Below are positions 1 through 64,000 of a stretch of 64,000 bases of DNA, one piece after another; within the stretch, counting starts at the first letter, position 1; every line of letters starts with the position of its first letter. The position numbers and the translations under genes were made by a program. The DNA lies in the NCBI GenBank assembly GCA_977020255.1, contig CDROCS010000253.1, positions 744,001 to 808,000 of the forward strand. The letters are read 5' to 3'. A model generated the notes under the pieces. The model saw only the letters and a list, made by a program, of their open reading frames with translations, made no database searches and had not been told where the DNA came from. The DNA comes from Obrimoposthia wandeli. Taxonomy: Eukaryota.

Positions 1-823
1 TACGTAACTTTTGTTGTTGATACATGGCAACCCCACCTAGTCTCACGGTAAGCGCAAAGGCATGTACGGCAATGACATAGTCATTATTGAGTTTAAAAAA
101 GTGACCTCGTGTTAATCGCCAAAATAATAAACTTCCTTGCCCTAAAGTACTCAGCAATATCAATAACGCCATTAACCGGCTAGGCAACCACTGTATAAGC
201 TGGATAAGCAACTGACTATAAAAGCCAAAGTGCTTATATTGCCCTAACTTAGTATTCCAACAATAATGCATTTCTAATATCAATCGGTAACTTAGAGCGA
301 CTAATGGGCCACAGGTAATAAAGAGAAAACTCACTACATAAATTTGCTGCGTGCTACGAATTAAGTGCATTTCAATAGCCGCTTTACTTAAACCAACTTG
401 TGAGAGCTGCTCTGTTTCTCGTAAGAGTAGTGGCTTAAGAGTTTGCTTTGCCAGATAGTTTTGATTAGCGACTAAAGCTTGCGCAATAGCTTTGTTTATC
501 TGCCCTAAATGTAAACTGCCTAGGGCAAAATAAAGCAATAGCCCTTGCCACACATAATCAACCGCAACAAAATCAGCAAATAGCCATAAAATAATAGCTA
601 TAGGTAGCAAAGTGACTAATAACGCTAATAAACCAGCAATGGTTTGATGCTGCACACTATTGTTACTGTTATTAACTTTATTACCTAACTGTAAGCAATA
701 AAATTGATAAAAACGTAACGGCTCATGGGCAATGAAGTGACTCACTAAAGCCTTACTGGTCAGCACTACCATGAGAATTAATACATGATAAGTAAAAGGC
801 GCTAACTCGTTGAGTACTGTCAT
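1..823 (-). CDS. CobD/CbiB (AmpE-like) family membrane protein, runs off the window start
   Basis: Not in the ORF track; translated by hand from ATG 823 (RBS GAAGGG): MTVLNELAPFTYHVLILMVV...LGGVAMYQQQKLR. Multiple hydrophobic segments and a CbiB-like LGG-x-AMY motif; follows mtnN. Confidence 0.75.
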   Translation of the reverse strand, partial: MTVLNELAPFTYHVLILMVVLTSKALVSHFIAHEPLRFYQFYCLQLGNKVNNSNNSVQHQTIAGLLALLVTLLPIAIILWLFADFVAVDYVWQGLLLYFALGSLHLGQINKAIAQALVANQNYLAKQTLKPLLLRETEQLSQVGLSKAAIEMHLIRSTQQIYVVSFLFITCGPLVALSYRLILEMHYCWNTKLGQYKHFGFYSQLLIQLIQWLPSRLMALLILLSTLGQGSLLFWRLTRGHFFKLNNDYVIAVHAFALTVRLGGVAMYQQQKLR

Positions 824-853
824 TAATTATCCCTTCAATTGCCGGTAAATGAT

Positions 854-1585
854 TTAGGCAGCGCTAAGTGTTTTACCTTTAAGTTGCTCTAACATATTCA
901 ATACTAACTGCGATGAATTAACCGCCGCTGTTTCTAAGTACTCTTCAAAGGTATGTGGTGATTCTTTACCAGCAATATCAGAAAGCGAACGAATAACAAC
1001 AAAAGGAGTTTTAAGCTGTAAACACGCTTGTGCTATGGCAGCACCTTCCATTTCAACCGCTGCCATAGTGGGGAAGTTAGCACGTGCTTTGGCAACATCT
1101 TCTTCTTTGGTCATGAAAGTATCACCTGTGGTGATCAACCCTGTTACCGCTTTAATATTTCCCTCAGCAGTTTGGCTTAATTGTTCAATACCTTTTTTTG
1201 CTGCGGCTACCAAATCACCATGTGGCATAAATGCCGCAGGATTTGCTGGTAATTGGCCGACTTCATAACCAAAGGCAGTCAAATCAACATCGTGATAGCG
1301 AACTTCTGAGCTCACGACAATATCGCCTACTTTTAATGATGCATCAAAACCGCCAGCAGAGCCGGTATTAACGACGTAATCAACCTGAAAGCGATCAATT
1401 AATATCGCTGTTGCTAGCGCGGCAGCTACCTTGCCGATACCTGATTGAACAATAACAACATCACTACCGTCTAATTGACCTTGATGAAAAGTGTAACCCG
1501 CATGGTCTGTGCTTTTGGCATCGGTTAATTTTGCTTTTAAAATGGCAACTTCTGGCTCCATTGCGCCAATAATTCCTGCTTTCAT
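854..1585 (-). CDS. mtnN: 5'-methylthioadenosine/S-adenosylhomocysteine nucleosidase
   Basis: GIIGAMEPE, SGIGKVAAA, VEMEGAAIAQ and RSLSD motifs. Confidence 0.97.
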   Translation of the reverse strand: MKAGIIGAMEPEVAILKAKLTDAKSTDHAGYTFHQGQLDGSDVVIVQSGIGKVAAALATAILIDRFQVDYVVNTGSAGGFDASLKVGDIVVSSEVRYHDVDLTAFGYEVGQLPANPAAFMPHGDLVAAAKKGIEQLSQTAEGNIKAVTGLITTGDTFMTKEEDVAKARANFPTMAAVEMEGAAIAQACLQLKTPFVVIRSLSDIAGKESPHTFEEYLETAAVNSSQLVLNMLEQLKGKTLSAA

Positions 1586-1677
1586 GATAATTCCTAACTG
1601 TGTTTAATTTAGTTTAATTAAATTGAGTAAATGATAACTGTTTATTTCGTTTTACTACGACAAATTCATACACTATT

Positions 1678-2427
1678 TTATGCGTATTCCTGCAGGCCAT
1701 AAAAAATAATATTATCAATAAATTGGATGTTTTGTATCGTCATAATTTTTTCAGTTGTCTGTGCTAACAATAACGTTGTTAACGCCTTACCATCACCACC
1801 CGTTAAAATAATACGATCAATACTTCCTAATTGCTGCGCTTGTTCAATGGCTTGTTCAATCATACCCAGAGTAGCTGCCCAACAAGCATTATTAACATTA
1901 TCGGTAGTGTTAGTGCCAAAGGCTAAATTGGTTACCGTTTTACTTTCTGCATGAACTAAAGTGCTATGACTTAAAATACTGTTAAAAAGTGCTTTAATGC
2001 CCGCTAATATCCAACCACCTTGATGCTGACCATTACTTGCCAACACATCAACAGTGGTTGCAGTGCCGGCATCAATTATTAATACATTTTCTTTTGGGTA
2101 AAGATGTGTTGCCCCTAATAAGGCGAGCCAGCGGTCGATACCTAAGGTAGTTGGTTCTTGATACGCCGATATCAAGGTGTTTTTTTGCTGTTCACTATGC
2201 ACTTGTTCGTAGCTGATTTTTTGTCGTGCACACCAAGTAGCAAGCTCATTGGTTAATGCCGACTTAGCCACATTAGCGACTATTACTCGGCTAGCTTGGC
2301 TGAAATATTTCGCAAAATATATCACAGAAAAGTCATTATTATTTAGCTGCGTAGTCGCTGATAATTCACCGCTAATGAGCTGTACATATTTCGTTCGGCT
2401 ATTGCCAATATCAATTAATATAATCAT
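1678..2427 (-). CDS. coaX: Type III pantothenate kinase
   Basis: IDIGNSRTK, LGIDRW, IDAGTATTVD and GGWI motifs; downstream of birA. Confidence 0.93.
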   Translation of the reverse strand: MIILIDIGNSRTKYVQLISGELSATTQLNNNDFSVIYFAKYFSQASRVIVANVAKSALTNELATWCARQKISYEQVHSEQQKNTLISAYQEPTTLGIDRWLALLGATHLYPKENVLIIDAGTATTVDVLASNGQHQGGWILAGIKALFNSILSHSTLVHAESKTVTNLAFGTNTTDNVNNACWAATLGMIEQAIEQAQQLGSIDRIILTGGDGKALTTLLLAQTTEKIMTIQNIQFIDNIIFYGLQEYA

Positions 2428-3425
2428 TCGTCCATCCTAAGACTTACTTCACCGCCGTAAACTGGTTTAACTTGTCCATCAACTTCTAACAATAAAGCAC
2501 CTTGGTTATTAACACCTCGACATATACCATGAGTTGATCGCTCTCCAGTAATCAGTTTTACCCGTTTATTTAAAAAAACATCATGAGCATGCCATTCTTC
2601 TAACATGGACACTAAGCCCTCTTGCTGGTGCTGATGCAGTCGTTGTCTTAAGCAACTGATTAATTGTGCACTGAGTCCATTTCTATCAATATCGCCTTTA
2701 CTGTGTGATTGCAAGTCGGTCCATTTTTGTTCAATTAATTTACCTGCTTGTTCTGGCATATGCAGGTTTAGACCTATGCCTATTACACAATGACTAGGCT
2801 CTAACGCCTGCCCTTCGAGATCTATTAAAATACCAGCAAGCTTGACGCCATCAAGGTAAATATCATTTGGCCACTTCAACTGAACTTGTATATTACTATG
2901 GGCTTTTACTGCATCGCTGACGGCTAATGCGGTGACTAAACTTAATCCCATGGCTGCTGATAAACCTTGCTCCAAGTACCAGTACATAGACAAGTAAATT
3001 TGTGAGCCAAAAGGTGAAATCCACTGTCGCCCTCGACGACCTCGACCAGCACTTTGATACTCAGCTAAACAAACTTGTCCTGATGATACTTGATTGGGCA
3101 AACGCCTCATTAAGTAGTCATTGGTGGAGTCAATTAAGCTATGCACTTCAATCAATGGCAAATCGCTTTGCTTTTCACCTTGCTTGTTCACTTCATCGGC
3201 CAATAGACTGATAATTTTGTCTTTCTCTAATAAGTACAGCGGCTGCGCCAGCTTGTAACCTTTACCGGTGACACTGTAAATATCTAAGCCAATTTCGGTT
3301 AATACTTTAATATGTTTAGCAATAGCAGTACGGCTTATTCCTAACTGCTCACCAAGCAACTGTCCTGAAATAAATTGACCTGAGGCTAATGACTTAACTA
3401 AGTGTTCTTTAACAATTTTAGTCAT
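2424..3425 (-). CDS. birA: Bifunctional biotin-protein ligase/repressor
   Basis: N-terminal HTH ([20 protein letters not shown]), GRGRRGR, KWPND and KLAGIL; start placed at ATG 3425, which overlaps the murB stop. Confidence 0.96.
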
Positions 3426-4524
3426 CGCTATTACCTCTAATAGAATTAATATCTCCACCAGAATTAAGATTTTCGATAGGATTAGTATCAGTCAGAGATG
3501 AAAATGGTCTTTCGCCTTTATGCGTAATCATACGTACTTCAGGTGTTAAGGAAACGGAGAATTTTTCTGCTACTTTTTGTTGAATATATTTAGCCAAGCT
3601 AATAATTTCTGCACCTAAGTCACTACCATAATTGACTATAACTAACGCTTGTTGCTGATGCACACCAACAAGCCCATGACGAAAGCCTTTTAATCCTGCT
3701 TGATCTATTAACCAACCAGCAGCCAGTTTTATCTCACCATTTTTCTGTGAATAATGGGGTATTGTCGGGTATTTCTGCTGTAATTGCGTAAAATCGGCTT
3801 CATTAACTATAGGGTTTTTAAAGAAGCTGCCAGCATTAGGTAATTCTTTAGGGTCGGGTAACTTGCTACTGCGTAATTTAATGACTTGTGCCATCACCTG
3901 CTGAGCCGTGCTATCTTTTGCCAGAATATCCAAGCCCGCGTAAGAAAAGTTTGCTTGCCATGCTTTAGGAAAATTAAAAGTCACCTGAGTAATTAAGCCT
4001 TTGTTATAGCGCTCCTGCTTAAAAATACTATCGCGATAGGCAAAGCGACAGGCTTGCTTAGTGAGCGAGTGCATGGTTTTATTCTTAAATTCATACCACT
4101 GTATTTCTTGACAAAAATCAGCAAACTCTACGCCATAAGCACCAATATTTTGCACGGGCGCTGCACCAACACTACCGGGGATCAAGGCTAAATTCTCTAA
4201 GCCATAAATACCTTTATCTAAACAAAAACAAACGAGGTCATGCCAGTTTTCAGCTGCACCCACAGTGACAACAAAGTGATCATCTCTTTCAATAATATTA
4301 ATACCGCTAAATTTCGGTTGAATAATAATGGGCGCTTGTGGTTCAACAAATAAGGTATTACTACCTTCACCCAGAATATAAAACTTGTCTGAGGTATTGC
4401 CAGCGGTTAACTCAGGTAATTGCTGTAATTCTGCCAGGGAGCTTGGGAAATAGATGCGTGAGCAACTCGCCTTAATGTTAAAGCTGTTACTGCTTTTTAG
4501 GGAGTAATTTTGGTTTGAGTGCAT
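3418..4524 (-). CDS. murB: UDP-N-acetylenolpyruvoylglucosamine reductase
   Basis: [34 protein letters not shown] and LTPEVR; start placed at MHSNQ (alternative 4530). Confidence 0.96.
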
Positions 4525-4690
4525 AGCCATGAAAATGAAAAATGAAAGAATCATTATTGTACTGAAAAATGAGCTCAACACCAATAAATAGCGATGATGA
4601 CGCACCAAAAATCCTCTAGGTGCGTTATTTACAGTAATGACTCATTTTCTTTATTACTATCACTCCGTCAGTAATTTCAACTTAACGGGA

Positions 4691-5347
4691 TTAGATTCGC
4701 ACTAAAACATCGTTAAGGGCTAAACGAGATTTTGGTAATTTGGCGTTAAAATCGTCTTCAGGGTGATGATAACCAATAGCTAATGCTACATCACATTGGT
4801 AACCATCAAGTTCTTCGCTAAACTCTTTATTCACTAACTCAATATCAATACCCTCCATTGGTGTCGAGTCAATTTGCAGTCGAGCAAGTATGTGAAGCGT
4901 ATTACCTAAAGCTAAGTAAGTTTGTGCTTTGGTCCAAGTGCTGGTATCGCCCAATTCGCTAGTATTAAGCTCTGCAAAAAGGAAACCACCAAATGCCGCT
5001 TCGCGTTTTTCAGGCTGTGTACGCTTATCGACAATACCTTTATCTACCACCTTGGCATAATCAGTTCGATTATATTTAGGGTTGTAAGCAAACAAAATCA
5101 TCTGCGAGCTATCAAATACATGCGGTAGATTATAGTGATGCATATTGGCGAATGTTTTACTCATACGGCTTTTTGCTTCATCACTTTCAAGTACGATAAA
5201 CTTCCAGGGTTGCGAGTTAATAGACGAAGCCGAGAGACGCATTGCTTCAAATAAGATATCAAGGTCTGCCGCTGGAATTTTTCTCGTGGCGTCGTATTTT
5301 TTTACCGTATGGCGGCTAGCAAGATCTTCGATAATCGGGTGAGTCAT
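4691..5347 (-). CDS. NAD(P)H nitroreductase, NfsB/dihydropteridine reductase-like
   Basis: RHTVKKYD, SASSINSQPWKF and STPMEGID motifs. Confidence 0.9.
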   Translation of the reverse strand: MTHPIIEDLASRHTVKKYDATRKIPAADLDILFEAMRLSASSINSQPWKFIVLESDEAKSRMSKTFANMHHYNLPHVFDSSQMILFAYNPKYNRTDYAKVVDKGIVDKRTQPEKREAAFGGFLFAELNTSELGDTSTWTKAQTYLALGNTLHILARLQIDSTPMEGIDIELVNKEFSEELDGYQCDVALAIGYHHPEDDFNAKLPKSRLALNDVLVRI

Positions 5348-5477
5348 GGTGATTCCATCTAAGTTACGGATATAAAGGTAAGGTAATAGCTATGACGTTG
5401 ACTTTCAATGCCGCTAAGGTAAATTTTTAACCTTAGCGACCAATTGGCTTACTGAAAAGCACGACTATACTGGTAGG

Positions 5478-6461
5478 CTATTTATTTACGTCAACCACGA
5501 CACGACCAGTAACGTTACCATCAAGTAACTTAGTTGCTACGTCGATGGACTCTGCTAAACTAATCACTTCTGCTATCGATTCCATTTCCGTTGCTGGTAA
5601 AATTTCTGATAGTTTTTTCCATGCTGCCACTCTATCTGCTCTTGGACGCATAACGCTATCAACACCTAATAAAGATACCCCGCGTAAAATAAAAGGAGCA
5701 ACTGAGGCTGGTAAATCCATGCCTTGCGCTAAACCACAAGCCGCAACAGCACCACCATATTGAATACTTGCGCAAACGTTAGCAAGCGTATGACTACCTA
5801 TAGAATCAACAGCGCCAGCCCATTTTTCTTTCATTAATGGCTTACCTGGGGCTGATAACTCTGCTCTATCGATAATCTCAGTCGCACCTAAGTCATAAAG
5901 ATAATCATGTTGATCACTACTACCTGTTGAGGCAACAACCGAATATCCCATTAAGGAAAGTAGTTTTACTGCGAAGCTACCAACGCCACCAGTAGCACCC
6001 GTAACGAGGATTTTACCACTTTGGGGAGTAACACCACTTTTCTCTAAAGCGAGAATACACAACATAGCAGTATAACCTGCGGTACCAATTGACATTGCCT
6101 GCAGTGGCGAAATACTTTCTGGTAGGGGAATTAGCCAGTCACTATTTACTTTGGCTTTCTGTGATAAACCACCCATATGCTTCTCACCAACACCAAAGCC
6201 GTTAAGTATCACCTTATCGCCAACGTTGAATTCATCACTTTCACTGTGTTCAACAACGCCACTAAAATCTATTCCGGGTATCATTGGAAAGCTTCTTATT
6301 ACCGGAGCTTTACCCGTAATTGCTAACGCGTCTTTGTAATTAAGCGTGCTATAGAGGACTTTCACTAAGACATTGCCTTGAGATAAGCTTTGCTCAGGTA
6401 ATTCAGTGATCGATGTTCTGTAACCGTCTTCATCTTTATTTACTAGTAAACATTTAAACAT
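5478..6461 (-). CDS. acuI: Acrylyl-CoA reductase AcuI/YhdH family (MDR superfamily)
   Basis: YSTLNYKDALA, PGIDFSG, GTAGYTAML, GATGGVGS and ILRGVSLLGVDS; GGAGG RBS before ATG 6461. Confidence 0.9.
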   Translation of the reverse strand: MFKCLLVNKDEDGYRTSITELPEQSLSQGNVLVKVLYSTLNYKDALAITGKAPVIRSFPMIPGIDFSGVVEHSESDEFNVGDKVILNGFGVGEKHMGGLSQKAKVNSDWLIPLPESISPLQAMSIGTAGYTAMLCILALEKSGVTPQSGKILVTGATGGVGSFAVKLLSLMGYSVVASTGSSDQHDYLYDLGATEIIDRAELSAPGKPLMKEKWAGAVDSIGSHTLANVCASIQYGGAVAACGLAQGMDLPASVAPFILRGVSLLGVDSVMRPRADRVAAWKKLSEILPATEMESIAEVISLAESIDVATKLLDGNVTGRVVVDVNK

Positions 6462-6475
6462 ATGAACCTCCAATA

Positions 6476-6490
6476 TAGACCGATCGTCTA
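6476..6490. promoter_or_regulatory. Palindromic TetR-type operator TAGAC-CGATC-GTCTA upstream of acuI
   Basis: Identical 15-mer also at 7140-7154, in front of the TetR gene. Confidence 0.8.
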
Positions 6491-6505
6491 TTAATTAATA
6501 AATAG

Positions 6506-7129
6506 TTATTTTTTTAACAATTGTAAAAAGTGATTGATAAAAAGATCAATAGGCTGAGTACTTTGTACCAGCTTACAACGACTTACTGCCCCTTCCCAAC
6601 CAATCCAAAAAAACTCTGCTAAGGAGTGACGTTCTTCTTGCTCAGCATCAGGGCAAAGCACATTGAGAAGATCAACGATTTTACTCTGCCAGCCTTGCAT
6701 CACCCTAATTAACTTATCACGGTGACTATCAGGTAAAACGGCAATTTCTTGCTCTAGGTTGCCAACTAAACAGCCACGATTAAAATGATATTTTTCGATA
6801 CCCGCTTTAGCATCATCAACAAAATTTATTAATCTTTTTTCAGGCGCTAACTGATCATTTTTTAAATGTGAATCAAGTTTACGACTGAAATAGTTGTCGT
6901 AATAGTCAATTACCGCTAAACCAAATACTTCTTTATTGGCAAAGTAATAATAGAAAGACCCCTTAGGTACAGACACTTTTTTTAATATCTGATCTAAACC
7001 CGATGAAGCAAAACCAAATTGCGTGAAGTGTTCAACGCCACTACTGATTAATTCAGCTTTGGTATTAGCGGTATCTCGACCAGACTTTGCCGGCCGACCT
7101 CTTCGTTTTTTATCATTATCTAATTGCAT
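6506..7129 (-). CDS. acuR: TetR-family regulator, AcuR-like
   Basis: HTH with VSVPKGSFYYYFANKE; GCLVGNL C-domain; directly upstream of acuI. Confidence 0.8.
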   Translation of the reverse strand: MQLDNDKKRRGRPAKSGRDTANTKAELISSGVEHFTQFGFASSGLDQILKKVSVPKGSFYYYFANKEVFGLAVIDYYDNYFSRKLDSHLKNDQLAPEKRLINFVDDAKAGIEKYHFNRGCLVGNLEQEIAVLPDSHRDKLIRVMQGWQSKIVDLLNVLCPDAEQEERHSLAEFFWIGWEGAVSRCKLVQSTQPIDLFINHFLQLLKK

Positions 7130-7139
7130 GACTCTATAT

Positions 7140-7154
7140 TAGACCGATCGTCTA
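7140..7154. promoter_or_regulatory. Second copy of operator TAGACCGATCGTCTA upstream of acuR
   Basis: Exact repeat of 6476-6490. Confidence 0.8.
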
Positions 7155-7218
7155 TTTAATTACAAGCATTAATTTGTATAAATAGTGAACAAGGTGATAA
7201 AGCAAACATCACCTAAGA

Positions 7219-7254
7219 TGGTCAAATATACTAAACCTATGGCTAATTTAACCA
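7219..7254 (+). promoter_or_regulatory. Two putative enhancer (UAS) boxes TGGTCAAATATACTA and TGGCTAATTTAACCA
   Basis: Imperfect palindromes 21 bp apart, about 100-130 bp upstream of a sigma54 promoter; resemble PspF-type sites (inference). Confidence 0.5.
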
Positions 7255-7320
7255 AAAAGTTAATTTTTTTGATATTAAGTGTTTTCCCCATAAGTAATAG
7301 TAAACAAAATAAACATTAAT

Positions 7321-7333
7321 TATCAATGAGTTA
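7321..7333 (+). promoter_or_regulatory. IHF site TATCAATGAGTTA
   Basis: Exact match to WATCAANNNNTTR, lying between the UAS boxes and the sigma54 promoter. Confidence 0.7.
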
Positions 7334-7349
7334 AGTTATTAGCAATCTT

Positions 7350-7365
7350 TGGCACAGCACTTGTA
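7350..7365 (+). promoter_or_regulatory. Sigma54 -24/-12 promoter TGGCAC-AGCAC-TTGTA
   Basis: Correct TGGCAC-N5-TTG spacing with GT instead of GC at -12. Confidence 0.75.
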
Positions 7366-7457
7366 ATAGCTAATACATATGAAACGATGTTTAACATCAA
7401 AAGAGAAAACTAGCACTACAACGTAACCAACAAACACTAAGAGAGAAGGAATTTATT

Positions 7458-7790
7458 ATGAGCACATTTAACATGACTAAAAATACTAGCAGTAAAATTA
7501 AAGATACAAGCCTTGCGTTAGTACTTATCGGATCTTTACTGGGTGCAACGCTAAGCACTAGTGTTAATGCAGCACCTGTAACAAGTGTTGAAAAAGCGGT
7601 AAGCCACTTTGTTATTGCCCAAGGTGAAAAAATGATTACAGAATTAAATACGCAATTACAGCAATCAATTGATAAAGAAATTAAAGAATTTTCTGCTAAC
7701 TTCTCATTTAATAATGCGGCGACTTGGTTAACCACAGAACAAAAAGTGGAACAGGAAAAACCTTCAGTAAACAAAATAAATATCAATTAA
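7458..7790 (+). CDS. Small hypothetical secreted protein
   Basis: AAGGA RBS; Sec signal ending VNA-AP; amphipathic-looking mature part; no family recognised. Confidence 0.75.
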   Translation: MSTFNMTKNTSSKIKDTSLALVLIGSLLGATLSTSVNAAPVTSVEKAVSHFVIAQGEKMITELNTQLQQSIDKEIKEFSANFSFNNAATWLTTEQKVEQEKPSVNKININ

Positions 7791-7825
7791 TCACAAATAA
7801 AATCAAACTAAGTAGGAGATAAATT

Positions 7826-8488
7826 ATGGGATTATTCAGCCGTTTTACCGACATTATTAATGCAAATTTAAACAGCATGTTAGACAAAGCCGAGCATCCA
7901 GAAAAAATGATCCGTTTGATCATTGGCGAAATGGAAGAAACATTAGTTGAAGTACGCTCAACTGCAGCCAAAAATATTGCTGAGCAAAAAACCTTAGCAA
8001 GAAAAGTTAAAGCAACTCAAGAAGGCGTTACCCATTGGCATGACAAAGCAGAGCTTGCGTTAAATAAAGGTCGCGAAGATTTAGCAAAATCAGCACTGGC
8101 ACAAAAACATAAATGCCAAGCTGAATTAACTCAGCTAGATGCTGAAGATGCACAATTAACTGACTTATTAACTGCCATACAAGAAGATGCGCAACGCTTG
8201 CAAGATAAACTTAATGAAGCCAAACGTCGTCAAGAAGCGTTACGGCTTCGTCAAGAATCAGCTGAAGTAAGATTAAAGGTGCGTGAAACAGCAGTTATTC
8301 ACAACATTGATGAAGCAATGGCCAAGTTTGAGCGTTACCAACAGAAAATTGATCATCTTGAAGCACAAGTTGAATCTTATGATTTAACAGAAAATAAAGA
8401 TTTATCCACGCAAATATCTGAACTTGAGCAAGACGACAGCATTGAAGCTGAATTAGCCGAAATGAAAAAAAGGGTCATTAACGGTTAA
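7826..8488 (+). CDS. pspA: Phage shock protein A (PspA/IM30)
   Basis: MGLFSRFTDIINANLNSMLDKAEHPEKMIRLII N-terminus; coiled coil. Confidence 0.95.
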   Translation: MGLFSRFTDIINANLNSMLDKAEHPEKMIRLIIGEMEETLVEVRSTAAKNIAEQKTLARKVKATQEGVTHWHDKAELALNKGREDLAKSALAQKHKCQAELTQLDAEDAQLTDLLTAIQEDAQRLQDKLNEAKRRQEALRLRQESAEVRLKVRETAVIHNIDEAMAKFERYQQKIDHLEAQVESYDLTENKDLSTQISELEQDDSIEAELAEMKKRVING

Positions 8489-8551
8489 TCTATCCACAGA
8501 TTATTTACACCAAGTCCCTCGTTCATAGGAGGGCAAAACTAAGGAATTACC

Positions 8552-8782
8552 ATGAGATACGACAGAGAATATTCAACTATAAAAAGTGTTCGTCAAACAT
8601 TATGTAAAGACATAGCAAATAAAAAATTGACTGGGGTATGTGCAGGCATTGCCAAATATTATGATTTCCCGCGCTTAGCTGTACGTATTGCCGCTATTGC
8701 CGTACTGATTATGTTACCCGTAGTTACGGGTGTCGCCTATGTCGTAGCAAGTATATTGTTACCAAATAGTAAATATTATTAA
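8552..8782 (+). CDS. pspC: PspC-domain protein (short, no C-terminal coiled coil)
   Basis: KKLTGVCAGIAKYY motif followed by a TM segment. Confidence 0.85.
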   Translation: MRYDREYSTIKSVRQTLCKDIANKKLTGVCAGIAKYYDFPRLAVRIAAIAVLIMLPVVTGVAYVVASILLPNSKYY

Positions 8783-8810
8783 TCTAGATCTGTATAAAAG
8801 TGAGGACATA

Positions 8811-9152
8811 ATGAGTTTTTTTAAATCCTTAATATTGGCAATTTTTTCGACCATTTTCTTAACCTATGTTTTTGGTGTTGGCATGCTAGAGTTAACGAAC
8901 TTGCATGTGATGATGGACGGTGAAATCGTTGAACCGCTAAAAGCCATCGGCGTTTCAGCTTTAGTGGTGGTGGTATTAGTTGTGGCCGCACTAGGAATTG
9001 TATTAAGTGTGTTTGGTAGCATGATATTTATTGGCTTGGTTATCTTTGGAAGCATTGCCATGGTAACTGTCGGTGTATTTTGGCCAATTCTATTAATGGC
9101 TGTCGTTATCTGGCTTTTTAGTCGAAATAAAAACACTAAGCAGTATGCTTAG
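8811..9152 (+). CDS. Hypothetical integral membrane protein
   Basis: GAGGA RBS; 113 aa with about three hydrophobic segments; last gene of the psp-like run. Confidence 0.75.
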   Translation: MSFFKSLILAIFSTIFLTYVFGVGMLELTNLHVMMDGEIVEPLKAIGVSALVVVVLVVAALGIVLSVFGSMIFIGLVIFGSIAMVTVGVFWPILLMAVVIWLFSRNKNTKQYA

Positions 9153-9223
9153 TGTTTAGTACTTAATACCCAGTAAAAGCAGCAATAATCTAGCAAGGTA
9201 GATTTAAATAATATCGCTCAGTT

Positions 9224-9961
9224 TTATTTGAAAAATTTAGCCAGAATATTTTTACATTCATCCGACTTAACTAAATGAGAAAACGCTTGGCTTTCATCAC
9301 TAAGGACCTGGCTTAATACTAGTTTGTTCGCTTGACGAATTAACCGTCTGCTAGTCATTACTGACTCAACAGGCAAATTGGCAATAGCTTGGGCAACATC
9401 GGACGTGAGCGCTAAGAGTTGATCAGGCTGACAAGTTTGGTTAGTAATGCCATAACCCAATGCTTGCTCCGCATTAAAAGTTTGACCAAGCACCATTAAC
9501 TCAAAGGCTTTATTAGGGCCGACTTTTTGAGTTAATAACAGACTAGAACCCGCTTCTGGACACAAGCCTAGTTGGGTAAAAGGTAGTTTAAATTTACTAT
9601 TATTGGCCGCAATAACCATATCACAATGCAATAACATTGTAGTACCAATACCAACAGCAACGCCAGCAACACCAGCTACGAGTGGTTTAGTAAATTCTGA
9701 CAGAACTTTAACGAATTCAAGCGCTGCTAATTCATCATCAGCTGAACATTGAATAAAATCGTGTAAGTCATTACCCGCACAAAAGCACTGTTCATTGCCT
9801 TGAATGACCAAGCAATGAATACTTGATGTTTGCTCTGCATAAGCGAAATACTGACAGAGTTGTTTATACATATCGTTAGTTAATGCATTTTTTTTATCAA
9901 TACGATTCAAGGTAATGGTAAAAACACCTTGGTTTTCTGTCGTTAAAATCAAATTATCCAT
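9224..9961 (-). CDS. Enoyl-CoA hydratase/isomerase family protein
   Basis: LNRIDKKNAL, FCAGNDL, AVGIGTTMLLHCD and LGLCPEAGSS motifs. Confidence 0.93.
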   Translation of the reverse strand: MDNLILTTENQGVFTITLNRIDKKNALTNDMYKQLCQYFAYAEQTSSIHCLVIQGNEQCFCAGNDLHDFIQCSADDELAALEFVKVLSEFTKPLVAGVAGVAVGIGTTMLLHCDMVIAANNSKFKLPFTQLGLCPEAGSSLLLTQKVGPNKAFELMVLGQTFNAEQALGYGITNQTCQPDQLLALTSDVAQAIANLPVESVMTSRRLIRQANKLVLSQVLSDESQAFSHLVKSDECKNILAKFFK

Positions 9962-10053
9962 TTGCCACCAGTTTAGTTACATAGGTATATCAATACGATT
10001 GATATAAGATATAGTCAAACCATAATACTTGTTATCAGGGATGTATAGTTACA

Positions 10054-10497
10054 ATGAGAAATATTCACTATAGAAAAGTCGGTATCTTTTTCACTTTATT
10101 GTTCGGAATGATAACTAATGCCTACGCGATAAGCTCGATTACAGTGACCGATGGATATATTAAAGCAAGTATACCTGGCAGTGACATTACCGCCGCTTAT
10201 ATGACTATAAGCAATACTGGTGATAAAGCGATAACGTTACAAAAGATCAGCAGCACAATCTCTGATCGTATTGAAATTCACGAACACAGCATGGCTGAGG
10301 GGATGATGCGTATGCGTGAAGTGGGTACAATCACCATCAACGCTGACAGTGAAGTTATTCTGCAACCATCAGGCTTACACCTCATGATTTTTTCAGTAAA
10401 ACAAACAATTACCGAACAAGATGTTATTCCATTAACCTTATATTTTTCAAATGAAACAAACATTAATATTCAATTACCTGTTTCTCGATATAAATAG
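10054..10497 (+). CDS. Periplasmic copper chaperone PCu(A)C
   Basis: Signal peptide; TAAYMTI, EIHEH...GMMRMR and PSGLHLM metal-binding pattern. Confidence 0.9.
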   Translation: MRNIHYRKVGIFFTLLFGMITNAYAISSITVTDGYIKASIPGSDITAAYMTISNTGDKAITLQKISSTISDRIEIHEHSMAEGMMRMREVGTITINADSEVILQPSGLHLMIFSVKQTITEQDVIPLTLYFSNETNINIQLPVSRYK

Positions 10498-10524
10498 TAC
10501 AATACTTACAACCTCATCCTTGGA

Positions 10525-11526
10525 GTGGATATGAACACAATGTTTTCTAAAAAATTAATTGTCTCGGCTTTTATCGGTATATTTGTCCTTCTATATGGCG
10601 TTGGTGTTTATTGGAGCAGTGAGCCTTCATCCATAAATATTCATGCTGAAGTAACACAAGCTGCAAAAGCTGAAAATGTTGCGCCTGTCGTGGGATATAC
10701 CACGACCACTGCTTTGATAAAAGTCAGTGAAGCACTACTAAATAAGCCCGGTGGTTATTTATCAAATGACATTCTGCCTCCTTCACTCTTCTTAGATAAT
10801 ATGCCTGCTTGGGAATTTGGTGTATTAGAGATGGTACGTGATATGGCTTTAGTCATGCGTAAGGATTTTAGTCGTTCGCAATCACAGTCACTAGTGAATA
10901 AACATTTACAAGAAGCACAGCCTCGCTTTAACATCGATAGTAAAAACTGGGCGGTACCCAGTGCTGAGTCTGAGTATGGTGAAGCGATTAAACAACTTTA
11001 TGCCTACCGTACGGCTTTAGTTAGCACTAATCCCGGTAGCAAAGCCCAATTTTACGCCCGTGCTGATAATTTACGTGCCTATATCGAAGAAGTGCAAAAG
11101 CGCTTAGGAAGTTACTCACATCGTTTAAGTGTAAGCGTTGGACGTGAGCAAGTTAACACTGATCTAGCAGGTGATAAACGCGCAGAACAATCAAGCCAAG
11201 GTGTGTCTCACATACAATTACAAACCGATTGGTGGTTAATTGACGATGTGTTTTATGAATCCAGAGGTGCTACCTGGGCCTTACTACAATTACTTAGAGC
11301 GATTGAAATAGATTTTAATAGCGTGTTAGAAAACAAGAATGCCAAAATTAGCTTACAACAGATTATTCGTGAGCTAGAAGCAAGCCAAGAATCATTATGG
11401 AGTCCGATGGTGTTAAACGGTAGTGGTTTTGGTCTTGTTGCCAATCACTCATTGGTGATGGCTAACTATATTTCTCGCGCTAATGCAGCATTAATTGATT
11501 TAAATGAACTTTTAACCAAAGGATAA
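10525..11526 (+). CDS. DUF2333 family protein
   Basis: N-terminal TM; KPGGYLSND, DNMPAWEFG, FSRSQSQS and DDVFYESRG blocks. Confidence 0.85.
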   Translation: MDMNTMFSKKLIVSAFIGIFVLLYGVGVYWSSEPSSINIHAEVTQAAKAENVAPVVGYTTTTALIKVSEALLNKPGGYLSNDILPPSLFLDNMPAWEFGVLEMVRDMALVMRKDFSRSQSQSLVNKHLQEAQPRFNIDSKNWAVPSAESEYGEAIKQLYAYRTALVSTNPGSKAQFYARADNLRAYIEEVQKRLGSYSHRLSVSVGREQVNTDLAGDKRAEQSSQGVSHIQLQTDWWLIDDVFYESRGATWALLQLLRAIEIDFNSVLENKNAKISLQQIIRELEASQESLWSPMVLNGSGFGLVANHSLVMANYISRANAALIDLNELLTKG

Positions 11527-11530
11527 CAAC

Positions 11531-12280
11531 ATGAAAAAAACGTTACTAGCTGGCAGCTTAGCAGCACTAATGTGTGGCACTGCCCAAGCCGATACTTTAC
11601 TAGGTTTATATATCGGTGGCCAAATCTGGTCTAACGAAGCCAGCGGTAGCTTTGGTGAAGGTTCTAATGATCAGGCTGTTTTTCAATTTGATGATGAAAA
11701 CCAAGGCAGCTTCTACGTCGCTTTTGAGCACCCAATTCCATTAATTCCTAATATTAAAATAGCATCAACAACCCTTGATACTGTTGGTGGTACTAAAATA
11801 GCAAGCAACTTTAAATTTGATGGCGTTACGTATAACGCTAACTCAACATTAGATACTACGTTAGATGCCAGCTTCGTTGATTACACACTTTATTATGAAG
11901 TGCTTGATAACGATTTATTAACCTTTGATTTTGGTTTAACCGCACGTGATTTAGATGCCTATATTAAAGTAGATGATTCAAATACAAGCAGTGATTCCGA
12001 TGTATCAGGTATTATTCCAATGTTCTATGTTTCAACTATCATCGGCCTACCTTTTACCGGTTTAAACGTTTTCGCCGATGCTAACTTTATGAGCTATGAC
12101 GACCAAACTGTTTATGATGCTCAAATTGGCGTGAGCTATGCCCTTTTAGATAATATTGCGGTCGATTTTGACGTAACATTAGGCTATCGCACTGTTAAAA
12201 TGGAAATAAATGACATAGATAACTTCTACAGTGATTTGACTTATGACGGCTTCTTTGCCGGTGCTGTGGTTCATTTCTAA
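11531..12280 (+). CDS. Outer-membrane beta-barrel protein, TIGR04219-like
   Basis: Signal peptide; EHPIPLIPNIK motif; alternating aromatic strands; C-terminal Phe. Confidence 0.8.
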   Translation: MKKTLLAGSLAALMCGTAQADTLLGLYIGGQIWSNEASGSFGEGSNDQAVFQFDDENQGSFYVAFEHPIPLIPNIKIASTTLDTVGGTKIASNFKFDGVTYNANSTLDTTLDASFVDYTLYYEVLDNDLLTFDFGLTARDLDAYIKVDDSNTSSDSDVSGIIPMFYVSTIIGLPFTGLNVFADANFMSYDDQTVYDAQIGVSYALLDNIAVDFDVTLGYRTVKMEINDIDNFYSDLTYDGFFAGAVVHF

Positions 12281-12306
12281 AATATAAAGTGTTGAATAAA
12301 AATCAT

Positions 12307-12343
12307 AAAAGCCGTGCATATGCTAAATATTCACGGTTTTTTT
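12307..12343. terminator. Bidirectional intrinsic terminator
   Basis: AAAAGCCGTG-N15-CACGGTTTTTTT between convergent genes. Confidence 0.7.
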
Positions 12344-12365
12344 ATGTCCAAATAAAATGCAGCAA

Positions 12366-13019
12366 TTAATTATTCAGATGAGAGAAGCGTCCGTAGCGCT
12401 GATGTAAAATCTCCACTCGTTCTACATACACTTGAGTTTCTTTATAGGGCGGAATACCACCGTAACGTTTAACTGCACCTTCTCCTGCATTGTAAGCTGC
12501 TGAAGCTAATTTATTATCACCCTTATATTTTCTCAGTAAGCGTGCCAAATGTTTAACACCACCCTTAATGTTCTGCTGAGCACTTAAGGAATTCTTTACG
12601 CCTAACTCTCTGGCGGTAGCTGGCATCAATTGCATTAGCCCTTGAGCGCCCTGCTTAGAGACAGCTTGCGGATTAAAATGAGACTCCGCGTGAATAACGG
12701 CTCTCACAAAGGCAGGATCAACGCCATATTTTAACGCGGCTTGATTAATATCATTGCTATAAGGTTGTAAATAAAGTTTTGCTTTGCGCCAGTCAATCGA
12801 TGAGTCAACTTCACAGGCATAACAATCGAACCGATAGCGGATAAAATGAACATCAAGCGGTTCGATATCAGAGAAAGACGTTACCCCTAAGGATGATTTA
12901 TAGGTATAAATATTTGCTGCGTTTTTTTCAAAAGCATGACTGAAGTTGACAAATGTAGCTAAAATAAAGAGCAAACTAAAGCTGATATATTGCAATTTTT
13001 CCTTTGAAACCACCTTCAT
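12366..13019 (-). CDS. Lytic transglycosylase (SLT domain)
   Basis: AVIHAESHFNPQAVS, GAQGLMQLMP, AYNAG and ETQVYV motifs. Confidence 0.92.
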   Translation of the reverse strand: MKVVSKEKLQYISFSLLFILATFVNFSHAFEKNAANIYTYKSSLGVTSFSDIEPLDVHFIRYRFDCYACEVDSSIDWRKAKLYLQPYSNDINQAALKYGVDPAFVRAVIHAESHFNPQAVSKQGAQGLMQLMPATARELGVKNSLSAQQNIKGGVKHLARLLRKYKGDNKLASAAYNAGEGAVKRYGGIPPYKETQVYVERVEILHQRYGRFSHLNN

Positions 13020-13073
13020 ACACCCTCCAGGTTCAATACACTTAACATCAACGTAAATCCTTTCATAACTCTA

Positions 13074-13138
13074 TATTCCATTTTGGAATAAAAAATCGCT
13101 ATCTATTCCTTTTGATCTGAATGAAATTTGTCTATTCT
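13074..13138 (+). promoter_or_regulatory. Phased TATTC(C/T) repeats, including palindrome TATTCC-N5-GGAATA, upstream of cysJ
   Basis: Copies at 13074, 13104 and 13133; probable CysB/LysR sites (inference from context). Confidence 0.4.
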
Positions 13139-13170
13139 TCATCCATCAATTGTCATGGGTGAAAATAGTT

Positions 13171-15018
13171 ATGTTGCCAGAGCAGCGCTTATTAAATCAA
13201 AATACCACAAATTCAGCAAACAATAGTAGTGCCTTAGATGCAAAGCAACTAGCTACACTACAACAAAGCGTTGCCGAATACTCATCACTACAACTTGCTT
13301 GGGCAAGTGGCTACTTAGCGGCGAAAAGCGAACAAGGCCAAAATGCCCAACTCGCGCCTGTTGCAGCAGCGGTTGCTGCCAAAACGCTAACTATTTTATA
13401 TGCTTCGCAAACAGGTAATGCTAAAGGTGTTGCTAAGCAGCTGGAAAAAAGTGCTAAAGCAGCAGGTATTAATGTAGTACTTAAAAACATTGCTGACTAC
13501 AAAGCCAAAAGCTTAAAAAATGAAAGTCATTTATTAATTGTAGCCAGTACAAATGGTGAAGGCGAAGCGCCAGATGACGCCATTGAATTTCATGAATTCT
13601 TACTCGGTAAAAAAGCACCTAAATTACCTAATTTAAGCTATAGCGTATTAGCCTTAGGCGACAGCAGCTATGAATTTTTCTGTCAAACAGGTAAAGACTT
13701 TGACGAACGTTTACAAGCATTAGGCGCAAAGCAAGTTACGCCACGCGTTGATTGCGATGTAGATTATGACAGCGAAAGCGAAAGCTGGACCTTAAGTGTT
13801 GTTGAATCACTTAAAGACGAATTAACGCAAGCCGATGCCGCTTTAACGCCTGTTAGTTATATTGGCGATTTACCTACGGCAGGTGCTGCTAGCCAGTATT
13901 CAAAGCAAAACCCATTCTCCGCTGAATTCTCACTTAGTCAAAAAATCACCGGTCGTGATTCAGCTAAAGATGTTCGCCACATTGAAATTGATTTAGGTGA
14001 GTCTGGTTTAACTTACCAAGTAGGCGATGCTTTAGGTGTTTGGTTTGAAAATGATGAAACTCTCGTTACCCAGTTACTTACTGAACTTAACTTTTCTGGC
14101 GATGAAAAAATCACCTTAAAAGTATCGGGTGATGTACAAGACTTTACCTTAAAAGCAGCGTTAATCAGCCAATTAGAAATTACCCAAACAGCACCTTCAT
14201 TTATTGAGTTTTGGGCACAACACTCTCAAGACAGTAAATTACTTGCTATAGCAAGTGATAAAAATTCAGCGCGTGAGTTTGCCGGTGAGCATCAAGTTAT
14301 TGATGTAGTCAACTTAGCTAAGGCTGACGTTGATGCACAAAGTTTGGTAAATGCTTTACGTAAAATAACACCGCGTTTATATTCAATCGCTTCAGCGCAA
14401 GCTGAAGTTGAAGAAGAAGTTCACTTAACTGTTGGTGTCGTTAGCTATGATGCTAACGGTGATACACGTACTGGCGGTGCTTCAGGTTTCTTAACTGAAC
14501 GTTTAGCAGAAGGTCAAAAAGTACGTGTTTTTGTTGAACACAATGACAACTTCCGTTTACCACAATCAGACGACACGCCAGTAATCATGATTGGACCAGG
14601 CACCGGTGTAGCGCCGTTTAGAGCTTTCATGCAAGAACGTGAAGCGCGTGATGCCAACGGCGATAACTGGATGTTTTTTGGTGATCAAACTTTCACTCAA
14701 GATTTCTTATATCAAGTGGAATGGCAAAATTATTTAAAATCAGGTTTGTTAACACGCATGGACGTAGCCTTTTCTCGCGACCAAGCTGAAAAAATATACG
14801 TACAAGACCGATTAAAAGAACAAGCAAGTGATGTTTTTGCTTGGTTAGAGCGTGGCGCACACTTATATATTTGTGGTGATGCCAATCGCATGGCTAAAGA
14901 TGTTCATCAAACCTTGGTAGGAATCATCCAAGAGCACGGTAAATTAAGTGCAGAGCAAGCCGAAGATTATTTAAAATCACTACGATCTAATAAGCGTTAC
15001 CAGAAGGATGTTTACTAA
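13171..15018 (+). CDS. cysJ: Sulfite reductase flavoprotein subunit
   Basis: YASQTGNA flavodoxin loop, [18 protein letters not shown] and RYQKDVY end; exact start uncertain. Confidence 0.96.
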
Positions 15019-16757
15019 TGAGCAACAATTTCACAAAAGTTGAAAACCCGGTATTGATTGTTGAAGGTAAACAGGCCGACAATGAACGCTTAAAAGCTGA
15101 AAGCGATTACCTTCGTGGTACGATTAAAGAAGATCTGCAAGACAGAATGACGGGGGGTTTCACCAGCGATAACTTCCAGTTGATTCGTACTCATGGTATG
15201 TACCAACAAGACGATCGCGATATTCGTGCAGAGCGTCAAAAGCAAAAGTTAGAGCCATTACACAATGTCATGCTTAGAGCCCGTTTACCCGGTGGTATTA
15301 TCAATCCAACACAATGGTTGGCTATTGATAAATTTGCTGATGATTATACTTCTTACGGTAGTATCCGCTTAACGACACGTCAAACATTCCAGTTTCACGG
15401 GGTATTAAAGCCTGATATTAAGTTAATGCATCAAACATTAAATAGCGTTGGCCTTGACTCTATTGCCACTGCTGGTGATGTAAATCGTAACGTACTTTGT
15501 ACTTCTAATCCTGTTGAATCTACGTTACATCAAGAAGCGTATGAATGGGCCACGAAAATCAGTGAACATTTACTGCCAAAGACACGTGCTTATGCCGAAA
15601 TTTGGTTAGATGAAGAGAAAGTTGAAACGACTGAAGCTGATGAAGTAGAACCTATTTTAGGTAGCAATTACTTACCACGTAAATTTAAAACAACGGTAGT
15701 CATTCCACCAAATAACGACATTGATGTTCATGCTAACGATTTAAACTTTGTTGCCATTAGTGAAGGCGGTGAGTTAATTGGTTTTAACGTGCTTGTTGGC
15801 GGTGGTTTAGCCATGACGCATGGTGATAATGCAACTTATCCTCGTTGTGCTGATGACTTTGGCTTCATTGCAAAAGAACATACTTTAGCAATTGCTGCGG
15901 CAGTTGTAACTACCCAGCGTGATTGGGGAAACCGTGTTAACCGTAAAAATGCTAAAACTAAATACACCTTAGATAGAGTCGGTGTTGATACCTTTAAAGC
16001 CGAAGTTGAACGCAGAGCAGGTATTGAGTTCGCTGAATCTCGTTCATATAAATTTACTCACCGTGGCGATAGCTTTGGTTGGGTAGAAGGTATTGATGGT
16101 AAACATCATTTAACTTTATTTATTGAAAATGGTCGTATCTTAGACTTCGCTGGCAAAACTTTAAAGACAGGTATGCTTGAAATCGCCAAGATTCATCAAG
16201 GTGATTTCCGTTTAACCGCAAACCAAAACCTTATTGTTGCTGGTGTTGCCCAAGCAGATAAAGCAGTTATTGAACAACTTGCTCGTGACCATGGTTTAAT
16301 CAACGATGGTGTTTCGAATCAACGTAAGAGTTCAATGGCTTGTGTTGCTTTCCCAACGTGTCCACTAGCAATGGCAGAAGCCGAACGTTACTTACCTGGT
16401 TTAGTCGATGATGTTGAAGCTATTCTTAGCAAAAATGGTTTGAAAGACGAAAGTATTATTTTACGCGTTACTGGTTGTCCAAATGGTTGTGGACGCGCCA
16501 TGCTTGCTGAAATTGGTTTAATTGGTAAAGGTCCAGGTAAGTACAATATGTACTTAGGTAGTGATTTAGCTGGCTCTCGTGTGCCGAAATTATATAAAGA
16601 AAACCTTGATGAAGCAGCCGTATTAAGTGAAATTGATGCGTTAAGTGCCCGCTGGTCAGCTGAACGTCTTGACGATGAAGCATTTGGTGATTTTGTAATT
16701 CGTGCCGGTATCGTTGAACAAGTTATTGTCAGCTTTAGGGACTTCCATCATGCTTAA
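15018..16757 (+). CDS. cysI: Sulfite reductase hemoprotein subunit
   Basis: [24 protein letters not shown] and TGCPNGCGR siroheme/FeS motifs. Confidence 0.97.
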
Positions 16758-17511
16758 TACCGCAACAGACGTTGCAGATAAAGGGCTTAGTAGTCCTTTT
16801 GATGTCACCTTCCCTCATCCTTCTTTAGGAGAGTGGAATCAATCTTTAGAAAAGCAAACAGCGATTGCTCGCGCTGAGTGGGCGATGGAAAACTTGCCTG
16901 GTAAGTTTGTTTTATCTTCAAGCTTTGGTATTCAATCTGCCGTTATGTTGCACTTACTTACCCAAGTAGATAGCAATATTCCGGTATTGATAACAGATAC
17001 AGGACATTTGTTTCCTGAAACCTATCAATTTATTGAGCAGCTGACTGATCGTTTGAACTTGAACTTACAAGTGTATCAAGCAAAAGAAAGCGCCGCATGG
17101 CAACAAGCCAAGTACGGTGATGAATGGGCGCAAAGTGATGATGCACTTAAGGCGTATAATCGCCGTAATAAAGTTGAGCCTTTAGAGCGCGGATTGTCTG
17201 AGCTAAATGCCAATACGTGGTTTTCTGGTGTTCGTCGTCAACAATCGGCGCATCGTGAAGGTTTATCTGTCGTGGGCACACTGCGTGGTCGTTATAAAGT
17301 ACATCCAATTATTGATTGGAGTAATAAAGACGTACATGAGTACCTAACTAAGCACAACTTACCTTACCATCCACTTTGGGATGAAGGTTATGTTTCGGTT
17401 GGTGATGTACACAGTACCAAACCATTAACGCTAGGTATGACTGAAAGTGATACTCGCTTTGGTGGCGGTCAACGTGAATGTGGTTTGCATACTGATGGTG
17501 ATGGTATTTAA
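16750..17511 (+). CDS. cysH: Phosphoadenylyl-sulfate reductase
   Basis: [21 protein letters not shown] and RECGLH; start overlaps the cysI stop (ATGCTTAA). Confidence 0.95.
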
Positions 17512-17549
17512 TTTTTACTCAAATATAGTAAATAATTAGATCGTCATAT

Positions 17550-17584
17550 AAAGCTAAAAGAGATAACTCTTTTAGCTTTTTTTG
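17550..17584 (+). terminator. Intrinsic terminator of cysJIH
   Basis: AAAGCTAAAAGAG-ATAA-CTCTTTTAGCTTT followed by a T tract. Confidence 0.85.
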
Positions 17585-17686
17585 TGCTACTTAATCGACG
17601 TATTCATCCAAAATAGGTACGAAAAACAGCTAGTTTATCTTTCTGGTGATTAATTGATGGCTTGCAGCTTTGTTTATCTGCTTGAC

Positions 17687-17858
17687 GTCGCGGTGGCGAC
17701 CACACCCAAGGGGCGACGTACCGCCGCGCCTCCCCTTGGAACCCCTGCGACGCCCTACTCAGCAGAACATTCAATCACCAACTAGCGTAAACCTCGATTC
17801 CTGCCGATTTATCGTCCATGAACAGCGGCAGCCCTTTGGGTGTCGTCGCCACCGCGAC
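17687..17858. repeat. 172-bp GC-rich element with 28-bp terminal inverted repeats (REPIN/MITE-like)
   Basis: 17687-17714 and the reverse complement of 17831-17858 match at 26/28; internal hairpin CCAAGGGG..CCCCTTGG at 17706-17739. Confidence 0.8.
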
Positions 17859-18004
17859 AAATTATTTAAATTTACTCTGGCCGATTTATTTAACGAATTG
17901 ACAGGTTGGATTAGATTTTGTATCGAACAAAACAATAATACCCTTTATCAATTAGCTATTGTAAATGTCTGATTTTAAATAATAATAACGCCACGGAGCA
18001 CTTA

Positions 18005-18142
18005 ATGAACATGAAAAAAATAATCACAGCCATCGCAATTCTCTCACTCGCTGGCTGTGCAACTATTATAGATGGAAAAAATCAAACGTTTACCCTTTCA
18101 ACTAAGGTAACTAAGACAGCCACTGTTAATTATCAAAGATAA
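18005..18142 (+). pseudogene. Truncated lipoprotein gene
   Basis: GGAG RBS; MNMKKIITAIAILSLAGCATIIDGKNQTFTLSTK with LAGC lipobox; ends about 10 codons after entering the transposase-element end. Confidence 0.65.
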
Positions 18143-19399
18143 TATCAAGTAAAATTAAACATACCTAGGAGCTTATTACCCAAATTCTAGGATGAATTAA
18201 TAAACTACATCGTATATTCTTTGAAGATTTACCAAGAAGTGCATTTTATGGAATTTAAGGTGTGATGGAGTATTAGCCATTCATTAAAATTAAAATGGTG
18301 GGATTATCGTTGTTTTAATTCAAGCCTGAATTAATGTAATAAGTGCTAGGCCAGTAATTTATTACAAGCCGAGAGTGTCGTTCGCCTGCTGAGTGCTTGA
18401 TGCTGACAAAACTCATTAAGCACATCTGCATGACCTACGGCACCATGAAACCTTTTGGTAAATTGTGTGGTTAATATCAGCCAATTTTCAGGACTTATAT
18501 TTAATCTAGTTAGTATTTCAGGTTGATTTTCTTCTATATAACCACACTTATCTGCACGAATACAGCGGCCTGTAACGTCAATAAGCTCAAGGTAATCATG
18601 GATATTAAAAGTAAGCCCTTGCCTTTTATCTTTATGCGCGTTACCTACAAAATTTAAAAGATTGCTCGGTTGTTTACCTTGTATTGCCGCTTTAATTCGT
18701 CGTTGAATACTGGTATAGCTTGATTTTTCTGGAGTGTGTGCCATTTTAGCTCTAACGGGGTTTAAATCGACATAGGCCATGCAAGCAATAATGGCTGCGT
18801 CATCGAGTAAGGCTTGTGATTTAAAACGGCCTTCCCAAAATCTACCCGTGCAATTATCTTCACCATTGGCTTTTCGTGCTATGCCCTCGTTAAGTATGCG
18901 CATAAGCCAACTGATATCGGTTAATCGCTTGCGATACACTTCACCAGTTTGTTCAACCATCGTTTGTAATGGCTCGATAAGTTCATCACCACGCACATAT
19001 TGCTGGGTTAACAAGGTGCCTTTGAATAACTGATGCCAACGGCTAATCACCTCAAACGTAGACCAAGACCGCGCTTTATCTGCATCCACATAAAGTACCA
19101 AGTGACTGTGATTACTCATCACTGCATAGGCGCACACATCAATGGCAAATACAGAGCCTAAGAACAACAACTTATCTTCAACCCAAGCGCGTCGGTGTTC
19201 AAAACTTTGACCCGTAACTTTATCTTTACCACATAAAAAAGCCCTACGAACACAGCGTGAAATGCAGTGATAATAGGGCGTGTCGATTAAACTAACTTGT
19301 CTTTTTCTTGCAACCGCCATGTGAACCTCAAACTAAAAAATTGATGGTTAATTAATTATAGTTCAGAGGCAAGGCATTTTCCATTAGAGTGGGTGTCTT
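18113..19399 (-). mobile_element. Putative element around the Y1 transposase, bounded by 12-bp imperfect inverted motifs
   Basis: AAGACAGCCACT (18113-18124) and AGTGGGTGTCTT (19388-19399) match at 11/12 in inverted orientation; no clean target duplication. Confidence 0.5.
18346..19320 (-). CDS. HUH Y1 transposase, RAYT-like (IS200-related)
   Basis: YYHCISRCVRRAFLCG, MSNHSHLV (HUH), FWEGRFKSQ and AYVDLNPVRA (catalytic Tyr). Confidence 0.88.
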   Translation of the reverse strand: MAVARKRQVSLIDTPYYHCISRCVRRAFLCGKDKVTGQSFEHRRAWVEDKLLFLGSVFAIDVCAYAVMSNHSHLVLYVDADKARSWSTFEVISRWHQLFKGTLLTQQYVRGDELIEPLQTMVEQTGEVYRKRLTDISWLMRILNEGIARKANGEDNCTGRFWEGRFKSQALLDDAAIIACMAYVDLNPVRAKMAHTPEKSSYTSIQRRIKAAIQGKQPSNLLNFVGNAHKDKRQGLTFNIHDYLELIDVTGRCIRADKCGYIEENQPEILTRLNISPENWLILTTQFTKRFHGAVGHADVLNEFCQHQALSRRTTLSACNKLLA

Positions 19400-19488
19400 G
19401 CTAATTTTTTCACACCTTCAGTTCACAGATGCTAAAACGCAGTTATTAGCCACCTTTGTTTTCATTAACGAAAGAGCTGATATTTAAT

Positions 19489-19734
19489 TTGAAAAAAATA
19501 GAATTTATTGAAGCGTATGCATGGTCAATTTCACACCATGGCATGAACCTGATTGGTACGTCAGCGGCTTTGTGTCTATTTGTTTGGGATTACGCATTAT
19601 CTTGCTTTATTTTCTACTTATTCTTCTGATTTTCCACTTTTCGGCGCTACAACCGAGAAAATAGAATGGTGGAAAAACCAAAACGTAAAATTGGTAACGA
19701 TACTTCTATTAAAAATATAGATAATCGCTTTTAA
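19489..19734 (+). pseudogene. Small membrane-protein ORF with one internal TGA, cassette-like
   Basis: A single frame from TTG 19489 to TAA 19734, broken only by TGA 19627-19629; the stop directly abuts ACATAAC. Confidence 0.45.
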
Positions 19735-19760
19735 ACATAACAAGTAAATAAACTATGCAG
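19735..19760 (+). repeat. attC-like 5' half (RYYYAAC inverse core) without its partner arm
   Basis: ACATAACAAGTAAATAAACTATGC immediately after a stop codon; no complementary arm follows. Confidence 0.45.
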
Positions 19761-20010
19761 CAGTCATAGATATTGTTCTCGTTCTATAACTATATTATGC
19801 TTTTTTGATCATGAAATTAGTCTCAAAACCGATTTTGGGAACGTCCGCTATATCAATATTGTGAATTTATCTGTCGACTTGCTTAGGTCAACTAACTGAT
19901 GTTCAGTTGACTTCGACCAACACAAAAAATTTCAAAAATTTTCTTCCGCTTAGCGCACGAAGAAGTCTTAAAAAACGCTAGAATATATCATTATTTTTTA
20001 CTACTTATCG

Positions 20011-20988
20011 TTAAGCTCGTTCTATTGAAAAACTCTGTACTTCACTTATTGTCTTAATATCAAGCGCCAACATCACCAGCCTATCAATACCTAAAGCAAC
20101 ACCTGAACATTGTGGTAATCCATGCGTTAACGCCTCAATAAAGTTTTTGTCTATGGGTTTAACTGGCAAACCTTGAACTGTTCGTTTAGCATTATCTTCT
20201 TCAAATCTAACTTGCTGCTCGTTAGCATCAGTTAATTCATTAAAACCATTTACCAATTCAATACCCTTGAAGTAACATTCAAATCGCTGTGCTACTCGAG
20301 CATCGTCGATTGAAACCCTAGCTAGTGAGGCTTGTGCTATGGGAAAATCATAGATAAATTGTGCCTCGTTGATTCCAATGCTTGGTTCGATGATTTCAGT
20401 AAAGATGAATTGCAGTAGCAAATCTGCATCATTCATTTCAATGAGCCAATCAGCAGATTTACCATACTTATTTAATACCTCAGTAAGCTCATCAAAAGTG
20501 GCGGTTAGTGGATCTACAGAAACTGTTTTAAGGAATATATCTTGATAGCTAGTAAATATCGCCTTATCGCCACCTAAAACTACTTGCAGTAACTCAGCCA
20601 CCTCTGACATCAAATCAAATTGGTCAAAGCCAATACGGTACCATTCAAGCATCGTAAACTCAGGATTATGATTCTTACCTGACTCTTCATGACGAAATGC
20701 TTTAGAAATTTGAAAAATACAGCCATATCCCGAAGCAAGTAAACGTTTCATATGAAATTCTGGCGAGGTTTGTAAAAATAACTCGGTCGAATGACCTGCG
20801 GGACTATCCGCTAAAAAATCATACTTGCACGAGATAGCATCCAAATAAACATCAGTCACTGTACCTTGGGATAAGGCAGGCGTTTCAACTTCAACAACAT
20901 TACGCAGTCTAAAGAATTCTCTAACTTGGTGTAATACTTCCGAGCGCTTTTGCGCATTTTGCCATGAAAGTGTTGGTTGCCAGTTCAT
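20011..20988 (-). CDS. epmA: EF-P lysine-34 (R)-beta-lysine ligase
   Basis: LQTSPEFHMKRLL, FRHEE...HNPEFTMLEWY, ELVNGFNEL and GVALGIDRL; no anticodon-binding domain. Confidence 0.95.
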   Translation of the reverse strand: MNWQPTLSWQNAQKRSEVLHQVREFFRLRNVVEVETPALSQGTVTDVYLDAISCKYDFLADSPAGHSTELFLQTSPEFHMKRLLASGYGCIFQISKAFRHEESGKNHNPEFTMLEWYRIGFDQFDLMSEVAELLQVVLGGDKAIFTSYQDIFLKTVSVDPLTATFDELTEVLNKYGKSADWLIEMNDADLLLQFIFTEIIEPSIGINEAQFIYDFPIAQASLARVSIDDARVAQRFECYFKGIELVNGFNELTDANEQQVRFEEDNAKRTVQGLPVKPIDKNFIEALTHGLPQCSGVALGIDRLVMLALDIKTISEVQSFSIERA

Positions 20989-21039
20989 TAGTAATCCTTT
21001 GGGTGCATTGATACGTGAGTGATGATGGTCGAGACAATG

Positions 21040-21069
21040 AATTTCCGATCAGAAACTTCGGGAATGACG
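21040..21069 (-). repeat. CGTC-tagged palindromic REP-like repeat, copy 1
   Basis: ATTTCCGA-N9-TCGGGAAT-GACG; near-identical copy at 42576-42605. Confidence 0.7.
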
Positions 21070-21132
21070 AGTTCTTTGCTTCGGCCTATCTCACGTTTAA
21101 TATTTTTTAGCTCTTTACTTTCTAGTAAGATC

Positions 21133-21157
21133 AAAAAAGGCCGCGTTAGCGACCTTC
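21133..21157 (-). terminator. Intrinsic terminator of the str-operon tuf
   Basis: GGTCGC-TAAC-GCGGCC plus T tract on the minus strand. Confidence 0.85.
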
Positions 21158-21201
21158 TTTATTAGATAGTATATCTTACATCTATTTGTTGTTATTCAAC
21201 G

Positions 21202-21263
21202 GATTAACAAGGCGTGGACACGGAGTTGGCGTTAGTCAATGAGTATCCGCAACGCTGTTAATC
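21202..21263 (-). repeat. Structured 3'-UTR module, copy A
   Basis: Nested stems around GGAG-TTGGC-GTTA-GTCAA-TGAGTA (plus-strand reading); paralogues at 42768 and 58289. Confidence 0.75.
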
Positions 21264-21280
21264 CTAAGAAAAACTACAAA

Positions 21281-22465
21281 TTAAGCGATGATTTTAGATA
21301 CAACACCAGCACCAACAGTACGACCACCTTCACGGATAGCGAAGCGTAAACCTTCGTCCATCGCTACTGGGTTGATTAGCTCAACAACAAACTTAAGGTT
21401 GTCGCCAGGCATTACCATTTCAACACCTTCAGGAAGCTCTACAGCACCTGTGATATCTGTTGTACGGAAGTAAAACTGTGGACGGTATCCTTTGAAGAAT
21501 GGAGTATGACGACCACCTTCATCTTTCGAAAGAACATATACTTCAGATTCGAATTTAGTGTGTGGTAAAATTGAACCAGGAGCACATAATACTTGACCAC
21601 GTTCAACATCTTCACGCTTAAGACCACGTAGAAGAACACCACAGTTCTCGCCAGCACGACCTTCGTCAAGAAGCTTACGGAACATTTCAACACCAGTACA
21701 AGTTGATTTTTGTGTATCACGGATACCAACAACTTCTACTTCTTCACCAATTTTGATGATACCACGTTCAACACGACCAGTAACAACTGTACCACGACCT
21801 GAGATTGAGAATACATCTTCGATAGGCATGATGAATGCACCGTCGATTGCACGCTCTGGCTCTGGAATGTAAGTATCAAGTGCATCAGCAAGTTCGATAA
21901 TTTTAGATTCCCACTTCTCATCGCCTTGAAGAGCGCCTAAAGCAGAACCTTGAATTACTGGTAAATCATCACCAGGGAAGTCATATTCAGAAAGAAGTTC
22001 ACGAACTTCCATTTCTACTAATTCTAATAATTCTTCATCATCAACGACATCACATTTGTTCATGAAAACAATAATGAATGGAACACCAACTTGGCGAGAC
22101 AATAAGATGTGCTCACGTGTTTGTGGCATAGGACCATCTGTAGCAGCAACTACTAAGATAGCGCCATCCATTTGTGCAGCACCAGTGATCATGTTTTTGA
22201 TGTAATCGGCGTGACCAGGACAATCTACGTGTGCATAGTGACGTGCTTCAGTATCATATTCGATGTGAGAAGTATTGATTGTAATACCACGTTCACGTTC
22301 TTCAGGAGCATTATCGATTTGTGCGAAATCTTTAACTTCACCACCGTGAACTTTAGTTAATACAGCAGAGATAGCAGCTGTTAGAGTAGTTTTACCGTGA
22401 TCTACGTGACCGATAGTACCAACGTTAACATGCGGTTTTAAACGTTCAAATTTTGCTTTAGCCAT
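21281..22465 (-). CDS. tuf: Elongation factor Tu (str-operon copy)
   Basis: [13 protein letters not shown] and NKCD; 394 aa. Confidence 0.99.
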
Positions 22466-22565
22466 TTTTCAATTACCTTTAAGTTTAGTAAACTATATAA
22501 ATTAAAAGGCGCAGTCAAAATGACCTTGCCAGATGTAAATATTAAATATTCGAGTAATGAATTCT

Positions 22566-24665
22566 CTAACGAGTTTCCATAATTTTTTGTGCTACCAATT
22601 TCGGCGCTTCATTATACTGCTGAAACTCCATAGAGTAAGATGCACGGCCTTGAGTAGCACTACGTAAGTCGGTAGCATAGCCAAACATTTCCGCTAAGGG
22701 TACCAATGCATTTACAATTTTCAAACCAGCAGGACCTTCGTCCATGCCGTCAATCATACCGCGCCGACGGTTTAAGTCACCTACAACATCACCCATATTG
22801 GCATCTGGTGTGGTAACTTCTACTTTCATCATTGGCTCTAAAATAACAGGATTTGCTTCAAGCGCACCCTTTCTAAAGCCCATAGAAGCAGCAACTTTAA
22901 ATGCTATCTCGTTAGAGTCAACATCATGAAATGAACCGTCATACAAGGTGACTTTAATGTCTAATAATGGGTAACCGGCTAAAACACCGCTATCCATCTG
23001 ATCTCTACAGCCTTTTTCTACTGCAGGAATAAATTCTTTTGGTACTGTGCCACCAACGATTTCGTTGAAGAACTCAAAACCAGCACCTTCTTCATTCGGT
23101 TCCATCTTCAACCAAACATGGCCAAATTGACCTTTACCACCTGATTGACGTACAAATTTACCTTCAACTTCAACCGTACCACGAATCGTTTCTCGGTAAG
23201 AAACTTGTGGGTTACCAACGTTACACTCAACACCAAACTCACGCTTCATACGTTCAACAAGGATATCTAAGTGTAACTCGCCCATACCCGAGATAATAGT
23301 CTGTCCAGTTTCGTCGTCAGTTGCCACTCTAAACGAAGGGTCTTCTGCGGCCAGTTTACCTAAAGCAACACCCATTTTCTCTTGTGCTGCCAGTGTTCTT
23401 GGCTCTACCGCAACTGAAATTACCGGTTCAGGAAATTCCATTCGTTCTAATGTAATAACATTATTGATATCACATAAAGTATCACCCGTGGTGACATCTT
23501 TCAAACCAATTGCTGCGGCTATATCACCGGCGCGAACTTCTTTAATCTCTTGTCTGTCGTTAGCATGCATTTGTACTATGCGGCCAAAGCGCTCTTTTTT
23601 ACCCTTAACTGGGTTGTAAACACTATCACCTGTTTGCACGACACCTGAATATACACGGAAGAATGTCAGGGTACCAACAAATGGGTCGGTTGCTATTTTG
23701 AAAGCAAGCGCTGAAAAAGGTTCATCATCATCAGCAGAGCGAGTACCTTCTGTTTCATCTTTATCATCATTAATACCGGTAATCGCTGCGACTTCTGTCG
23801 GCGATGGTAGGTATTCAATAACGGCATCAAGCACAGCTTGTACACCCTTATTTTTAAAGGCACTACCACAACTACACAAGATAATTTCATTAGCCAGAGT
23901 ACGTGCACGTAAACCTATTTTAATCTCTGCTTCGGTTAAATCACCTTCTTCAAGGTATTTATCCATTAACTCTTCATTGGCTTCTGCCGCTTCAGACATT
24001 AAATTTTCACGCCATTCTTCAGCCATCTCTTGCATATCAGCAGGAATTTCTTCATAGCTGAACGTCATGCCCTGGTCACTTTCGTTCCAGTTAATGGCCT
24101 TCATTTTTATCAGATCAACAACGCCTTCAAATTCGTCTTCTGCGCCGATAGCTAAATGTATTGGTACTGCGTTTGCGCCTAGACGCGTTTTAAGTTGCTC
24201 AACTACATATAAGAAGTCGGCACCTGTTCTGTCCATTTTATTAACAAAAACGATGCGAGGTACGGCATATTTTTCCATTTGACGCCAAACCGTTTCGGTT
24301 TGCGGCTGAACACCTGAAGAACCACATAACACAAGTACCGCGCCATCAAGTACACGTAAAGAGCGTTCAACTTCAATGGTAAAATCAACGTGACCTGGGG
24401 TATCAATGATATTGATACGATGATCATCAAATTGACCTTCCATACCCTTCCAGAAACAAGTGGTTGCTGCTGAAGTTATGGTAATACCACGTTCTTGCTC
24501 TTGTTCCATCCAGTCCATAGTGGCCGCGCCGTCATGCACTTCACCAATTTTATGAGATAGGCCTGTATAGAATAATACCCGTTCTGTGGTCGTCGTCTTA
24601 CCTGCATCAACATGCGCACAGATACCAATGTTACGGTAGCGCTCTATAGGGGTGATACGGGCCAA
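22566..24665 (-). CDS. fusA: Elongation factor G
   Basis: [19 protein letters not shown] and NKMD; TTG start with AAGAGG RBS. Confidence 0.98.
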
Positions 24666-24824
24666 GATGAAATCCTCTTACTATTACTGGTCAATACAAC
24701 AAGTAATATCTGTTAAATGTTATTAAGTAAGTATTCATGAGTTTGTATAAAACCCAAACACTTAATTAATAAGACTTTTATTAATTATCCAAACGAGTAA
24801 AAGTACAAGTCCGTAAAAGTGAGT

Positions 24825-24889
24825 ATGGCTAGCAAGAGAAACTCTTGCTAGCCATGTATCTACCTTTGAGTAAAACCCAAAGGTAGATA
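24825..24889. other. Two tandem perfect hairpins (14-bp and 12-bp stems) in the rpsG-fusA spacer
   Basis: ATGGCTAGCAAGAG-AAA-CTCTTGCTAGCCAT and TATCTACCTTTG-N9-CAAAGGTAGATA. Confidence 0.85.
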
Positions 24890-24913
24890 ATACAATCAGT
24901 CAATACTGCTAGC

Positions 24914-25384
24914 TTACCAGCGGTAGTGAGCGAATGCTTTGTTAGCGTCAGCCATACGGTGAACGTCTTCACGTTTCTTAACCGCTGAACCTTTGCTGTC
25001 AGACGCATCTAACATTTCGTTAGCTAGGCGCTGAGCCATTGATTTTTCACCACGTTTACGAGCTGCTTCAACTAACCAACGCATGGCTAGAGCATTACGA
25101 CGCACTGGACGTACTTCAACTGGAACCTGATAAGTAGAACCACCAACACGACGAGATTTAACTTCGACAGATGGGCGGATGTTATCTAAAGCTTCTTCGA
25201 AAAGCTCTAATTGATCTTTTTCAGATTTCTGAGCTAAAATATCTAATGCACCGTAAACAATTTTTTCGGCAGTAGATTTCTTACCATCAACCATAAGGAT
25301 GTTGATGAATTTTGCTAAAAGTTCGTTATGGAACTTAGGATCTGGCAATATTTTACGTTGCCCAACGACGCGTCTTCTTGGCAT
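24914..25384 (-). CDS. rpsG: 30S ribosomal protein S7
   Basis: [16 protein letters not shown]...AFAHYRW. Confidence 0.99.
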
Positions 25385-25465
25385 CTTAATTCTCCGTAGT
25401 ATTCAGGATAAATCCAAAATATATAAATTTTAAAAATTTCTTAATTTGGCCTTACTTAACGTTTC
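25385..25465 (-). promoter_or_regulatory. S7 autoregulatory RNA element (rpsL-rpsG spacer)
   Basis: CGTTAAGTAAGGCCAAA...TTTTGGA..ATCCTGAA..ACGGAG blocks as in the E. coli str spacer. Confidence 0.75.
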
Positions 25466-25501
25466 TTATCTTTTACCTATTACAGGCAAAGGAAGGAAAA
25501 C

Positions 25502-25888
<387 letters not shown>

Positions 25889-26073
25889 TTAGTTGTTACC
25901 AAGGAAAGTAGCCTTGATAAATTATTGTGCAAGCTTTCAATCAATGGGAAAAGCTTACCCGCTCGTAATATATTTTTGCCTTATTCTTTACCCAAATTTT
26001 TACCCAACAAAAGCATGAAATTCATCACAACTTTTGTATTAAGTACATTGGGTACAGAATATAAGGTCGCGAA

Positions 26074-26102
26074 ATTCTATAGGTCAATGATTGAGCTGTC
26101 AA
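26074..26102 (-). promoter_or_regulatory. Sigma70 promoter of the str operon
   Basis: TTGACA-17-TAGAAT followed by a GC-rich discriminator. Confidence 0.85.
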
Positions 26103-26131
26103 GGTATAACTGTTTTCTTTGTACTAAAAAC

Positions 26132-26162
26132 AAAAAACCGCGCCCTTTTCAAGGCACGGTTT
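26132..26162 (-). terminator. Terminator of rpoBC
   Basis: AAACCGTGCC...GGCGCGGTTTTTT on the minus strand. Confidence 0.8.
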
Positions 26163-26194
26163 TATCATTACGTTTTACTATTTATAGTAAGTTA

Positions 26195-29100
26195 CTAATG
26201 ATTACCTGACAGTAAATCTGAATTTAACGCATCAGTTAATGCTTTTTCTGCATCATCCGCTGAAACGGTAGATTCAACAGCTGGTGCTAAAGCAGCAGCT
26301 TTACGTCTTGCTCGTTCTTGATGGTACGAATAACCTGTACCAGCTGGGATTAAACGACCAACGATAACGTTTTCTTTCAAGCCACGTAGACCATCTTTCT
26401 TACCTGCAACTGCAGCTTCAGTAAGTACACGTGTTGTTTCTTGGAAAGACGCTGCTGAAATGAATGATTCAGTTGCTAATGATGCTTTAGTAATACCCAT
26501 CATCTGCATTTCATATTCAGCTGGTACTTTACCTGCAGCTTCAAGTTCACGGTTTGAGATATTCACTCGCGCCACTTCAACTTGCTCGCCTTTAAGGAAA
26601 GTAGAATCACCTGCATCAAGAATTTCACACTTACGGATCATTTGACGTACGATAACTTCAATGTGCTTATCGTTAATCTTAACACCCTGTAGACGGTAAA
26701 CTTCTTGTACTTCGTTAACGATGTAGTTAGCAACTGGTGCAACACCACGTAAACGCAAGATATCATGTGGAGATTCAGGACCATCGGCAATAACTTCACC
26801 TTTGATTACTGGCTCACCTTCATAGATATTTAATAGACGCGTTTTCGGGATCATCTCTTCGTAAACTTCACCGCTAGGTTGAGTAATCAATAAGCGTACT
26901 TTACCTTTGGTTTCTTTACCGAAAGCAACAACACCTGTTTTCTCTGCAAGTATCGCAGGAAGTTTAGGTTTACGTGCTTCAAATAAATCAGCTACACGAG
27001 GAAGACCACCGGTAATATCACGAGTTTTTGAACTGGCTTGTGGTATACGCGCTAGTGCATCACCAACGCCAACATCCGCGCCATCTTCAAGGTTAACAAT
27101 CGCATTGCCTGGTAAGTAGTAAAGTGCTGGAATTTCAGTACCGGCAATCATTACTTCTTTACCTTTGCCATCGACAAGTTTCAATGCTGGACGCATTTCT
27201 TTACCGGTAGCATTACGTTGAGCAGCATCAGTAATAACGATACTTGATAAACCAGTTAATTCATCAGTTTGACGAACCATAGTCACACCATCAGCAAGAT
27301 CAACGAATTGAACCTTACCGGCCACTTCCGTGATAATAGGGTGAGTATGAGGGTCCCAGTTAGCGATAGTATCGCCAGAAGTTACCGCTTCACCGTCATT
27401 TTTAGAAAGTACAGAACCGTAAGGCACTTTATAACGTTCTTTCTCACGACCCATTTCATCAATGATAGTTAACTCTGATGAACGTGACGTAATGACAAGG
27501 TGCTTCTCTGAATTAGTTACAAACTTAGCGTTTTGTAATTTCAAATGACCAGTGTTTTTAACTTGTACACTGTTCTCAGCTGTTGCACGAGATGCAGCAC
27601 CACCGATATGGAACGTACGCATAGTAAGCTGAGTACCAGGTTCACCGATTGATTGTGCAGCAACTACACCAATAGCTTCACCTTGGTTGATCATATGACC
27701 ACGAGCCAAATCACGACCGTAACAGTTAGCACAAATACCAAAATCTGTTTTACAAGTAATGATTGAACGAACTTTGATTTGATCAACTGAATTAGCTTCA
27801 ATGATGTCACAAAGTGCTTCATCAATTAAGGTGTTACGTGGAAGTAAAACTTCTTCGGTACCTGGAATGAATACATCATCACAAACAACACGACCTAATA
27901 CACGTTCGCGTAATGGTTCAACAACATCACCACCTTCAATCAATGGTGTCATTAATAAGCCATCAGTTGTTCCACAATCATGGTTAGTAACCACTAAATC
28001 TTGTGCAACATCAACTAAACGACGAGTTAAGTAACCCGAGTTAGCTGTTTTAAGTGCTGTATCGGCTAGACCTTTACGCGCACCGTGAGTTGAGATGAAG
28101 TATTGTAATACGTTCAAACCTTCACGGAAGTTAGCTGTGATTGGTGTTTCGATGATTGAACCATCTGGTTTAGCCATCAAACCACGCATACCAGCTAGCT
28201 GACGAATCTGTGCGGCACTACCACGAGCACCAGAGTCAGCCATCATAAAGATAGAGTTGAAAGAATCTTGTTCTTCTGGCTCACCTTTAGCATTGATAAC
28301 TGTTTCTTTAGATAAGTTATCCATCATCGCTTTTGAAACTTTTTCGTTAGCAGATGACCAAATATCGATTACTTTGTTGTACTTCTCACCAGCAGTTACA
28401 AGACCTTGGTCAAACTGCGCTTGAATTTCAGCAACTTCAGCTTCTGAATCTTCAATGATAGTGTACTTAGCATCTGGAATAACCATATCGTCAATGCCAA
28501 CAGAACAACCCGCGATCATCGCGTAATGGAAGCCTGTATACATGATTTGGTCAGCAAACATTACTGTTTCTTTCAAACCTAAGTTACGATAAGCATGGTT
28601 AATCAATTTTGAGATTGGCTTTTTACCAAGCGGCTGATCGATTAAGTCATAAGGTAAACCCTTAGGACATACTTGCCACATAATTGCGCGACCAACTGTG
28701 GTATCACGTAATTTAGTCACTGGTTCCCATTCACCGTCAGCATTTTTAACATGCTCAGTAATACGAACTTTAATGCGAGCATGAAGTTCAGCTACACCAG
28801 TACGGTAAGCCTTTTCTACTTCTTTCTCGTCAGTGAAAACCATACCTTCGCCTAAACCATTGATACGGAATCTTGTTAGGTAATAAAGACCTAATACAAC
28901 ATCCTGTGATGGTACGATGATTGGTTCACCGTTAGCTGGTGCTAGTACGTTATTCGTTGACATCATCAACGTACGTGCTTCCATTTGTGCTTCGATTGTC
29001 AACGGTACGTGTACCGCCATTTGGTCACCATCGAAATCGGCATTGTATGCCGCACAAACTAATGGATGAAGGTGAATTGCTTTACCTTCAATCAACACAG

Positions 29101-30415
29101 GCTCAAAAGCTTGGATACCCAATCTATGAAGTGTTGGTGCACGGTTAAGCATAACTGGATGTTCACGGATTACTTCATCAAGTACATCCCAAACTTCAGC
29201 GCCTTCACGTTCAACTAGTTTTTTAGCTGCTTTAATCGTTGTTGCTAAACCACGTGCTTCTAATTTACCGTAAATAAATGGCTTGAATAATTCAAGTGCC
29301 ATCTTTTTAGGTAAACCACATTGATGTAATTTCAATGTTGGACCAACAGTGATTACAGAACGACCAGAGTAATCAACACGCTTACCTAGTAAATTCTGAC
29401 GGAAACGACCTTGCTTACCTTTAATCATATCGGCAAGAGATTTAAGAGGACGTTTGTTAGAACCCGTAATAGCGCGACCACGACGACCGTTATCTAACAA
29501 TGCATCAACAGACTCTTGTAACATACGTTTTTCGTTACGTACGATAATGTCTGGTGCAACTAGATCTAGAAGGCGCTTTAAACGGTTGTTACGGTTGATA
29601 ACACGACGGTATAGATCATTAAGATCAGAAGTCGCGAAACGACCACCATCCAATGGTACTAAAGGACGTAAATCAGGCGGTAAAATTGGTAGAACATTCA
29701 TAATCATCCACTCAGGTTTGTTACCTGAGGCAGCGAATGCTTCCATTAATTTTAAACGCTTAGTAATTTTTTTACGTTTAGTTTCACTACCGATTTCTGG
29801 TAACTCTTCACGCATTTGCGCTACTTCACCTTCTAAATCGATTTGTTGTAGTAAAGCTAATACTGCTTCGGCGCCCATCAAAGCGTCAAATTCATCACCG
29901 TGCTCTTCTAACGCATCAAGATATTCTTCTTCCGTTAGAATTTGGCTTTTTTCTAATGTTGTCATACCAGGTTCGGTTACAACATATGATTCAAAATAAA
30001 GCACACGCTCAATATCACGTAACGTCATATCAAGGAGTAAACCAATACGTGATGGTAATGATTTTAAGAACCAAATGTGAGCCACTGGACTTGCTAATTC
30101 GATATGACCCATACGGTCACGACGAACTTTAGTCAATGTAACTTCTACGCCACATTTTTCACAGATAACACCACGATGCTTTAAGCGCTTGTATTTGCCA
30201 CAAAGACATTCATAATCTTTTACTGGGCCAAAAATACGCGCACAGAATAAGCCGTCACGTTCTGGCTTAAAAGTACGGTAGTTAATGGTTTCTGGCTTTT
30301 TAACTTCACCAAATGACCAAGAACGTACCAAATCTGGCGAAGCTAAGCCGATGCGAATACCATCGAAATCTTCGGTTTGATTCTGTTGCTTAAGAAACTT
30401 AAGTAAATCTTTCAC
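26195..30415 (-). CDS. rpoC: RNA polymerase beta' subunit
   Basis: NADFDGD motif; Zn ribbons; GTG start. Confidence 0.99.
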
Positions 30416-30523
30416 ACACTTCTCCTGTCGGAGTTAAACTTTGAGAAGAAGGCAAAATCATTTGCCTTCTCCGCTTACCGGCTTATCCATCAGGATAAGC
30501 TCAGCTGACTTATGGTTTGAAAC

Positions 30524-33500
30524 CTAGTCTTTGTCCAACTCGATGTTAATGCCTAACGAGCGGATTTCTTTCAACAATACGTTGAATGACTCAGGAATAC
30601 CTGGTTCCATGCGATGATCACCATCAACTAAGTTTTTATACATCTTAGTACGACCGTTAACATCATCAGACTTAACTGTAAGCATTTCTTGCAAGGTATA
30701 AGCAGCACCATATGCTTCAAGTGCCCATACTTCCATCTCACCGAAACGCTGACCACCGAACTGAGCTTTACCACCAAGTGGTTGCTGAGTTACCAGTGAG
30801 TAAGAACCAGTTGAACGAGCATGCATTTTGTCATCAACTAAATGGTTTAGTTTTAACATGTACATATAACCAACAGTAACAGGACGTTCAAACTCACGAC
30901 CGGTACGGCCATCAGTTAATACGAACTGACCACTTTGTGGCATATCTGCAAGCACGAATAACTCTTTGATTTCTTTTTCAGCTGCGCCATCAAATGCTGG
31001 TGTAGCAATTGGTAAACCAGCACGTAAGTTACCTGCTAAACGTAAAACTTCATCATCAGAGAAACTAGCAACATCAACTACTTGGCGAGATTCACCAACA
31101 TTGTAAACTTCTTGAATGAAGTTACGTAGTTTATGAATTTCTTGTTGTGCTTCTAACATACGGTTGATCTTTTCACCGATACCGCGACACGCCATACCTA
31201 AGTGAGTTTCTAAGATCTGACCAATGTTCATACGTGATGGAACACCTAACGGGTTCAATACGATATCAACTGGCACGCCGTATTGATCGTATGGCATATC
31301 TTCAACAGGTACTACGTTTGAAATAACACCTTTGTTACCATGACGACCAGCCATTTTATCACCAGGCTGGATATGACGTTTAACCGCTAAGTAAACCTTA
31401 ACAATTTTTAATACGCCAGGTTGTAAGTCATCACCTTGAGTGATCTTACGACGCTTAACTTCAAACTTCTTGTCAAAATCTTCTTTGATATTATCAAATT
31501 GATCAGCAATTTGCTCAAGTTCAGCTTGTTGGCCTTCATCAGCTAAGTTTTGTATTAACCACTTGTCACGAGACATAGACGTTAAGTCAGACTCATTTAA
31601 ACCAGCAGATAATAATAACTTCTTAGTACGTGCGTAAATACCATCTTCTAAAATGCTTAATTCATCGCCAAGATCTTTCTTAACTTCTTTAAGTTGCATT
31701 TGTTCAATTTCTACAGCACGAGCATCTTTTTCAACACCGTCGCGAGTAAATATTTGAACATCGATGATAGTACCTTTAACAGAGTTAGGTACACGTAATG
31801 AGCTATCTTTAACGTCAGCAGCTTTCTCACCGAAAATTGCTCGTAGTAGTTTCTCTTCAGGCGTAAGTTGTGTTTCGCCTTTAGGGGTTACTTTACCTAC
31901 TAAGATATCGCCACCATTTACTTCAGCACCAATGTAAACAACACCTGCTTCATCTAATTTAGATAATGCTGATTCACCTACGTTTGGAATATCTGCCGTA
32001 ATTTCTTCACTACCCAATTTAGTGTCACGTGCAATACACGTTAGCTCTTGGATATGAATAGTAGTAAATCTATCTTCAATAGCAACACGTTCAGATAACA
32101 ACATTGAATCTTCGAAGTTGTAACCATTCCACGGCATAAATGCGATACGCATGTTTTGACCTAAAGCCAATTCACCCATATCTGTTGAAGGACCATCCGC
32201 TAATACATCACCACGTACAACTGGTTCACCCATACGACACACTGGACGTTGGTTGATACAAGTATTTTGGTTAGAACGCGTGTATTTAGTTAAGTTATAA
32301 ATATCAATACCGGCTTCACCAGCATGCATTTCATTTTCATTAACTTTTACAACAATGCGTGATGCATCAACATAGCTTACTACGCCGCCACGTTTGGCAA
32401 CGGCAGTAACACCTGAATCAACAGCTACTACTTTTTCCATACCCGTACCAACAAGAGGTTTATCAACTCTTAAGGTAGGTACAGCTTGACGTTGCATGTT
32501 AGAACCCATCAAGGCTCTGTTAGCATCATCGTGTTCAAGGAATGGAATAAGTGACGCCGCAACAGAAATAATTTGTTGTGGAGAAACATCCATATACTGA
32601 ACTTCAGCAGAAGCTTTTAAAGTAAATTCATTTCTATGACGACAGTTAACTAAGTCTTGTACTAACTTATTGTTATCATCACTTTCAGCATTGGCCTGAG
32701 CGATAACAAAGTTACCCTCTTCAATTGCTGATAAATAATCAATTTCATCAGTCACTAAACCGTCAATTACTTTGCGGTATGGTGTTTCTAAGAAACCGTA
32801 ATCATTGGTACGTGCATAACAAGAAAGCGAGTTGATCAAACCAATGTTTGGACCCTCTGGCGTTTCGATTGGACAAACACGACCGTAATGCGTTGGATGT
32901 ACATCTCGTACTTCAAAACCAGCACGTTCACGGGTTAAACCACCCGGCCCTAAGGCAGAAATACGACGCTTATGCGTTACTTCTGATAACGGATTGTTTT
33001 GATCCATAAACTGTGACAATTGTGATGAGCCAAAGAACTCTTTCACTGCCGCAGAAATTGGCTTAGCGTTGATTAAATCTTGTGGCATGATTGCATCTAA
33101 GTCACCAAGACTTAAGCGCTCACGTACTGCACGTTCAACACGAACAAGACCAACACGGAATTGGTTTTCAGCCATTTCGCCAACAGAGCGAATACGACGG
33201 TTACCTAAGTGATCGATATCATCAACTTCACCTTTACCGTCACGAATGCCGATTAGGGTCTTCATTACTGAAATAATGTCTTCTTTAGACAAAATACCAG
33301 TACCAACATCGTCTGCATTGCCAACACGACGGTTGAACTTCATACGACCTACCGTTGATAAGTCATAACGTTCAGGTGCGAAGAATAAGTTAGAGAACAA
33401 CCCTTCAGCAGCGTCTTTCGTTGGTGGCTCGCCTGGACGCATCATGCGGTATACTTCAACTAAAGCTTCTAGCTTGTTAGTTGAGCTATCAACACGAAGT

Positions 33501-34552
33501 GTATCTGACATGTATGAACCAACATCAAATTCGTTCATGTATAAAGTAGATAGTACTTTATGGCCCGCTTGGCTAAGCTCGGCTAATAATTCTAAAGTGA
33601 TTATTGCATTTGCTTCAGCAATGACTTCACCAGTAGATTTGTCGATATAGGCTTTTGATAAAACACGACCAACAATATAATCTGCTGGTACTTCTAGTTT
33701 TTCCAATTTAGCTTTTGATAAAGCGCGAATATGACGTGCGGTAATGCGACGACCAGACTCAACTAATACTTCACCCTTTTTGATAGAAATATCAAAAATA
33801 GCTGTTTCACCACGAAGACGTTCAGGGATAAGATCCATGATCAACTTATCACCTTTAATGGTGTAATCAGTTGTGTCATAGAACATCGCTAAAATTTCTT
33901 CAGTAGAATATTCTAATGCACGTAAGATAATTGACGCTGGTAATTTACGACGTCTATCTATACGTACAAATAAGTTATCTTTTGGATCGAATTCAAAGTC
34001 TAACCATGAACCACGGTAAGGAATAACGCGTGCGTTATATAATACTTTACCTGAGGAGTGAGTTTTACCTTTATCGTGATCAAAGAATACACCAGGAGAA
34101 CGGTGTAATTGTGAAACGATAACACGCTCAGTACCATTGATTACGAAAGTGCCGTTATCTGTCATCAACGGGATTTCGCCCATGTACACTTCTTGCTCTT
34201 TGATATCTTTAACAGTACCTGCTGCGGCTTCTTTATCGTATACCACTAAACGTAATTTTACGCGTAATGGTGCAGAATAAGTCACACCACGAATTTGACA
34301 TTCTTTAACGTCAAATAATGGTTCACCTAAACGATAGCTAACATATTGTAATTCTGAGCTACCTGAATAAGCTTTAATCGGGAAAATAGAACGAAAAGCA
34401 GCCTCTAGACCGGTTTCACCTGTTGCGTCAATATCAATAAACTTGCGGAAAGAATCGAGTTGAATGGACAACAAGAATGGATATTCCATTACTTGTGCAC
34501 TTTTACCAAAGTCCTTTCTAATTCGCTTTTTCTCAAAGTATGAGTAAGCCAT
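30524..34552 (-). CDS. rpoB: RNA polymerase beta subunit
   Basis: MAYSY start; [12 protein letters not shown]; RFGEME; 1342 aa. Confidence 0.99.
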
Positions 34553-34741
34553 GGGGTTCCTCAGCTTGCTGGTTATGGCCAAATCTGCCTACTGAGCAAA
34601 GCTCAGTTAGACAGGTTATGCTGTAATATTTACGTCTAAATACTACTAGATAATTCTCTAATAAGTAGAAGAATCACCTAAACGCTTAGTACTACTTTGT
34701 TACACAATAAAAATTAATTTATTCTCTAACAACAAAAGCGC

Positions 34742-34772
34742 AAAAAGGCCGGTGACGTTTAAATCACCAGCC
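34742..34772 (-). terminator. rplL-rpoB attenuator hairpin
   Basis: GGCTGGTGA-N-TCACCGGCC-TTTTT as in the E. coli rplL-rpoB spacer. Confidence 0.8.
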
Positions 34773-34808
34773 ATGCCTTTTCAGGCAAATAATCTGTTTA
34801 AAAACAGA

Positions 34809-35168
34809 TTATTTGATCTCAACAGAAGCACCAGCTTCTTCAAGAAGTTTCTTAAGTTCTTCAGCTTCAGCTTTTTCTACGCCTTCTTTAACCATGCCAA
34901 GAGCTTCAACTAAGTCTTTAGCTTCTTTAAGGCCTAAACCTGTAGCGCCACGAACTGCTTTGATTACTGCAACTTTCTTCTCACCGAAGCTAGTCATAAC
35001 AACGTTAAATTCAGTTTGTTCTTCAGCAGCTTCAGCAGGTCCAGCAGCTGCAACAGCAGCAGAAGCAGAAACACCAAATTTTTCTTCCATTGCTTCGATT
35101 AAAGCAACAACGTCCATTACTGACATTTCAGCAACTGCGTTTAAGATATCGTCTTTAGAAATAGACAT
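34809..35168 (-). CDS. rplL: 50S ribosomal protein L7/L12
   Basis: MEEKFGVSA and GLGLKEAK. Confidence 0.99.
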
Positions 35169-35290
35169 ACTATAATTTCCTAATTTTTAATAAACAGGTC
35201 TTTTTACTTTCTTATGTAAGTAATAAAAAACACTGTTTGAAATAACTCTAAATACAAAAAGCTTGGTTATAAGCAAAAAGCTTATATAAC

Positions 35291-35785
35291 CTATGCAGCT
35301 TCCTGTTCTTTCTGATCGCGTACTGCAGCAAACGTGCGGGCTAATTTGCCTGCAGATGCTTCTTTCATAACGCTCATCAAACGTGAAATCGCTTCGTCGT
35401 AAGTAGGTAGCTTAGCTAACATATTTACGTCTACTGCGTTGCCTTCAAATGCAGCTGCTTTTAGTTCAAAGTTTTCGTTAGCTTTAGCGAAATCTGTGAA
35501 TAAACGTGCAGCAGCACCTGGGTGATCACTTGAAAAAGCAATTAATGAAGGTCCTTTGAATACGTCAGCGACACATTCAAATTCAGTACCTTCTACTGCA
35601 CGACGTGCTAATGTGTTACGGACAACTTTCATCCATACACCACTTTCACGTGCTTGCTTACGCAATACAGTAATTGCTTCAACTGCAACACCACGGGCAT
35701 CCGCGATTACAACTGAGTGAGCGCCATTAGCAGCTTCTTGAACTTCAGCAACAATTGCTTTTTTGTCATCAAGATTGATAGCCAT
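35291..35785 (-). CDS. rplJ: 50S ribosomal protein L10
   Basis: [11 protein letters not shown] and KLARTFAA. Confidence 0.99.
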
Positions 35786-35862
35786 TGGCTTTAACTCCTG
35801 GTTCAGACCGGTAAAAAGTACCGGTATTTACAATCCTTAGCTACTAATTACTTACTAGCTAA

Positions 35863-35978
35863 GCCATAACGGCGAGGACCAGAAAAATCTAGGAAATATC
35901 TGGGTAATCACCATCTACGTAGGATAAATTAAGTCATTAAATCAGAAGAAATAACGACACCTACGGTCTTGGACGGGG
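35863..35978 (-). promoter_or_regulatory. L10 leader (rplJ autoregulatory RNA)
   Basis: CCAAGACCGTAGGTG...TTAA...CCTACGTAGATGGTG conserved blocks. Confidence 0.8.
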
Positions 35979-36152
35979 GTTGTGTATTTATCAGACATTA
36001 TTCGATTTTACTCGAATAAATAGCTCTAAAAACAGCACAACTCCTACCAAAATTTAAGGGGCGAAATTATAGATTATAATTTTGCCCTTGTAAAGATTCA
36101 ATACACAAAACTTTACTCAATAATATTTACACGTAATAAATTACAGGTAAGA

Positions 36153-36851
36153 TTAAGCTTGAGTTAGTGTTGCTTGGTTGACGACAACGCCGGCACCCAT
36201 AGTTGTAGAAAGAGAAACTTTCTTCAAGTATTGACCTTTAGCATTTGCTGGTTTTGCTTTTTTAAGCGCTTCTAGCAAAGACTCTAAGTTTTCTTGCAAT
36301 TGTGCAGGTTCGAAATCAGCCTTACCGATAGTAGTATGGATGATACCGTTCTTGTCGTTGCGGTAACGGATCTGACCAGACTTAGCGTTTTTAACAGCGC
36401 CAGCTACGTCAGGAGTTACTGTACCAACTTTAGGGTTAGGCATTAAACCACGAGGGCCTAAGATTTGACCTAGTTGACCAACAACACGCATTGCATCTGG
36501 AGAAGCAATAACAACGTCGAAGTTCATTTCGCCAGCTTTTACAAGCGCAGCTAAATCTTCCATACCAACGATGTCAGCACCAGCTGCTTTAGCTTTCTCT
36601 GCGTTCTCGCCTTGTGTGAATACAGCAACACGTACATCACGACCAGTACCGTTTGGTAATACCGTAGCACCACGAACGTTTTGATCAGATTTACGAGCGT
36701 CAATACCAAGATTTACAGCAACATCAACGCTTTCACGGAAGTTAGCTGTAGCAAATTCTTTTAATAAAGAAACTGCTTCATTGATATCATATTCTTTTGT
36801 TACGTCTACTTTTTCACGGATAAGACGAGCGCGTTTTGATAATTTAGCCAT
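36153..36851 (-). CDS. rplA: 50S ribosomal protein L1
   Basis: [11 protein letters not shown] and STTMG. Confidence 0.99.
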
Positions 36852-36854
36852 TGA

Positions 36855-37283
36855 TTAATCCTCTACCACTAAACCCATTGAACGAGCAGAGCCCGCAATG
36901 GTACGCACTGCAGCTTCAAGAGAACCAGCAGTTAAATCAGATTCTTTTGTCTTAACAATTTCTTCAAGTTGAGCTGTAGTAACAGTGCCAACTTTATCAG
37001 TGTTAGGACGACCAGAGCCGCTTTTTATGCCAGCTGCTTTTTTCAATAAGAAAGAAGCAGGTGGAGTTTTTGTTTCGAAAGTAAACGAACGGTCACTATA
37101 TACAGTAATTACTACTGGAACCGGAGCGCCTTTTTCTAAAGAATCTGTTTTTGCGTTAAACGCTTTACAGAATTCCATGATGTTAACACCATGTTGACCT
37201 AATGCAGGACCAACTGGTGGTGACGGGTTAGCCGCACCAGCAGCTACTTGTAGCTTGATTAGAGCTTGGACTTTCTTAGCCAT
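36855..37283 (-). CDS. rplK: 50S ribosomal protein L11
   Basis: [13 protein letters not shown] and KTPPAS. Confidence 0.99.
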
Positions 37284-37373
37284 TTTAAAATACCTTGTGT
37301 TTGGGTAATTAACGCAATTAACTTAATACTAAAGTGGACTTCACCAACTTAACATTACGTTTTCGCTTCCCTG
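37284..37373 (-). promoter_or_regulatory. L1-binding leader of rplKA
   Basis: GGGAAGC...GCGTTAATTACCCAAA just before the ATG, matching the L1 target layout. Confidence 0.6.
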
Positions 37374-37455
37374 TTTACAAAATTTTCTTTAAAAACAGTT
37401 GTTTTCACAACATAATAAAGGTCATTTCGTGCGCGCTAAAAATAAGCGGCAGCGG

Positions 37456-37485
37456 ATTATATATTAACCAGCTATTTCATTACAA
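37456..37485 (-). promoter_or_regulatory. Sigma70 promoter of rplK
   Basis: TTGTAA-18-TATAAT followed by GC-rich CCGCTGCCGC. Confidence 0.7.
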
Positions 37486-37515
37486 GATTTTTATTCTATT
37501 GAGGGGGTTTAAAGT

Positions 37516-38736
37516 CACGGCAAGATCATTATAAATTGAATTAATGTTGTAGCTGTGATCAAATCAATGCCTAACAAAGCATTGGTTTCCCAGTATGAGT
37601 ACTACTTTTTTAAAACATTTTGAATCAATAACTGATCCACGTATTGAGCGTTGTAAAAAACATAACTTACTCGATATCCTTTTACTGGCTATCAGTGCCG
37701 TATTATCTGGCGCACAAGGCTGGGAAGATATTGAGGACTTTGGTCACTTGAAGCTTGATTGGCTGAGAAAATATCGCGATTTTGAGGCGGGTATTCCCAA
37801 GCACGATACTATTGCCAGAGTTATCTGTCGCTTAAAGGCAGACGAGATAGAACATGCCTTTCAGTCATGGATATCTTCTCTTGTCAAAGTCACAGGATGC
37901 GATGTCATTGCGATTGATGGCAAAACAGCTAGACGCTCTTTTACGACGAAAGATAGAAAGAATGCACTTCATACAGTAAGTGCTTGGAGCTGCCAACATC
38001 AATTAGTTTTAGGGCAAACGGCTGTCAGTGAAAAAAGTAATGAAATAACCGCTATTCCTGAGTTATTGAGCATGCTAGATATTGAAAATAGTATCATTAC
38101 CCTTGATGCTATGGGATGTCAAAAAGCAATCGCTGAGCAAATCATTAAACAGAAAGCGGATTATGTACTTGCACTTAAAGGTAATCATTCTGGCATGCAG
38201 GCAGAGTTAGAAGCTTGGTGGCATAAAAGCCAGCGAGAAGGTGTATCAGAAAGTACATTTGAAAAACATACCGAAATTAGCACAGGTCATGGTCGTATAG
38301 AAACGAGAACGTGTCATCAATTATTGGTTGATAAAGGCTGGTTAGCTAAAGCTTATCAATGGACCGGATTAAGAAGTGTTATTAAAATTAATGCACAAAT
38401 CCACGATAAATCAACAGGTAAAGATACAGAGGAAACCCGTTGGTTTATCAGCTCTTTAGGCTTAAATGCAGAGCAAGCATTAAACGCTGTACGCAATCAT
38501 TGGCAAGTTGAGAGTATGCATTGGGTCCTTGATATGACCTTTAGGGAAGATGAATCTCGTATAAGGAAAAAGCAAGGACCATTGGTTTTTAATGTGATGA
38601 GAAAAATAGCGATGGCGCTATTTAAACGAGATGAAACAAAGTCAGCAAGTATGGCGAGGAAAAAGAAGATGGCAGGGTTAGACGATGAATATCGCTCAAC
38701 CCTGTTAGAATCAGGGATTAAAATGCGCTAGCCGTG
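37516..38736 (+). mobile_element. ISAs1-family insertion sequence, 1221 bp, with 10-bp target site duplication
   Basis: Ends CACGGCAAGATCATT and (reverse complement) CACGGCTAGCGCATT; flanking direct repeat GGTTTAAAGT at 37506-37515 and 38737-38746. Confidence 0.93.
37595..38731 (+). CDS. ISAs1-family DDE transposase
   Basis: DPR..., PKHDTIARV, IAIDGKT, KSNEITAIP, TLDAMGCQ, KGNH, HWQVE and FREDESR motifs. Confidence 0.95.
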   Translation: MSTTFLKHFESITDPRIERCKKHNLLDILLLAISAVLSGAQGWEDIEDFGHLKLDWLRKYRDFEAGIPKHDTIARVICRLKADEIEHAFQSWISSLVKVTGCDVIAIDGKTARRSFTTKDRKNALHTVSAWSCQHQLVLGQTAVSEKSNEITAIPELLSMLDIENSIITLDAMGCQKAIAEQIIKQKADYVLALKGNHSGMQAELEAWWHKSQREGVSESTFEKHTEISTGHGRIETRTCHQLLVDKGWLAKAYQWTGLRSVIKINAQIHDKSTGKDTEETRWFISSLGLNAEQALNAVRNHWQVESMHWVLDMTFREDESRIRKKQGPLVFNVMRKIAMALFKRDETKSASMARKKKMAGLDDEYRSTLLESGIKMR

Positions 38737-38814
38737 GGTTTAAAGTAGAGACACGGTAATATTTGATGCTATCTATGAGTAAAATTCGCTGTCAGCACTT
38801 TTGAAATTAACCCG

Positions 38815-39807
38815 TCACTTTACCCAATGGATAGTTTTCTTCAAGTCATTAGGGATTACTAACTTATGCTTGGCTAATTCTGCTTTGCTGAAGATAAAGC
38901 GACCTTTCTTCGCCACTTGCGGCCGTATATTTATAATATTTTGACCAGTGATTATTTGATTAAGTATTTGTGCTGCTGCATAACCTTGTTGATAACCTTC
39001 TATCACTAAGCCACCAATAGCCTTATTTTCACCAATAGAGAAATCCCAAAAACCAAATACTGGCACTAAACTGTGTGAACTTGTCCATTCAATAATTTGA
39101 CTTGCACTGACGTGGTTACCTTGCTCGTCAATTATCGTTTGATACAAGCCAACAATAATAAAGTCAACACCATGATTTTTAGCGGTCATAACTTTCTGTT
39201 GCCATAGTGAATATTGACTAATCTGCTCAACTTCTACCGATATTCTCCCCAGCCTCAGTACATTGCTAGCTTTAAACTCCATACTTATCGCAGTACTTGA
39301 AGATAGACTAGAGTCAAACAACACCAGTACTTTATCTACATGTTCAAATAATTGATTAAGATATATGATTGAACGCTTGAGTAGTGGTCTTTCCAATACC
39401 CCAGTAATATTACTTGCTTGATATAAATCATAATTTCGAGGGTTATTGTTAATACCTAAATACACAACAGGTGTATTGGTATTCTTTAATCGAGGACCTA
39501 AATATTTCAATGCATTATCATCACCTAACACAACAATATCAGGCTTAATCGCTAAATACTTCTGCCATGCAAGCTCTGCTATTTTTGCATGTTTATTTTT
39601 TGGTAGACGCTTTGTGTCCATCTGGAAGTAACTGAAGTTATGTGTACCTGATATATTCTCCGTCATACCCTCCTTATATTTAATATCCCACTGAAAATCT
39701 TTGTGGTAGCTTTCAATGATCAATATATTTTTCGCATCAACTATAATAGATTTCGCCGAGGTAAATAAAAAAAAAATAGACAATAACGCCCATTTGATTT
39801 TATACAT
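38815..39807 (-). CDS. Stand-alone ABC-type substrate-binding/sensor domain protein
   Basis: Signal peptide; ESYH, DDNAL, NITGVLER and G..QG..AA pattern; no permease or ATPase nearby. Confidence 0.75.
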   Translation of the reverse strand: MYKIKWALLSIFFLFTSAKSIIVDAKNILIIESYHKDFQWDIKYKEGMTENISGTHNFSYFQMDTKRLPKNKHAKIAELAWQKYLAIKPDIVVLGDDNALKYLGPRLKNTNTPVVYLGINNNPRNYDLYQASNITGVLERPLLKRSIIYLNQLFEHVDKVLVLFDSSLSSSTAISMEFKASNVLRLGRISVEVEQISQYSLWQQKVMTAKNHGVDFIIVGLYQTIIDEQGNHVSASQIIEWTSSHSLVPVFGFWDFSIGENKAIGGLVIEGYQQGYAAAQILNQIITGQNIINIRPQVAKKGRFIFSKAELAKHKLVIPNDLKKTIHWVK

Positions 39808-39910
39808 AGTCCACCCCTGTCAGTTACATTTCTATACATAATAGTAGCAGTATTTCTCTTGAATTTAGCTGAAAAAGCCATATTTTATATTTTGGTTTTT
39901 ATCAATATTA

Positions 39911-40738
39911 GTGATCACATTGTCCTCTATCAAGAAGCAGAACTCTCAATTACAAAAATTCGTTGAGAGTAAACAGTTCCAAAATTTACTTATTTTTCTT
40001 ATTCTCTTTAATGCCATTACCCTTGGTCTTGAAACAAGCCTGTTTGGTAAAGCCAATGCCGATATCCTACACACTATAGACACGAGTATCTTAGTGCTGT
40101 TCACGATAGAACTTTTATTAAAACTAATCGTCTATAGAAGTCAGTTTTTTCGTTCCGGCTGGAATTGGTTCGATTTTATAATCGTTGCTATTTCTTGGGC
40201 GCCAACAAGCGGCGCATTGTCGGTACTACGTGCCTTTAGAATATTACGGGTATTACGATTACTTTCTGTCGTACCGCAAATGCGCCGTGTAATTGGCGCC
40301 TTGGGTCACTCGTTACCAGGGATGGCTTCAGTAGTTGGCGTATTAAGTATTATATTTTATGTCTCTGCAGTGCTAACAACGAAAATATTTGGCAGCCATA
40401 GTGATGCCAATATGCAGGAATGGTTTGGTAGCATAGGGGCTTCTGCTTACACCTTATTTCAGGTAATGACATTAGAGAGTTGGTCTATGGGTATAGTTCG
40501 TCCAACCATGGAGTTATTCCCGCTATCTTGGGTGTTCTTTGTACCTTTTATTATTATTACCAGTTTCGCTGTACTTAATTTATTCATTGGTATTATTGTT
40601 GATGCCATGCAAGTCATGCATGAAGAGGAAGGTAAACCTAAGCAAATCATAGCGACGAAAGAAGATATGTTAATTCTTGAAGAAAAAATAGATAAGTTGA
40701 ATCAGTTACTACAAAGCAAACCTAATAATACTTATTAA
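39911..40738 (+). CDS. Bacterial voltage-gated sodium channel (BacNav)
   Basis: S4 LRAFRILRVLRLL; filter FQVMTLESWSMG; S6 LNLFIGIIVDAM; C-terminal coiled coil. Confidence 0.92.
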   Translation: MITLSSIKKQNSQLQKFVESKQFQNLLIFLILFNAITLGLETSLFGKANADILHTIDTSILVLFTIELLLKLIVYRSQFFRSGWNWFDFIIVAISWAPTSGALSVLRAFRILRVLRLLSVVPQMRRVIGALGHSLPGMASVVGVLSIIFYVSAVLTTKIFGSHSDANMQEWFGSIGASAYTLFQVMTLESWSMGIVRPTMELFPLSWVFFVPFIIITSFAVLNLFIGIIVDAMQVMHEEEGKPKQIIATKEDMLILEEKIDKLNQLLQSKPNNTY

Positions 40739-40905
40739 ACGTTGAACTGAGTAAATATCGAACGGATTAAATGCTTCTTTATTTACAAAAATAGCTTCCC
40801 ATAGATAGCCAGGAGACCCCGCCATTTTTGGTATTAAAGTATTACCAAATGAGCACTAATAAGTTATGGTTAATTTTATAAAAAGATAATCTTACGGTAA
40901 AGAAA

Positions 40906-41119
40906 ATGACAGCTACACTTATTTTTTCTCATTTCAGTAAACTCGCATTACTTGCTATGGTGCTTGTAGTAGCAAACCACAGCCAAGCAACCTCAGCAAA
41001 GCCAATATTTATATTAACCAGCTTGCTTTCGATGTTCAAGCGCCCAAGCAAGCCGTCATTGCTTTGCCTACATTCAAGCCGATTTACGTGAAGGCGGCGT
41101 ATGGCCATTACCGATTTAA
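40906..41119 (+). pseudogene. Frameshifted, deleted remnant of a lipoprotein with a GH9-like N-terminus
   Basis: MTATL...LALLA then, after a 1-nt shift, GACSSKPQP...IYINQLAFDVQAPKQAVIALP. Confidence 0.4.
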
Positions 41120-41123
41120 TCAC

Positions 41124-41156
41124 AAAAAAAAACGCTTGCACAAGGCAAGCGTTTTT
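41124..41156. terminator. Bidirectional terminator after nusG
   Basis: AAAAACGCTTGC-ACAAG-GCAAGCGTTTTT. Confidence 0.85.
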
Positions 41157-41181
41157 ATATCAAATGAGCAATGGTGGCTAA

Positions 41182-41784
41182 TTAGCTACCCTTTTCAACT
41201 TGACCAAATTCTAAATCAACTGGCGTTGAACGACCGAAGATAAGTACTGATACCTTGATACGGTTTTTCTCGTAATCAAGTTCTTCAACCACACCATTAA
41301 AGTCAGCGAATGGGCCGTCAATAACACGAATAACTTCGCCTGGCTCAAACAATGTCTTAGGTTTAGGTTTATCTGTTTCTTCAAGGCGTTGTAAAATACG
41401 GTCCGCTTCTTTTTGGGTAATTGGTGCTGGACGATCACTCGTGCCACCAATAAAGCCAAGTACACGCGGTACACTTTTCACTAAATGCCACGCATCAACA
41501 TCCATTTCCATTTGCACTAAAACGTACCCAGGAAAGAACTTACGTGAACTTTTACGCTTTTGACCAGCGCGCATTTCTACTACTTCTTCAGTAGGAACTA
41601 AAATATCACCAAACTTTTCTTGTAATCCGTGGATTTCAATATGTTCAAGTAATGTTTTTTGAACGCGACCTTCATAACCTGAAAATGCTTGCACTACATA
41701 CCAACGCAATTTTGGGTTAAGATTTACTTTCTTTTCTTCGCCTTCCGGAGAAACATTTTCTTCTGATATATTTTCTTCAGACAT
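41182..41784 (-). CDS. nusG: Transcription termination/antitermination factor
   Basis: [18 protein letters not shown] and KOW GPFADF; start at MSEEN. Confidence 0.98.
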
Positions 41785-41786
41785 AA

Positions 41787-42167
41787 CTAAACCTGCATAC
41801 CTGTAACTAAACCAACTAACCAGAATAGAACAGAGTCTAATCCCCAAAGTAGTAATGACATCAACAAAGTCACTACTAATACAATACCTGTCGTTTGTAC
41901 GGCTTCTTGGCGTGTTGGCCAAACAACTTTACGTACTTCAGTACGCGCTTCTTTTGCAAATATAGCGGCATTACGACCTTTTTCGGTTTGTAATGCAATT
42001 AAACCAGCAACACCGACCATTACTACAACAGCAACGGCTCTAATTAATACTGACTCTTCACCGTAAACGTAATTACCCGCAACAGCACCAGCTAAAAGTA
42101 AGAATATAACTCCCCACTTTACTGCATCGAAAGAACTGCTTGGTTGCTCTTCTGTACTTGCATTCAT
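41787..42167 (-). CDS. secE: Preprotein translocase subunit SecE
   Basis: Three TM segments; [12 protein letters not shown]. Confidence 0.98.
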
Positions 42168-42202
42168 AATTCTATTCCGTATTTATCTACTTTCTAATAA
42201 CA

Positions 42203-42251
42203 CGACTTGTAATCACAAGTCGCTAAAACATAGGTAAATTTACCTATGTTT
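42203..42251. other. Two tandem hairpins between tRNA-Trp and secE
   Basis: CGACTTGT-AATC-ACAAGTCG and the perfect 26-bp palindrome AAACATAGGTAAATTTACCTATGTTT. Confidence 0.8.
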
Positions 42252-42259
42252 ACTCAAAG

Positions 42260-42336
42260 TGGCAGGGGTGGAGAGACTCGAACTCCCAACCATCGGTTTT
42301 GGAGACCGCTGTTCTACCAATTGGAACTACACCCCT
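42260..42336 (-). tRNA. tRNA-Trp (CCA)
   Basis: AGGGGTG acceptor stem, CTCCAAA anticodon loop, GTTCGA T loop, CCA end. Confidence 0.97.
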
Positions 42337-42422
42337 ACAGATTGCTTATAAAGCAATGGTTACACTTACCGGGTGAATCTTAGTTTTTTGGGAAATAAGA
42401 GATACTCGAGAAGTGAGGCGTT

Positions 42423-42450
42423 ATTATACTCAGCCCAGTGTTTTACTCAA
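42423..42450 (-). promoter_or_regulatory. Sigma70 promoter for tRNA-Trp-secE-nusG
   Basis: TTGAGT-16-TATAAT with GC-rich discriminator, downstream of the tuf terminator. Confidence 0.65.
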
Positions 42451-42575
42451 GAAGTATTTGATGTATTGGCTAATATAAGCCGTTTCTCTGCTATAGATTC
42501 AGTTAATAGTCTGAACATGATTATTTAAAACACAATAGATCGTCTATTGGATATTTCAGAAGTGATACGATAATG

Positions 42576-42605
42576 GATTTCCGATCAGGAACTTCGGAAA
42601 TGACG
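42576..42605 (-). repeat. CGTC-tagged palindromic REP-like repeat, copy 2
   Basis: ATTTCCGA-N9-TCGGAAAT-GACG. Confidence 0.7.
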
Positions 42606-42698
42606 ACTGATATTTTATAGGCTATTGTGAGGTAATCAATCAATTTACTTAATATGTCACTCAATAAATGACTTAGCTGTTTATCAAATTTCAGGCAC

Positions 42699-42725
42699 AA
42701 AAAAGGCCGCGTTAGCGACCTTTTT
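42699..42725 (-). terminator. Intrinsic terminator of the tRNA-linked tuf
   Basis: Same GGTCGC-TAAC-GCGGCC hairpin as 21133-21157. Confidence 0.85.
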
Positions 42726-42767
42726 ATGTGATATTAATTTCTAATATGCATTTGCTTAGTAACTGAT

Positions 42768-42831
42768 GATTTAACAAGGCGTAGGCACGGAGTTGACGTG
42801 AGTCAATGAGTACCTACAACGACGCTAAATC
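42768..42831 (-). repeat. Structured 3'-UTR module, copy B
   Basis: GGAG-TTGAC-GTGA-GTCAA-TGAGTA inside GTAGGCAC/GTACCTAC stems. Confidence 0.75.
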
Positions 42832-42846
42832 GAAGTTAGTGGCAAA

Positions 42847-44031
42847 TTAAGCAATAATTTTAGAAACAACACCAGCACCAACAGTACGACCACCTTCACG
42901 GATAGCGAAGCGTAAACCTTCGTCCATCGCTACTGGGTTGATTAGCTCAACAACAAACTTAAGGTTGTCGCCAGGCATTACCATTTCAACACCTTCAGGA
43001 AGCTCTACAGCACCTGTGATATCTGTTGTACGGAAGTAAAACTGTGGACGGTATCCTTTGAAGAATGGAGTATGACGACCACCTTCATCTTTCGAAAGAA
43101 CATATACTTCAGATTCGAATTTAGTGTGTGGTAAAATTGAACCAGGAGCACATAGTACTTGACCACGTTCAACATCTTCACGTTTAAGACCACGTAAAAG
43201 AACACCACAGTTCTCGCCAGCACGACCTTCGTCAAGAAGCTTACGGAACATTTCAACACCAGTACAAGTTGATTTTTGTGTATCACGGATACCAACAACT
43301 TCTACTTCTTCACCAATTTTGATGATACCACGTTCAACACGACCAGTAACAACTGTACCACGACCTGAGATTGAGAATACATCTTCGATAGGCATGATGA
43401 ATGCACCGTCGATTGCACGCTCTGGCTCTGGAATGTAGTTATCTAATGCATCAGCAAGTTCGATAATTTTAGATTCCCACTTCTCATCGCCTTGAAGAGC
43501 GCCTAAAGCAGAACCTTGAATTACTGGTAAATCATCACCTGGGAAATCATATTCAGAAAGAAGTTCACGAACTTCCATTTCTACTAATTCTAATAATTCG
43601 TCATCGTCAACCACGTCACATTTGTTCATGAAAACGATAATGAATGGAACACCAACTTGGCGAGACAATAAGATGTGCTCACGTGTTTGTGGCATAGGAC
43701 CATCTGTAGCAGCAACTACTAAGATAGCGCCATCCATTTGTGCAGCACCAGTGATCATATTTTTGATATAATCGGCGTGACCAGGACAATCTACGTGTGC
43801 ATAGTGACGAACTTCAGTATCATATTCGATGTGAGAAGTATTGATTGTAATACCACGTTCACGCTCTTCAGGAGCATTATCGATTTGTGCGAAGTCTTTA
43901 ACTTCACCACCGTGAACTTTAGTTAATACCGCAGAGATAGCGGCTGTCAAAGTTGTTTTACCGTGATCTACGTGACCGATAGTACCAACGTTTACATGTG
44001 GTTTATTACGTTCAAATTTTGCTTTAGCCAT
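42847..44031 (-). CDS. tuf: Elongation factor Tu (tRNA-linked copy)
   Basis: 394 aa; four residues differ from the other copy. Confidence 0.99.
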
Positions 44032-44113
44032 TTTAAAATACCTCTGGGTATAGTAATAATTTACTGTTTGAGTGTGCGATTCAATGTGAGATAAGGATAG
44101 ATTAATCTAGGAA

Positions 44114-44189
44114 TGGTGCTGATAGGCAGATTCGAACTGCCGACCTCACCCTTACCAAGGGTGCGCTCTACCAACTGAGCCATATCAGC
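44114..44189 (-). tRNA. tRNA-Thr (GGT)
   Basis: Cloverleaf, TTGGTAA anticodon loop, CCA end. Confidence 0.97.
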
Positions 44190-44205
44190 ATTCATATACA
44201 AAGAT

Positions 44206-44234
44206 TGGAGCGGGTGGCGGGAATCGAACCCGCT

Positions 44235-44265
<31 letters not shown>

Positions 44266-44280
44266 GTATACGACACCCGC
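44206..44280 (-). tRNA. tRNA-Gly (TCC)
   Basis: GCGGGTG acceptor stem, CTTCCAA loop, CCA end. Confidence 0.96.
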
Positions 44281-44344
44281 TTTTCTATCAAGTTATCTCT
44301 GTTTTTTTGATCTATCTTATTTTTCAATAAGTATAAATCGAATA

Positions 44345-44429
44345 TGGTGGAGGGAGGTGGATTCGAACCACCGAAGGCTGAGCCGTCAGATTTACAGTCT
44401 GATCCCTTTGGCCACTCGGGAACCCCTCC
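44345..44429 (-). tRNA. tRNA-Tyr (GTA)
   Basis: Long variable arm, CTGTAAA loop, CCA end. Confidence 0.97.
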
Positions 44430-44490
44430 ACTTTAAGCCTATACCTTTTATCAAGGTACCTTATAAAAGCATCGCTTTAATAAGTATTAA

Positions 44491-44517
44491 TGGTGCCGAC
44501 TGCCGGAATCGAACTGG

Positions 44518-44559
<42 letters not shown>

Positions 44560-44566
44560 AGTCGGC
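44491..44566 (-). tRNA. tRNA-Thr (TGT)
   Basis: CTTGTAA loop, CCA end. Confidence 0.97.
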
Positions 44567-44585
44567 ACTACATTAAGTGGTGCGA

Positions 44586-44614
44586 ATTCTAGTGTAATGT
44601 TTTCCCCCTTGCAA
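44586..44614 (-). promoter_or_regulatory. Sigma70 promoter of the tRNA-tuf operon
   Basis: TTGCAA-17-TAGAAT followed by a GC-rich discriminator. Confidence 0.8.
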
Positions 44615-44727
44615 TAGCTAAATTCAAATATTTTGCACTTTTTTCATCTTTATTGTTTGTTTGATGGTTTTTTATTCAAGGGATGGTTACTTTTGCTGCT
44701 TGGCGGCTAACTAGTGTCGGTTAAAGC

Positions 44728-44760
44728 AAAAAATCCGACATAATTTAATGTCGGATTTTT
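44728..44760. terminator. Terminator after the DUF2726 gene
   Basis: AAAAATCCGACAT-N6-ATGTCGGATTTTT. Confidence 0.8.
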
Positions 44761-44863
44761 ATATTTTATTTTATTATTCACTGTTCAGTTATTTCAAGGC
44801 TAGTTTCTTGTCTATATTTCTTTCTACATATAGTAGTGCTATTTCTTAATTAAGGAGCATGCT

Positions 44864-45547
44864 TTAATGCGATAAGGAAGAAGCTGACATACCGCCTAAT
44901 TGACCTGCTGACATTTGTGCCATTATTGGTGTTTGTTGATCAACTTGTACTCTAGCCGCTGCTGCCGTTAAGGCGCCAACTGATTTATTTCTTGCTCTCA
45001 CCATAGGTGCTGGGATAATACGGCCTTTTATTTTTGGCTCTGGGGCAAAGTTAGCTGCTGATTTACCTAATAAACGGGTATGAATGCAAGACCTAATTTC
45101 TTCTAAGGTGTAGTTGGCCTTTACTTTAATACGTAGATGCGGGATTGAAGCAGCTTCTAAACTACCACTAACAAACCAATCTTTTTTAATTTTATAACCT
45201 CGGCCCTGCGTATCGACTAAATCAATAGCACCAAGTAACTTCATGCTACTGCGATCGCAAATGACAAAATCTAAATATTTTGTCTCAGCACTTTTGGCTG
45301 CAGTTTGGCTGGCTCGACTTGAAACACCATTGCGTATAGTTACCACATCACTTAGCCTAACGCGATTTAACACACGGTATTTTGCACCTAGTGCTTGTTC
45401 AACGAGGTTTTGGAAGTTTTTTTCTGCGGGGGTAAAAATGGCTTGTTTACTATCAAAAGGAAAAGGAAAGCTATTATCGTTTAAACGACTTGCTAACACG
45501 GCAACAATTACCACTAAGGTAATCAAGGTAAATAATATCAGTTCCAT
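44864..45547 (-). CDS. DUF2726 domain protein
   Basis: N-terminal TM; FTPAEKNF, RVRLSDV and LDFVICD..K...IDL pattern. Confidence 0.8.
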   Translation of the reverse strand: MELILFTLITLVVIVAVLASRLNDNSFPFPFDSKQAIFTPAEKNFQNLVEQALGAKYRVLNRVRLSDVVTIRNGVSSRASQTAAKSAETKYLDFVICDRSSMKLLGAIDLVDTQGRGYKIKKDWFVSGSLEAASIPHLRIKVKANYTLEEIRSCIHTRLLGKSAANFAPEPKIKGRIIPAPMVRARNKSVGALTAAAARVQVDQQTPIMAQMSAGQLGGMSASSLSH

Positions 45548-45689
45548 ATACTTCTCCAGCGATTCAAATTTTTGACGTTTTCTCTATATCAGAGAATAAA
45601 CGTGCTACCTAGCCTAAGCTAAGCAAAATTTGTGCCGAAGATATTAATTATGAAAATATTTATTAATATCTGATTTTATTTACGATTAC

Positions 45690-45715
45690 TGACTTATGAC
45701 TTATGACTTATGACT
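45690..45715. repeat. Heptamer tandem repeat (TGACTTA)x3.7
   Basis: TGACTTATGACTTATGACTTATGACT. Confidence 0.8.
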
Positions 45716-45831
45716 AAGGTATTATTTTAAATAATGCTTATTTAAGAAATAGGTGCAGCGTCAAAAAACTGCACCTATATACTCTACCTAATATATAAGC
45801 ATAATATAGTTAGTAGGTAATAAATAATAAT

Positions 45832-46476
45832 TTAAGCTGGGTATTTTTCTTCTAAGGCTTGGTATAATTGCTGTTGAAAGTCTTCCGCGCCCGTATCTAA
45901 AGTAGTTACTAGTTTTGCTAACACCTCATTATCTTCTTCACCGTGCCATTCTTTAATATAGCTACCTTCTTTATAGCCATGATCTTGACGGAAAAAGTTT
46001 AGGGTATTTTTACCAACGTATTGTCTAAATAGTTCATCTAGGTCCATATTCATTAACGACATACAATCAGCTAACGCTTTAGCATCAAAAGCTTTACCTG
46101 TAACCGCTGCAGATGCTAAGTTTTCTAACGCTATTTTAAAGTCACTTTCTGCCGTACCTTGGTGTAATTCTGTAGCCAGTTGATTGGCAATTAGTTCGGC
46201 GCTATCACCAGACATTAAACGTAGACTCAAACCAAAGTGAAAAATATCAACAAGTTCTAATTGCACTTGAGCGATGTCAATTTCTTGGTGTTTCCACCAC
46301 TTCCAACCGTGATGATCTAACATCTCAGCACATTCTACCCAAATTGCACGATACCACTCATAACCATTATCACGCCATGTATCACTAACACGACTGTTCA
46401 TCGCATCTTGCATGACCAGCATTTGGCTAATTTGTTTCTCGGCTATAGAGAGTGCGGTTGATAGTTTTTCGCTCAT
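45832..46476 (-). CDS. Dimeric (all-alpha) dUTP diphosphatase
   Basis: EMLDHHGWKWWK, ELVDIFHF, KNTLNFFRQDHGYK and EDNE motifs. Confidence 0.9.
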   Translation of the reverse strand: MSEKLSTALSIAEKQISQMLVMQDAMNSRVSDTWRDNGYEWYRAIWVECAEMLDHHGWKWWKHQEIDIAQVQLELVDIFHFGLSLRLMSGDSAELIANQLATELHQGTAESDFKIALENLASAAVTGKAFDAKALADCMSLMNMDLDELFRQYVGKNTLNFFRQDHGYKEGSYIKEWHGEEDNEVLAKLVTTLDTGAEDFQQQLYQALEEKYPA

Positions 46477-46613
46477 GTATTTCTCAAATAATAATGTTAG
46501 TACCGTTATTTTGCCGTAGCTGATAGCTTGTGACAAGTGTTATACCAAACGGATTAGCTGTTTTTCACTGAAAGAGCCTATTACTGACTATATAGCGACA
46601 TAATAAGCGATAG

Positions 46614-47648
46614 TTAACTAAACAGCTTCTTTCTTACCATGGCGCGATAAGCTTTCGGCGTTAAACTCAAATCTTGCTTAAATAAGCGTGTCAAATGTCC
46701 TTGGTCTTGATAACCAACCTGATCAGCTATTTCTTGTATGGTTAAATTACTTGATGCTAACAATTCTTTTGCTGTTTCTATTCTCAACTGCTGCCAGTAT
46801 TGTGTTGCACGCACGCCAGTTGCAGTTTTGAATCGACGGGTAAATGAGCGTTGGCTCATACCAAATTGCTTGGCAATCTCTGTCAGTGTTAATTCAGTAT
46901 TTAAATTTTTTCGTAGCCAAAATTGAATTTCAGCAATCAATTCATCAGCGTGCCTATCGCCCGAACCTTCCAAATAACGCTGTTCCTCATAAGGCTTACG
47001 TATCTCATGAGAGAAATTTCGTTCTACATTTTGTGCCGCCGCTTTACCATAATGCTGAGCGATTAAATGAACAATGATATCAGCCAATGCATTTAAGCTC
47101 GCAGCACAATAAATACGTTCAGATTGAGTAATAAAAAAATCGGGCTTTAAATCAACTTGTGGATAATCTCGCTTAAATTGGTCAACATAATGCCAATGCG
47201 TGGTCGCTGAGTGATTATCTAACAAACCTGATTCTGCCAAAAAACACACTCCGGTACCAACGCCAATTAACGTACTGCCTTGCTGCCAACAATTTTTTAA
47301 CCAAGCAACTAATTTTTGATGACTTTTAAGTACAGGACGAGGATTACGCCATAAGCTAGGCACAATAATAATATCAGGAGGAATTGAGTTAGCCGATAAT
47401 TCACTATCCAGGGTGATATCTGCAACCATAGTAATGCCAGCGCGTGACTTTATTTTAGCTGATGATTCGCTTAAAAACTGAGTGTTAAGCGTTAATACCG
47501 ATTTATCATAACGCCTAGCAAAAGCTTCTCCAGCGAGTAACATCTCAACAGGTAAGGTAACACCGGTTGCTAAAACGTGAGGATAAATGAGTAAAGTCAC
47601 GGTTAGCTTATCTATGAAATTATCTACTTTTATACGCTTATTAGACAT
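46614..47648 (-). CDS. GlxA-family AraC regulator with DJ-1/PfpI domain
   Basis: GTGVCFLAESGLLD, ATTHW and C-terminal double HTH. Confidence 0.92.
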   Translation of the reverse strand: MSNKRIKVDNFIDKLTVTLLIYPHVLATGVTLPVEMLLAGEAFARRYDKSVLTLNTQFLSESSAKIKSRAGITMVADITLDSELSANSIPPDIIIVPSLWRNPRPVLKSHQKLVAWLKNCWQQGSTLIGVGTGVCFLAESGLLDNHSATTHWHYVDQFKRDYPQVDLKPDFFITQSERIYCAASLNALADIIVHLIAQHYGKAAAQNVERNFSHEIRKPYEEQRYLEGSGDRHADELIAEIQFWLRKNLNTELTLTEIAKQFGMSQRSFTRRFKTATGVRATQYWQQLRIETAKELLASSNLTIQEIADQVGYQDQGHLTRLFKQDLSLTPKAYRAMVRKKLFS

Positions 47649-47670
47649 TATCTCTCCCCTTCTCTAAGTT

Positions 47671-47700
47671 ATGGCCATTATTACATACTATATGGCCAAT
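47671..47700 (+). promoter_or_regulatory. Direct repeats ATGGCCA spaced 21 bp in the divergent promoter
   Basis: Copies at 47671 and 47692; AraC-type half-site spacing (inference). Confidence 0.5.
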
Positions 47701-47797
47701 TTGGCTTATTATTATTTTGAATAGTCATTAGAATAGACACTATCTAACGCAATACTACTATTTTGCATTTATTCAAATTCTTTAAGTGGATTATTAC

Positions 47798-49693
47798 ATG
47801 GCACGTTTACCTTTAATTATTGGCATGGGCGGTATTAATGCTTCAGGCCGTACCTCATTTCATCAAGGATTTCGACGTATAGTAATCGACAAATTAACTG
47901 CCCAAGCACGCCAAGAAACATTTGTCGGTTTAGCCAGCTTAATGAAAATTGTCACAAAAAAAGATGACACTCTAGTTGATGCCGACGGAAATGTTGTTTT
48001 AGCGGATGAGATCGAAAGCAAGTTTGGGCAACAAATTCTTGCGGGTACCTTAATTCGTAAAATTGAAAAAAATCATTTTGATCCTGATGCGACTCACTGG
48101 CATCAGAAAATGAATGTCAGCCCTACCGATAAACCTATAACGTTTGAGTTACGTGCCAAAGAATTACCTAAACCCGTGCCAAATTCATGGTTGGTAACTG
48201 ATGTAGGTGACGGCAGAGTTTCTGTCGAAATTCCTGAACAACTAACGATTACGCACGATTCGTATCGTGATAACCCGATTAAAGCTGCAGGCCAGTTTCC
48301 AACAGGCTTTGATCCTGCCAAGCTTTACAGCAGTCGAAATCATCCTCGCGGTTTACAAGCAACTATTTTTGCTGCAACGGATGCAATTCGCTCTACTGGA
48401 TTAGAATGGGATGCCATATTAGCTAAAATTAGTCCTGATGAAGTAGGAACATATTCAGCTTCCATTGCAGGACAAATGCATGATGAAGGTTTTGGTGGCT
48501 TAGTTAAAAGCCGTTTAACGGGATCTCGTGTCAGTACTAAGCAATTAGCGCTGGGACTTAATACTATGTCTACCGATTTTATCAATGCTTATGTTACTGG
48601 TAATGTCGGCACCACCTTTACTAGCTCAGGTGCTTGTGCAACATTTTTATATAATTTACGCGCAGCGACACATGACATGGCAGCTGGTCGTACTCGTATC
48701 GCTATTGTTGGTAGTAGTGAAACGCCTATCACACCAGAAATGATTGAAGGCTTTGGCAACATGAGTGCATTAGCCAATGAAGAAGGCTTAAAGAGACTTG
48801 ATGGTACTGAGACAGCTGATCATCGCCGAACTAGCCGTCCATTTGGTCAGAACTGTGGTTTCACCATGGGTGAAGGTGCGCAATTTGTAGTATTGATGGA
48901 TGATGCTCTTGCCTTAGAAATGGGCGCAAAAATACTTGGCTCTGTTGCCGACGTATTCATTAATGCTGATGGTTATAAAAAATCGATTACTGCACCAGGT
49001 CCTGGTAACTATATAACCATGGCTAAATCTGTTGCTTTAGCAGAACAAGTATTAGGTAAAGAAGCACTACAAGAGCGCAGCTTTATTTTGGCACATGGCT
49101 CAAGTACACCACAAAATCGCGTTACTGAGTCGTTAATTTATCATAAAGTAGCAGAATGTTTTAACATCAAAGATTGGCCTGTTGCAGCACCGAAAGCTTA
49201 TGTTGGTCATACATTAGGCCCCGCTAGTGGCGACCAAATGGCAATGGCATTAGGTATTTTTAGCGATAACATTATGCCAGGTATTACCACTATTGATAAA
49301 GTTGCTGAAGATGTTCATAACGAACACCTTAATATTGCTACTGACCATTGGCACTGCCCTGATATGGATATAGCGTTTATCAATTCAAAAGGCTTTGGTG
49401 GCAATAATGCCACCGCTACTGTTTTTTCTCCAAAAATAAGTTTAGCTATGATGGAAAAACGTTATGGCGCTGAAGCAATGGCAACTTACCAACAAAAATT
49501 AGCTGAAGTAGAACAAGCTCAAAATGTTTATCGCGATAACGCTAATAATGGTCAATTTGATTTAATCTATAAATTTGGTAAAGGTCTGATTAATGAGGCT
49601 GATATTGAGTTAACTAGCGATAGTTTAACCTTCGCTGAATTCAAGAATAGTATTGCCTTACCTAGCAAAAATCCTTTTGAGGATATGGTCTAA
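47798..49693 (+). CDS. Beta-ketoacyl synthase, FabY-like long KAS I/II protein
   Basis: MARLPLIIGMGGINASGRTSFHQGFRR N-terminus resembles P. aeruginosa FabY; Cys-His-His (GACAT, HGSST, VGH); INSKGFGGNNA. Confidence 0.85.
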   Translation: MARLPLIIGMGGINASGRTSFHQGFRRIVIDKLTAQARQETFVGLASLMKIVTKKDDTLVDADGNVVLADEIESKFGQQILAGTLIRKIEKNHFDPDATHWHQKMNVSPTDKPITFELRAKELPKPVPNSWLVTDVGDGRVSVEIPEQLTITHDSYRDNPIKAAGQFPTGFDPAKLYSSRNHPRGLQATIFAATDAIRSTGLEWDAILAKISPDEVGTYSASIAGQMHDEGFGGLVKSRLTGSRVSTKQLALGLNTMSTDFINAYVTGNVGTTFTSSGACATFLYNLRAATHDMAAGRTRIAIVGSSETPITPEMIEGFGNMSALANEEGLKRLDGTETADHRRTSRPFGQNCGFTMGEGAQFVVLMDDALALEMGAKILGSVADVFINADGYKKSITAPGPGNYITMAKSVALAEQVLGKEALQERSFILAHGSSTPQNRVTESLIYHKVAECFNIKDWPVAAPKAYVGHTLGPASGDQMAMALGIFSDNIMPGITTIDKVAEDVHNEHLNIATDHWHCPDMDIAFINSKGFGGNNATATVFSPKISLAMMEKRYGAEAMATYQQKLAEVEQAQNVYRDNANNGQFDLIYKFGKGLINEADIELTSDSLTFAEFKNSIALPSKNPFEDMV

Positions 49694-49819
49694 CTTTAAC
49701 TGTTATGGTGTTAGCTTACTCACTGGGTAAGCTATCGTCTTTATTCTCCTTCTTACCATATAAAACAGAGTCATTTTTCCTCTAACTACACATTGCTCAA
49801 GCACAGACAAGGTAAATAT

Positions 49820-50692
49820 ATGACTCGGCTGCGTATCATGCTAATCACTTTGTTATCATTATTAGCTTTTGCTGCTAATTCATTGATAACTCGTTTTGCT
49901 TTAGAAAAAACCACTATTGATGAAGCCAGCTTCATTATGCTTCGACTTGTTTCAGGTGCACTATTCTTGTGGTTATTTTTAGCGATAAAAAAAGATAAAA
50001 AAATATTACAAGGCGGTAGCTGGTTTGCTGCTTTTGCTTTATTTATTTATGCGGTGAGCTTTACTTATGGCTACGGATTAATTGCGGCTGGCACAGGAGC
50101 TTTGTTACTCTTTGGCTCAGTACAAATTACTATGACCATTGCAGGATATCGTGAAGGCGAACGATTAAACGTAATACAACTAGTTGGTTTTGTTTTAGCT
50201 CTTGCTGGATTAGTTATTTTGATGCTACCGGGTATAAGCGCACCTTCCTTTACCGGCGCATTGTTGATGTGTATTTCAGGGATCGCTTGGAGTATTTATA
50301 CATTACAAGGCAGAGGTGCAAGTAGCCCAGCAGCAACTACTGCTGGTAACTTCATCAAAGCAGCGCCCATGGCAATACTGTTATGGTTTATTGTTTATAT
50401 ATCAACAAATAATACTATTAGCTTAGCAAACATAGGCGTTTTTTACGCACTACTGTCAGGTATTGTCACTTCTGGCATCGGCTATATTATTTGGTATAGT
50501 GTTTTACCTGAACTCAAGGCTACTCAAGCTGCCATTGTGCAATTAAGTGTCCCATTATTGGTGACTTTAGCGGGTGTCCTACTGCTAAATGAAACCATTA
50601 CCATACGTGTCGTATCTGCTTCTATTGCTATATTAATTGGTACGGTTTTAGTACTTACCTTTAAAAGCAGCAGAAATAACGCTATAAAGTAA
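49820..50692 (+). CDS. DMT/EamA family transporter
   Basis: About 10 TM segments in two repeats. Confidence 0.88.
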   Translation: MTRLRIMLITLLSLLAFAANSLITRFALEKTTIDEASFIMLRLVSGALFLWLFLAIKKDKKILQGGSWFAAFALFIYAVSFTYGYGLIAAGTGALLLFGSVQITMTIAGYREGERLNVIQLVGFVLALAGLVILMLPGISAPSFTGALLMCISGIAWSIYTLQGRGASSPAATTAGNFIKAAPMAILLWFIVYISTNNTISLANIGVFYALLSGIVTSGIGYIIWYSVLPELKATQAAIVQLSVPLLVTLAGVLLLNETITIRVVSASIAILIGTVLVLTFKSSRNNAIK

Positions 50693-50770
50693 GACATAGT
50701 GCTGTACATAAAACCAGTAAACAAATTATACTGAAGCCTTTGTTGTTAATCACTAACACTTGGATCTGGC

Positions 50771-52729
50771 TTGAAACTCTATATTGCCGAAAAACCGAGT
50801 TTAGGTCGCGCTATTGCTGCCGCATTACCTAAGCCACAAAAAAACCATAAAACACATATCGAGCTCGCTAATGGCGATGTGGTCAGTTGGTGTATCGGAC
50901 ACATTTTGGCGCAAGCAGACCCCGAAGACTATGATGCTGAGTTTAAAAAATGGCGTATGGAAAGCTTGCCAATAATACCTCAACAATGGCAATTAAAACC
51001 TATTGCCCGTACTCGCGCACAGCTGACTGTATTGAGAAAGTTGGTAAAACAGGCTGATGAGATTATCCACGCTGGCGATCCTGATAGAGAAGGACAATTA
51101 TTGGTTGATGAAGTGATTGATTACTTTAAATTATCAAAAACCAAAAAAGCCAATATTAAACGTTTGCTGATCAGCGATTTGAACTTACCTGCCGTTAAAC
51201 GGGCACTTACATCACTAAAACCTAATAGTGATTTTATGCCGTTATCTATTTCTGCTTTAGCACGCTCACGCGCTGATTGGCTTTATGGTATTAACCTCAC
51301 TCGCGCTTATACATTACAAGGCCAAAAAACTGGCTATCACTCGGTATTATCTGTAGGTCGCGTACAAACCCCTTTATTGGGCTTAGTGGTTAGACGTGAA
51401 CAAGAAATTTCACAATTTGTCAGTAAACCTTTTTTCCAAGTTCAAGCCCATATTGCGCTAACATCAAGTGAGGCTATCGCTTTTACGGCGAAATGGCAGC
51501 CCAGTGAAAGCTGTCAGCCTTACTGTGATGAGGAAGGTAGGGTTTTGGTAAAAGCCTTGGCAGAGAATGTCGTTAAACGTATTGATAACCAACCTGCCAC
51601 TATCAGTAATATTGACAGTAACGAAAAACAGCAAGCAGCTCCCTTACCCTTTAATTTGTCACAATTACAAATTAGTGCTGCTAAGCAGTTTTCTATGAAT
51701 GCCAAACTAGTGCTTGATGTCTGTCAGGCTTTGTACGAAAAACATAAGCTGATCACCTACCCGCGCTCTGATTGTCGTTATTTACCTAAAGAACAACTAA
51801 AACAAGCACAGGGTATTGTTACTACACTGGCAAAATCATCATTACCCTGTAGTAAACCAGCGCAAGGGGCAAACACCACTTTAGTCAGTAAAGCGTGGAA
51901 TGATAAGAAAATAACCGCACATCATGCGATTATTCCAACGGAAAAATCACCCGAAAATATCAACTTAAATACCTTTGAAAAGAATATTTATTTACTGATT
52001 GTACGTCAGTATTTAGTACAGTTTTACCCTGCTTATATTTATCAGCAAACCAAAGTGCATTTATTAATTGCCGGCGGACACTTTCTCACGCAAGCAAAAA
52101 CAGAAAAACAGCTAGGCTGGCAAGTATTATTCCCGAAAAGCAAAAAAGCGACAAACCCAGATAACTCAAATAATTCAGAACACGGACATGAGCAAGAACA
52201 AATGCTACCACCATTAACAAAAGGCCAGATATTACATTGCCAACAAGGTGAGTTAATAGAAAAACACACATCACCGCCACAGTCTTTTACTGATGCAACA
52301 TTACTCGGTGCCATGACAGGGATTTCCCGTTACGTTAGTGATGCCGCCATTAAAAAAGTACTGAAAGAAACCGATGGCTTAGGTACCGATGCGACTCGCG
52401 CTGGCATTATAGATTTACTTTTTAAACGTGATTTTTTACAACGCCAAGGTAAAGCAATAACCGCAACAGAGGTAGGTGTAGCGTTAATCAACGCCTTGCC
52501 AGAAATGGCCACTTTGCCAGATATGACAGCACAATGGGAAGCAACTCTCACCGCAATCAGTGAAAAAAATGCCAACTATTTAAGTTTTATGCAACCCTTA
52601 ACAACTATAGTCACAGAAATGGTGCACGGTGCCAGCCATCAATCTTTTTCTGGTTTACCTAAAGTTGCTTTTAAGCCTAAACGCGGCAAAAGAACATTTC
52701 AAAAAAAGCCAACAAAAAAGGCAAATTAG
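50771..52729 (+). CDS. topB: DNA topoisomerase III
   Basis: IAEKPS, AGDPDREG, SVGRVQTP, LITYPRSD (catalytic Tyr) and GLGTDATRA; TTG start. Confidence 0.95.
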   Translation: MKLYIAEKPSLGRAIAAALPKPQKNHKTHIELANGDVVSWCIGHILAQADPEDYDAEFKKWRMESLPIIPQQWQLKPIARTRAQLTVLRKLVKQADEIIHAGDPDREGQLLVDEVIDYFKLSKTKKANIKRLLISDLNLPAVKRALTSLKPNSDFMPLSISALARSRADWLYGINLTRAYTLQGQKTGYHSVLSVGRVQTPLLGLVVRREQEISQFVSKPFFQVQAHIALTSSEAIAFTAKWQPSESCQPYCDEEGRVLVKALAENVVKRIDNQPATISNIDSNEKQQAAPLPFNLSQLQISAAKQFSMNAKLVLDVCQALYEKHKLITYPRSDCRYLPKEQLKQAQGIVTTLAKSSLPCSKPAQGANTTLVSKAWNDKKITAHHAIIPTEKSPENINLNTFEKNIYLLIVRQYLVQFYPAYIYQQTKVHLLIAGGHFLTQAKTEKQLGWQVLFPKSKKATNPDNSNNSEHGHEQEQMLPPLTKGQILHCQQGELIEKHTSPPQSFTDATLLGAMTGISRYVSDAAIKKVLKETDGLGTDATRAGIIDLLFKRDFLQRQGKAITATEVGVALINALPEMATLPDMTAQWEATLTAISEKNANYLSFMQPLTTIVTEMVHGASHQSFSGLPKVAFKPKRGKRTFQKKPTKKAN

Positions 52730-52868
52730 CCAAAGAGGAGCAGACTCAAAATACAGAGTGCAACGAGTCTATAATCTAAGTCCCAACTATCCCTAAGCAA
52801 AGACTTCTCTATCGTCTCAGATTGTAATATCATCAAAAATATTCTGAGTAAATAGCAAAGAGCACAAG

Positions 52869-53354
52869 ATGATTATTCTGCAAAACGCCATGGAAAAAAG
52901 TAACTTATTTAAAATTGATGAATTTGGCGTGAAAAACTATAACTATGGCATATTAGCAATATTATCCTTTATTCTTTTTGCATTTATTAATATCAGCTTA
53001 GGTTATGTCACCTTTATAGCAGAAACCGCTGTAGAGGGCTCACCCGTGAAGAATTATGCTGATGCTTTTTGGCTAATGTTAATGTCTTCAACCACGATCG
53101 GTTTTGGCGATGTTTATCCAATTACGTTAACGGGTCGCATTGCTGTTTTTGTTATGTTTATTCTAGGTGTTGGAATATTAGGTGGTGTTGGCGCTGTTTT
53201 TGCCAATAAGATTTTTGGCTTTGCTGATACCAATATTAAAAACCGAGAACTAAGACACCAAAATGAAGAAATATTACTGCAAAATGACAAGATTTATAAA
53301 AAATTAACCTCCTTAGAAAATAAGTTAGCTGCATTTAATAAAGAGGCGAAATAA
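52869..53354 (+). CDS. Two-TM potassium channel (KcsA-like pore)
   Basis: DAFWLMLMSSTTIGFGDVYP filter; short C-terminal coiled coil. Confidence 0.88.
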   Translation: MIILQNAMEKSNLFKIDEFGVKNYNYGILAILSFILFAFINISLGYVTFIAETAVEGSPVKNYADAFWLMLMSSTTIGFGDVYPITLTGRIAVFVMFILGVGILGGVGAVFANKIFGFADTNIKNRELRHQNEEILLQNDKIYKKLTSLENKLAAFNKEAK

Positions 53355-53669
53355 CACATCAATCTTGATAGAAAAGACATAGTATAATTATTTCCCTCAA
53401 GATCAGATGACTTTATTAACCAAGCCACAGACATGTTGTTACACTATCAGTCAATATTTCAGAGCTGGCTTAAATATAGTGAAATTACAGCTTATAAGCT
53501 GTTACTAAAAGTAATGATTTCTTTATAAAATAACAAATATTATGATCATGTATCAGATGAGTAATTCCGTTGCAAAGCCCACAAAATAAGACATGGGTTT
53601 GCCCACATCATAAAGTGCTAAAATCAGGTTTTACTATCTTCCTTCACCCATCTAAGGTATAACAGCGCC

Positions 53670-54527
53670 ATGAAAATTCCAAAGCGTATATTGCCTCTCG
53701 TAGAAGAAGGCTTAATTGATGAAGTGCTCAACCAATTAATGAGCGGTAAAGAGGCTACTGTCTATCGTGTTCGTTGTGGCGATGAAATTCGCTGCGCGAA
53801 AGTTTATAAAGAAGCGACTAAACGTAGCTTTAAAAAAGCGTCACAGTACACTGAAGGTCGTAAAGGCCGAAGTAGTCGACGTGCTAGAGCAATGGAGAAA
53901 GGCTCTAAGTACGGTAAGAGCCAACAAGAAACAGCTTGGCAAAATGCTGAAGTAGAAGCCTTGTATACTCTTGCCGAGCACGATGTACGTGTCCCGCAAC
54001 CTTACGGCTGTTTTGACGGCGTATTATTGATGGAACTTATCACCGATGAACAAGGTGATGTTGCACCACGACTCAATGATGTTGTAATGCCTGCTGAGCA
54101 AGCGATAGAAGATCATGCTTTAATGATGATTTATATCATGCGCATGCTCTGCGCTGGCATTGTACATGGTGATCTATCTGAATTTAATGTTTTAGTTGAC
54201 GCTTATGGCCCTGTCGTTATTGACTTACCTCAAGCAGTTGATGCCTCAGCTAATAATAATGCCAAAGCAATGTTACTGCGCGATGTCAACAACATCACTA
54301 CCTATTATGCCCAATTTGCCCCAAACTTAGCATTAACTCGATTTGGTGAAGAAATGTGGGCTTTATATGAAGCAGGTGAATTAAGCGATACCACTAAATT
54401 AACAGGCCTATTTGCAGAAGACACTCAAAGCGCCGATGTTGAGACAATACTAGCCGAAATTCAAGCGGCTTTTGAGCAGGAGCAAGACCGACTTGCCTAT
54501 CTCAAAGAAGCTGCTGAGCAAGATTAA
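53670..54527 (+). CDS. RIO1-like protein kinase (PA4780 family)
   Basis: LMSGKEATVY, CAKVYK, HGDLSEFNVL and IDLPQAVD. Confidence 0.92.
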   Translation: MKIPKRILPLVEEGLIDEVLNQLMSGKEATVYRVRCGDEIRCAKVYKEATKRSFKKASQYTEGRKGRSSRRARAMEKGSKYGKSQQETAWQNAEVEALYTLAEHDVRVPQPYGCFDGVLLMELITDEQGDVAPRLNDVVMPAEQAIEDHALMMIYIMRMLCAGIVHGDLSEFNVLVDAYGPVVIDLPQAVDASANNNAKAMLLRDVNNITTYYAQFAPNLALTRFGEEMWALYEAGELSDTTKLTGLFAEDTQSADVETILAEIQAAFEQEQDRLAYLKEAAEQD

Positions 54528-54575
54528 CCTAAGTTTCTCTTTCCGATAACTCTTATTTTTAATTCTTTCTACAAT

Positions 54576-54611
54576 AAAAAGGCACATTAACTTAAGTTAA
54601 TGTGCCTTTTT
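54576..54611. terminator. Bidirectional terminator, perfect 36-bp palindrome
   Basis: AAAAAGGCACATTAACTTAAGTTAATGTGCCTTTTT between convergent genes. Confidence 0.85.
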
Positions 54612-54630
54612 TGTTATAACTATTAAGTTA

Positions 54631-56730
54631 TTATTTTTTGGTATATTTTTCTAACCATTTAAATACTTCGTCGTACCAAACCACTAAGTTGTCCGGTTTA
54701 CGAATATGGTGATCTTCATCTGGAAACATCACTAAACGGCTATCAATGCCTTTACGCTGTAAAGTGGTAAATGCACCTAAACTTTGTGCATAAGGTACGC
54801 GGTAATCTAACTCACCTTGAATCACTAACATAGGTGTTTGCCAGTTATTAACATAAGCAGATGGGTTGAATGTAGTGTAATCAGGGCTTACTTTGCTGGT
54901 AGCATCACCACTTTCTTTACCCTCTTTCTTGCCAAAGGAAGGGCCCCCCATATCATACTCTGGGAACCATAATTCTTCGGTAGATTGATAAAAGCTTGGC
55001 ATATCATATAAACCAGCATGATTTATCAAACATTTAAATCGGGTAGGCCAATTTCCGGCAATCCAATTCATCATGTAACCACCGTAAGAGGCACCTAAAG
55101 CACAAGCATTATCACCATCTAACCAAGGCTGATCTTTTACGATGAAATCTAAACCTTTTTGTAAATCCTCTAATGGCTTACCACCCCAATCACGACTGAT
55201 TGAATGGGTAAATTCTTGTCCGTAACCAGTAGAGCCATGAAAGTCGACCATCACTACACCATAGCCCTGCGCTGCCCATAATTGAGCATTCCAACGGTAA
55301 TGGAACATGTTGCCAAAACTACCTTGTGGACCACCATGTACTAAAAAGGCTATCGGGTATTTTTTACCTGCTTCAAAGTTAGCTGGCTTTAACCAATAAC
55401 CGTGCACGGTTTCATCATTCCAACCTTTAAAGTTAAATTGTTGGTAATCAGCAAACTTTACGTCGTTCAGCTTATCTTTATTGATATGGGTTAATTGCGC
55501 TAAATCATCACCATGGTTATCAATGGTAAAAACATCTTGCGGTGAATTTAAAGTATGGCGAGTAAAGTAAATTTTATTACCGTGGCTTGAGATATCACCA
55601 TTACTACCAACATTATAAATACTACGTACTTCATCAAACTCAGGCGTAATAGAGAAAATACTTTTTTGGCCAACATCTTGCGCCACAACATACACAGAGT
55701 TGTTATCCGGTGCAAAAGCTAAGCTACTAATTGAACGATCCCAATCGCTAGCCACTGCGCGGGTTTTTCCTGTTCTGTTATCACGTAACTGTAGCGTAAA
55801 CTTATCCGCTTCATAACCCGGTATTTTCATGGATTTATAAGCAAGATATCTACCGTTAGGCGAATAGACAGGGCTTGAATCCCACGCTTTATTCTTTTCG
55901 GTAATATTCTTTAGATTAAAAGTCGTTTGCCCTTCAGCAAGAGACACTTCGAAAATATCAAAGTTAGTGCTCCAAGCATGATCTTTGGCTGCAGCTTTAC
56001 TTGATGAATCTTTCGCTGAAAATGCTAAAGACGTTGCATCCGGGTGAATGCTTACTTGGCTAATTCCGGCAAAATCACTTACCCAATTTGGCATAATATC
56101 TTGGGCATGCTTAAGCTGACCATTTTTATCGACATGGCCAACAAATAAATGCTCTTTATAATCCGTCGTCCAAGTATCCCAATGACGCACCATTAAGCCA
56201 TCATAAGCACGAATGTTATATTTTTTTTCTTCATCCACTTTTTTAGCCGCAACGGTACAGGCTAAGTCGGAGCAGCCTGGCAATACAGTAAAAGACAAAG
56301 CAAATGTTTGACCGTTTTTAGCTAATTTAAAGGCATTCACCTCTAATGGGAAATCTGAAACCTGTTTAGCTTCACCACCCATTAAAGGCAATTGCCAAAT
56401 TTGCGAACTACCACTACGTGATGATAGAAAATAAAGTGAGTTAGCATCATCAGCCCAAACAACATTATGCTCAGACTTTGCATTACTCGTTAATTGGGTC
56501 ACCTTACCCGTTTTAATGTTTTGACTGTAAAGATGATTACTATTAGATTGACTGCCTTTTTTCAAACCATAGACCAGTACATCACCTTTAGGAGATAACG
56601 TGACATCATGCAGTTGGTTTAATTGGTTAAGCTTTTCAACGGTAAAAAGCTCATTGCCAGCTTGTGCATTAATGCTCGTTGACAGCGTTGCTGCAAGGGA
56701 AAAAGCAGCAAAAGTAGATAGTTTTTTCAT
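54631..56730 (-). CDS. S9 family secreted peptidase (prolyl oligopeptidase/acylaminoacyl type)
   Basis: Signal peptide, propeller repeats, VHGGPQG, GASYGG (Ser), D in GELDYRV, H in PDEDHH. Confidence 0.92.
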   Translation of the reverse strand: MKKLSTFAAFSLAATLSTSINAQAGNELFTVEKLNQLNQLHDVTLSPKGDVLVYGLKKGSQSNSNHLYSQNIKTGKVTQLTSNAKSEHNVVWADDANSLYFLSSRSGSSQIWQLPLMGGEAKQVSDFPLEVNAFKLAKNGQTFALSFTVLPGCSDLACTVAAKKVDEEKKYNIRAYDGLMVRHWDTWTTDYKEHLFVGHVDKNGQLKHAQDIMPNWVSDFAGISQVSIHPDATSLAFSAKDSSSKAAAKDHAWSTNFDIFEVSLAEGQTTFNLKNITEKNKAWDSSPVYSPNGRYLAYKSMKIPGYEADKFTLQLRDNRTGKTRAVASDWDRSISSLAFAPDNNSVYVVAQDVGQKSIFSITPEFDEVRSIYNVGSNGDISSHGNKIYFTRHTLNSPQDVFTIDNHGDDLAQLTHINKDKLNDVKFADYQQFNFKGWNDETVHGYWLKPANFEAGKKYPIAFLVHGGPQGSFGNMFHYRWNAQLWAAQGYGVVMVDFHGSTGYGQEFTHSISRDWGGKPLEDLQKGLDFIVKDQPWLDGDNACALGASYGGYMMNWIAGNWPTRFKCLINHAGLYDMPSFYQSTEELWFPEYDMGGPSFGKKEGKESGDATSKVSPDYTTFNPSAYVNNWQTPMLVIQGELDYRVPYAQSLGAFTTLQRKGIDSRLVMFPDEDHHIRKPDNLVVWYDEVFKWLEKYTKK

Positions 56731-56891
56731 TTTTAATCTCATGTAAAGCAACTAGATTGTGAGTATAACAAGAATATACAATCTGTAAGTTATAAGCAAT
56801 ATGAGAGGCATGATGATTGACGCACCTGTATATACCCATTTTGAGCATCAGTAAAGTAGACTCATAATACGTACATAATATTTTGGCAATA

Positions 56892-56926
56892 AAAAACGCC
56901 AGCTTGAAATTCAAGCTGGCGTTTTT
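56892..56926. terminator. Terminator after trhO
   Basis: AAAAACGCCAGCTTGAA-A-TTCAAGCTGGCGTTTTT. Confidence 0.8.
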
Positions 56927-56955
56927 AATAATATTTTTACAACTGAAAGTAGACT

Positions 56956-57999
56956 TTATTTAGCGGATTGCTTCGCTTTTTTATCATTTTTCTCTTGGCG
57001 GCGTTCTTCAATAATAGTTTGAATTTCACCACCTATATGACTTTCACCACGCTGTTCAGCTAACGTAATTTGGCGTTGACGTTCGGCATAGCGATTACGT
57101 TGTTCGTCGGTAACTTTATCATGACAGCGATGACAGCTTACGCCTTTAACGTAATGCTCACTTTCTTTTTCTGCTTCCGTTAACGGAAAACGACAAGCAA
57201 AACATTGATCATACTGACCTTGCTCTAGTTCATGATTCACGGCAACACGACCATCAAAAACAAAACACTCACCTTCCCATAAGGTCTCTGTACTCGGCAC
57301 TTCTTCAAGATACTTTAAGATGCCACCTTCAAGATGATATACCTCTTCAAAACCTTGCTCTTTAAGATATGCCGTAGATTTTTCACAACGAATACCACCG
57401 GTACAATACATGGCAACTTTCTTGTGCTTGTTTTTATCTAAGTTCTTTTCTACGTAAGCGGGAAATTCACGAAATGTTTCGGTATTCGGGTTAATAGCAT
57501 TTTTAAAGGTGCCAATTTCAATTTCATAATCGTTACGAGTATCAACCAACACTACATCGGGATCAGAAATTAAGGCATTCCAATCTTTTGGCTTCACATA
57601 AGTACCAACCACTTGGTTAGGATCAATACCTTCAATACCCATAGTGACAATTTCTTTTTTCAATTTCACTTTAGTACGATGAAATGGGTTTTCTTCGCTA
57701 TAAGATTCTTTATGAGAGATGTTATCTAAACCGGGTTGCTCACCTAAAAAAGTAAGTACTGTATCAATACCCGTTTGCGGACCTGCAATAGTACCGTTGA
57801 TACCTTCAGCTGCCAATAATAGGGTACCTTTGACGTCAACACTGGTCATTTTATTTGATAATGGCTCACGCAATGCTTCAAATGCATCTAAACGTACGAA
57901 CTTATATAACGCACAAATAGTAATAGCGTTAGTTGATGATTTTTTTGATGTGATTTTTGATGTATCAGGTGGTGATAACTTTTTTTCTGATGAACTCAT
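56956..57999 (-). CDS. trhO: Rhodanese-domain tRNA U34 hydroxylase (UPF0176/YceA)
   Basis: [23 protein letters not shown] and CFVFDGR. Confidence 0.92.
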
Positions 58000-58200
58000 G
58001 GTCTCTCCATTGAACTAGCTGGAACGTAAATCCAGTGCTTTAGATTAAATTTTTTAAATCAATAATAAACGGATCATTAATCACGTTTTTAGGGAGACGT
58101 ATTTTAACAGAATTTTTTTTAAATGAAAATAGCTCACTCAGTAGACGAACTATGGTCTAACGTCATCAAAAGCTAGGACTATGCTAATAACTTAAACGCC

Positions 58201-58239
58201 AAAAAAAACGCCACCCTGTTTTAATAGGCTGGCATTTTT
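58201..58239 (-). terminator. Terminator of acnB
   Basis: TGCCAGCC...GGTGGCG plus long T tract on the minus strand. Confidence 0.7.
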
Positions 58240-58288
58240 ATTTAACTATTTGGTATTTTCTTTAAGTGAAGTAATACTTTTTCTAGCA

Positions 58289-58325
58289 GGGAGCCTATGA
58301 CTATAGGTGAGTACTTCCAACAACG
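58289..58325 (-). repeat. Structured 3'-UTR module, copy C (core only)
   Basis: GGAG-CCTAT-GACT-ATAGG-TGAGTAC...CAACAACG. Confidence 0.6.
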
Positions 58326-58359
58326 AAAGAGTGAAACTTAACAACAAGAAAATTTCAAA

Positions 58360-60963
58360 TTAGGCTTCTACTTGCAAAATCACAGTGTTAGCTTTACTTG
58401 TGTATTCTTCCATTTTATCAAAGTTCAAGTAACGGTAAGTATCAGCAGCAGTCGCATCGATTTGAGACGCATACTCCATATACTCAGTAGGACTTGGAAG
58501 CTTACCTAAAATAGCACCAACACCAGCAAGTTCTGCAGACGTTAAGTAAACGTTTGCGCCATTACCTAAACGGTTAGGGAAGTTACGCGTAGAGGTTGAA
58601 AGTACAGTAGTATTATCACCTACACGTGCTTGGTTACCCATACACAGTGAACAACCAGGGGTTTCTACACGAGCACCAGCTCTACCAAAGATATTGAAGT
58701 AACCTTCATCTTTAAGTTGGGCACTATCCATTTTAGTTGGTGGTGTAACCCACATACGTGTTGGTAATGAACCGCCTTTCTTTTCAAGGAAAGTCTCAAT
58801 CAATTTACCAGCAGCACGGAAGTGACCTATGTTAGTCATACATGAACCGATGAATACTTCATCAATTTCAACACCACAAACCTCTGATAATAATTTCGCA
58901 TCATCAGGGTCATTAGGACAACAAACGATAGGCTCTTTAATATCAGCTAAATCAATTTCAATAATATGAGCGTATTGTGCATCTGCATCAGCTGTCATTA
59001 ATGAAGGATTAGCTAACCATTCTTGCATGCCTTTAATACGACGAGTAATAGTACGAACATCGCCGTAACCTTCACTGATCATCCATTTAAGCATAACAAT
59101 GTTAGACGTTAAGTATTCCGCAACAGCGTCTTCTTCAAGTTTGATTGAACAACCCGCAGCTGAACGTTCAGCAGAGGCATCAGATAACTCAAACGCTTGC
59201 TCAACAGATAAACCTTTAAGGCCTTCAATTTCAAGTACGCGACCAGAAAATTCGTTAACTTTACCTGCTTTCTCAACCGTTAATAAACCGTTTTTGATAC
59301 CGTAATAAGGAATAGCATGAACCAGGTCACGTAAAGTGATACCTGGTTGCATTTCACCTTTAAAGCGAACCAATACTGATTCAGGCATATCTAGAGGCAT
59401 AACACCTGTAGCGGCAGCAAAAGCAATTAAACCAGAGCCAGCAGGGAAAGAAATACCTAATGGGAAACGTGTATGAGAATCACCACCAGTACCTACAGTA
59501 TCAGGTAACAACATACGGTTTAACCAAGAATGAATAACACCATCGCCTGGACGTAATGAAACACCGCCACGATTCATCATAAAATCAGGCAAGGTGTGAT
59601 GGGTAATAACATCAACAGGCTTAGGGTAAGCTGAGGTATGACAGAAAGACTGCATCGTTAAGTCAGCAGAAAAACCTAAACAGGCTAAATCTTTCAACTC
59701 ATCACGTGTCATAGGACCGGTAGTATCTTGCGAGCCTACAGTGGTCATTTTAGGTTCACAATATTGACCGGCGCGAACACCTTCAACATTACAGGCTTTA
59801 CCTACCATTTTCTGTGCAAGGGTAAAACCTTTAGAAGATGTGGCAGGGTCAATTGGTGTTGCAAATAAATCGGTTGTTTCAAGGCCTAATGCTTCACGGG
59901 CTCGGCCGGTTAAACCACGACCAATAATAAGAGGAATACGTCCACCAGCCTGAACTTCGTCAAATAATACCGGGCTAAGCTTAAATGTTGAAATCACCTC
60001 ACCAGCCGCATTTTTAACAATGCCTTCGTATGGGTAAATGTCAATGACATCACCCATGTGCATTTTTTGAACATCTAATTCAATGGGTAATGCACCTGAA
60101 TCTTCCATGGTGTTATAGAAGATAGGAGCAATTTTACCACCTAAACAGACACCGCCACCACGTTTGTTAGGGATGCAAGGAATATCATCTCCCATGTACC
60201 ACAACACAGAGTTAGCCGCTGATTTACGAGAAGAACCCGTACCAACAACATCACCAACGTATGCTAATGGAATACCCTCTTTTTGAAGATCTTCAATTTG
60301 TTTGATTGGACCAATATGGCCGTCTTTTTCAGGGTTAATACCATCACGAGCAATTTTAAGCATCGCTTTAGCATGTAATGGCACATCAGGACGAGACCAA
60401 GCGTCTGGCGCTGGTGATAAATCATCAGTGTTTGTTTCACCAGTAACTTTAAATACTTTAACCGTGATTTTTGTTGCTACTTTTTCTTTTGATGTAAACC
60501 ATTCTGCGTCAGCCCACGCTTGCATAACTTGTTTGGCTGCAGCGTTACCTGCTTCGACTTTTTCTTGTACATCATGGAAGGCGTCAAACATGAGTAAAGT
60601 ATGTGATAATCCTTTAGCCGCTGTTGCCGATAATGCATCATCGTCTAAAAGATCAATCATTGGCTGAATGTTATAACCACCCAACATAGTGCCTAACAAT
60701 TGTGTGGCTTTTTCCGGGGTTAAGATAGTTGAAGTCGTTTCACCTTTAGTAACGGCTGCTAAAAATCCTGCTTTGATATAAGCGGCATCATCAACACCTG
60801 CGGGTACACGATTTGTTAATAAATCAATTAAAAATGCATCTTCACCAATAGGTGGGTTTTTAACTAATTCAACTAATGCTGCTGTTTGTTCAGCGTCTAA
60901 AGCTTTAGGCACAAGACCTTCAGCTGCACGTTCTGCTATGTGGTTACGATAATCTTGAAGCAC
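58360..60963 (-). CDS. acnB: Aconitate hydratase B / 2-methylisocitrate dehydratase
   Basis: GETNTDDLSP, SQDTTGPM, IGSCMTN and PGCSLCMGNQ; GTG start placed after the AGGTG RBS. Confidence 0.97.
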   Translation of the reverse strand: MLQDYRNHIAERAAEGLVPKALDAEQTAALVELVKNPPIGEDAFLIDLLTNRVPAGVDDAAYIKAGFLAAVTKGETTSTILTPEKATQLLGTMLGGYNIQPMIDLLDDDALSATAAKGLSHTLLMFDAFHDVQEKVEAGNAAAKQVMQAWADAEWFTSKEKVATKITVKVFKVTGETNTDDLSPAPDAWSRPDVPLHAKAMLKIARDGINPEKDGHIGPIKQIEDLQKEGIPLAYVGDVVGTGSSRKSAANSVLWYMGDDIPCIPNKRGGGVCLGGKIAPIFYNTMEDSGALPIELDVQKMHMGDVIDIYPYEGIVKNAAGEVISTFKLSPVLFDEVQAGGRIPLIIGRGLTGRAREALGLETTDLFATPIDPATSSKGFTLAQKMVGKACNVEGVRAGQYCEPKMTTVGSQDTTGPMTRDELKDLACLGFSADLTMQSFCHTSAYPKPVDVITHHTLPDFMMNRGGVSLRPGDGVIHSWLNRMLLPDTVGTGGDSHTRFPLGISFPAGSGLIAFAAATGVMPLDMPESVLVRFKGEMQPGITLRDLVHAIPYYGIKNGLLTVEKAGKVNEFSGRVLEIEGLKGLSVEQAFELSDASAERSAAGCSIKLEEDAVAEYLTSNIVMLKWMISEGYGDVRTITRRIKGMQEWLANPSLMTADADAQYAHIIEIDLADIKEPIVCCPNDPDDAKLLSEVCGVEIDEVFIGSCMTNIGHFRAAGKLIETFLEKKGGSLPTRMWVTPPTKMDSAQLKDEGYFNIFGRAGARVETPGCSLCMGNQARVGDNTTVLSTSTRNFPNRLGNGANVYLTSAELAGVGAILGKLPSPTEYMEYASQIDATAADTYRYLNFDKMEEYTSKANTVILQVEA

Positions 60964-61415
60964 GACATTCACCTTTTTATTGGAGACACTCGTCACTTTA
61001 GGGATGACTCGGTTAATAGAGAGCCAATTTAGGACAAAGCTTTTAAGTATCTAGGATTATAAATTCGTCCTAATAATACAATATTGTCGACACTTTTTGT
61101 TATTTGTGATTAGTTGTAGTGTTTATTTTCAATATTCACTTTTATTATAGTGTTTGTTTTTCAATTACTTGAATTATTTTTTGTTTTCAACTGTACGACT
61201 ATTATACTAGTCTATTATTCTTTGTTTTTAATATTGTCGGAAATGTTTCTATTTTTATTAAGGTTCGATTATGTAAAAAGTTAACAATTAGGCTTATTAA
61301 GATCGCTGCATGATTATAATTATAGTATAGGAGATAGGTGGTTTTCAGCGACTAGATGAATTTTAAACCTGCCAAGATAATCGTATTTTAGTCAGTCGCG
61401 AACTTGCATGGGTAT

Positions 61416-61669
61416 ATACCCATGCCACTTGAAACTTCGTATTTCAGAACCACTGAGCGATTTATGATCAAGGCGCTTCATTTTATTAACTTAAAACGAG
61501 GCAACGAAGCGCATAAACTGCTCAGGGTCCCCCATAGGGCTGGTTTAGAAACGCTTTATATCTACGTTATTGATTTCGACAATAGAATAACTATTCTCTT
61601 CAATCAATGCCTTACCTAAAAGCGTTTCTAATGCCAGCTGAAACCTGCATCCTCAAGTGCCTTGGGTAT
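61416..61669. mobile_element. 254-bp MITE-like palindromic element with ATACCCA...TGGGTAT ends
   Basis: 32-bp imperfect TIRs (23/32); two internal long stem-loops at 61453-61525 and 61540-61637. Confidence 0.75.
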
Positions 61670-61905
61670 CTGTAACTTAACTACTAAACAATCTTGTTGA
61701 TGTGTATTTTTATAATATTATCAACAAGTAACGCAAACAACACAACCATTATAACTACATCTTCTACCTGCTATAAACCACATGAATAGTGCTTATTTAA
61801 CCAAATGATTAGTAGTGCATAGAAAATCAGGTAAAATAGAGACAAAATTTGTCCATGCTAATGACGACAATGTTATTAGCGAATTAGAACTAGAGAGAGT
61901 TTTAA

Positions 61906-64000
61906 ATGAGTCTATATTTAGAGTACATCAAAGAAATTGCAAGTCGTAAAACAGATCTAGGATTGGCTCCACTGCCAATTGACGCTGCTGCTTTATTATC
62001 TGAGATTATTGCGCAAATTAAAGATTCAGGAAATGAGCATCGCGAAGATTCCCTTAACTTTTTCATTTATAACACCTTGCCTGGAACAACCAGTGCTGCG
62101 GGTGTAAAAGCTATTTTCCTAAAAGAAATTATTTTAGGTGAATCTGTAGTAGCTGAAATCACACCAACATTTGCATTTGAATTGTTATCTCATATGAAAG
62201 GCGGCCCTTCAATTGTAGTGCTTCTTGATTTAGCCCTTTCTGACCTAACACAGGCTGATGACGCATCAGTAGCAAAAGCAGCGGCAGAAGTATTAAAAAC
62301 TCAAGTATTCTTATACGACGCAGATACAGCACGCCTTGAAGTAGCGTTTAAAGCAGGTAATGCACTTGCCAAAGAAATTTTAGAAAGCTACGCACAAGCA
62401 GAGTTCTTCACAAAATTACCTAATGTAGAAGAAAAAGTTGAAGTTGTTACTTATATTGCCGGTGAAGGTGATATCTCAACTGACTTACTTTCTCCTGGCC
62501 ATCAAGCGCATTCTCGTGCTGACCGTGAATTACACGGCCAATGCATGAGCACCCCAGAAGCTCAAGCAGAAATACTTGCATTACAAGTTAAACATCCTAA
62601 TGCAAAAGTGATGTTAATTGCTGAAAAAGGCACTATGGGTGTTGGTTCATCTCGTATGTCGGGTGTTAACAACGTTGCACTCTTAGCAGGTAAACAAGCA
62701 AGCCCGTACGTACCATTTATTAACATTGCCCCTGTAGTTGCTGGTACTAATGGTATTTCTCCAATCTTCTTAACTACCGTTGATGTAACTGGCGGTATTG
62801 GTCTTGACCTTAAAAACTGGGTTAAGAAAATAGATGCTAGCGGCAACACAGTTGTTGATGCAAATGGTGATGCAGTTTTAGAAGAAGCTTACTCAGTAGC
62901 AACGGGTACTGTGTTAACTATTGATACCAAAGCGAAGAAATTATACAACGGTGACAAAGAGCTTGCGGATATATCTTCAGCCTTTACACCACAGAAAGTA
63001 GAATTCATGAAAGCTGGTGGTTCTTACGCGGTAACATTTGGTAAGAAATTACAAACGTTCGCTGCACAAACACTTGGCGTAGCAACACCACCTGTCTATG
63101 CAACTTCAAAAGAAATTTCACATGAAGGTCAAGGTTTAACGGCCGTTGAAAAAATCTTTAATAACAACGCTGTTGGTGTAACATCTGAAACACCATTACA
63201 TGCTGGTTCAGATGTTCGCGTTAAAGTGAATATTGTTGGTTCTCAAGACACAACAGGTCCTATGACTTGTCAAGAACTTGAAGCAATGGCTGCTTCAACT
63301 ATCTCTCCATTGGTTGATGGTGCATACCAGTCTGGTTGTCACACAGCGTCCGTTTGGGATAGCAAAGCAAAAGCTAACATTCCAAAATTGATGGCATTCA
63401 TGAATAAATTCGGCCTTATCACAGCACGTGATCCTAAAGGCGAATATCATGCAATGACTGACGTTATTCATAAAGTATTGAATGATATTACGGTTGATGA
63501 CCGCGCTATCATCATTGGTGGTGACTCACATACTCGTATGTCTAAAGGTGTCGCCTTTGGTGCTGATTCGGGTACGGTGGCAATCGCGCTAGCCACAGGT
63601 GAATCGGCTATGCCAATCCCTGAATCTGTAAAAGTTACTTTTAAAGGTCATATGCAAGGCCACATGGATTTCCGTGACGTAGTTCACGCAACTCAAGCAC
63701 AAATGCTTAAGCAATTTGGTGGTGAAAACGTATTCCAAGGTCGTATCATTGAAGTGCATATTGGTACTTTATTAGCTGACCAAGCATTTACCTTTACAGA
63801 TTGGTCTGCAGAAATGAAGGCAAAAGCCTCAATATGTATTTCTGAAGATGAAACGTTAATTAAATCACTTGAGCTTGCTAAGAGCCGTATCCAAATCATG
63901 ATCAACAAGGGTATGGAAAACGAAGCGAAAACACTTAACGGTTTAATTGCATTAGCTGACAAACGCATCGAAGGCATTAAATCAGGTGAAACGCCTGCAT
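61906..64000 (+). CDS. Second, divergent AcnB-type aconitase, runs off the window end
   Basis: Not in the ORF track; read by hand from ATG 61906: MSLYLEYIKEIASRK..., EGDISTDLLSP, VGSSRMSG, GSQDTTGPMT, GGDSHTRM, GVAFGADSG. Confidence 0.9.
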   Translation, partial: MSLYLEYIKEIASRKTDLGLAPLPIDAAALLSEIIAQIKDSGNEHREDSLNFFIYNTLPGTTSAAGVKAIFLKEIILGESVVAEITPTFAFELLSHMKGGPSIVVLLDLALSDLTQADDASVAKAAAEVLKTQVFLYDADTARLEVAFKAGNALAKEILESYAQAEFFTKLPNVEEKVEVVTYIAGEGDISTDLLSPGHQAHSRADRELHGQCMSTPEAQAEILALQVKHPNAKVMLIAEKGTMGVGSSRMSGVNNVALLAGKQASPYVPFINIAPVVAGTNGISPIFLTTVDVTGGIGLDLKNWVKKIDASGNTVVDANGDAVLEEAYSVATGTVLTIDTKAKKLYNGDKELADISSAFTPQKVEFMKAGGSYAVTFGKKLQTFAAQTLGVATPPVYATSKEISHEGQGLTAVEKIFNNNAVGVTSETPLHAGSDVRVKVNIVGSQDTTGPMTCQELEAMAASTISPLVDGAYQSGCHTASVWDSKAKANIPKLMAFMNKFGLITARDPKGEYHAMTDVIHKVLNDITVDDRAIIIGGDSHTRMSKGVAFGADSGTVAIALATGESAMPIPESVKVTFKGHMQGHMDFRDVVHATQAQMLKQFGGENVFQGRIIEVHIGTLLADQAFTFTDWSAEMKAKASICISEDETLIKSLELAKSRIQIMINKGMENEAKTLNGLIALADKRIEGIKSGETPA

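Follow-up and report, generated by a model that had tools for sequence, protein, structure and literature searches.

A dispersed palindromic repeat of about 120 nt placed directly behind stop codons in Colwellia and related bacteria

Long imperfect palindromes of the ERIC/IRU/YPAL type reside in transcribed intergenic regions of Enterobacteria and Vibrio, where they are located behind genes or between cistrons and are best conserved at their centre. Reportedly, they fold as long RNA hairpins able to alter the stability of the upstream mRNA. REP elements of E. coli positioned within approximately 15 nt of a stop codon are said to stall terminating ribosomes. Conserved bulges and mismatches are typical of the sites used by hairpin recombinases, as in the IS200/IS605, RAYT and attC systems; attC sites also feature conserved outer ends and are arranged in arrays beside an integrase. 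The ERIC/IRU/YPAL imperfect palindromes measure approximately 120-170 bp and are present in tens to hundreds of copies (family sizes in PMC2267715). Members of the CGTC-tagged REP superfamily are units of 20-40 bp comprising an 8-9-bp stem, a 4-5-nt loop, an unpaired CGTC tag and a short tail, and they have no associated transposase (PMC3733652).

The window considered here, i.e., the whole stretch of 64,000 nt that was analysed, covers positions 744,001-808,000 of C253, a contig of 4,677,312 bp and bacterial make-up within an assembly of 1.35 Gb and 6,912 contigs. C253 corresponds to a complete-looking, Colwellia-like chromosome of 4.68 Mb represented by a single contig, the assembly presumably being that of a eukaryotic host. 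An earlier note on the window had described a structured module at 21202-21263 and 42768-42831, behind the two tuf genes, and a further copy at acnB. The plus-strand letters quoted there for both tuf copies are exact. The stretch 21202-21263 is indeed part of the element, but the structure is larger, forming a palindrome of approximately 120 nt. For its description, the covariance model R1 was built from 27 aligned copies; it comprises 119 positions and 32 pairs and represents one hairpin. The acnB copy, which is outside the training set of R1, was recovered by this model as well. The tuf and acnB copies are members of one dispersed family of imperfect palindromes of approximately 120 nt (Table 1).

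Table 1. Repeat copies in the window, the genes upstream of them and associated terminators
Feature	Position in window	Strand	Basis
Repeat copy A, full model match	21172..21290	-	R1 85.5 bits, E 1.6e-17; folds as single long hairpin
Apical core of copy A, 27 nt	21219..21245	-	exact pattern match
Repeat copy B	42739..42856	-	R1 75 bits, E 5.9e-15; folded too
Apical core of copy B	42786..42812	-	exact pattern match
Repeat copy C, divergent, behind acnB	58247..58358	-	R1 48.3 bits, E 2e-8
tufA (EF-Tu), upstream gene of copy A	21281..22465	-	ORF; Pfam GTP_EFTU and domains D2, D3
tufB (EF-Tu), upstream gene of copy B	42847..44031	-	ORF of 394 aa; 3' end alignable with tufA
acnB (aconitate hydratase B), upstream gene of copy C	58360..60996	-	ORF; Pfam Aconitase_B_N, Aconitase_2_N, Aconitase
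tufA intrinsic terminator	21131..21158	-	read from sequence and seen in fold
tufB intrinsic terminator	42697..42724	-	identical to tufA terminator

The minus strand is the tuf sense strand for copies A and B and, as the earlier note had stated, both have the same orientation, with the stop codon on one side and a terminator (hairpin plus U-run, identical for the two genes) on the other. Copy A lies directly behind tufA and runs over its stop codon (21281-21283), copy B lies directly behind tufB and likewise runs over the stop codon (42847-42849), and copy C begins 1 nt past the acnB stop codon (58360-58362). The tufA terminator consists of a 6-bp G+C-rich stem, a 4-nt loop and a U-run; it is located approximately 40 nt beyond the repeat and was missing from the list of a simple terminator scanner. 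A 26-nt pattern over the common centre of copies A and B was matched twice in the window, compared to 0.00 matches expected from 100 shuffles. Both tuf copies fold as one long hairpin reaching from the stop codon to approximately 40 nt before the terminator, which is nearly the whole 3' UTR (93 nt, -27.1 kcal/mol, z-scores of -4.4 and -5.1). Covariation between the two copies was also correctly recognized in the earlier note: the 8-bp stem differs at two pairs, with both sides changed in each case. Furthermore, the outer stems are unlike in sequence and paired in both copies. The inner 5-bp stem had been regarded as fixed, but is not entirely so: copy A possesses a G·T on the plus strand, corresponding to a mismatched A·C on the sense strand of tuf. 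In copy C, the inner stem is wholly replaced and the 3' arm carries a 7-nt deletion.

The element differs from an intrinsic terminator in that no U-run follows it, and a separate canonical terminator is present approximately 40 nt further on behind both tuf genes. Within the element, one weak promoter consensus match was found, which is no more than shuffled sequences give. The Rfam 15 scan of the window at gathering score yielded only tRNAs and the Pseudomonas sRNA P26, the latter in the ribosomal-protein/rpoBC region (34746-34801, minus strand) with 36 bits, i.e., exactly the gathering score. The tRNA genes near tufB (42263-42336 and 44117-44566, minus strand; four upstream, one downstream) constitute the usual tufB neighbourhood in Gammaproteobacteria. 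Moreover, the window harbours a G+C-rich inverted doublet (17687-17858) that represents a repeat family other than the stop-adjacent palindrome. Its neighbouring ORF (18346-19320) had been considered RAYT-like, an assignment that was not upheld, as the ORF has no Pfam match and PF01797 is not found in the window.

Searching the assembly for the core pattern with up to three mismatches resulted in 31 matches, approximately 26 of which are spread along the whole of C253, compared to 0 matches for the reversed control. Application of R1 identified at least 45 copies in the assembly among 150 candidates scored. When one genome per bacterial species (GTDB) was scanned for the exact pattern, at least 120 stretches were detected; nearly all of those listed originate from Colwellia isolates or MAGs, and Thalassotalea, Cognaticolwellia, Pseudocolwellia and some Shewanella species were also represented, including S. 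hanedai with a copy of 82 bits. Within the GTDB family of the chromosome, R1 matches were obtained for 45 of 121 sampled genomes. Carrier genomes possess between 1 and 29 copies, with 30 candidates evaluated per genome, 29 therefore being a lower bound. Behind gcvP, Shewanella aquimarina (L039, 6260-6556) contains two tandem copies of the same orientation that are richer in G+C, and S. benthica and Shewanella sp. KJ2020 have a single orthologous copy at this site; the family therefore extends past the Colwelliaceae, at a conserved site. On C253, six copies are clustered within 57 kb (approximately 1,929,000-1,986,500). Two of these point in opposite directions on either side of yajC in the tgt-yajC-secD region, an arrangement that recurs in at least four more genomes of Colwellia. 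A second related strain is represented by near-orthologous copies on contigs C4478, C6288, C5123, C6140 and others, and many other contigs of the assembly carry bacterial Y1 transposases; the assembly therefore includes several bacteria.

A comparison with described repeat and RNA families had been proposed in the earlier note, and none of the families searched gave a match. Using a top-scoring copy and 11-nt words, blastn retrieved no match in 5,426 complete E. coli genomes, which presumably hold ERIC, REP/BIME and related repeats. The Rfam scan of four copy-bearing loci with E-values up to 10 returned, at the element, only chance-level matches far below gathering score. Full-text literature searches and repeat-survey papers contained no description of such a Colwellia repeat family. 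The stop-adjacent palindromes of Colwellia and relatives are accordingly a family without published description in the searched literature, of the same general kind as REP/ERIC.

The most conserved part of the element is an apical core of 27 nt, composed of a 5-bp stem capped by a 4-nt loop, an asymmetric internal loop (3 nt versus 4 nt) and a U·G pair. When 112 copies of other genomes were aligned to R1, the core columns showed a conservation of 90% or more, and the U·G pair was present in 109 of these copies. The arms show a loose consensus only and vary from copy to copy, yet stay complementary. For evaluation of the covariation, which the earlier note had suggested, the same 112 copies were compared to controls in which the 3' partners were slid by 1-3 columns. 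Standard pairs occupied 90.9% of the real cells versus 32-38% in the slid controls, and 815 cells were changed on both sides versus 158-238. Compensatory change was detected at 28 of the 32 pairs, and the observed score was reached by no shuffle. These results substantiate the proposal of a genome-wide repeat with strongly conserved pairing. Predicted hairpin energies range from -27 to -48 kcal/mol. Moreover, some copies end in AGT...ACT, and the consensus features a CGTC-like tetranucleotide right before the 8-bp stem, which starts with A/T.

In order to describe the genomic position of the element, flanking ORFs were called around 142 copies. A co-oriented upstream gene was present for 108 copies; for 104 of these, the distance between the end of its stop codon and the modelled hairpin base ranges from -6 to +23 nt, with +4 as the most common value. 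These 104 of the 142 copies begin approximately 0-10 nt behind the stop codon, on the sense strand of the housekeeping gene concerned and ahead of the following cistron or terminator. Among tandem gene pairs (n = 88), the median gap amounts to -0.5 nt to the upstream stop codon and 86.5 nt to the next start codon, the upstream gap being the smaller one in 86 pairs (p = 2.5e-23). Orientation in tandem contexts is strongly biased, with 88 sense versus 21 antisense copies; several of the latter represent the far partner in an inverted doublet, approximately 55 nt from a sense copy. Placement at gene 3' ends in the direction of the gene, which the earlier note had reported for the tuf copies, is thus a property of the family, and none of the outcomes listed in that note as a refutation was observed. 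The suggested specificity for tuf or very highly expressed mRNAs, by contrast, was not confirmed. The upstream genes have housekeeping functions and are often located within operons; they include tuf (twice), acnB, eno, guaB, groES, mreB, hisG, tgt, yajC, thiG, flgI, gspG, iscA, cysN, lapB, dapD and genes for an nqrF-like reductase and an acyl-CoA dehydrogenase, and gcvP in Shewanella. The 104 stop-adjacent copies are found behind just 37 ortholog groups, and the same positions are therefore occupied across many species. Within ortholog groups, the arms are as unlike as between unrelated copies, with pairing and core being kept.

Several accounts of this placement were considered. Replication direction as the cause of the orientation is less favoured than gene direction, the chromosomal copies following the gene in 32 of 36 cases and the replication fork in 28 of 35 (with rough replichore limits deduced from local GC skew), numbers that are too few to settle the matter. 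The stop codon as a specific part of the stem was rejected, because minimum free energy folds pair the stop codon or ORF end in 82% of copies versus 75% with ORF ends swapped among copies, which does not exceed chance. Likewise, the type of stop codon does not appear to be a target (TAA/TAG/TGA 75/25/2 beside elements versus 65%/29%/6% in the background, p = 0.10). Donation of the stop codon by a conserved AGTAA-type terminus was also rejected ('AG' before the stop codon in 15 of 98 cases versus 9.2% background, p = 0.07), and this terminus is at most a subfamily trait.

Based on these results, the element is best interpreted, with a probability of roughly 60%, as an ERIC/MITE-like dispersed palindromic repeat of approximately 120 bp forming a co-transcribed hairpin in the 3' UTR or between cistrons, rather than as a tuf-specific regulator. 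Given its position, the element would be transcribed together with the upstream gene, either as the 3' UTR or as the spacer to the next cistron. The resulting RNA hairpin would most likely represent a barrier to 3'-to-5' exonucleases and/or a double-strand processing site, and could in this way uncouple the mRNA stability of the upstream cistron from the downstream sequence. As the start of the hairpin is within the region covered by a terminating ribosome, translation termination may also be affected. From the sequence data we infer a role in mRNA stability or processing; contigs obtained from metatranscriptome runs originate from other organisms and cover only the coding part of tuf. Complementarity of the arms would be maintained at the DNA level, through templated arm-to-arm correction of quasi-palindromes or through selective pressure on a DNA hairpin or cruciform. 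Taken alone, a purely DNA-level account leaves the tie to stop codons and gene orientation unexplained, and an RNA function accounts neither for the equal conservation of antisense copies nor for the unfavoured G·U pairs. Furthermore, a near-invariant core amid fully diverged arms implies a sequence-specific constraint that a simple exonuclease barrier does not require.

An alternative is a dedicated cis-acting RNA, as proposed in the earlier note, the apex of which would be bound on the mRNA by a protein or nuclease, with the stems under selection for the RNA fold and the element having spread because it is useful behind many genes. A conserved apex combined with freely covarying lower stems is seen in many protein-bound RNA hairpins, the invariant U·G pair exists on the sense strand only, the core is kept at positions common to several species, and sense orientation and stop-codon adjacency are consistent with action on the transcript. 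The pattern of mismatches argues against this explanation. A transition converts a Watson-Crick pair as often into G·U as into A·C, and selection on an RNA fold tolerates the former and removes the latter. Mismatch cells comprise 70 G·U versus 95 A·C (63 versus 63 after exclusion of one semi-conserved C·A pair), and G·U is not enriched in the sense copies alone either (54 versus 73). Moreover, Watson-Crick pairing amounts to 88.4% in sense and 90.8% in the 19 antisense copies, and ranks of the model scores do not differ between both orientations (p = 0.82). Complementarity is therefore kept strand-symmetrically, in a DNA-like manner, and the pairing looks like DNA palindromy rather than the RNA-level selection for structure that the earlier note had assumed. 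In addition, close relatives are devoid of the element behind tuf, and it matches no Rfam family. A dedicated cis-acting RNA is therefore considered unlikely, although it has several features of the family in its favour.

Mobility without host function has to be considered as the next explanation, namely a selfish single-stranded DNA hairpin that would insert strand-specifically where DNA becomes transiently single-stranded behind the stop codon of a transcribed gene, or would survive at such places only, and whose core would be the site of a putative trans-acting enzyme. The DNA-type pairing fits this scenario, as do the conserved bulges and the mismatch, which resemble sites of hairpin-recognising recombinases, and copy numbers, which range from 1 to at least 29 in carrier genomes, with none in 76 of the 121 genomes sampled. 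Presence also varies at orthologous sites.

Behind tufA, the element occurs here and in the relatives G022 and G002. In G012, neither tuf gene is followed by it, and tufB of G002 lacks it too; at these sites the terminator begins approximately 25 nt past the stop codon. Downstream of tufB of G022, the 478 nt available contained no copy. Filled and empty tuf sites indicate that the element is gained or lost as a unit, and its absence behind tuf in close relatives indicates insertion rather than an ancestral tuf 3'-UTR module. Flanks of these filled and empty sites are too diverged for a target duplication or exact ends to be read.

Evidence for a mobilising enzyme was not obtained, however. Beside none of the copies was a Y1 transposase detected, and the sole PF01797 match of the chromosome (2,376,618) is located approximately 7 kb from the nearest copy (2,369,673). 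Candidate adjacent transposases were rejected, since the 111-aa and 385-aa ORFs flanked by copies encode YajC and Tgt, and ORFs of 389 aa encode acyl-CoA dehydrogenases. A transposase partner was not found, nor were terminal inverted repeats with target duplication as far as the diverged flanks could be read, near-identical recent copies within the genome were not seen, and BLAST returned no match among 72,556 plasmids and 50,697 phage records. Positions common to many species are also difficult to reconcile with a selfish element, which is thus regarded as rather improbable.

Two further observations concern the history of individual loci. Behind mreB of the Colwellia MAG DT_17 (L069), a chimeric element joined at the conserved core was identified, with a 5' arm of the L037 type and a 3' arm of the L164/L168 type, which points to recombination of alleles at the core as judged from the arm sequences. 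In the DNA run X1, the probable source sample, two contigs join the tufA terminator to the stop region, skipping 120-122 nt that correspond to the element; one of them joins 21156 to 21277, the shorter side of the joint being 25 nt. These contigs may originate from a co-occurring strain or from another tuf copy without the repeat.

A hairpin element placed by the end of translation was proposed as a further explanation, which is held to be slightly more doubtful still. In one version, the element would insert strand-specifically past stop codons, where the non-template strand could be exposed as RNA polymerase loses its trailing ribosome. In a domesticated version, it would serve as an 'operon punctuation' signal, the invariant apical motif being recognised by a putative dedicated protein. 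If true, either version would jointly explain sense orientation, stop proximity, well-expressed housekeeping genes, DNA-type pairing and the invariant asymmetric core.

Two remaining explanations are of minor importance. The 14-bp centre, consisting of two 5-bp half-sites 4 bp apart, could be read as a duplex site for a dimeric regulator of the CRP/FNR type, with the rest of the palindrome being incidental. The core has the half-site spacing of FNR-type regulators, some copies read as a perfect FNR-like box when compared to the consensus that we take to define such boxes, and a site of this kind would function irrespective of its direction, in agreement with antisense copies being equally conserved. 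It is nevertheless very improbable, because the half-sites change jointly with pairing kept (three pair types at two positions), which is needless for a palindrome read by a protein, because copies are located after genes and not in promoters, and because approximately 50 more paired positions and the conserved unpaired bases are left unaccounted for. Finally, likeness of copies A and B as a mere by-product of tuf duplication and gene conversion into the 3' flank, as the identical terminators might suggest, has a negligible chance of being the full explanation, being refuted by dozens of copies behind unrelated genes and in other genera. Gene conversion itself probably contributed at this locus: the tufB flank carries the terminator of the relatives' tufA type, and copy B resembles the copy behind tufA of G022 more closely than it does copy A. 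As far as these flanking sequences indicate, tufB probably acquired the element by conversion from a flank of the tufA type.

Interpretation as a co-transcribed dispersed palindrome has implications beyond the family itself. As 28 of the 32 pairs covary yet the mismatch spectrum is DNA-like, covariation-based RNA discovery can be misled by palindromic repeats. With dozens of copies per genome, shared gene positions and fully diverged arms, the family provides a natural test set for the question of how long palindromes stay complementary, whether through selection on RNA or through templated correction of the DNA. Its association with stop codons, for instance those of groES, mreB, tuf and eno, makes the family suited to the question of whether such repeats set differential expression within operons of cold-adapted marine bacteria. 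Moreover, the covariance model could be utilized for annotation of the element in Colwellia, Thalassotalea and Shewanella genomes.

Comparison with known systems reveals partial likeness to several of them. REP/BIME elements are also palindromic, mostly located downstream of coding regions of co-directional or convergent genes, and form inverted doublets. The CGTC-like tag and the 8-bp stem in the consensus recall CGTC-tagged REPs in particular; unlike these, the element measures approximately 120 nt, its 8-bp stem encloses a structured insert of 21 nt, and long outer arms are present. REPINs share the long hairpin of approximately 100 nt and the dispersed intergenic copies, but keep both ends (REPs) and vary in their mid-part, whereas the element keeps its centre and varies at the ends. 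Classical MITEs are defined by terminal inverted repeats, a target-site duplication and a related autonomous IS; the element forms an inverted repeat over its whole length and has both filled and empty sites, and a partner IS was not seen. Elements of the attC type are alike in keeping structure over sequence, in their conserved unpaired bases, and in being placed directly behind an ORF in fixed orientation. They differ from the repeat described here, the outer parts of which vary, the apex of which is conserved, and the copies of which are scattered behind housekeeping genes along a 4.68 Mb chromosome. With the stop-proximal REPs of E. coli, the element has in common that a stable hairpin begins within the footprint of the terminating ribosome; it exceeds them threefold in length and is a member of an unrelated family, and any effect on translation is putative here.

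The family is closest in kind to the long imperfect palindromes of the ERIC/YPAL type. It differs from these in its hosts, which are members of the Colwellia clade and some Shewanella species, in the much tighter distance of the element start to the stop codon, and in its strong sense bias. Likeness to YPAL, which the earlier note had pointed out, accordingly holds in kind; it does not extend to the sequence of ERIC, REP/BIME and related repeats, as judged from the search, which covered the E. coli genomes. What the element shares with ERIC, IRU and YPAL is the general design, namely a single hairpin of 119 nt with a conserved apex, dispersed in intergenic positions behind co-oriented genes.
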